A DNA stretch of 64,000 bases, from assembly GCA_951406725.2 (NCBI GenBank), contig OX597833.1, positions 48,050,001 through 48,114,000 on the forward strand, in the 5' to 3' direction. The notes under the pieces are model-generated. The model saw nothing but the letters and a program-made list of their open reading frames with translations. It was not told the origin of the DNA and ran no database searches. This document shows, in pieces, positions 1-64,000 of this stretch. This DNA comes from Octopus vulgaris. Lineage: Eukaryota. Made by a program: the position numbers and the translations under genes. The stretch's first letter is position 1. Each line of letters opens with the position of its first letter.

Positions 1-171
1 AAGTAATACAATTACATCAACATAGGCGCAGGAGTGGCTGTGTGGTAAGTAGCTTGCTTACATGGTTCCAGGTTCAGTCGCATTGCGTGGCACCTTGGGC
101 AAGTATCTTCTACTATAGCCTCGGGCCGACCAAAGCCTTGTGAACTCACACGCACACATACACACTCACGC

Positions 172-206
<35 letters not shown>

Positions 207-207
<1 letters not shown>

Positions 208-716
208 TAGCAGTATCGCCCGGCGTTGCTCGGATTTGTAAGGGAAATAACTATATAAGCATTTTTAGAGAGTTACTTCCCTTATAGATGCCAATTCGGG
301 CTTTCTTAGCCATTTCTGTTTTGCTGTCTTCAAGCCATGAAGTCGTTGTTCTAAAAGAACGCTGGTCTCCTTGACAACGCATTACGACGTTGATTTCTTT
401 ACACTCCCTTCCTCACAGCTTCACGAGTGAGGGAAGGGGGAGAAGCAAACAGGTGCAGCTGTGAGCGTGGACGCCAACTCCGCCGCCATCGACACACGAA
501 AAATTATGCATTAAAATGGAATAAAAAATGATGTTAAATTATTTTTAAAATCGTAGACTCCTCGTTGACGCGCGCTAATAGCCAGACGGGCTCGATATGA
601 ATCACGACTATAAGATACCCGAATTTGGTTAAACTGCACCGCAAAATGTGGGAGGAGTTAGGAATCTAAATCGAAGGGGACAGACACTCACACAACTAGA
701 GTTTTATATATATAGA
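207..716 (-). mobile_element. Non-autonomous Helitron, family A
   Basis: 5' TCTATATATATAAA, 3' GC hairpin then CTAG; inserted between A and T in a (TA)n tract; shares its ends with the 5878 and 31057 copies. Confidence 0.85.
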
Positions 717-2309
717 TATATATACTTAAATGTTCATCAGTGTTTTGTTTCTTTCTATTTACATACTCTTTTACTCTTTTACTTGTTTCAGTCATTTGAC
801 TGCAGCCATGCTGGAGCAACGCCTTTAGTCGAGCAAATCGACCCCGGGACTTATTCCTTGTAAGCCAAGTACTTATTCTATCGGTCCCTTTTGCCGAACC
901 GCTAAGTGACGTAAACACACCAGCATCGGTTGTCAAGCAATGCTAGGGGGACAAACACAGACACACAAACATATATACGACAGGCTTCTTTCAGTTTCCG
1001 TCTGCCAAATCCACTCACAAGGCATTCGTCGGCCCGGGGCTATAGCAGAAGACACTTGCCCAAGATGCCACGCAGTGGGACTGAACCCGGAACCATGTGG
1101 CTGGTTAGCAAGCTACTTACCACCCAGCCACTCCTGCGCCTATAAATATATAAATAAGTCCTATTTTTTTTTCTCTTTCCTATCTCTCTCTCCTTCGCTT
1201 TCTCCATCTCTCACTTTCTTCATTTATACAATTCACATACATACATAGATATATACATAATTACATCTATACACAATACATATATACATACATCGTAGAT
1301 ACATACACAGTTCGAAATCAGGTTATGTTTTCATTCGTTACAATATGTCTAGACACATTGATACTACCGTATTGCTAATCAGATTTCATTTTCTAACCGA
1401 AAATTGAAAAAGCAAATCTCTCTGTCTCTCCCTCTCTCTCTCTGTGACTCTCTCTATCTCATTCTCTCTCTCTCTCTGTCACTCTCTCTCTTTCATTCTC
1501 TATCTCACTCTTTCGTACCTAAAAATAGCAGCCAAATCCCTCATAATTCTTAGACATCAACCCAAGTGCGTAACTGGTACTTATTGACGGTCTGAGTTCA
1601 AATTCCGCCGAGGTCAACTTTGCCTTTTATCCTTCGGGGTCGATAAATTAAGTACCAGATAAGAGATATATATATATGTATGTATGTGTGTGTATATGTT
1701 TCTGTGTTTGTCCCCCAAACATTGCTTGACAACTGATGCTGGTGTGTTTACGTCCCTGTAACTTAGCGGTTCAGCAAAAGAGACCGATAGAATAAGTACT
1801 AGGCTTACAAAGAATAAGTCCTGGGGTTGATTTGCTCGACTAAAGGTGGTGCTCCAGCATGGCCCAGTCAAATGACTGAAACAAGTAAAAGAGTAAAAGA
1901 GATATGTGTGCATGCACACACACACACACACAATGAGCTTCCACTCAGTTTCCATGTACCAACCATAAGGTTTTGATCAACCCAGGGCTATAGTAGAAGA
2001 CACTTGCCCAAGGTGCCATGCAGTGGGACTGAACCTGAAACTACATTGTTGCAAAGTAAGCTTCTCAACTACACAACCATGCCTGTGCCTATATCTTTTA
2101 TCTTTCACTTGTTTGATTCAGTAGATTGTCGCCATGCTGGAGCATCACTTTGAAGAACTTTTAGTCAAATGAATTGACACAGGTACTTATTTCTTTTAAA
2201 ACCTGGTACTTATTCTATCAGTCTCTTTTGCTGCACCACTAAGTTACAGGAATATCAGCAAACCAACACCAGTTGTCAAGTGGCAGACAAACACACATAG
2301 ATACATATA

Positions 2310-2768
2310 CAGGGATTGGACAAAATAATGGAAAAACCTAGCATCATAACATCATAATTTTGAAATATCTATAAAACCATCAAAAGCTTGTTTATTTTCA
2401 TGTTTTTTGATTTATTATTAGTGTTGCTTAATATGTTTTGCTAAAATTGTTATTTATTTTCAGATATCATCCAAAAAAGGTAATTAAAATTCATTAAAAT
2501 GACTGATCCATCGAACTTTCAAAGAGGTCAAATTGTTGGTGCTCGTAATGGAAACAGCTGAAATGTTTGGTGTATCAAGAAGTACTGTCTCAAAAGTAAT
2601 GACAGCCTTTGAGAAAGAGGGAAAAACCTGCTCATCGAAACAAAATTCCTTTAAAAAATCAAAACTTTCAGATAGGGACCATCGGACTCTTACATGAACT
2701 GTTAGAAAGGATCACAAAAGTACGGCTCCCAAAATTGCTGCAGAACTTCATGACCACCTCGAGAACCC
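2310..2768 (+). mobile_element. Tc1-family transposon, 5' fragment (left TIR plus decayed transposase HTH)
   Basis: TA|CAGGGATTGGACAAAATAATGG end; from 2499 MTDPSNFQRGQIVGAR...ETAEMFGVSRSTVSKV...SKLSDRDHR...STAPKIAAEL, with frameshifts and a stop. Confidence 0.85.
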
Positions 2769-3788
2769 GAGGCTACAGCAGAAGACACTTGTCCAAAATG
2801 CCATGACTGGTACTTATTCTATTTTACTCTTTTTTTTTTTTCAGTCATTTGACTACAGCCATGCTGGAGCACCGCCTTTAATCGAGCAACTCGACCCCGC
2901 GACTTATTCTTTTGTAAGCCCAGTACTTATTCTATCAGTCTCTTTTGCCGAACTGCTAAGTTACAGGGATGTAAACACAGACAAACAAGCATATACACAC
3001 ATACACATATATATATACATATATACGACGGGCTTCTTTCAGTTTCCGTCTACCAAATCCACTCACAAGGCTTTGGTCGGCCCGAGGCTATAGTAGATGA
3101 CACTTGCCCAAAGTGCCATGCAATGGGACTGAACCCGGAACCATGTGGTTGGTAAACAAGCTACTTACCACACAGCCACTCCTACGCCTATGGGTCATTG
3201 GTCATCTTTGTTGAACAACTAAGTTATAGGGATGTAAACACAAGCACCAGTTGTCAAGTGGTAATGAGGGACAAACAGACACAAAGACACACACACATAT
3301 ATATATGTATATTCGACGGGCTTTTTTTAGTTTCCATCTACCAAATCCACTCACAAGGCTTTAGTCAACCTGAGGCTACAGCAGAAGACACTTGCCCCAG
3401 GTGCCACACAATGTGACTGAACACATGTGACTGGGAATCAAACTTCTTACCACACAGCCAAGCTTGCATCTATATGTGTACTTCTTTTGAGGAATTCGTT
3501 AATGAATAAATTGAAAATTACAATATATATGTGTCTTTGGAGTATTTGCAAAGAGACGAAGATCTCTTGGTTGCTATAAAGCTACAGTAACAACCCCCTC
3601 CCCAATGTGGTTAGCCATGATAAGATGGCTTCTATACTTTACATTATCGAGCGATTACTGTTTCAATCTCATTCTGAGATTTAATTATGCTTACTGTTCA
3701 TTTTTCGACATCAGTGGCAGACACCATTAGAAAAACTTATATCTATTTGCAAAGGAGCCTTCACTTTCATCGCTACCTGGTGGTTGCC

Positions 3789-3829
3789 GCCCGTTGACGA
3801 GGGACAAACATCCCGAAACTAGTTCGAGC
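3789..3829 (+). ncRNA. Minimal type-I hammerhead ribozyme motif (C3U variant)
   Basis: gcccg-TTGACGA-GGGA caaaca TCCC-GAA-ACTAGT-T-cgagc; palindromic stem III; one stem I mismatch. Confidence 0.65.
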
Positions 3830-4478
3830 GTATCACTCAGGCTTGCGAGGAAGGGATGGCCTCCCTTTGCAAATACTCCAAAGACACAGATATTGTGTTT
3901 AGAGCCAGCTAGAGACGAAGATCTCTTGGGGCTATAAAGCTACAGTAACAACCCCCTCCCCAATGTGGTTAGCCATGATAAGATGGCTTCTATACTTTAC
4001 ATTACAGTATATAGTTCTTTCTTTATTTTAAAGACTTTGTAAGGTTGGAAAATTCTTGTTGTTCTCACGTGATTGAGTTAATACTTTTCTCCTAAAAATG
4101 ATTATCAATTTGAATTGCTAACCAGTAAATAATTTGCCAATTATATAATCTAGATTGCTACATTAACACCAGAACACGGGAATAACTTGTAAAAGGATTG
4201 AACAGAACCATAACATTTTCTTCCTTTGGTTTTTTATTTATTTATTTATTTACTCTTTTACTCTTTTACTTGTTTCAGTCATTTGACTGCGGCCATGCTG
4301 GAGCACTGCCTTTAGTCGAGCAAATCGACCCCCGGGACTTATTCTTTGTAAGCCCAGTGCTTGTTCTTTCGGTCTCTTTTGCCGAACCGCTAAGTGACGG
4401 GGACGTAAACACACCAGCATCGGTTGTCAAGCAATGCTAGAGGGACAAACACAGACACACAAACATATACACACACAT

Positions 4479-4514
<36 letters not shown>

Positions 4515-4588
4515 TCGGGGTGAGTACTTGATAATTATAAGCACCTGTGTATACCGTTTGGTGGTGTAGGTGGTGGAGTAAATTGTGC

Positions 4589-4666
4589 GCGGCTGAAGAA
4601 GGCCACAGACATACATTATGCATTGTTATAAATCTGTCTAATAAAGGCCCGAAACATATGTACCGC
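4589..4666 (+). ncRNA. Type-I hammerhead ribozyme
   Basis: gcgg-CTGAAGA-aGGCC...GGCCc-GAA-ACATATGT-A-ccgc; perfect stem I, palindromic stem III, GUA cleavage triplet. Confidence 0.8.
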
Positions 4667-5877
4667 TGAATCCTTCGCATCATGTTTTTATTTTATTTTG
4701 ATCAATTTATATATATATATATATATACATATGTATGACAGGCTTCTCTCAGTTTCCGTCTACCAAATCCATTCACAAGGCATTGGTCGGCCCAAGGCTA
4801 TAGCAGAAGAGACTTGCCCAAGATGCCATGCAGTGGGACTGAACCCGGAACCATGTGGTTGGTAGGCAAGCTACTTACCACACAGCCAGTCCTATTTTTG
4901 TAAAATTCCTTTTTTAATTGGCGTAACAAAACATTTCAAACTAGTAGAAGCAAATTTCTTCATTTTCCTCTTGCCATTTCTTTTATGTCTAATTTTGCAA
5001 ATATATTTTTATGCTGTTAAAATAAATGTGTTTATAATTGTTTGCTCTTTCTACCTTCAAACCACAAAAACTGGAAATTATCCCTTTAACATCTAAATCA
5101 TCCATATCCAACCAAAATATTCTACCAGTTTTATGTTTGAATTGGACAGATTTGGCCTGTTGCATCTACCCTACAGTGTCATTCTACAAAATAAACAATC
5201 ACATCATTGAATTCTGAGAGCCACAAGATAATGTACAATTAATTCAAACCAATGTGAATAAATAAGCATTGCATTTGACAGAGTAATCTGAATGCTAAAG
5301 ACTTAACTCTTTCAATACTAACCCGGCTGAAACCAGCTCTGATTCTGTAAAACAAATGTCTTGTTTTCATAAGTTTTGAATTAAAATCTTCCACTAATCC
5401 TTAATTATAATTCATGTTCCTAACACTAGCTTTATGATAACTAAGTTATTTTACTAAATTCTTTGTTATATTTAAAGTAATTGAAAGGAACACAGAGCAT
5501 CTCAAAGTTCCATGTAGTGGGACGGAACCTGGAATAATATTGTTGAGAACAGTTATTTTGACTAGCAGGACCTGTGAATATTTCATGGAATTAATGGTAA
5601 ATCTATTGGATTATTTCTGAAAACTTCTGAAAGTCAAAGTCAACCTCTGGGTTCAAATTCCGCTGAGGTCGACTTTACCTTTCATCCTTTCGAGGTTGAT
5701 AAATTAAGTACCAGTTACACACTGGGGTCGATGTAATCGACTTAATCCGTTTGTCCCCTCTGTGTTTAGCCCCTTGTGGGTAGTAAAGAAATATATTTCT
5801 GAAAACTTTATCCCAAAACCTGAAAGTGGAGCCTGTGTTGTGTCTATATGGAAAGATAGTCACTCATCTGCTACTCA

Positions 5878-6271
5878 TCTATATATATAAAAGTGAGGTT
5901 GGGTGGTGTGTGTCTCCTACGATTTAGATTCCTAACTACTACCACATTTTGCGGTGCAGTTTAACCAAAACCTGGTATCTTATAGTCGTGATTCATATCG
6001 AGCCCTTCTGGGTATTAGCACGCGTCTACGATGAGTCTATGATTTAAAAAAAAATTTACCATCATTTTTTCCCATTTTTAATGCATTTTTGGCATATATA
6101 AGGGAAGTAACTCTCTAAAAATGTATTATTAAATCTCAGAACGTAAAAAGCTACAGTAACACCCCCTTTGTGGTTAGCCATATTGAGATGGCTATTATAC
6201 TTTACATCTCTAAAAATGCTTATATAGTTATTTCCCTTACAAACCCGAGCAACGCTGGGCGATACTGCTAG
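5878..6271 (+). mobile_element. Non-autonomous Helitron, family A
   Basis: A|TCTATATATATAAAAG ... cccgagcaacgctgggcgatactgCTAG|T. Confidence 0.88.
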
Positions 6272-9200
6272 TTAAAAAATGAAAGGAATTAGAATACAAT
6301 GATTACTTAATGCACTTTATATACTTTATGCACAGTTTTATAGACTTGATACACAGCACTCATAAAATAAATATTCACTCTTATTTTTCTATTTTTTTTC
6401 CTGAACAAAAAAAATATTTCATACATATGATACAACCTTTAGTTAAATTACATATATCTGCCACGTAAATAGTGCGTAACTGGTACTTAATTTATCGACC
6501 CCGAAAGGATGAAAGGTAAAGTCGACCTTGGCAGAATTTGAACCCAGAGGTCGACTTTGCCTTTCAGAAGTTTTCAGAAATAATCCAATAGATTTACCAT
6601 TAATTCCATGAAATATTCACAGCTCCTGCTAGTCAAAATAACTGTTCTCAACAATATAAAAAACTTAGTTCAATTAAAACAAAATACGCTTTTCACCATC
6701 CAGTCACCACCTCTACCACTACCACCATCACCATCATCTCTCTCTTTCTCTCCTTCTTCTCTCTCTCCCTTCTTTATCACTCTCCCTCCCCCCTCTCTCT
6801 CTCCCATCTCTCTCTCTCTGCTTTTCTTTAACATCACCCATCATCATCATCATTATCATTGTTTAACGTCCGCTTTCCATGCTGGCATGGGTTGGATGGT
6901 TTGACTGAGAACTGGTAAGCGAGGGGCCTGCATGAGGCTCCAATCTCATTTGGCAAGGTTCTACAGCTGGATGCCCTTTCTAACGCCAGCCACTCTGAGA
7001 GTGTAGTGGGTGCTTTTTACGTGCCAATGGCTTGAATGGTACTTTTTTATGTGCCACTGGCATGGGTGCCAGTCAGGCAGCACTGGCATCAACCACACTC
7101 GAATGGTACTTTCTACTTACCACCAGCACGGGTGCCAGTCAGATGGCACTGGCATCAGCCATGACTACAATTTCACTTGGTTCAACCGGGCTTCACAAGC
7201 ATGGCATATCGCTCGACAATTGAAGGGTTCTTTTAAATGGGCCAGTTATGAAATATTGGCATCAGCCAATCTCACTTGGCTTGCCAAGTTTTCTCAGGCA
7301 CAGCATGTCTCCAAAGGTCTTGGTCACTTGTCATTGCTTCTGTTTGAAGGTTACGCTTCACCACCTCATCCCATGTTTTCTTGGGTCTACCTCTTCTATT
7401 TCACTCTTCACCTTATCCTCTTTTTTCTCTCTCCTTTTTCTTTTTTCCTTTTTCTTTCTTCTTTTTCTTTTTCCTTTTTCTTTCTCCTTTTTCTTTTTCC
7501 TTTTTCTTTCTCCTCTCTTTCCCTTCATCTAATCATGTGAAAGCATTACAATTACATTTCCTCTACCTCACATCATGGACGCTTGTATTTACCTCTTTTT
7601 CTCCCACCCCTACTCTTTTTCTCCCTCCCTCTTTTTCTCTCTCCTTCTTTTTCTCCCTCTTTCTTTCTAATCACATGAAAGTGTTACCGCCGGGGCTAAG
7701 TAACACAATGACAAGCAGGATTATTATAAGATAAATTTTAAGATGGAGAGCTAAAGAATCATTATCTGGAAATATTTCTCTCTCTATTTCTAAACATGGT
7801 TTTCCCTATATCGTGCCGGTGGCACGTAATCGTGGCGGTGGCACGTAAAAAGCACCATCCGTTCGTGTCCATTGCCAGCCTCGCCTGGCCCTCGTGCCGG
7901 TGGCACATAAAAAGCATCATCCGTTCGTGGCCGTTTGCCAGCTCTGTCTGGCACCTGTGCGGGTGGCACATAAAAAGCACCCACTACACTCACGGAGTGG
8001 TTGGCGTTAGGAAGGGCATCCAGCCGTAGAAACACTGCCAGATTTGACTGGGCCTGATGAAGCCTTCTGGCTTCACAGACCCCAGTAGAACCGTCCAACC
8101 CATGCTAGCGTGGAAAACGGACACTAAACGATGATGATGATGATGATGATGATGATGACACAACCTCTGGGCCATTCTTGCATACTGTACATGACAGTAA
8201 AATGCTCAAATTACGAAATATCTAACATTTACAAGAATTATATTGATTCATTTTTCACAATAAAATTTAACAACACAGGCAAGTATTAAAACAAAAAAAT
8301 TTTAAAAAGGAATGCATGTTGAATTTTTAAGTGTGACGTACGTGTCATTGCATAAAATATATTTTTTTCACCTGAAAATATCAACTGCTAATTCCTTTGA
8401 ATTTCTCCAGAGCAGCATAAAAAGCCTCATGGTATTAATTTACATTGACCTTGAAATTTCAAAAAAATGCTAATGAATTTGCAAGACAACAATATCTGTG
8501 GTGATGACTCACATTTACATAGTTTGAGATGCATAACAAAAGAATGTTATGGTGGGGAGATTTGTTTTGGTTTCATATGCGAATATTGTTATTGTTTAGA
8601 GTTCAGTCAGGCATGCAAATAAAAGATGTATCAAATTCGGATTACCATATAACTGACAAAAAATTTCATGTTAAAAACAATGCTATTTAGAGGTGATAAC
8701 TTAGATAGAAATAATTACTGAGGTTTGTAATCAGAATTGTCCCAGTATTGACACCTGGTCAAATATGATTCATTTCAAAATATTTTTACAGGTATATAGT
8801 GATTTTTGTGGGTATCCTGAAAATTTTTGAAAATCTGCTTTGGTTTGAAAACAGTGTCTGTTAAAAAATAAACCATTTTGATATATATTTATGGGTGAAT
8901 AGAGATTTTTCTGAGGATTCTGAAAATTTATAGAAAAATGTTGTGTTTTATTTAACTTAATGAGAATGGCCATCTAACACTATTAGCTTCATTTATGTTT
9001 TTCTAAAAACAACCAGATGGTGAACACTTGAAATGGCTCTTGTGTTTTTTAAATTTTTCTTAAATTTTCCTTAATTGTTTTTTTAGGAGTCTGACTTATG
9101 CAAGCATGGCAAAAATTGGATGAGTTTCTGCATTTAAAATATATTGTTCAATATTTTTAATTATACAGTGTTACAATTCATGTATTTGATGGTTTTTTTT

Positions 9201-9837
9201 TGTTAGATATTTTTATATAAAAAAAGACTTGTTATTTAAAATATTTGTATTTTTAACCCTGAAATTTTCATATTGATATCAAGTATGATAATTTTTATAA
9301 TTTGCATATAGCGACATAAAAATACACACACACATGCATATTAATTAACATAATTAATTAAAGAAAAGGTTGTAAATGATTCTGAGGTTTTGGCTTACTT
9401 GTCTTCAGACTGTACTTAACTGGTGTACTTTTTGGATCTGTATGGTCTTTGGTAAGTTGTTTTATGGGTTGGTTATGTAAATGATAATTAGGTGTGATAC
9501 AGGTTGACCAAGGAAGTAGTTGTGTAGAAAGTAGAGGTAGAGGAGGACAGGAGCAAAGTGTATATAAGGCATAGGTTGATAGAAAGTTACGGTGAGGAGA
9601 TTTGTTTTGGTTTGATGTAGGAATTTTGTAATTGTTTAGGGTTCAGTCAGGCATGGAAATAAAGGGTAATCAGATGTGTTAAATTCAGATTATGACATTT
9701 TCTTTTAGAAAGTTGTTGGTTTGTGGTGCTGCATATACACACACACACACACACACACATACATACACACACACACACATAAACACACACACATATATAT
9801 ATAATGACAGAGATGGAAGATATGAAAACCTCTGTTG

Positions 9838-9943
9838 ATCACTACAATCGTTTCAACCCATCTAGCACCAATCCTTCATGGATAGGATACTATACAGTTG
9901 ACTTGGGTGTATCCCTTGGTGTAGGTGTGTCTCCTCAGGTGAT
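9838..9943 (-). ncRNA. Type-I hammerhead ribozyme with long branched stem II
   Basis: Minus strand: atcac-CTGAGGA-GACACACCTACACCAA...TTGGTGCTAGATGGGTT-GAA-ACGATTGT-A-gtgat. Confidence 0.72.
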
Positions 9944-10522
9944 TTCAAGAGGTATCTCCTTAAAATAAATTCTGTTTCACACAACTTATTTCTGCATGTT
10001 TTCTTCTTGGCCTTTGTTTATAGAAATGGCAAATTATGGCATACATCTTCGTTCTTATGGAAGATTCACAACAGAGATGAGATACAAAAAGAAACAAATA
10101 TACAATATATGCATATATACACATACAAATGTGTGTGTATATAAATACATCACTTTATATGCATATATGCATCGGACAATATGAGTGGATGTGAAAATGG
10201 GTGAGCTTATATGTATATGCATGCATATGAGCAGCTGTGTATAAATATACATTCATGTGGGTATATTTTTATCAGTACATGTGAGTATACTTACAAACAT
10301 GTAAGTCATTTGCTTATTATAAAATATAATAAAATAAATTATCTTTGCATGTCTTAAGTTGCAAAACAATTGTTGTGATACAAGTATATCCAATGGTTAA
10401 ATAAACTTTATCATACTATTTCTCTCATCATTTGTAACTTTATATATATATAAATTAGAAATAAAACCACTATAATGCAACTCATTGATAGACATAAACC
10501 AATACATAAATAAGAAATAATA

Positions 10523-10581
<59 letters not shown>

Positions 10582-10583
<2 letters not shown>

Positions 10584-10830
10584 AATGCACCCTTTTAAAG
10601 CCTAGCCAGGCTCATGGGCCCGGTTTCCCCGGTTTCTATAGCGTATGTGTTCTCCAGCTGGACGGGACACCAGTCCATCGCAGCGTTACTAATTTTTGCC
10701 AGCTGAGTGGACTGGAGCAACGTGAAATGAAGTGTTTTGCTCAAGAACACAACGCATCGCCCGGTCCAGGAATCGAAACCACAATCTTACGAACATGGTG
10801 CTGACACCCTAACCACTAAGCCACGCGCCT

Positions 10831-10832
<2 letters not shown>
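10582..10832 (-). mobile_element. Third tRNA-SINE family (others at about 18100-18325-, 20470-20800-, 23385-23630+, 40651-40945+, 57630-57933+)
   Basis: ggaggcgcgtggcttagtggttag A-box, gtttcgattcc B-box, gatggactggtgtcccgtccag segment; the 57630 copy has an 11-bp TSD aaccccaa(a/g)cc. Confidence 0.8.
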
Positions 10833-10878
<46 letters not shown>

Positions 10879-11060
10879 GAAATTCTTTTTGAGAACATTG
10901 GGTCATGAAGCAGATAATCTATAAGTAATACCATGTAAACATAGTGCAGCCTTTAACTTTTTCTATTTACATGCAATTATCCATAGCTTATCTGCTTCAA
11001 AATCCAACATTCCAAAAAGGAGTTATTTCATGTTCTCTTGAAGTTTACAAATTCTTATGG

Positions 11061-11113
<53 letters not shown>

Positions 11114-13126
11114 CAAATATTCATACATACAGTTACAAAACAATCTCAGATACACAAAACACATATTTACATTTATAAAGAAAGATTTCTTCACTTCTAA
11201 TTCTATATGATATACATAAACTAATTCCTACATTTTACAACATTTCTAAATTTCTAAACATTCAAATGAATGTCAATACAGATTTGTTATCAACTTGGAT
11301 GTTGCTAGTTAGTTGTGGAATGAATGATAGCTGAAAATTATGATTATAATTAATTTAATTTATCCAAGAAATCTTATTCATCCAAGAAATCTTACGCTTT
11401 CAAGATGTTTTCATTCTACCTTTCTTCCAATTTTCTTTCCCTTTGACACTTTGCATGAAATATCTTTTAAGCTAACTTTGCTCACGATTTAATATAAATG
11501 ATTTTTCAGGAAAATATAATCAATATGCTGTTTTGAAATCAACAAAGGAAAACATTTAAGAAAAAATAAATACATATATATATAATAAAAAAAAAAACAA
11601 ATAAAGAAATGAAAACATTTGAATGTAAAGAAATAGAAAATGTGAAATGATGGTCAAATTGACAGATCGGTTTTATTATCTTTACTGGTGTTTATGTAAT
11701 AATTTTCCAAAGAAAACATGAACAAAGGATAACTATAAAATTGACTTTCAGGAATATGTTTTTATTTTATCTTATTTCCTTCCATTTCATGGAATGAATC
11801 ACTTTTCTCCTAGCAACGCAACAATTGGTGTTTTATTCTTCATGTTAGCTATTTTACAGATGTGGAAACAAAATCTTAATATCCTTAGCTTCAATGTAAA
11901 TTTTCAAACATACAACAGTCATAGAAAAAAATCCAAAAAAAAAAAATCAATGACACCAAAACATTTGTATCTGAAAAACAAAACAAAACAGTCCAAGATC
12001 TGTGTGTATGTAAAAATGAATCTACTTGAGAGGAAACATAAAGCTTCCTAACAATGTCCCATTCAATGAATGTAACTGTGACAGATATGTGTTTGAGGAC
12101 AGTGTTAGATTGATAATAATAAGTTTGAAAAACTATTTAGAATTATTCATTGATGTTTTTATAACATCAAAGACAATAGCAAAGGGGAAACTATTGTACT
12201 GAGATGAAGCTGTTTTGAAAGATCTATAATACAACAAGATCTATAGTACATGTATCACAAGCTAGATTAGATAGCTATCAACTATACCTACAGATCTCAC
12301 TGTCTCTGTCTCTCTCTCATTGTCATTGCCTATCTTTCTATAGGAAAAATATATATTATCTTCAATTATGCACTGTATATTAATAGTTTGTATTAGTGAT
12401 AGCACATATGGTAATGATGAAATGTTTGGGCTTTAAAGTTGCACAGAATTTGTAAAGATGAATTTTTTTTTCCATGCAAAAATATTTATAAAATATTATT
12501 TTATAAATTCAAAATGAAAAATGTACCCATCTGCTTATAGTATGATTCAGTCATTCTTATATATTAAAAGAAAGATGTCATAATATGATACTAAACCACA
12601 TTAGTTATGCTACCGGAAGTAAAGCAAAATTCTGATTGGCCGGTTCATACTACCAAGTGTAGAAGCACAACTAGTAGAATGTGATGCACTAGAATTTAAT
12701 AATACTATCACAATACCATAACAGTTAGTTCTTTGAAGAAAACAATTATACTTTTTTTTAGATATTATATTGAACTCGTTCTTTTACACCGCTATGAGAT
12801 AAAATGATATTTAAAGGTTCTTTAGTACACATCATCAATGCCTTCCTCTGCAGAACCTTTAAAGATATCGGTCAATAAATCATTGAGTACTAAGTTAATG
12901 CATCTTAAGTTCTGTGTGACTGACATTAAAGGAATGAATTATAATTATGAGTTCTTTTATTGGGGAGTGAATTGGTTGAGTCCACTACTGTATGTTGTTG
13001 GTACATATTTTATTGCCTTTGAAAGTCACAGGTGATTCCCAGAAGGATGGAAAAGTAAGGGATGTCGCTGAATAATACAAAGGCTCTCAGCCATTTCAGG
13101 CAACCTGCCAAATTATGACAAAGTGC

Positions 13127-13127
<1 letters not shown>

Positions 13128-13169
<42 letters not shown>

Positions 13170-13565
13170 GGTGGCAAACTGGCAGAATTGTTAGTGTACC
13201 AGATGAAATGCTTAGTGGTATTTTGCCTGTCGTTATATTCTGAGTTCAAATTCCGCCGAGGTCGACTTTGCCTTTCATCCTTTCGGGGTCGATTAAATAA
13301 GTACCAGTTACGCACTGGGGTCAATATAATCAACTTAATCCGTTCATCTGTCCTTGTTTGTCCTCTCTGTGTTTAGCCCCTTGTGGGTAGTAAAGAAATA
13401 GGTATTTTGCCTGTCTTTATGTTCTGAGTTCAAATTCCACTGGGGTTGACTTTACTTTTCATCTTTTTGGGATTAATTAAATAAGTACCAGTTATGCACT
13501 GGGGTCAATGTAACTGACTTAATCCTTTCCTCCAAATTTCAGGCCTTGTGTCTACAGGAGAAAGG

Positions 13566-13632
<67 letters not shown>

Positions 13633-13841
13633 TATGTTTGACTTTTGCTTTATGTCTGTACAAGTTGGCTCCAAGTCTCACCCAGAGACCTCAAGAGACA
13701 ACAGGTTGGAAGTTCTGTGCCATATATTTGTTTTTTTTTTTTTTTTGGTGTTGTACTAGTGAATGTCTAATACATAAAAATAAAATTTTAAAAAAATAAA
13801 AATTAAAAAAAAGTTTGTTTTAAACCTTGGGATTACATAGA

Positions 13842-13908
<67 letters not shown>

Positions 13909-14174
13909 ATTAAGAACTGTTAGCTGGCAGAACCATTAGCACACTGAGAATAAAATGCTTAGTGGCATTTTGTACATCTTTATGTTCTGAGTTCAAATTC
14001 TGCTAAGGTCCACTTTGCCTTTCGTCCTTTTGGGGGTTGATAAATTAAGTACCAACTGAGCACTCAGGTCAATATAATCAACTTACTCCCTCCTCCAAAC
14101 TGCTAGCCTTGTGCCAAAATTCAAAACCATTATTATTGTTGTTGTTGTTGTTGTTGTTATTATTATTAGTATTA

Positions 14175-14224
<50 letters not shown>

Positions 14225-14500
14225 GAGTGAGAGAGCAGTTCATGCCATCAAAGTGACACTGGGGTAAAATATACGAAGCCCAATATACCCATCATGACTA
14301 CCCGTCTGATAAGGGTACACCAGGCACATGCATCACAACCATATGTGCGCGACATGGTGATCTCATATCAAGATAAACAGCACATGACCTTGCAGGTGAG
14401 GCCCAGTTAGAATTTTCTTCAGGTTGAGTAGCCCATCCCGCTCAAAAGGTCCCTGAATAAGGGTTGTTTAAGGATGTTGAAAGAACCACCCATGTTTCCA

Positions 14501-14560
<60 letters not shown>

Positions 14561-15003
14561 CATTATTATTATTATTATTATTATTATCATTATTATTGTT
14601 TAGATGACATGCTGGTAGAATTGTTAGAGCAACACAAAAAACTGCTTTGTGGCATTTCTTCCAGCTCTTTATGTTCCTTCCGAGTTCAAATTCTGCTGCG
14701 GTCGACTTTAGCTTTCATCCTTTTGGTTGAGCACTGGTTGGGGGTGGGATGGGTGTGATGCAATTCCCCAACTCCTGCTAAAATTTACTGCCATTGTGCC
14801 AAAGCAGCAAGCTAGCAGAAATGTTTAGCAGAAATGTTCTTCCAGCTTTATGATCTGAGTTTCAATTCTGCCATGGTTGGTTTTGCCTTTTGTCCTTTTT
14901 GGGGTTGATAAAATAAGTATTAGTTGAGCACAGGGAAGGAGTAGGTGGGGGCAATGTCATTGACTAACTGCTTCCCACTAAAATTCTTGGCCTTGTTATT
15001 ATT

Positions 15004-15089
<86 letters not shown>

Positions 15090-15430
15090 CATTATTATTA
15101 TTATTATTATTATTGTTTAGATGACATGCTGGTAGAATTGTTAGAGCAACACAAAAAAGTGCTTTGTGGCATTTCTTTGTGGCATTGTTGTTGTTATCAA
15201 GGCGGTGAGCTGGCAGAATTGTTAGTGAGTCAGACAAAATGCTTTGTGGCATTTCGGCCATCTTTATTTTCTGAGTTCAATTTCTCCCACAGTTGATTTT
15301 GCCTTTCACTTTTTCGGGGTTGGAAAATTAAGTACTAGCTGTGCCTCTAGTAGAAAGGATTATTATAATTATTATTGTTGTTGTTGTTATTATTATTATT
15401 ATTATTTTTATTATTATTATCATTATTATC

Positions 15431-15486
<56 letters not shown>

Positions 15487-15735
15487 GAACTGTTAGCTGG
15501 CAGAACCATTAGCACATTGAGAATAAAATGCTTAGTGGCATTTTGTACATCTTTATGTTCTGAGTTCAAATTCTGCTAAGGTCCACTTTGCCTTTCGTCC
15601 TTTTGGGGTTGATAAATTAAGTACCAACTGAGCACTCAGGTCAATATAATCAACTTACCCCCTCCCCTAAACGGCTAGCCTTGTACCAAAATTCGAAACC
15701 GTTATTATTGTTGTTGTTGTTGTTATTATTATTAT

Positions 15736-15775
<40 letters not shown>
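13128..15775. repeat. Cluster of (ATT)n/(GTT)n microsatellites interleaved with SINEs
   Basis: At least seven long TAT runs. Confidence 0.9.
13631..13848 (-). mobile_element. Probable R4/Dong-type LINE 3' end within a (TAA)n tract
   Basis: Minus strand ends ILSM*, then ttgaggtctctgggtgagacttgg; flanked on both sides by (ATT)n. Family assignment is by recall. Confidence 0.5.
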
Positions 15776-15777
<2 letters not shown>

Positions 15778-16269
15778 TTCTTTATATTCCTATATACTTC
15801 TTTTATTCCTTTGCTTGTTTCAGTCGTTTTCACTGCGGCCATGCTGGAGCACCACCTTTAAAGTTTATTTAAGGAGGATGAACAAGACACCCATGTTTTC
15901 ACAGAGGGGAATTATTCAAACCCCAAAGAATTCCTCTCAACACATGGCTATGTTGCTCCTCCACTACTTCTGCTCATGAAGTGTGTCCAACTACTTAACA
16001 CAGATGGGCATAAAAAATTGTCTCTCACTCTCCCTATAGTTCAGACCTTGTTCCCTGTCCTTATTCCATGAAAAATGGAATAAGGACATTTTATAGGCAT
16101 TGTCTGTCCTGCACCAAGAAAATGCAGCAGTTCTCAGTTCCATCTTTGTATCTAACTCCTTAACAAAGATGGGCATCAAAACTCCCTCACTCTCTCTATA
16201 GTTCAGACCTTGTTCCCTGTGAATTTTGGTTGCTCCACAAGCTGAAGGAGAACATGAAGGAAGCTGTGG

Positions 16270-16440
16270 CAAGGGTCCTGGACACCTTCACTTCCAAAAG
16301 CAGTCTGGAGTACTTCATAAGTTTCTGTTGCATTTTTGCCCAATTTAACACAAAGCTTTATTGCATAGCAAACTTCCGAAATTGTCTTCACATCCTGACT
16401 GTATTCATGATAAGCATGTGCTAAATAGTGCTCTCTCTCT
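16270..16440 (-). mobile_element. mariner transposase N-terminal fragment
   Basis: YAIKLCVKLGKNATETYEVLQTAFG, a mariner HTH, in ORF 16203..16445. Confidence 0.75.
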
Positions 16441-16642
16441 GTCAATCTGAAATAAGAAGTGGCAGGTCAGCTTATTAGCTGTATAGTAATGATATCCTAA
16501 AATCACAATAATCTAGGACAGTTATTACTGCCTCTCCTAAAAAGTCTCAAAACTTCTGGAATGCGCATCATAGATAAGTTTCAGGGCTTTAATGTGCAGA
16601 ATCTGTAGTTGCAATTATTTAGTATCAATCTCAGAGCACCTA

Positions 16643-17111
16643 TCATTATCATCATCACCACCACGACCACCACCACCATTGTCATTGTCATTGTCATCGT
16701 CGTTGTCATCATCATCAGCATCAACATCGCCATTGTCATCATCATCATCACTATTGTTGCCATCATCATCATCATCATCATCATCACCATTGTCATTGTC
16801 ATCATCGTTGTCGTCGTCATCATCATCAAATCAACATATCATTGTCATCATCATCATCATCACCATTGTCATTGTCATCATCGTTGTCGTCGTCATCATC
16901 ATCAGCATCAACATCATTGTCATCATCATCATCATCATCATCATCATCACTGTTGTTGCCATCGTCATCATCATTGTTGCTGTCAGTATCGTCATCATCA
17001 TCATCATCATCAGCATCAACATCATCATTGTCGTCATCATTATCATTATCATCATTATTGTTGTTGCCATCATCTCTGTCGTCATCATTGTTGTCATCGT
17101 CATTGTCATTG

Positions 17112-17143
<32 letters not shown>

Positions 17144-17148
17144 TTCAT
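16643..17148. repeat. Compound (CAT/TGT)n microsatellite
   Basis: Degenerate atc/gtc triplets that generate the spurious poly-H/I/S/M ORFs. Confidence 0.95.
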
Positions 17149-17852
17149 TTAATGTCTAATGCCCACGTTCCCTGCTTGGAGGGGTTAGACAGTTTGACAG
17201 GATCCAATGGGTCCAAGGATCATGCGAAGTTCCAGTGTCTGCTTTGGCATGGTTTCTATGACTGAATGCCCTCCTTGATGCAAACCATTTTCACAGTAAA
17301 TAACTGGGTACTTTTTTTTTCTTTCTACTGGCACTAATGAAGTTGCCATGGAGCTTGCAAGAAAACAGAACTATGAAAGAAAGGAAGGAGGTGATGATAG
17401 GGCAAACAGATTCTTGTTGAGGAGCTACATGCTTCCTGACCTTTAAGAGAGAGCATTAGAATGATCAGTAAGAACTGCATTTATTGTATATCTGTTTTGT
17501 AGATGCAGTATGGTTGAATGGTTAAAAAAAAAAGGCTCAATTTTCAAACCTGAGGTGCTGGGTTCAAATCTAAGGCAATAGTAAAAGATACTTGCTTTAG
17601 ATTGATCAAAGCCTTGTGAGGGAAAATGGGTTGATGGAAATTGTGCGGAAGCAGTGGTGTAGTAGTTAGAGGTGTGTGCCACCTGGAGTTTGTTTATGAA
17701 CCCCACTACCTGGGAATGCAGCTTCTACAGAGTTATACAGCAAGCTCAAAAGTGCTGCTCTCATACAAGTGTCAGCTGAAGCTGGAATGGATCATCCACC
17801 TCACCTGCTCCCTAGCAGGTGTGAAAGGAAATAAAGATAGGATAGGATAAAG

Positions 17853-18071
17853 CAGTGCTTTTCAAACTTTTTGCTGGAGCGGAACCGCAAGGAAACATTC
17901 CACTGGCTCGAGGAACCCCTGTGCAATAATTTAATAGTCTTATGCACAAATATCTGCACAGGAGAATTAAAAATTACTGCAGATTTTAGCAGTTTTGTTA
18001 CTTCTTGCAGAACCCCTGGACTGTACTGGCGGAACCCTAAGGTTCCATGGAACCCTGGTTGAAAACCACAG
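17853..18071. mobile_element. hAT-type MITE
   Basis: TIRs CAGTGCTTTTCAA...TTGAAAACCACAG with 8-bp target-site duplication GGATAAAG on both sides. Confidence 0.85.
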
Positions 18072-19408
18072 GGATAAAGGATAAAGATCCTTAACCTGAG
18101 TTATGTAGACTCATAGTGCAATTTCCCAGGTTTCTGTGGCAAACATATTCCTCCCTGGATGGGACACCGGTCTGTCACAGAATTATTCAGTTTTGCCAGC
18201 TGAATAAACTAGACCAACACAAAATGCAGTGTTTTTGCTCAAGAACACATCATGTCACCTGGTCCAGGAATTGAAACCACAATCTTATGATCACGAGTCC
18301 AACACCCTTACCACTAAACCACCTGCTTTAAATCTATCCAAGAGCATAAAGGCATTGGATAGATTTAAATGTAATTCAAAGGTACAGCTTTATCACATGC
18401 TATATCACATTGGTTCTACCTGAGGATAATGTTAAAGGTACACACGCCTATAAAATGAATGCTCAGGTGCTTACATACTAATTCAATAAGCAATTAATCC
18501 AGGTGATTAAACAACAGAATCGTCTTGATCAAAACCAATAGAGACCTGTTCAACTATTACAACACCTGTTCTATTGTAATGTTAATTACACCTTCAGTTA
18601 TCATTACCTGGTGAACTTCTCTTACACATCACCATTTCTTCTCTGCTTTCCTGTTCTAGAAATTAATTTTATTACGACAACGTTTGTAACAATAAATATA
18701 AAAGGAGGAAATGGGATGTTGTGTCTTTCATGCCCTTTTTTTTTTATTAATATAAAAGTATCAATTAGCATAAGTTAAATAAAATAGTTTCAGACAGTAT
18801 TGGATTTGGCTAGGTGGATCCACTGTTACTCTCTCTCTCTCAGTCCCCCCTCTCTCTGACCCACTCTCTCTCTGTCCCTCTCTCTCCATCCCACTCTCTC
18901 CGTCCCTCTCTCTCTCACCCACTCTCTCTCTCTGCATGCATTCATATATATCATCATCATCATCATTTCATTTAATGTTTGCTTTCCATGCCAACACATG
19001 TTGGGCAGTAATACATATATACGTCCGACTGTCCTTCAGGACACTAGCAACCCTAGGGCCGACGCTGCCCATCTGCCCATCATATGTGTGTGTGTGTTTG
19101 TTTATATTTATAAATGAAGTGACTGAGACCTTTGCTAATTTGCTATGCTTGAGAAGAACACCCATCAAGCCAAGTGAAATCATAGTCATGGCATATACTG
19201 GTGTCACACAAATGGCACCCATGCCGGTGGCGTGTAAAAGCACCCATTACACTCTTGGAGTCGTTGGCATTAGGAAGAATAACCCTCCATAGAAGCCATG
19301 CCAAATCAGACAGGAGTCTGATACGGCTTTCAGCTTACCAGCCCATATCAAATTGTCCAACCCATGCCAGCATGGTCAAATGGACACTAAGTGATGATGA
19401 TGTTGTGA

Positions 19409-19489
<81 letters not shown>

Positions 19490-19586
19490 TTTTAGATATA
19501 AATGATGTACTTAAATGGAGTTATGTTTTTAGCTTCTGCTTTTTCCATAGTCACATGTGAGTATTTTATTTATATTCCCTCGTAAG

Positions 19587-19646
19587 CTCTACTGACGAAG
19601 AATGTATCCTTTATAGGATTAATTCCGAAATTGATTCAATATAGTG
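19587..19646 (+). ncRNA. Type-I hammerhead ribozyme motif
   Basis: ctcta-CTGACGA-aGAAT gt ATCCT ttat AGGAT ta ATTCc-GAA-ATTGA t TCAAT-A-tagtg. Confidence 0.65.
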
Positions 19647-20019
19647 ATAACGAAATTTAAATTTTCTAAAGGTTAGTTGCCCGCTTTCAGTTCAATTTTC
19701 CTGTAACAAGTGGATTATAAGTGGATAAATCAGTGTATTGGCTTTAGAATAACCCTCTTTAGCCCTTAATTATAAGATGTTTATACTTCAACCGTAAAGG
19801 TTTTTTTAATATACTGCCACGCTTTTTGATGGAATCCTTTTTCTGTAGAGAAAGGGACTTCATCCTATATTGTTATATATATATATATATAGTTAATCCA
19901 AACATAAACAAAGAGAAAACACAACAACGTGAGGACATGGAACAAGTATAGTGTTATTGGATGCTCAGGAAAGGTAAGAAAGAAGGAGGATTTAACGTGT
20001 CGAGCTCCACTCAAAACAT

Positions 20020-20053
<34 letters not shown>

Positions 20054-20137
20054 TCCTCAGTCAAATCGTCCAAACCCATGCTAGCATGGAAAGTGGATGT
20101 TAAATGATGATGATGTACAGACTTTTGTTCCAGTCAA

Positions 20138-20174
<37 letters not shown>

Positions 20175-22589
20175 TGTGTATGTGTATGTGTGTGTATGTG
20201 TGTGTTTGTGTTTGTTCCCCTCCACTGCTTGATAACCAATGTTGGTTTGTTTATATCCCTGTAACTTAGCAGTTTGACAAATGACACTGATAGAATAAGT
20301 ACCAGACTTAAAAAATAAGTGCTAGGATTGATTAGTTCAACTAAAGTCAGTCTAATGACTGAAACAAGTGAAAGACAGAAGATTCAGTGTCTGTTCTGGC
20401 CTGATCTTATTCAGGGTGTATTTAATGGACAAATAAATTGTACAGAATTGCAATTCTTTCTACTGTAGGCACAAAGTGAGACCCCCTTCGGTTATGACTG
20501 ACCGTGGGATTGCACCTAGAAAGTTACTCTCCCAGGCACAAGTCCAGGCAAGGTTATTTATGGAAGACCAGCAGTCACGAATGCATACCAGCCTTCCCTC
20601 TCCAATGCCACCAATGTTATCCAAGGGAAAGGCAAAGGCCGATACAGCTTGGCACCTGTGATGTCGCAACTCATTTCTAGAGCTGGGTGAACTGGAGCAA
20701 CGGGAAAGAAAGTGTCTTGCTCAAGAACACAACACACAGCCCGGTCCAGGATTCGAACTCACAACCTCACGATCGTAAGCTCGATGCTCTAACCATGTGC
20801 CTTCACACTGAAGGCACAAGGTCTGAGATTTCAAGGATGGAATGGTCAGGCAATTACATTGACCCCAGTTGTTCAGCTAGTAATTATTTTATCCACCCCT
20901 ACAAAAAAAAAAAATAAAAGTCTATCTTGGCAGAATTTGAATTCAGAATGTAATGAGTTGGAAGAAATACCGCAAAGTATTTTTTAACGGCACTCTAACA
21001 ATTCAGCCAGCTTGCCGCCTTATTGTACAGAACTATGGTAAAATGGAAATAAGCAGAACAAAAATTTCAGCACACGAAAAATAAATAAAATAAATAAATA
21101 CATAAATAAATAAATAAATACATAAAATCTGCTTCTGAGGAATGTTAAAAGAAAAGAAATAATGTTTTAACATGACTGATCAATACTGTGGCCTGCCAAA
21201 AAAGTATAACAACTTAATTACTTAGGTGTAAATCTATTGATAAAGTTAAGGAATTCTGAAAATCATAGATCTTTAGAGCACAACAACAATTGCCATTTCT
21301 GTGTTAATCATTAATAATTTATGGAATTTTCTTTTTGCATCTGTCAGTCAAACGATTATTCTGATTATATTGATTTTCTTTTGGGTGACAGATTTGAATG
21401 AATCATCGCATGTGCCTCCTTCCCACTGCTGACGAAAAAGAGATCGGCATTTCTTTCACGTCTTATCAATTCCCCTCTTAATGTTGTCACTCTTGACATA
21501 TTTCCAATAGAAGCCATTGCTAACAACGTCTGACATTGAAGAGAAAGATAGAGAGAGAGAGAGACAAGGGGGGGAATACATAGTAGGAGCATAAGACAAA
21601 AAGAAAGAAAGAAAAAAGAAGGGGAGATAAAGAGAGGAAAAAAAAGGAACAATAATAGATTGTTAAACAATGAGTATTATTATGAAAATAGCATAACCAT
21701 AAACAAAATCACTAAAATTGTTCCAAGAATTAATTTTATAATAAAGGGTTTGTTAAAAAAAAAAAAAAGCATAGACAATGTTGTTTTACAAATATTTTCA
21801 TTGCAGTGTGTGTCATTTTGTTAGTAGCAAATGGCTTATCTGAGATTAGTTGCTACTTAGCAACTGGAATTCTTGCGCTGCCAAAGAGCACATAATTATT
21901 ATGGATAAACAAAACAAGTTAAAAAAGAAATAAATACCTAAAAATTAAAGAAAGAAAGTAAAATTTTTTTCTTTCTTTCAGAAATCAGGAATAAAAGTGT
22001 TTTGTTGACAGGAAATGGAGTTAATGATACATATGAAGATTGGAGAAAATTGTTTGAATTTAAACGATACTAAATTTTTTTTTCTTTATTGACATCTGAA
22101 ATTATATGTAGTTAAACTACAAATTGGAATACAAGTATGTCTCTTTCTTCTTTTTTTTCTTTTTCTTTCCTTATCTTTCTAATTAAGGATCAGTGAATAT
22201 TGATTTTTCTGAAAAGGATTAATTAAGATCTCAGTTCAAGAGTGAGGAAGGAATGGAAAAGTGTGAAGTTTGCATCTTTTTCCTAGGGTTTTTAACAGCA
22301 TAAATTGCATGAAATAATTTCAGCAGAGAATTGAAACTGCATCTCAGATTTAATTATAATAGTCATCGCTGCGCTGCCAGTCAGGGAATATTGAAGAACT
22401 GAAAGACTAATAATAAAATAATTGTTATAATTTTACTCATGGTGTTTTAAGATATGTCTCAATCAAGTAATTAAAAAAAAAGAAAATTCCATCATGGAAT
22501 ATATATGCATTGGGTGCAGGCATTGGAATGTGGTTAAGAAGTGCACTTTATAACCATGTGGCGTCAGGTTCAGTTGCACTGTGTATCAT

Positions 22590-22975
22590 CTTCTTCTTCT
22601 TCTTCTTGTCTTGAGACAGCATTCACCCGGGTTGGGTTAAGCTGGCTTCATTCATCCTCAATGCTGCATCTCTCACAAACGCCAACCAGACCTGGCGATT
22701 TGAGGCTAACGACCGCGTGATCTCCAACCACTCCTTATTCCAGCAATGAACACCGTAGATATGGGGGCCTAGGTTGGGTTCCAGATCAGCCTTGACTGTC
22801 ATCAGCCAGGTTTTTCATTGTCCACCACATCGCTTTCGCCAACCCTGAAGGGGAGCTGGGGCAATTACTTTGTAGATGAATTCTTCTGGTTGACGATGGA
22901 GGGCACGATCCAGCCAACGCAGACGTCTCGTTAGGATGACTTGTCGGAGGGAGGTGATTTTGCACTGGTGTCACA
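22590..22975 (-). mobile_element. RTE-group LINE 3' fragment inserted in a CORE-SINE
   Basis: Minus-strand RLRWLDRALH...GWRKRCGGQ*KTWLMTVKADL...LASNRQVW; (GAA)n tail; SINE halves on both sides. Confidence 0.75.
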
Positions 22976-23644
22976 GCAGTGCATCACCTTGGGCAAGTAT
23001 CTTCTACTATAGCCTTGGGTTGACCAATATCTTGTGAGTGAATTTGGTAGACAGAAACTGTGTGGCGGCGAGTTGGCAGAAGCGTTAGCATGCCGGGCAC
23101 AATGCTTAGCGTTATTTCGTCTGCCGTTACGTTCTGAGTTCAAATTCTGCCAAGGTCGACTTTACCTTTCATCCTTCCGGGGTCGATAAATTAAGTACCA
23201 GTTATGCACTGGGGTCGATGTAAGTGACTTAATCTCTTTGTCTGTCCTCGTTTGTCCCCTCTATGTTTAGCCCCTTGTGGGCAATAAAGAAATAAGAAAC
23301 TGTGAGGAAGTTTGTCATGTATGTGTGTGTGTGTGTGTGCATGTGCATTTGATATGCTTGTGTGTGTGTGAGTGATGGCGCATGACATAGTGGCTGGAGT
23401 ATTCATTTCATGATCGTAAGGTCATGTGTTCAATTCGTGGCAGTGCCTTGTGTCCTTGAGCAAGACACTTTATTTCACATTTCCCCAGTCCATTCTGCTG
23501 GCAAAAATTAGTTGTACCTGTAATTGAAAAGGCCAGGCTTGTCACATTCCTTGTTATGCTGAATCTCCCAGAGGACTATGTTAAGAGTACATGTCTCTGT
23601 GGAGTGCTCAGCCACTTGCATGTTAATATCATGAGCAATATATA

Positions 23645-24040
23645 CATGTGTGTGTGTGCGTGTGTGTGTGTGTGTGTGTTGTGTGTGTGAAAGTGGGTGT
23701 ATGTGTTGTGTCTGTGTGTATGTGTGTGTGTGAGAGCATGTGTTTGTGTCTGTGTGTACATATGTGTGTGTTGTGTGTGTGTAAGTGTTGGTGTATGTGT
23801 TGTGTGTCTGTGTGTGTGTATGTGTGTGTGTGTGTGTGAGAGCATGTGTTTGTGTCTGTGTGTACATATGTGTGTGTTGTGTGTGTGTAAGTGTTGGTGT
23901 ATGTGTTGTGTGTCTGTGTGTGTGTATGTGTGTGTGTTGTGTGTGAATGTGTTGTGTATCTGTGTGTACATGTGTGTGTGTTGTGTGTAAGTTATGGTGT
24001 ATGTGTTGTGTGTCTGTGTGTACATGTGTGTGTGTGTGTA
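23645..24040. repeat. Compound (TG)n microsatellite
   Basis: Interrupted TG repeats with higher-order units. Confidence 0.95.
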
Positions 24041-24329
24041 AGAGTCTATATATGTCTTTCCTCCACCAGAAACAGTGTTGGTTTGTTTATGTTCTCATAA
24101 CTTAGTAATTCAGTGAAATAGACCCATAGAATAGGCACCAGACTTAAAAAAGTAAGTACTAGATTTTGGTTAAAAATTTGCTTGGCTAAAAACCTTCAAC
24201 GTGATGCCCCAGCATGGCCACAGTCCAAACGACTGAAATAAATAAAAGATAAAAGATTATACAATTCATTTTGACTCAGAGTTTGATTTTCATCTGGTCA
24301 TTTATTCAAACCAGTGGATGCTTATTTTT

Positions 24330-24990
24330 TATCATCATCATCATCATCATCATCATCGTTTAACGTCCGTTTTCCATGCTAGCATGGGTTGGATGGTTCA
24401 ACTGGGGTCTGGGAAGCCAGAAGGCTGTGCCAGGCCCAGTCTGATCTGGCAGTGTTTCTATGGCTGGATGCCCTTCATAGGGCCAACCACTCCGTGAGTG
24501 TAGTGGGTGCTTTTTACGTGCCAGACGAGGCTGGCAAACGGCCACGATTGGATGGTGCTTTTTATGTGCCACCTGCACAGGTGCCAGACGAGGCTGGCAC
24601 AGCACACGGCCACGATCGGATGGTGCTTTTTACGTGCCACCGGCACGGCGGCCAGACGAGGCTGGCAAACGGCCACGATTGGATGGTGCTTTTTATGTGC
24701 CACCTGCACAGGTGCCAGACGAGGCTGGCACAGCACACGGCCACGATTGGATGGTGCTTTTTACGTGCCACTGGCACGGCGGCCAGACGAGGCTGGCAAA
24801 CGGCCACGATCGGATGGTGCTATTTACGTGCCAGACAAGGCTGGCAAACGGCCACGATCGGATGGTGTATTTTAAACGTGCCACCGGCATGGAGGCCAGT
24901 CGGGGCGGCGCTGGCAACAGCCACGTTCGGATGGTTCTCTTATGTGCCATCGGCATTGATATCACAGCTACAATTTCCATTGATGTTCAT
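24330..24990 (-). mobile_element. Non-autonomous retroposon with RTE-like tail and internal minisatellite (many copies: 6838, 7810, 32515, 33320, 34845, 36551, 38158, 40001, 58820, 61865, 63685)
   Basis: Shared tail ggttggcgttaggaagggcatccag...gacgttaaac(gat)n; variable numbers of about 45-55-nt gtggcacgtaaaaagcacc units. Confidence 0.85.
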
Positions 24991-26177
24991 CGATTTATCA
25001 TTACTATTATTTAATCAAGGCAGCGAGCTGATAAATTCATTAGCACTCGGACAAAATGCTTAGTGGCATGTTGTCCATCTTCACGTTCTGAGTTCAAATT
25101 CTGCCGAGGTCAACTTTGCTTTTCAGATATGCAAGTGGTAATCTAATCATAGAGTGCACTTAAAGGAAAAAATCAGTAGAACATCAATGTTTGCAATGCA
25201 GTCTTATGCTTGTGGTAGATGAGAAGCTACCATGAAAAGTTATCAGATTTTATTAACCTTGGTACAGAGGGTGTGAGGTTGTTTACATGTTGTTCTCCAT
25301 CATGCTTATCAGGAAGTATCTATGTTGTAATTGGGTAATATTTGGTTATGGAAGATTAAGGTAGTTTGGTAGAATTCTGCTATATAACACTCTATATAAT
25401 TTCTTGTAACTTTTTTATCTTTTGGAATTTTTAGAAAATTTTTGCGAATTTGAGTTCTACACAGGAATTCATATGACTATGAAGAAAAAAAAAAAGTTTT
25501 AATTTTTCAAATCTAAAAATGAAATTTTTTTTAATTTTTAGAATTTTCTTTTTAAATCAGAGTTTAAAGTACAGACAGTATGAATTTTTTGCTTAAATTC
25601 CAGTAAACCATTAAATCTCTATATTGGGAGAAAGATATTGAAAACCATCAATATACCAGAGTGACAAAGAAATGAGGACAGTGTCAGATGGTCATGAGAT
25701 GTGCTAAAAATAGTAGCTAAATAGCTCTTAAATCACGCACAAAACTTCTGTTTTGGTTTTAGTTTTGGTTTTTGCATAATTGTATGAATTCTAGTGTGTA
25801 GAACACAAATTCACAAAACTTTTCTGAGAATTTCAAAAACTAAAAACAATTATGAGGGTTTATATGGGGGTGATTTAATCAGAATTCCACTGGTAGTTCA
25901 ACTAGAAAAAAAAGTCTTAATACAAATATAACAAGAAGCATGTTGTATAACAAGGTATATGACTTGATGCTGAAGGATAAATATAGGACGTAGAATGTGT
26001 TAATTATTTACAAAATGTTTGTTCTTGTTAATTGTATAAATCAACCACAAAAAGCCAAGAGAAAAACAAACAAAAATGTCCAGTACACTTGATTGTTAAA
26101 CAAAGGTTATGATTACATAAGGATGTGTCATGAATGTGTATGTAGACTTATATTCATTTATGTGTGTATATTAACTC

Positions 26178-26233
<56 letters not shown>

Positions 26234-26484
26234 AGTCTTTTTTTACTCTTTACTCTTTTACTTGTTTCAGTCATTTGACTGCGGCCATGCTGGAGCACCA
26301 CCTTTAGTCAAGCAAATCGACCCTAATTCTTTGGAAGCCTAGTACTTATTCTATCGGTCTCCTTTGTCGAACCGCTAGGTTACGGGGTACGTAAACACAC
26401 CAACATGAGTTGTCAAGCGATGTTGGGGTAACAAACACAGACACACAAACATATACACACACATATACATACATACACATATTC

Positions 26485-28057
26485 ACTGTTGAAAGTCAAA
26501 ATGTACCATCTTCACCATCACTAACAGCAAACTCCATAACAACTATGGAATTTACACCTGCAATGCTGCGACGTCACCTTCAAAATAAGCGCAACTATGC
26601 CTCCCCTGGTCTCGATGGAGTTACATACCTGCTTCTCAAACGTGGCAGGCACTTCCTTTTACACCAGCTTTCTATTTTCTTCCAGTACTGTCTCAACAAT
26701 GGTGCTACTCCGGAGCAGTGGAAAACTGCCAGTGTCATTCCTCTGTTCAAAAAGGGCGACCGCACATCACCTGTCAACTATCGCCCAGTCAGTCTCACTA
26801 GCTGTATTGCAAAACTGATGGAATCGTGTGTCAGAGAAACACTCTGGAACTTCTGGAGCTCTCACAGTCTCATCCGACCCTCACAATATGGATTTGTCCC
26901 TAACTCCAGCTGCAGTGAAAGATGTTTTATATGACACATTCTACCAGTGTCCGAAGTTTGACAGTGTTTAGTTGGAAAAAATTACTTTTTAAATCTGTCG
27001 GTCAAGAGGTAAAGACCCTTTGCAGTTAAATGAAGGAGATTTTCGTAGGTAATTGGGTGTCACAGTTCTAGGACAGCACTCTACACCATATGAGATGTCA
27101 TCGGGTGTACCACAGGGATCTGTCCTTGGCCCCCTCTTGTTTGTGGCATACATTAACGACATAGATGCCAATTTAAAGAATGCCACAGTATTGAAATATG
27201 CAGACGACATCAAGCTGTACCTTGAAATCAAGAGGACAGATCCTGATGTCTACAACTCTTTCCTGCAATCAGACCTAGACACAATGCAGCAATGGATCAC
27301 AGACTGGCAACTGAAACTGGCTGTGGACAAGTGTACCACCATGCATTTTGGGAGAAAAAACCCTGCGTTCACATACTCCCTCCACAACACTGATATCAAG
27401 AAATCCTCTTGCGAGCGTGACCTAGGCATCACTGTCAGCAGTGATTTGCGTTGGTCAAAGCATATCTCTAAGATTGTCAGGAAGGCCGAGGGTGTCTTGG
27501 CATCACTCAGCAGGTCTTTTGTTAGCCGCTCTCCAGCCATCTATTTAAAACTGTATACAGCTATGGTACGACCACACTTGGAATTCGCATCATCAGTTTG
27601 GAACCCCTATCTTGCACAGAACATTGACCTCCTGGAATCTGTCCAGAGACGTGCAACCAAACGCATACGAGTATATCTGACACCTAAATATATTCTGAGC
27701 TTTGTTTCCCTGGGCATGATTCACTGAAGCTCCGGCGTTTGGCGACGGACTTGGTAAACACCCACAAAGTTATCAACCACCTCACCAACAACAACACTGA
27801 ACACCTTTTTGATCTCCATGTGTCTAACACACGTGACATGCCTACAAAGTCAGAAAACAATACAGCTCCCATGACTTTCGGAAACATTTTTCTGCACGCT
27901 CAGAGTTGCTGAAGCATGGAATAAACTGCCTGCGTCAGTTGTTGACTGCCATGACACTGCATCTTTTAAGGCCCTCATGCTTTCCCAAATTCCACAAACT
28001 TCACCTGATTATATATACACTTTAGATGAGTTGTAGTGCACCTGAGCACTGTACACA

Positions 28058-28090
<33 letters not shown>
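26485..28090 (+). mobile_element. 5'-truncated CR1/L2-group LINE reverse transcriptase pseudogene
   Basis: SPGLDG..., VIPLFKKGD..., NYRPVSLTS, QYGF, SGVPQGSVLGPLLF, YADD, ERDLG, RPHLEFASSVWNPY; frameshifted; (TTA)n tail; the middle is replaced by a MITE fragment. Confidence 0.93.
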
Positions 28091-28137
<47 letters not shown>

Positions 28138-29938
28138 CACATATATACGACTGGCTTTCAGTTTCCATCTACCAAGGCTCACAAGGCTCTGGTCGACCCA
28201 AGGCTATAGTAGAAGACACTTGCCCATGGTGCCATGCAGTGGGACTGAACCCAGAACCATGTGGTTGGTAAGCAATATTACTGCTGTTGTTTGTCAACAA
28301 GAACTTCCGGCGGTGTATATTTCGTTTGTATCTGTTACTTATGACAGTCACCCCACAAAGCCATTAAAAAATCAATAGAAGTGACTTTTTTGTGAATTTT
28401 CTATCCAAAACCCAATTAAAATGCCTGAAACTTGATACGCCAATTGAATGCCAGCTAGCTGTATGTGATTGGTCAGAGATTTGGACAGTACTCGCGTGTA
28501 TGTGTGCATGCATGCACAAGCAATATGACCCAGCGTTACTGGGTCATAGTGCTAGTATATATATATAATATGGTATTGTAACTATATATATATATATATA
28601 CTAGCATTATGACCTGGCAATGCCAGGTCATAGTGCTAGTCTAAAAATACAGCCAAATGTGCAACCTAAGCACAATTGTAGGCTTATTGTGCATCCTAAG
28701 CACAATTGTAGAATATAAGTACATATGCATACACACATGTATATCAGGACTCATACACAGTCACTTTCCTGACTTTTGTACATAATTCTATGTACTGTAT
28801 ATGCACCTTTGATGAGATGCAGTGCACACAATAATTCCATTATTATCATTATTATTACTTAACCCACATTAGCTGGGAGTAATGTTGTTGCTAGATTCAT
28901 ACACAAATATTCAGTATCTTAGATGATATTAAAATACAAAAACAAAACTTTTCCTTTAGCAGAGAAACCTTCATTCAGCAATACACTGCAACAACTAATG
29001 CACTGTCTCCTCATTTGTTTCTTTTATTGTCATTATAAGACCATCAGCTTCATTGAACATTGCAGTTGAAGCCCATCTAATGAATCTCGTTTGTACTATC
29101 CTCGTCTATGGTTGCGAAACATGGCCTATGATATATGTATATACATATATGTATGTGTGTGTATATGTTTGTGTATCTAGTTGTCCCCCCAACATCGCTT
29201 GACAACCGATGCTGGTGTGTTTACGTCCCCGTAACTTAGTGGTTCAGCAAAAGAGACTGATAGAGTAAGTACTAGGCTTACAAAGAGTAAGTCCTGGGGT
29301 CAATTTGCTCAACTAAAGGTGGTGCTCCAGCATGGCCTCAGTCAAATGACTGAAACAAGTAAAAGAGTAAGAGTATATCTGGCCTAAATATTTTGCTTTA
29401 GCTCAAACCAGCCAGATATGGCCTCCCTTACCTACCCTACATTGTCATTCTTAAAATATACACACATATAATTGAAATCTCAAAGCTGCAAGATAATGCA
29501 TGATTAATTCAAAACAATGGATAATTAAGCATTACATTTGACAGAGTAAACTGAATGCTAAAGGGTTAAAAATAAAAATCACTTAAGAATTGATCTTTTG
29601 ATTTGTAAACACCTAATTAGTCTGCTTACTTTAATTTCCCATTTACAATGGAGATTATACCACTGACAGTCTTTTCTGAATAACTTATTAGACATAAGCA
29701 TATTCCCAAATTCCACATAACCTTGATAGCTCATGCTAGGTATGTACTACTTCCATAAATAAAGAGCTTAAAAATATTCAATAAGGGACAGGATAATCTC
29801 AGCAGCAAGACACAATTACAACACATTTCAAAGAGACACTTTACATATATCTATTTTTTCATTAATAATATCACATATTCATACCTTCCAAAGTTTATAT
29901 AAATATCAGGTTTTACAGTCTCTGATGAGGACCACATA

Positions 29939-30290
29939 TCTCTATATATATAAACAGCAAAATGTCTGTCTGTGTGTGTGTCCTTTATACAAATCCACAA
30001 TTTTTCAGTTAGAGGGCTCGCACTTTCTATGGTCATTCAAAACCGTCCAAGGGTGGTCGTGCACATCTTTACATTTCCACAGTCACCCCACAAAGCCATT
30101 AAAAAATCAATAGAAGTGACTTTTTTGTGAATTTTCTATCCAAAACCCAATTAAAATGCCTGAAACTTGATACGCCAATTGAATGCCAGCTAGCTGTATG
30201 TGATTGGTCAGAGATTTGGACAGTACTCGCGTGTATGTGTGCATGCATGCACAAGCAATATGACCCAGCGTTACTGGGTCATAGTGCTAG
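29939..30290 (+). mobile_element. Non-autonomous Helitron, family B (3' part duplicated at about 28345-28555)
   Basis: TC..TATATATATAAA start; tatgacccag cgtta ctgggtcata hairpin, then gtgCTAG|T. Confidence 0.8.
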
Positions 30291-30876
30291 TATATATATA
30301 TAATATGGTATTGTAACTATATATATATATATATACTAGACATTTGTACATTACTGCATATGCTTTATACACACTTTTGACAAGTTGTGGTGCACCTGAG
30401 CACTGTATACAATAATTTCCATATTTATTTATTTATAAATTCCAGTCTGATTTGGCTTGGTTTCTATGGCTGGATACCTTTCCTAATGCCAACCACTCCA
30501 AGAGTGTAATAGGTTCCTTTTACATGTCACCAGCACAGGTGCCTTTTATGCATTGTTTTAAAAGTATTTTCCAGTATATGAAAGATTTATAACGATTACA
30601 CAAAGATGAAACATAATTCTAATAAATATACAAAATTATTCAATATTTATTTTCATAGAAATATTTTTAGAACAGTATTTTACAGCAGGAATTTAATTTG
30701 TTTCATTGTTTGAATAATCTGAAATTCAGGCATTCAAACACCATATTATCATCACCATCATCATTTATATCATTAATATTAAAATTCATTCCATGAAGTA
30801 GAATTTTATTGTATTTACAATGGTATCATCAAGAAATTTTATTTCATTAACAATATTAAGGAGTCTTTGTGCCTCT

Positions 30877-30959
30877 TCAGAATCGAGTTAATTTCAGAGG
30901 AAAATTTGCTGTAACCATATAGTCATCTTGGAATACAACAACTATATTGATTTCAAACT
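30877..30959 (-). CDS. VPS26C: VPS26C exon 9 (EFEINIVVVFQDDYMVTANFPLKLTRF*)
   Basis: Acceptor cttttgcag; TGA at 30879-30877; candidate AATAAA on the minus strand at 30810-30805. Confidence 0.95.
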
Positions 30960-33900
30960 CTGCAAAAGAAAAGAAAGAAAAAAAAAAGGTAACATTGTTA
31001 ATTATATTTATAAGCAGGTTATATTTTATTTGTTTATATTTAGAAATTATCTCTCATCTTTATATATAAAAGTCAAGTTGTGAGTCTGTCTCCTACGATT
31101 TAGATTCCTAACTACTCCCACATTTTGCAGTGCAGTTTAACCAAAACCGGGTATCTTATAGTCGTGATTCATATCGAGCCCTTCTGGGTATTAGCGCGCG
31201 TCTACGATGATTCTACGATTTTAAAAAAAATTTACCATCATTTTTTTCCATTTTAAAGCATTTTTTCGCTATTATATAAGGGAAGTAACTCTCTAAAAAT
31301 GTCTACGATGAGTCAACGATTTAAAAAAAAATTTACCATAATTTTTTTCCCATTTTTAATGCATTTTTTTGCTATAACTCTCTAAAAATGCTTATATAGT
31401 TATTTCCCTTACAAACCCGAGCAACGCCGGGCGATACTGCTAGTTTAAGATAAAACAATTATTGAAGTAGATATTGACACCATGAAAAAAACAAAACAAA
31501 AACACTGAATATCTATAGAAATCATTTCATTTTAACTTCATCAAAGCTGACCAAAATCATTACTTCAGTTGTTGAGTACAAATATATGTACACTTTATTT
31601 CTCTGGGAATTTTTAATTCTAATAGATTTTAATGCTTGGAGTATTAAAAAGCTAACTAGATATAATTATGTGATTAAAGATAAAGCAACATTAGACTAAT
31701 AGAGCAACATCAAGGACTAATATATTTTACAGTTCTATATTTAAGAGATGAGGAATTATGTACATTATTTACATTCGACAGATATTTGTCCTCATCTTGT
31801 TTGTTGTTAACATAACATTTCGGCTGATATACCCTCCAGCCTTCATCAGGTGTCTTGGGGAAATTTCGAACCAGGGTTCTCATTCCTAAGGTATTCTTCG
31901 ATGTTATTATTATTATTATTATTGTTCAGGTCATTGCTTGGAATCGAACTCAGAATCTTGGGGTTAGTAGCCCATGCTCTTAACCACTATGCCACATGCC
32001 CGTGGGCAATTGTGGAGTGAATTTTAGAATAATAATAATAATAATAACATCGAAGAATACCTTAGGAATGAGAATCCAGGCTTGAAATTTTCCCAAGACA
32101 CCTGAAGAAGGCTGGAGGGTATATCAGCCGAAACGTGTTAACAACAAACAAGATGAGGACAAATATCCGTCGAATGTAAATAATATATTTTAATTTTCTA
32201 GAAGCATGAAAGACAAATTAGATGTTTCAGCCTTATCATAACCTCATTAGCAAAGCACTGTCTTCACCATACATGCTGATGTAGTACTGACTCAATCACT
32301 AAATGACATTACAAGATTGGTCGACACCAAAAGGGAAATTGTTTTGAAAATAAGAAGTCTGAGAAGCCATTTGCATTAAAAACAAGGTTAAGTTAAGAGT
32401 TAACATATTTATTGCAGGGAGAATTAAAAAGGTTACTAAAAATAATGGTAAAATCATTTTATAGTAAGATTAAATGTTTATGTGCATACTCTGCTTGCGA
32501 AGGTTGAGGCATGTGAAATCGAAATCAAATTCGATGACTGGCATCCGTGCTAGTGGAGCACTAAGAGCATCATCTGAGCATGATCGCTTCCAGAGCAGCT
32601 AACTGGCTTCCATGCAAGTGGCACATAAAAAGCACCATTTGAGCTTGATCGTTACCAGTGTCGCCTTAATGGCACTTGTGCTGGTGGCACGTGAAAAAAA
32701 CATTCGAGTGAGGTCGTTGCCAGTGCCACTGGACTGGCTCCTATGCAGGTGGCACGTAAAAAACACCAGTTAAGTGTGGCCGTTGCCAGTACCGCCTGAG
32801 TGGCTCTCGTACCGGTGGCACGTAAAAGCATCCACTACACTCTCGGAGTGGTTGGCATTAGGAAGGGCATCCAGCTGTAGAAATTCTGCCAGATCAAGAT
32901 TGGAGCCTGGGGCAGCCATCTGGTTCGCCAGCAGCCCTCAGTCAAAATCGTCCAACCCATGCTAGCATGGGTAGTGGATGTTAAACGATGACAATGATGA
33001 TGATTGTGTGTGTGTGTGTATGAAATTTTAGCCATATAAGAAGCACTGGCACTGGTGCCAAGTAGAAAGCATTCAGTACACTCTGTAAAGTGGTTGGTGT
33101 TAGAAGGGTCATCCAGCCATAAAAAACCATGCCAGAACAAGCAATGGAGCCTGATGCAGCTCCCAGATTTACCAGCTCCTGTCAAACCGTCCAACCCATG
33201 CCAGCACGGAAAATGGACGATAAATGATGATGATGAAGCAGTGTATTTGCATTCTAGATCTTTGACAAGATGGGCTTCATCTGCAGATTCATTGCGAATA
33301 GCATCACATATGTGAAGATTATCATCATCCTCATCATCATCATCGTTTAGTGTCCGCTTTCCATGCTAGCATGGGTTGGACGGTTCAACTGGGGTCTGGG
33401 AAGCCAGGAGGCTGTACCAGGCCCAGTCTGATCTGGTAGTGTTTCTACAGCTGGATGCCCTTCCTAACGCCAACCACTCCGTGAGTGTAGTGGGTGCTTT
33501 TTACGTGCCACCAGCACAGGTGCCAGACAAGACTGGCAATGGCCACGATTGGATGGTGCTTTTTACATGCCACTGGCAACGGCCACGTTCGAATGGTTCT
33601 CTTCTGTACCACCGGCACTGGTATCACAGCTACAATTTCCATTGATGTTGATCGATTTCGATTTTGATATTGATTTTTGAAGATGTGTTCAATTTTTTGA
33701 CACAAATTCCAACATATAAGAGACATGGTGTTGTAAGACAGTGCAATGGTTGTGATGTTCAAGGAACTGTACTAGACATCACATTGCTATGAACACAAAC
33801 CATACTACAATAACCAATGCAATACGTCACTAAGTAAGGTACATAACTCTTCTTGCTGATATTTTATTTTCACTCTTTAGCATTCAAATTATTCTCTCAA

Positions 33901-36513
33901 ATGTAATACTTATTCATTCATATATTTTTTAATTGATCATGCATTATCACATAGCTTTGAGATTTCAGTGATATGGTTGTGCGGTTTTAGAATGGTATTG
34001 TAGGGTAAGTGTTATATGTCAGATCTAGCTAACTTGAACTTAAAACAAGTATAATATTTGGCCCAAATATAAGGTGGCGATCTGGCAGAAACGGCACACT
34101 GGGCGAAATGCTTAGCGGTATTTCCTCTGCCGTTACGTTCTGAGTTCAAATTCCGCCGAGGTCGACTTTGCCTTTCATCCTTTCGGGGTCGATAAATTAA
34201 GCACCAGTTACGCACTGGGGTCAATGTAATCGACTTAATTCGTTTGTCTGTCCTTGTTTGTCCCCTCTATGTTTAGCCCCTTGTGGGTAATAAAGAAACA
34301 AAAATATTTGGCCCAGATATCTTTACTCTTTTTACTCTTTTACTTGTTTCAGTCATTTGACTGTGGCCATGCTGGAGCACCACCTTTAGTCGAGCAAATC
34401 GACCCCAGAACATACGCTTTGTAAGCCTAGTACTTATTCTATCAGTCCCTTTTGCTGAACTGCTAAGTTACAGGGACATAAACACACTAGCATTGGTTGT
34501 CAAGCGATGTTGGGGGGGGGGAGCAAACACAGAACACAAACATACACACACATATATACGACGGGCTTCTTTCAGTTTCCGTCAACTAAATCCACTCACA
34601 AGGCTTTGGTTGGCCCAAGGTTATAGTAGAAGACACTTGCCCAAGGTGCCACATATTGGGACTGAACCCGGAACCATGTGGTTGGTAAGCAAGTTACTTA
34701 CCACACTCCTACGCCTATTGTGGCCAATTTAAATGCTAAAGGGTTAAAGTGTTTATCACAGTTAGGTTTCTAATAAGACAAACTGTTTTTTTCTTTGGAC
34801 TGGTTCATATGTCTGGATACCTGTACGGGGACTACTGCATTCGTCGTCATCATCATCATCGTTTAGCGTCCACTTTCCATGCTAGCAGGGGTTGGACGAT
34901 TCAACTGGGGTCTGGGAAGCTAGAAGGCTGCACCAGGCCAGTCTGATCTGGCAATGTTTCTACGGCTGGAAGCCCTTCCTAACACCAACCACTCCATGAG
35001 TGTAGTGGGTGCTTTTTACGTGCCACCGACACAGGTGCCAGACGAGGCTGGCAACGGCCACGATCGGATGGTGCTTTTTACGTGCCACCGGCATGGCGGC
35101 CAGGCGAGGCTGGCAATGGCCACAATCAGATGGTGATTTTTACGTGCCACTGGCACGGAGGCCAGTCGGGGTGACGCTGGCAACGGCCATGTTCGGATGG
35201 TTCTCTTACGTGCCCCCGGCACTGGTATCACAACTACAATTTCCATTGATGTTGATCAATTTCGATTTTGATTCTAATTGTTTGTTTTTATTAAGTAATC
35301 ATACTTTGATATTACATTTAACTCCAATTAATCATATCATTATTAATTTCATTGTAGTTCTTGAAATAACAAAAGGAGAGAACAGCTCACCTATTTTGAA
35401 ATTATTGGTTGCTAATGTGGGACAGGTGAAGAGTCGTGGGAAGACCATATAAATAGGGATTGACAGGTTCCGGCAAACATCACCTTCTGCCAGTTGGATA
35501 TTCTGTATTTCAGTTGCTGTTAGAAAAAGAGAAAAAAAAGAAGAAAAAAAAAAAAGGATAAGTTTGATGTACATCCCACAGAAAATTCTGTAATATAATC
35601 AAAAGAAATATTTGAAATAAAAGAACTAAATAAATTTAAAGGAATTTTTTCTCTCTGTGTGTATAGTATCATATTTGATGACATAAAAGACGCACAGACA
35701 TATTAAATGCACCCAATTTCAGGAGTGCATATTCAAGAAAAAACATAAACAAAAGAAATATTTGAAATAAAAGAACTGAATAAATTTAAAGGAATTTTTT
35801 CTCTCTGTGTGTATAGTATCATATTTGATGACATAAAAGACGCACAGACATATTAAACGCACCCAATTTCAGGAGTGCATATTCAAGAAAAAAATTCTTT
35901 TGTGCATAAATGTATGTAATGTAGATCCAACTTCACATGTAAGATGTAGGGTAATTTTTTTGAGATGTCAGTGAACAGGTTGTGGTCTCAAAGCGACGAA
36001 AATATTTTGACAATGTTGAAGTGAATCTAACGGTTTTGTGTGTTTCTTAAATGGCTTATAAACACCTTCCACACGGCAATTTTTTTTTGTTCCAGCACAC
36101 GTTCTCAGATCAAGTCACTTGCTATGCAAGTACATCTCCGTAATTTTTTGAGATACTTTTTTGAAAAACAAAGCATGTCACATGTGCAATCAAATACAAT
36201 ATTTGTATGTTTTCTGTCTCATTTTTATAACCTAAAAAAAAAACAAAAAAAACATTGCTATGTAACTATTATATGTACATGTATTTCTATGACATTTTGT
36301 CTTTTGGGTGCTTCATAGAACCCCGGATAAGTCTCAGGCAGGTTGGTATCAAAAAGATTAAAATCATTTTATGACTATAAAGAAAATTAAAAATAAACAT
36401 TCATTGGGGTTGATTTGCTTGACTAACGGCAGTGCTCCAGCATGGCCACAGTCAAATGACTGAAACAAGTAAAAGAGTAAAAGAGGGTAAATACATATGC
36501 TGCATCTGGGGTA

Positions 36514-36553
<40 letters not shown>

Positions 36554-39500
36554 AAAAGCACCATCTGTACGTGGCCAATGCCAGTGCCACCTTGACTGGC
36601 TTCCATGCCGGTGGCACGTAAAAAGCACTAACCTTTCGTGTCCGTAGCCAGCCTCCCCTGGCACCTGTGCCGGTGGCACGTAAAAAGCACCCACTACACT
36701 CACGGAGTGGTTGGCATTAGAAAGGGCATCCAGCTGTAGAAACACTGCCAGATCAGACTGGAGCCTGGTGCAGCCTCCTGGCTTCCCAGATCCCGGTCGA
36801 ACTGTCCAACCCATGCTAGCATGGAAAACGGACGTTAAACGATGATGATGATGATAAGCTAATAAACTTATAAGTAGCAAATGAAAATGTTACAAAATAT
36901 TACAAAAATCACAACCAACCTTCATTAGCATAACCTTCAGCACAGCCACATGTTTCAACACGGACAAGCTGGATTTCAATTGATTTGATAGCTGTTTCAC
37001 AAAAGTCCACAACCAACTGAAAAGAGTTTAAAATTATAAGTCTGAATATATCCATTCATCTTGTACAACAGTTTGTCACATATAACATAGTTTTAACTAC
37101 CTTTAGGTATACAACTGAGCAAGGACTCAGCTAGTCTTAAAGAAATATTTAGAGGACCTCAATTGTTAGTTGCTTACCTAAAGAAATCAGAAATATGAAA
37201 GGGCCCCCTACTGAAACATTAAAAAAAAAATAATACGCAGGAGTGGCTGTGTGGTAGGTAGCCTGCTTACCAACCACACGGTTCCGGGTTCAGTCCCACT
37301 GCGTGGTACCTTGGGAAAGTGTCTTCTACTACAGCCTCGGGCCGACCAAAGCCTTGTGAGTGGATTTGGTAGACGGAAACTAAAAGAAGCCTGTCGTATA
37401 TATATATATGTATGTGTGTGTTTGTGTGTCTGTGTTTGTCCCTCCAGCATCGTTTGACATCGCTGGTATGTTTACGTCCCCGTTACTTAGCGGTTCGGCA
37501 AAAGGGACCGATAGAATAAGTACTAGGCTTACAAAGAATAAGACCTGGGGTCGATTTGCTCAACTAAAAGGCGGTGCTCCAGCATGGCCGCAGTCAAATG
37601 ACTGAAAGAAGTAAAAAAAAAAAAGAAAAGGAAAAAGAATTATGATTGGGTAGTGAATTTCTTAACTACAGAACCATGCCAAAGCCTATTATTTTGGTAC
37701 TTGGGGAATGCAAAAGATTTGCTGACAAACACATTTAGATATGTTTCATTACATAAAAATTAGTCAATTCATGAATTCTCCCTTCTTTCTCAAAATATTT
37801 CATGGATTTGATACTGCAAATGCTAAAATAGAACATCCACTCACCTCTCCTGTCAAAGGTTTGGTAATGCTTAAATTTAAGGAATCGATCATACCAGTCA
37901 CTTTGAAATCAGGTATATTCTTATCCTGTACAGAAATAAAACGTTACAGAATTAATACAGAAATATTAACAGAAACGAACAAGGAGAAAAAAAACAAAAA
38001 ACAAAACAAGAGATTTAGCAATTTACATACATTTCCTTTCATGTTAGTTAGAGTGTCTGGGCTAATTGTGACAGGTTGAGGTTTTGGTACAGCGCGTTCT
38101 TCATCATTCTGAAATAGATAAAAAGTTTGTGCATTACATACGTGTGAAGTAAACAACATCATCATCGTTTAACGTCCGTTTTCCATGCTAGCATGGGTTG
38201 GACGGTTCAACTGGGGGTCTGGGAAGCCAGAAGGCTGCACCAGGCCCAGTCAGATCTGGCAGTGTTTCTACAGCTAGATGCCCTTCCAAACACCAACCAC
38301 TCCGTGAGTGTAGTGGGTGCTTTTTACGTGCCACCAGCGCAGAGGCCAGGCGATGCGGTGCTGGCTACGGCCATGTTCGGATGGTTCTCCACTGGTATCA
38401 CAACTACAAATTCCATTGATGTTGATCGATTTCGATTTTGATTTCAGAGAAAGCATTTGCATTAAAAACAAGGTTGAGTTAAGAGTTAACATATTTATTG
38501 CAGGAAGAATTAAAAAGAATTAAATGAAACCTCTTTCATTTTTATTATTTGAATAACTACAACAGGCGTGGCTGTGTGGTTGCTTCCCAACCACATGATT
38601 CTGGGTTCAGTCCCACTGCATGGCACCTTGGGCAAGTATCTTCTTACTATAGCATTTGGCCAACCGAAGCTTTGTGAGTAGATTTAGTAGACAGAAACTG
38701 AAAGATGCCCATCCCATCAACATCATTGTCGTTTAACGGCCGCTTTCCATGCTGGCATGGGTTTGATTGAGGACTGGCAAGCTAGGAGGCTGCACCAGGC
38801 TCCAATCTGATTTGGCAAGGTTTCTACAGCTAGATGCCCTTCCTAATGCCAACCACTCCGAGAATGTAGTGGGTGCTTTTTATGTGCTACTGGCATGGGG
38901 GCCAGTCAAGCAGTACTGGCATCAACTACTCTTGAATGGTGCTTTTTACATGCCACTGGCACGGGAGCTAGTCATATTCACCAGATATTGCTCCTTTGGA
39001 TTTCCACTTATTCAGGTCTCTGAATAAGTCTTAATGGTAAAAATTTCAATTCCTTGGATGACGTAAAAAGATACCTTGATGAATTCTTTGCCATGAAACC
39101 ACCTCAATTCTGGGAAGAGGGTATTTTCAAGTTAAAGGAAAGATGGAGACGCATTGTACAACGAAATGGTTCATATTTAGTTGATTAAAAATGTAATGGC
39201 AAGTATTTATTGACCTTTTTCTTTCCTTTAAAAATCGGCACAAACTTTCCGGACAACCCAATACTATAAAATGTTGTGCTTTAGACATAAAAATTATAAG
39301 AGAATTAAAATTTCTCAACATTATAATGAAGTTGATGAAGTTAAAATGATTACAAGACAAATTAGGTTTGCAGTTGGTGAGAAAAATCACGTAGCAGGCC
39401 AAAATAGAAAGCAGTAACTCAAGATGCCATGCAGTGGGATAGTGGGATTGAACCTAGAATGTAGTTGCATAATAGACTTATTTCTTAATCCCACAGCTAA

Positions 39501-42500
39501 GCCTGTGCCTGCGTATCGAAGGAAATTGAGATTTAGATAAGATCAAATCAATTTAGGTCAAGCAGCTTTCATTATATATTGTTGAAAGTGGACTGTCCTG
39601 AGGACGTATAATTAAATTCCCAAGACAATAAATTCAAAAATAAAAACCAAGGTCAATCCTTTCTATAATGAGTAATCGTTACATAATTACCAAATTAAAC
39701 TGTTAGCTGTAAAATTAAGTTTGCTGATAAGGATACCATATTTTCTGGCATTCATGCCATATTTTTCAGACTAAAATTTACAGCCATAAAAGTAAGTCGG
39801 TTTATACACCAAGACAACTTTGAAGGACCAAAAGTTCCAAGTGAAGTGCAACAGTATTTGGAAAGATAGAGATGGTGTTTGAGTGCTTACATGGTACAAT
39901 TATACTATATACTATGTCGACTTGTATGCTGGAATATATGGTAATAATCGATTTGAATAATAGTTTTAAACTGTTTCCTGAAGGAAAATCCCATTTATAA
40001 GATACCAGTGCTGGGGGCACGTAAGAGAACCATACGAACGTGGCCGTTGCCAGTGCCGCCCCGACTGGCCTCTGTGCTAGTGGCACGTAAAAAGCACCAT
40101 CCGATCGTGGCCGTTGCCAGACTCGCCTGGCCTCCGTGCCGGTGGCACGTAAAAAGCACCATCTGATCGTGGCCGTTTGCCAGCCTCGCCTGGCCTCCAT
40201 GCTGGTGGCACGTAAAAAGCGCCCACTACACTCACGGAGTGGTTGGCGTTAAGAAGGGCATCCAGCCGTAGAAACATTGCCAGATCAGACTGGGCCTGGT
40301 GCGGCCTTCTGGCTTCCAAGACCCCAGTTGAACCGTCCAACCCATGCTAGCATGGAAAGCAGACGCTAAACGATGATGATGATGAAGATATGATTATGAA
40401 AAAGATTTCAAAATTGTTCTTAACCTTTGCAAAACATATGACTTACTTTATATTCAATAATAAATTCACAGATCTTCTGAATATCTTTATTCAATAATGA
40501 CCGCTTCAGCTCTGCTTTGATAATATACTACAAATAAAATAATAATTAAAAACAATTATAATGAAGCAAAAGAACTCATTATTATTTACTGTTTTTTTAT
40601 ATATTATGATGCAAAAGAAATTAGTTCAATCAAATATCTTTTCCTTAGAGAAAGGCGCATGGCTCAGTGGTTAGAGCATCGAGCTTACGATCATGAGGTT
40701 GTGAGTTTGAATCCTGGACCAGGCTGCATGTTGTGTTCTTGTGCAAGACACTTTATTTCGTCACAGATGCCAAGCTGTATCGGCCTTTACCTTTCCCTTG
40801 GATAACACTGGTGACGTGGAGAGGGGAGGCCGGTATGCATGGGCAACTGCTGGTCTTCCATAAACAACCTTGCCTGGGCTTGTACCTCAGTGGGGAACTT
40901 ACTAGGTGCAATCCCATGGTCAGTCATGACCGAAGGGGTGTCTCTCAGTATAATTGCAATTATTTCTCACTTGGAAACTTGCATTCTATCACCAATACCT
41001 CATTCTCATCACCTGTTGGATGTTAGCAACAGATTCCTAGATGTTCCTGGCTGACAGTCATAAGTGCTAATATCACAACTCCTTCAGCTGTCTTAATTGC
41101 TGTCCTAACTTTTCCTATTATGAGTTACTCAACAACTTCCTGTCATAGACCAAAGACATTTTAAGTTATCAAGCTTGGTGACTTCAAAGTCATATCTCAC
41201 CTTTACTTTCTTACTCCACCTATACAAATTTGACTGGTTTAACCCTTTAGCTGCGAAGCTAACTTTCATGGTTATTCAACTAACGATATTAAATATCTAC
41301 CAAAAGCTAGAATTGGCATTTTCTGCAAGTCATGCCTCAATAAACTTGACATATCTCAACAAAATGTGATTTAACCCTTTAGCTTTTAAACCGGCCATAT
41401 CCAGCCAAAAGTATTCTGCCTGTTTTATGGTCAAACTGGCCATATCTGGTCTCTCATGCTAACCCTACAATATCGTTTTAAAACTTAACAGCTACCTTAT
41501 CAAAATCTCATAGCTACAAGGTAATGCATGATTAATTCAAAACAATGTGGATGAAGAAGCATTAATTTTGGTAGAATAATGTGAACACTAAAGGGTTAAA
41601 GTCAAGTTGAGCAGTTATAAAAACCCTGGATTTTTGGAAAAACTTTAGTGTTTGTTGGATGTAACTGAACTCCACGACACTCACTCCTTTGAGACATTGA
41701 TGATTTTCATGCCATGTCCAAAGAAAATCACAACACTATAATACCTTGCTATGTATGGTATTAGGGATACTTGTTATACAGGGTAGCATAATTATACATG
41801 AACTTTTACAGTGCATTTCAATAGCGGTGTAACTTACCTGGATGCTTACGTATACACCATGGTAAGTTTCATATAATGTTCTATGCATTTTAGGCTTTAA
41901 AGGAACTTCAAACGGTAGCTTTGTTTTTCCTGGTGGAATCTTACCTGGTTTAGCTACATCTATCAAATATTGCAGAAGACATATCGGCTATAAAATATAT
42001 AAAAAGAAAGAGATAGATTAGAGATGTCAGGAAAATTAAACAACATTGTTTAAGATGAATTATAATACAGGTGCAAGTATGGCTGTGTGGTAAGAAGTTT
42101 GCTTCCCGATCATGTGGTTCTGGGTTCAGTCCCACTGCACAGCATCTTGGGTAAGTGTCTTCTACTATAGCCTCAGGGTGACCAAAGCCTTGTGAGTGGA
42201 TTTGGTAGACAGAAAGAAAAAGAAGCCTGTCATATATATGACAACCGGGGTTGGTGTGTTTACATCCCCATAACTTAGCAGTTTGGCAAAATGGACCAGT
42301 AGAATAAATACCAGGCTTAATAAATAAACACTAGGACTGATTTGGCTAAAAGCTGAGGGTTGGTGCCCCAGCATGGCCAGTCTAATGACTGAAACAGATA
42401 AAAGACAAAAAAAGAATACATGTGATCTATAAATAATTATACACAACAGATTTAGCAGTAAAATAATTAATTCAGTTAAAAATATTTCATTATTTTAATG

Positions 42501-44998
42501 AATTTCAATAATTTCTGCTTTTAATAATATACCTTCTGAATTGTTAAAGAAATCTATTCTTTTATCTTTTACTTGTTTCAGTCATTGGACTGCAGTCATA
42601 CTGAGGCACTGCCTTGAAAGGTTTACTTAAATCAACCCCCCGAACTTTTTTAAAGTATGGTACTCATTCGACCAATCTCTTATGCTAAGTTATGGGGATG
42701 CAAACATAACCAACATTGGTTGACAAGAAGCAAGGGGCATTAAAACAAACACACATACATCATCATTATCATCATCATTAAGGCAGCAAGTTGGCAGAAT
42801 CATTTGAACGCAGGGCAAAATGCTTAGCTGCATTTCGTCTGTCTTTATGTTCTGAGTTCAAATTCCACCTGAGGTCGATTTTTGCCTTTCATCCTTTCAG
42901 GGTCGATAAATTAAGTTCCAGTGAAATACTGGGATTGATGTAATTGAATAGTCCCCTTCCCCAAAATTTCAGATTGGTGAATGCAATTGTCTTCCCAAAA
43001 GCAACATATGGATGCGAAACCTGGACACTAAAGAAAGCTGACCAGAAGAGAATTAATGCATTCGAGCTTTGGTGTTGGAGAAGACTTTTACGGATTCCAT
43101 GGACAGCGAGGCTCACCAATGGAGAAGTTCTTAAGCAGATCAGGCCGAAAATGTTGCTAGAAGCTAGGATCACCAAGCGTAGATTGGCATATTTCGGTCA
43201 TATTATGCGGAGAAAATCCCTGGAGAAGGACATCATGCTCGGAATGGTCAGTGGCAAAAGAGGAAGAGGCTGACCAAGAACCCGCTGGCTTGACACCATC
43301 AAGAGTGATGCCAAAATGGACAATCTGAAAGAAGCGGCCCAGGATAGAACTGACTGGAGGACACTGATCCAATGAGTAACCGAGAGTCGACTTCGACTGA
43401 GCGGATAGATAGATAGTGCCTTTAGTAGAAAGGATTATTTTCATCAACATTTAATGTCCATTTTCCATGCTGGGATGGGTTGGATGGCTTGACAGGAAGT
43501 GGCAAGGGTCAGGGGCCACACCAAGTTCCATAGTCTGTTCTGGCTTGACTTCAATGGCTGGATGCCCTTCCTAAAACCATCCACTTTACAGAGTGTGCTG
43601 GGTGCTTTTTACCTGGCACCAGCACCCACACCAATGCTTTTTATGTAGTACCTTAGTTTTAGGATCTCAATTCTGTTGTAGTGGACAGGTCTTCTCAAGT
43701 ACAGCAATGTGCCTCATATCTCGGTCCTCTATAAATCTCTTTCATAAGGTTCAGCATTTGAAATCAGCCTTCAATTGTAATAATAATATAAATATATATG
43801 ACAAGCTTCCATACAGTTTCCATCAACCAACTTCACTAGCAAGGCATTGGGCAGCCTGAGGCTATAGTAGAAAACTCTTATCTGAAGTGCTGTGGAGTGG
43901 GTCTGAACCTGAAAACACATGGTTGGAAAGCGAGTTTCTTAACCACACAGTGATGCCTAAATATTTATTTTAAATAATTTTACAATGGAAACATTTATAA
44001 GGCATAAAAAAAACAAAAGAAAACAAAAAAAAAAACAAAGACAAAATGTATATATACTTTAACCGAGTTGTAGAATGCTTCAAAGAGCCCGACACTTTTG
44101 GGGCTAAGTTGCAAATTAACAGTTCCATCGATGCTAAGCACAATACCTTGGTGATGAACTTCTGATTTGCTTTGAATAATAACTACACCAGAAAGTAAAT
44201 CCTGGAAGAAAAGTAGGAGATAAGAATCAGAATTTTGTTAACAAGTTGAAATCTAATTTAACAGAATAAATAAAGATAAGGATTAAAGGAGGGAGAAAAA
44301 TATGAGCTGTAGATAAATTATATGCAAAAAAGGCAAAACTATTCGCATTGTATAGAAGCCGAGTAAAGTGTTATCAAATATAAAAACAACAATATTATGA
44401 CTATAAACATGATCACGTGAAGAAGACTACTTCAAGAGAATTGGTGAATTAAAGGATGTTAGTCTCCTCATTTTTATACTTTTTAAAGATTTATCAACGA
44501 ATTCTTGACAATAATTTTCATAGAAAATTAACTAAAATGTATTATTAGTGAATAATTTACTCATATAGTCGCGTGAAATATAAACAATTAGCTAAGAGTC
44601 CCTTTTCGTTATTAAGACGGAATGAATAGAGTTTAATTAACGGCGATGCTTCGATATAACATTTCCATTTGAAAAGCAATATTTTCACAAAATCGTGAAA
44701 TAATATTTAAAAAAAAATAAACACTGCATTTGAAAGGGACAAGCCCGTATCCTTTTTAATATGCTAGAAACTACTGCTAGCATAGTGTAAGTGAAAAGGT
44801 ATCCTACACGCCCCCATGTATAATTTTATCAAAATAAATGAATAATAAATAAATTAAGCTTATAGTTCACCACAAATGTCAGCGCATATTAATCAAATCA
44901 ACATCCAGAACAAATAATGAAACTAGAAAACTTCTACCTACACCTTCACGGTATACTTTGCTTGCTCGCTTTAATTTAATGTCTAAGATCGTCGCCAT
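30877..44998 (-). CDS. VPS26C: VPS26C/DSCR3 (Retriever complex subunit), complete 9-exon CDS, 298 aa
   Basis: Exons 44998-44942, 44201-44058, 41987-41838, 40527-40447, 38108-38031, 37925-37845, 37016-36920, 35516-35391 and 30959-30877 all have GT-AG boundaries and consistent phases, total 897 nt. The translation MATILDIKLKRASKVYREG...GTVNLQLSPKSVGLFEAFYNSVK...LYETYHGVYVSIQ...IQLVRVETCGCAEGY...TEIQNIQLAEGDVCR...PIYMVFPRLFTCPTL...NFPLKLTRF* is collinear with recalled VPS26C motifs. Confidence 0.97.
31057..31443 (+). mobile_element. Non-autonomous Helitron, family A, in the last VPS26C intron
   Basis: A|TCTTTATATATAAAAG ... cccgagcaacgccgggcgatactgCTAG|T; internal tandem duplication. Confidence 0.88.
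32098..32139 (+). ncRNA. Hammerhead ribozyme motif, stem III damaged (inverted sister copy at 31809-31853, minus)
   Basis: acac-CTGAAGA-a-GGCTG gagggtatat CAGCC-GAAAC-gtgtt; sister copy reads acac-CTGATGA-a-GGCTG...CAGCC-GAAATGTT-atgtt. Confidence 0.65.
35391..35516 (-). CDS. VPS26C: VPS26C exon 8 (ATEIQNIQLAEGDVCRNLSIPIYMVFPRLFTCPTLATNNFKI)
   Basis: Long polypyrimidine tract then ctaacag; donor gtgagc; 126 nt. Confidence 0.96.
35600..35893 (+). repeat. Tandem duplication of about 150 bp upstream of the VPS26C exon 8 acceptor
   Basis: caaaagaaatatttgaaat...gtgcatattcaagaaaaaa occurs twice, nearly identical. Confidence 0.9.
36920..37016 (-). CDS. VPS26C: VPS26C exon 7 (LVVDFCETAIKSIEIQLVRVETCGCAEGYANE)
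   Basis: Acceptor cttttcag, donor gttggt; 97 nt; ends in phase 1. Confidence 0.95.
37845..37925 (-). CDS. VPS26C: VPS26C exon 6 (DKNIPDFKVTGMIDSLNLSITKPLTGE)
   Basis: Acceptor ctgtacag, donor gtgagt; 81 nt. Confidence 0.93.
38031..38108 (-). CDS. VPS26C: VPS26C exon 5 (NDEERAVPKPQPVTISPDTLTNMKGN)
   Basis: Acceptor tatttcag, donor gtatgt; 78 nt. Confidence 0.92.
38974..39263 (+). mobile_element. mariner transposase C-terminal fragment with right TIR
   Basis: YSPDIAPLDFHLFRSL...FFAMKPPQFWEEGIFKLKERWRRIVQRNGSYLVD*, then aactttccggacaacccaa|TA. Confidence 0.88.
40447..40527 (-). CDS. VPS26C: VPS26C exon 4 (YIIKAELKRSLLNKDIQKICEFIIEYK)
   Basis: Acceptor tttgtag, donor gtaagt; 81 nt. Confidence 0.95.
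41375..41595. mobile_element. piggyBac-like (TTAA) MITE; other copies at about 5080-5500, 29380-29565, 33870-34745 (split), 62617-62836 and 62841-63060
   Basis: TTAA|CCCTTTAG...CTAAAGGG|TTAA. Confidence 0.8.
41838..41987 (-). CDS. VPS26C: VPS26C exon 3 (PICLLQYLIDVAKPGKIPPGKTKLPFEVPLKPKMHRTLYETYHGVYVSIQ)
   Basis: Acceptor ttttatag, donor gtaagt; 150 nt; overlaps ORF 41736..41966. Confidence 0.96.
42972..43416 (+). mobile_element. RTE (BovB-like) LINE 3' end inserted in a SINE
   Basis: YGCETWTLKKADQKRINAFELWCWRRLLRIPWTAR...RLAYFGHIMRR...GKRGRG*; (GATA)n tail. Confidence 0.9.
44058..44201 (-). CDS. VPS26C: VPS26C exon 2 (DLLSGVVIIQSKSEVHHQGIVLSIDGTVNLQLSPKSVGLFEAFYNSVK)
   Basis: Acceptor ttcttccag, donor gtatat; 144 nt. 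Confidence 0.96.
44942..44998 (-). CDS. VPS26C: VPS26C exon 1 (MATILDIKLKRASKVYREG)
   Basis: ATG at 44998; donor gtaggt; phase 0. Confidence 0.95.
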
Positions 44999-45152
44999 AA
45001 TGTTGTTATAATAAACATCGGAGCCGCTTAAGTCAAATATAAATATCAATTAAGGCTAAAAGCATAATTGGTTTTTTTAAGCACTGGGAATAAATAAATA
45101 AATATTCAGAATTTATTTTTGAGTAACGATATATATATATAAATATATATTT

Positions 45153-45460
45153 TAGGTAGTATTTAAGAAGAGTGGTCCCGGTGCGCGCAGTCGCGCATCC
45201 GCGCTAGCTAGTCGTGACTAGTCGATACTTACTTTGTGTTTTATTTACTTTGTTTAAAAAATTATTTACTTTCTGTTTTTGCATTTTATTTACTTTGTCT
45301 TAAAAAAATATCCCAAAATTATTTACTTTGTATAAATAAATAATTTATTTTGTGTTTTATTTGCTTTGCTAAGTAGTCGTTGTAGGATCGACTAGTCACG
45401 ACTAGTTAGCGTGGATGCGCGAGTGCGCGCACCGGGACCACTCTTCTTAAATAGTTCCTA
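45153..45460. mobile_element. Foldback/MITE with 74-bp CpG-rich inverted arms
   Basis: 45153-45226 is the near-perfect reverse complement of 45387-45460; the AT-rich interior is made of tttatttactttg subrepeats; the right end is partly duplicated at about 45480-45632. Confidence 0.8.
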
Positions 45461-45894
45461 TATTTCAAACTTTACATTATCTGTTGTATTTTATTTACTT
45501 TGTCTTAAAAAGATTATTTACTTTGTGTAAAAAAATTATTTATTTTGTGTTTTATTTACTTTGCTGGGTAGTCGTTGTAGGATCGTCTAGTCTTCTTAAA
45601 TAGTACCTATATTTTAAACTTTACATTATCTGAACAAGATTTACATAAAGTTATATAAGTGAGGGTTAGAGAAGAGGCCTTAAAGGATGGCTTGCCGAAT
45701 CTCATTTTCAGAATGAAAGTATTAAAAAAAGAGTCGGATGTTAGGCTAGTTTCGCTTTCGACAGAAGCAATTCCACTTATTATATTTCCTTTTCAACTTC
45801 TCGGCGATATTCAGCCACATAACTTATATGTCAGTAGTTCAATGCCACCTGTAGTCACCTATATATAAAAAAAGAAAGGAAAAAAAGCATTTTT

Positions 45895-46083
45895 AAGAAA
45901 TTTGCATAATTTAAACAAAAAAAAATGAACCAAGGGAAATAACTCAGAGTAGCGTGTAGCAGAATTTAAACATCATAGACAAATACAGGTTTGTCTGTCG
46001 TTCAAATACATGCTATTGGCCATTCTGAGTTATTTCTCTTAGCTCTTTTTTTTTTTGTTTAAATTATGCAAATTAAATTTCTT
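45895..46083. repeat. About 190-bp imperfect hairpin element
   Basis: aagaaatttgcataatttaaacaaaa...gaaataactcaga versus tctgagttatttc...ttttgtttaaattatgcaaatt. Confidence 0.7.
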
Positions 46084-46542
46084 GGATCTTTTCGGTTTGA
46101 ACGGCAGTTTTTTCTAGCGGTGTCATATGAAATTGTCACCCATAATTATGACCCTAGTATCGATCTATTGCATTTCAACCTGTTTTAGGGTTAGGGTTAG
46201 AGTTAGAGTTAGTTAGGGTTATGGTTAGGGTTAAGGTTAGGGGTGGGGGAAGTGTATCTTTTTTTCTTCACAAATGTAAATAAACCTAATCTGTTGTTTA
46301 AACGAGGGACATATTCATACGGCACAGAATGTTTTCACCTCAATAGACGTCATTGAATGGTTGAAATTGCAGAAATTGAAGCAAAAAAAAAACAACAAAT
46401 ATCTTACAAACTATAGAATTTTCTCAATAAAGCCAAGAGGAAAAGATGTTTTATAAACACATTCTACCAGTTTACGAAGTTTAAAAGTGTTTAGTTACAT
46501 GGAAATTATTTTAAAAAACTGCCGTTCAAACCGAAAAGATCC
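46084..46542. mobile_element. TTAGGG-containing MITE, copy 1 (others 47585-48025 plus 48025-48172, 49043-49418 plus 49419-49583; decayed piece at about 26917-27020)
   Basis: TIR GGATCTTTTCGGTTTGAACGGCAGTTTTT / AAAAACTGCCGTTCAAACCGAAAAGATCC; internal degenerate (TTAGGG)n. Confidence 0.85.
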
Positions 46543-46569
46543 GGTATAAATTATACAAATGAAATTTCT

Positions 46570-47382
46570 TTATTACTCACAAGGGGCGAAATACAGGGGG
46601 GGACAATACAGCCTGATTGGGGTCAGACACTCAAGCGTGCAGGACGGCTTCCCTATCCTGCCTGCATCCTGGACAGTCCGTAAGTCTAGATTGGCCGTGT
46701 CGTGCGAGATTATCCCGAACAGGTAAAGCTCCTCGGTAGCATTGCTAGGCCAGGGATTTTTAAAATGTACATGATATAATGAAATCGAATGAAATACAAC
46801 AAGGACAAAATACAAACATGAAATGAAGCAGAGAGATGGGTTACGCTCCGACCCCACGAGCCCCAATCTCCTACTGGAACCTTTGTGACATGTTCACGAG
46901 GAATCTTTCATTCCCAGCACCCTCGTAACATGCAACCACCTTTCTTTGAACATTTTCTCTGACAGGCATCTTCTCTCCAGCCTCACCTTCCTTTTAAGGT
47001 GGAAGATAAAAAATCTCACTAACCCGAGACCGGAGACGAAGTCGCCTGTCGCCAAACCTTTCATTCGCGTCTTCCATACCACCTCCTTCGCAATTGCTAC
47101 TACTGCGAGAAATCAATGCTTACCTTCTTTCGTGAGGAAATGCGGCGGGTCAATTTTTACAATTGACTCAGACGACAGCTGTACTCTTCTCGAACCTGAC
47201 AGCAGATGTTCTGCATAAGCCCACACTTCAGACACTCCCGGACACTGAACAAAAGCGTGCAGGACGGTTTCCTTATCCTGTCTGCATCTTGGAGAGTCCG
47301 TAAGTCTAGATTGACCGTGTCGTGCGAGCTTATCATGAACGGGTAAAGCTCCTCGGTAGCATTGCTAGGCCAGGGATTTTTG
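46570..47382 (-). mobile_element. L1/Tx1-clade LINE 3' fragment with internal duplication
   Basis: Decayed C-terminal CCHC knuckle (C..C....ETVLHAFVQC..V..VW) and AKEVVWKTRMK; about 130-bp direct repeat at 46633-46760 and 47253-47380. Confidence 0.75.
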
Positions 47383-50085
47383 GAAATTATCTTTAAATTA
47401 TACAAATTAAGTCATAAATGTGTTCTACTCTATTTTAAAGTCTAAGTTCCTTGGTTACTGGAGTTGAGGTCGAGCAATTGTTATGCTTATGGCAGAAACA
47501 TATGTCCGCAACTACACAGGTCTACAGAATTTGGGGATAGAAATGTTTCTGATTAATAGACAAGTGCTTCTGAAGCACTTTTTCGGGATCTTTTCTGTTT
47601 GAACGGCAGTTTTTAACATAATTTCTAGGTAACTAAAAATTTTTAAACTTCGTATACTGGTAGAATGTGTTTATAAAACATCTTTTTCTCTTGGCTTTAT
47701 TGAGAAAATTCTATAGTTTGTAAGATATTTGTTGTTTTTTTTTCTTCAATTTCTGCAATTTCAACCAATCAATGACGTCCATTGAGGTAAAAAAAACATT
47801 CTGTGCCGTATGAATATGTCCCTCATTTAAGAAACAGATTGGGTTTATTTACATTTGTGAAGAAAAAAGATACCCTTCCCCCCACCTCTAACCCTAATCA
47901 ACCCTAACTAACCCTAACCCTAAAACAGATTGAAATGCAATAGATCGATACTAGGGTCATAATTATGGGTGACAATTTCATATGACACCACTAGAAAAAA
48001 CTGCCGTTCAAACCGAAAAGATCCCAAATATCTTACAAACCATAGAATTTTCTCAATAAAGCCAAGAGAAAATGATGTTTTATAAACACATTCTACCAGT
48101 ATACGAAGTTTTACATTTTTTTAGTTACCTAGAAATTATGTTAAAAACTGCCGTTCAAACCGAAAAGATCCCAGTCATGTTCATTTTTAGTGTCCTCGTT
48201 TGTGAGAGCAGTTGAGTTTATTTCAGATATTCTCATTTTAAAAATCATCAGCTAATCGTTGAGAGGACATTGGTGTTACCTTGGCGGAGGTTTGTGCTGA
48301 GTGCTCTTGTTAAGTTTGGTATAATGAAGATGGCAAACTGGCAGAAGCATTAGCACGCCGGGCGAAATGCTTTGCAGTATTTCGTCTGCCGAGGTGACTT
48401 TGCCTTTCATCCTTTCCGGGTCGATAAATTAAGCACCAGTTACGCACTGGGGTCGATGTAATCGACTTAATACCTATGTCTGTCCTTGTTTGTCCCTTCT
48501 GTGTTTAGCCCCTTGTGGGTAATAAAGAAATAGGTATAATGAATGCTTATGAAACTTTGTTAATAAGGTTGCAAAGTGAGATTCTTACCACACTCCCATA
48601 TCTATACCATTTTATGTCATTTTAATGCATTTTTTGCCACATACTTCGAGTCTTTTGATACCTTAGAAATAATTTTCTTCCAAGTTATCAGTGAATGGAA
48701 GGTCAACAAGTTCAGGGAAGGGGGTGAGTCAATTACATCAACCCCAGTGCTCAACTTGCACTTATTTTATTGATCTCAAAGGGAAGAAAGGCAGAGTCAA
48801 CAAAAGTGGAATAGTGAACATTCAACGCTCCTGTCAAACCATCCAACCCATGCCAGCGTGGAAAACGGACGTTAAACGATGATGGTGATCATGATGACAA
48901 TGATGATTTCACCGACATATCGAGTGAAATGAGATGTGAATGTGATGCCTATTTACTGTTAGAGTATAAAAAGGGACTGCTCAACACTAGAGCATTCAAG
49001 GATATCTAAGAAACAGAGATATCTTCCTTCATAATAACATTTGGGATCTTTTCGGTTTGAACGGCAGTTTTTTAAAATAATTTCCACGTAACTAAACACT
49101 TTTAAACTTCGTATACTGGTAGAATGTGTTTATAAAACATCTTTTTCTCTTGGCTTTATTGAGAAAATTCTATAGTTTGTAAGATATTTGTTGTTGTTTT
49201 TTTTTCTTCAATTTCAACCAATCAGTGACGTCTATTGGTTTAAGAAACAGATTGGGTTTATTTACATTTGTGAAGAAAAAAAGATACCCTTCCCCCCACC
49301 CCTAACCCTAACCCTAAAACAGATTGAAATGCTATAGATCGATACTAGGGTCATAATTATGGTTGAGAATTTCATATGACACCGCTAGGAAAAGCTGCCA
49401 TTCAAACCGAAAAGATCCGATATTTGTTGTTGTTTTTTCTTCAATTTCTGCAATTTCAACCAATCAATGACGTCTATTGAGGTGAAAACATTCTGTGCCG
49501 TATGAATATGTCCCTCGTTTAAGAAACAGATTAGGTTTATTTACATTTGTGAAGAAAAAGATACCCTTCCCCTAACCCTAACCATTGTAAGAAAGGAAAT
49601 TAATTAACTCGACTCTGTAGAATAAATACTTATTTGTATTGGACACCTGATATAAAAATAATAAACCTTTACACGAAGGACCAATATTGTGAATGAGAAT
49701 GAGACATCAACGTCAACCATTCAACACACACACACACATACTCCCTCTCTCTCTTCCTCTTTGAATATACGTGTGTGTTAAGGGTGGCCAAATTAAGACA
49801 TTAAGAAAATGAATAATAAAAATAAAGAAAACATGCTTGTGAAATATGAGGATTAGTTGTTAAGGCTGTTGCTAAGTGTACTGACTCGTCACATAAGATT
49901 GGCTTGAAGGGAAACGAAGATCAAGATATTGATTTTCAACAGCTTACCATTATGAGTGAGCTTTATAAACAACATTCTAAAAAGTACGATATGATTCAGA
50001 TAACATTCTAATCAAAGTTACTAACACACCATAGTTATTTTAAACCGAAATACTTATGCGGGAAAGAACTACTTTTATTAGTGGT

Positions 50086-50097
50086 GTTGCCAGTAAC
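50086..50097 (+). promoter_or_regulatory. RFX X-box (GTTGCCAGTAAC)
   Basis: Exact match to GTNRCC(N0-3)RGYAAC, ending 1 nt before the ATG of a predicted axonemal gene. Confidence 0.6.
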
Positions 50098-50098
50098 A

Positions 50099-63528
<13,430 letters not shown>

Positions 63529-64000
63529 GTAATTATTTCCTTTTATATTTCGTTTGCAAGATTCTTGATGTGAACTCATGTGTTGAAACAGATTTTATTG
63601 TATGTTGGAATGTCATGATGTCAATAATAAACACACATACACACACTGGTTTTATTTCACTTCTTTTATTATTAGTCAATTAGTTGAAATCGAAATTGAA
63701 ATCAAATTCAACGACTGGCATCCATGCTAGTGGAGCGTTAAGAGCACCATCCGAGTGTGATCGTTGCCTGAGTGGCTAACTGGCTTCTGTGCCGATGGCA
63801 AGTAAAAAGCACCATTCGAGCATGATCATTACCAGCGTTTCCTTACTGGCACATGAAAAAACATTCGAGCAAGGTCGTTGCCAGTGCCACTGGACTGGCT
63901 CCTGTGCAGGTGGCACATAAAAAACCACCATTTGAGCGTGGCAGTTGCTAGTATCGCCTGACTGGCCCTCATGCTGGTGGTATGTAAAATCACCCACTAC

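Follow-up and report, generated by a model that had tools for sequence, protein, structure and literature searches.

The 200-base insert at positions 4510-4709 of the window (the whole stretch of Octopus vulgaris DNA that was analysed, 64,000 nucleotides in length) is made up of two pieces that lie back to front, and these are likely, with a probability that we put at roughly 0.7, to be the 3'-terminal part, consisting of pseudo-LTR and tail, of a Penelope-like retroelement (PLE) that carries a hammerhead ribozyme and targets (TA)n. The window copy is an inverted tail of 69-76 nucleotides (segment B) joined to a 5'-truncated segment that carries the ribozyme (segment A). The original prediction had read these bases as a 200-bp ribozyme element; that description did not hold, since the bases derive from the end of a longer repeat and have been rearranged, with an inversion junction at 4579-4585. 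The feature is real, a piece of a probable Penelope-like family, and had been partly misread. Its parts are listed in Table 1.

Table 1. Positions in the window of the insert's parts, the flanking tracts and the host SINE
Feature	Position	Strand	Remarks
Host SINE	4252..4893	-	Interrupted by the insert
Left (TA)n target tract	4483..4509	.	27 bases
Segment B, inverted "tail"	4510..4585	-	Lies 3' of the ribozyme segment in the family; 69 bases beyond the proximal end
Inversion junction TAAATTG	4579..4585	+	Reverse complement of 4703-4709; loose ends before 4581 and 4583 in 4/4 runs
Segment A	4583..4709	+	Terminal-repeat segment, truncated at its 5' end, that bears the hammerhead and stops at the putative proximal start of reverse transcription
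Predicted type I hammerhead	4589..4666	+	4-bp stem I, CUGAAGA core, long stem II, 2-bp palindromic stem III, GUA
Stem II	4600..4650	+	A4600 faces C4650; alternative register has A9.1 and a G4601-C4650 pair with one bulged C
Right (TA)n target tract	4708..4727	.	20 bases

The insert and its rearranged structure

The insert lies inside the (TA)n tract of a minus-strand SINE, and its last two bases overlap the right-hand tract. The SINE has an internal CA/TA microsatellite and a short tandem tail at its 4252 end; the 4893 end carries what we take, from boxes read by eye, to be a tRNA-like head. All seven full-length sibling SINEs of the window lack the insert and have the CA/TA tract alone at the site, which, together with the flanking tracts, bears out the proposed placement in the microsatellite. 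No SINE sequence was lost at the insertion site in an alignment of six of the seven siblings (copy 54260 was left out); (TA)n would conceal any duplication of the target, so that the precision stated for the insertion cannot be judged. The claim that the insert is younger than the SINE also stood: the insert interrupts the SINE, the arms of which are 88-97% identical to the seven sibling copies, whereas members of the insert family are mostly at least 95% alike.

Within the window, the insert is a single copy, with neither a second copy nor a tandem, and the one 100-codon frame across it had no Pfam match. Since its ribozyme is antisense to the host SINE and the window offers no other copy to pair with, the lone ribozyme is likely an inert passenger, and the single insert copy is probably without function. 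In another copy of the SINE (from 2094), a different insertion occupies 2310 to ~2770, right after TA in the microsatellite, and we take it to resemble a decayed Tc1/mariner end. The SINEs of the window resemble those of octopus genomes, and the host copy, a putative CORE-SINE in the original prediction, has a possible counterpart by type in the octopus OR2 element, which has been named a CORE SINE (PMC4758252).

The seven bases CAATTTA at 4703-4709 recur inverted at 4579-4585 and form a 7-base inverted duplication, and 3-5 bases at the junction are common to segments A and B (microhomology). Read along its own strand, segment B is rich in A+C, which make up 26 of the first 35 bases. Contigs from sequencing runs gave a different arrangement: in 26 contigs, from 4/4 runs, the DNA upstream of 4581/4583 differs from that of the window. 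Record 9 of run X20 has 4583-4694 (plus strand) at its positions 63-174, followed by 4585-4519 (minus strand) at 178-244, with no differences, and the same A-then-B order is given by a joint at 4584 and a loose end at 4585, both in run X10. The order in the family, from these three contigs and two runs, is upstream DNA, segment A (4583-4709) and then the reverse complement of segment B (4510-4585). Because the family has other DNA upstream of A and carries B reversed after A, the window copy is rearranged.

These observations largely refute the view that the insert is a (TA)n-targeting ribozyme element, complete and colinear over its 200 bp. Such an element would have clean (TA)n on both sides and be absent from the sibling SINEs, as is the case here; however, other DNA lies upstream of 4581/4583 in the 26 contigs of the four runs, B is reversed after A in three, and the window junction at 4585/4586 is crossed by none of the 26 contig records listed (there are 1085 further pieces). 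We regard a colinear element as extremely improbable.

Two more B|A joints have other breakpoints, one in run X4 (4585 to 4645) and one in run X10 (4567 to 4600, with three shared letters), and these might instead be alleles of the window locus that arose by deletion. The proximal end also recurs, because in one X10 contig the A terminus is followed by (TA)n; both junction types, the A terminus at (TA)n and the B|A joint, are therefore found more than once. This recurrence bears on the proposal that a plain truncated copy (A and then the tail) was inserted first and that segment A was later flipped between the inverted repeats that bound it, TAAATTG (4579-4585) and CAATTTA (4703-4709), or that the flip is an assembly error. 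None of the listed contigs spans the window junction, which is in keeping with either form of the proposal; however, the A terminus at (TA)n in another contig and the two other B|A joints argue against a late flip, and seven bases are very short for recombination. A later flip or an assembly error is, in our judgement, improbable.

The insert family is abundant and young, because many contigs match it, most of them with a likeness of at least 95%. Of 24 listed runs, 20, which came from 10 studies and bore three organism labels, contained half or more of the words sampled from the insert. Contigs matching 4490-4728 numbered 757, 289, 2 and 43 in four runs; at least 95% likeness to the insert was found for 541 of the 757 contigs of run X4 and 200 of the 289 of run X5. 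The depth of contigs, when summed, does not amount to a copy number and was not taken for one. The contig comparison spanned only 4490-4728 and skipped both (TA)n flanks, so that flank counts are incomplete; among 20 of the 57 loose ends, two further contigs of the family end in (TA)n, namely, the X10 contig that stops at the A terminus and an X5 contig that does so after 4632. These two contigs support the targeting of (TA)n that had been suggested, as does the finding that the loosest hammerhead descriptor has three matches in the window, all of them in segments that are bounded by (TA)n and cover 11% of it. The upstream motif of the family was not found above chance in the window (one match with a mismatch, against 1.69 expected). 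Subfamilies differ in their upstream DNA and in the 3' arm of the stem II extension, and a joint from 4630 to 4600 in run X4 represents a variant in which 4600-4630 is apparently duplicated inside stem II.

The hammerhead motif and the base of stem II

All parts of the hammerhead were found where the original prediction had placed them: stem I (4589-4592/4663-4666), CTGAAGA (4593-4599), the GGCC/GGCC base of stem II (4601-4604/4646-4649), GAAA (4651-4654), ACATATGT (4654-4661) and GUA, with the predicted cut after 4662. The core elements CUGANGA, GAAA and NUH stand in type I order, and three helices, of 4 bp, 4 bp (extendable) and 2 bp, surround the core. The motif occupies 78 of the 200 bases and does not, as had been stated, form most of the insert. 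The inner acaga/tctgt helix was not firmly confirmed: its pair probability is ~0.65, but an alternative register reaches ~0.33, and T4635C, which accounts for 36%, 26% and 11% of depth in runs X4, X5 and X10, respectively, disrupts one of its pairs.

In favour of the motif, a lax type I descriptor matched in only 10 of 300 block shuffles, a mean of 0.033 per 64 kb. Against it, a search of Rfam gave no hammerhead match at the gathering score or at E values up to 10; and the region folds no better than its shuffles (z of +1.0 and +1.3). The hammerhead is the minimum-energy fold of 4585-4670 and not of 4580-4685. An exact 21-base ribozyme motif had no match in metagenome contigs or in prokaryote genomes. 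A gapped pattern of core plus stem II picked out one viral and 34 metagenome loci, which we rejected as chance matches: none of the 35 has stems I and III, a result that again favours the motif of the insert.

Stem III has an energy of +2.4 kcal/mol as a hairpin and -7.0 kcal/mol as an intermolecular duplex, a preference that fits the action as dimers described for PLE ribozymes (PMC4209133). The predicted hammerhead would cut after 4662 mainly as a dimer, formed through the ACAUAUGU palindrome in tandem transcripts of the parent element. Its cleavage activity is not to be assumed, because no cleavage was seen for 8 of 9 Xenopus dimer elements (bioRxiv 10.64898/2026.07.22.740005). The construct originally suggested for transcription, 4560-4700, begins in the inverted tail and not in the natural upstream DNA of the ribozyme.

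The base of stem II can be read in two registers. The one with the A.C apposition has an energy of -10.9 kcal/mol, compared with -7.5 kcal/mol for that with A9.1, a G-C pair and a bulged C. The standard 10.1-11.1 pair is thus A.C in the more stable register and G-C, with A9.1 and the bulge, in the other, which resembles the extra A typical of PLEs. For hammerheads of PLE pseudo-LTRs, strong conservation of the G10.1-C11.1 pair is reported (Cervera and de la Pena 2014, PMC4209133), whereas in the insert this pair needs the bulged C and costs 3.4 kcal/mol relative to the A.C register.

In the contigs of four runs, no other letter reached 5% of depth at A4600, C4650, the core, stem I, the GGCC arms or stem III. 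Because this holds for both A4600 and C4650, the A.C apposition is a family-wide state, and the idea that it reflects decay of the window copy was rejected, as it is invariant at the 5% level across the family contigs. In so young a family, such invariance shows the state of the master copy and not selection. The claim that the A.C apposition recurs in a motif at 19587 was confirmed, with the motif at 19592, where the same register ambiguity occurs in an unrelated insert.

A mismatch at the base of stem II is already known and is not new: by our count from File S2 of PMC8557442, it occurs in 15 of 25 Hydra-clade elements, as U.U (14) or U.C (1), and one Chara element has C.A; none of those listed there has A.C. 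A search for literature on 10.1/11.1 mismatches in hammerheads found nothing relevant, and A.C may figure among published variants of PLE hammerheads. A natural hammerhead closed by A.C, if active, would widen the core geometry that is tolerated and would explain why standard models miss such motifs.

A probable Penelope-like origin and its alternatives

The insert combines a hammerhead near the 3' end, 5' truncation, an inverted piece, a tail at one end only and a (TA)n target. PLE insertions are 5'-truncated and often inverted, with an optional tail of 30-40 bases at one end (PMC8557442; PMC3846280). The predicted cut site lies 47 bases from the proximal end and 116 bases from the tail end. 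Against a Penelope-like origin, the tail has 69 bases; the family is known here from short contigs (with 30-letter loose ends) that show no link to a reverse transcriptase or GIY-YIG open reading frame; the A-then-B order comes from the three contigs and two runs described above; and the motif is no more stable than its shuffles and has no Rfam match.

We propose that the insert likely arose through target-primed reverse transcription that began at two separate sites. The endonuclease of the element would cut both strands of the (TA)n tract of the SINE. One target end would then prime reverse transcription at the distal end of the RNA (4510), where ~76 bases would be copied, and the other would prime at the proximal site (4703-4709), from where ~127 bases would be copied through the ribozyme; the two cDNAs would be joined via the 3-5 bases of microhomology. 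A comparable arrangement is known from PAc, a Poseidon PLE of the green anole (PMC11167929). Its optional tail is, in vitro, the stretch between two reverse transcription start sites in an AC-rich region; both strands of its target are cut, in AT-rich DNA; and its hammerhead lies upstream of the tail. PAc differs from the insert in that no microsatellite specificity is reported in the accessible text of PMC11167929, and the 69-base tail of the insert exceeds the 30-40 bases of described PLEs. Furthermore, the PAc open reading frame starts in stem II, and its ribozyme required protein in order to cleave, a step that insertion could do without. Another possible route to such an inversion, by analogy, is self-priming on an antisense template, which has been proposed for inverted PLE junctions with palindromes (PMC3846280).

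An alternative source of the two-piece structure would be a non-PLE LINE, or a sequence mobilised by one, that carries a hammerhead near its 3' end and was inserted by ordinary twin priming. Twin priming, known from the 5' inversions of L1, leaves an inverted upstream piece, a sense 3' piece and a microhomology junction, a geometry that the insert matches. LINE families that target microsatellites, such as Dong-R4, are listed as recently active in an octopus genome. However, neither poly(A) nor a tail of repeats stands at 4510, the site of internal priming is found again at one constant position, and a type I hammerhead with a palindromic stem III near the 3' end is the pattern of PLEs; we consider a LINE origin very improbable.

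It is also conceivable, albeit unlikely, that the parent was a short, nonautonomous PLE derivative or non-LTR retrozyme, with a unit of ~330 bases or more, possibly tandem and forming circular RNA, that a PLE enzyme mobilised in trans; the window copy would then be a rearranged piece of it. Like the insert, non-LTR retrozymes are short, noncoding, PLE-related repeats with a type I hammerhead and dispersed monomers (PMC7229834; bioRxiv 10.64898/2026.07.22.740005); animal retrozymes have been reported as pseudo-LTR derivatives with many solo monomers. The high copy number of the family, in which no open reading frame was seen, and the short palindromic stem III fit such a parent, as do at least 138 further upstream bases in record 2 of run X10 and a 372-base contig in run X20. 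In contrast, no tandem unit was seen in the window or in the short contigs and the insert is a lone copy in the window; the internal inversion with its one-sided tail and the (TA)n ends are marks of PLE insertion; a 51-base stem II region with a 4-bp stem I departs from the canonical 6-bp/4-bp form of retrozymes; and the accessible text of PMC7229834 does not mention microsatellites or target sites.

Among PLEs, the Hydra clade (Craig et al. 2021, PMC8557442) is likely the closest match by analogy, because almost all of its families insert in (TA)n and carry canonical hammerheads; by our count from the tables of that paper, 23 of 25 have theirs at a distance of 87-210 bases from the 3' end. 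The clade is marked by the reverse transcriptase and endonuclease motifs RWK, DKT and CxCX5C and by the lack of CCHH. The likeness extends to the type I hammerhead ~90-210 bases from the 3' end, a 4-5-bp stem I, a short, near-palindromic stem III and a stem II the base of which is often mismatched; one member has a 5'-truncated inverted copy, and one comes from octopus. The insert differs in having A.C where these elements have U.U or U.C and a 51-base stem II region where they have short hairpins, and its ribozyme differs from that of the octopus element Hydra-1_Obim. As a fragment without an open reading frame, the insert is not assigned to a clade, and Neptune is possible too. Neptune and Naiad PLEs share with it microsatellite targets, often (TA)n, and inverted, tailed insertions, and octopus Naiads are listed; however, Naiads are described as having no canonical hammerheads, and the octopus Naiad consensus ends that were compared do not show the insert motif. 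Three motifs of the insert had no exact match in the accessible portion of the Naiad, Chlamys and Hydra consensus file of PMC8557442, in which line breaks may hide matches. Identity with the octopus Naiad or Hydra-1_Obim consensus was rejected, since the motifs are absent and the ribozyme and ends differ.

PMC13282606 counts 31 Penelope-like families as recently active in an octopus genome, for which its main text gives no sequences. Literature on octopus hammerheads, taken outside the supplements of bioRxiv 10.64898/2026.07.22.740005 and PMC13282606, yielded no description of the insert family.

A more specific version of the Penelope-like origin can be offered only tentatively. The insert may belong to a very young, very high-copy, undescribed PLE family with an active master, the hammerhead of which is closed by A.C and not by the near-universal G-C and the tail of which is twice the usual length; its mini-insertions would map two reverse transcription start sites, each primed from one strand of the (TA)n cut, and GTGAGTA/TACTCAC might be a common cis signal. 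The integration of PLEs is still poorly known, and the model with two start sites comes from a single in vitro system. A family that is both young and abundant and has minimal inverted-tail insertions in (TA)n would make that model testable from genome sequence alone.

Other ribozyme-like inserts and repeats of the window

Two further (TA)n-flanked inserts with hammerhead-like motifs were found in the window. The first, at 19486-19873 (plus strand), contains the 19592 core, with A.C at the base of stem II, a GAAT/ATTC helix, a 4-bp stem III, a 3-bp stem I and a predicted AUA cut after 19641; its lowest-energy fold is not a hammerhead. It is followed by a further segment of 131 bases between (TA)n tracts (19892-20022). 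The other, at 9804-10440 (minus strand), holds a type I hammerhead with its core at 9938, a 5-bp stem I, a 2-bp stem III, a long, degenerate stem II and a predicted GUA cut after 9843. Homology among the three (TA)n-flanked ribozyme inserts was limited, among the matches listed, to stretches of 11-12 bases at E of ~2.

The motif GTGAGTA/TACTCAC occurs five times in the window, and three of these occurrences (4520, 10281 and 19557) fall in the three ribozyme inserts, which make up 1.9% of the window (post hoc p of ~7e-5 for the enrichment). Its orientation relative to the ribozyme is not uniform across the three. On one strand it has the form of a splice donor, and on the other that of a branch-point-like motif.

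An inverted pair of ~160-base repeats, at ~31760-31925 (minus strand) and 32028-32188 (plus strand), is separated by a spacer of ~100 bases. Each repeat has a hammerhead-like core with a PLE-type stem II (an extra A, then G-C), and the match ends at the same motif at both outer ends; the ~25 bases beyond the left copy may be a tail. At 26395-27727 (plus strand), two frames match RVT_1 (E of 6e-5 and 1e-16); this region is unlinked to the insert and is likely a LINE fragment. Finally, ~10 degenerate TTAGGG repeats occupy an internal position at 46185-46242.
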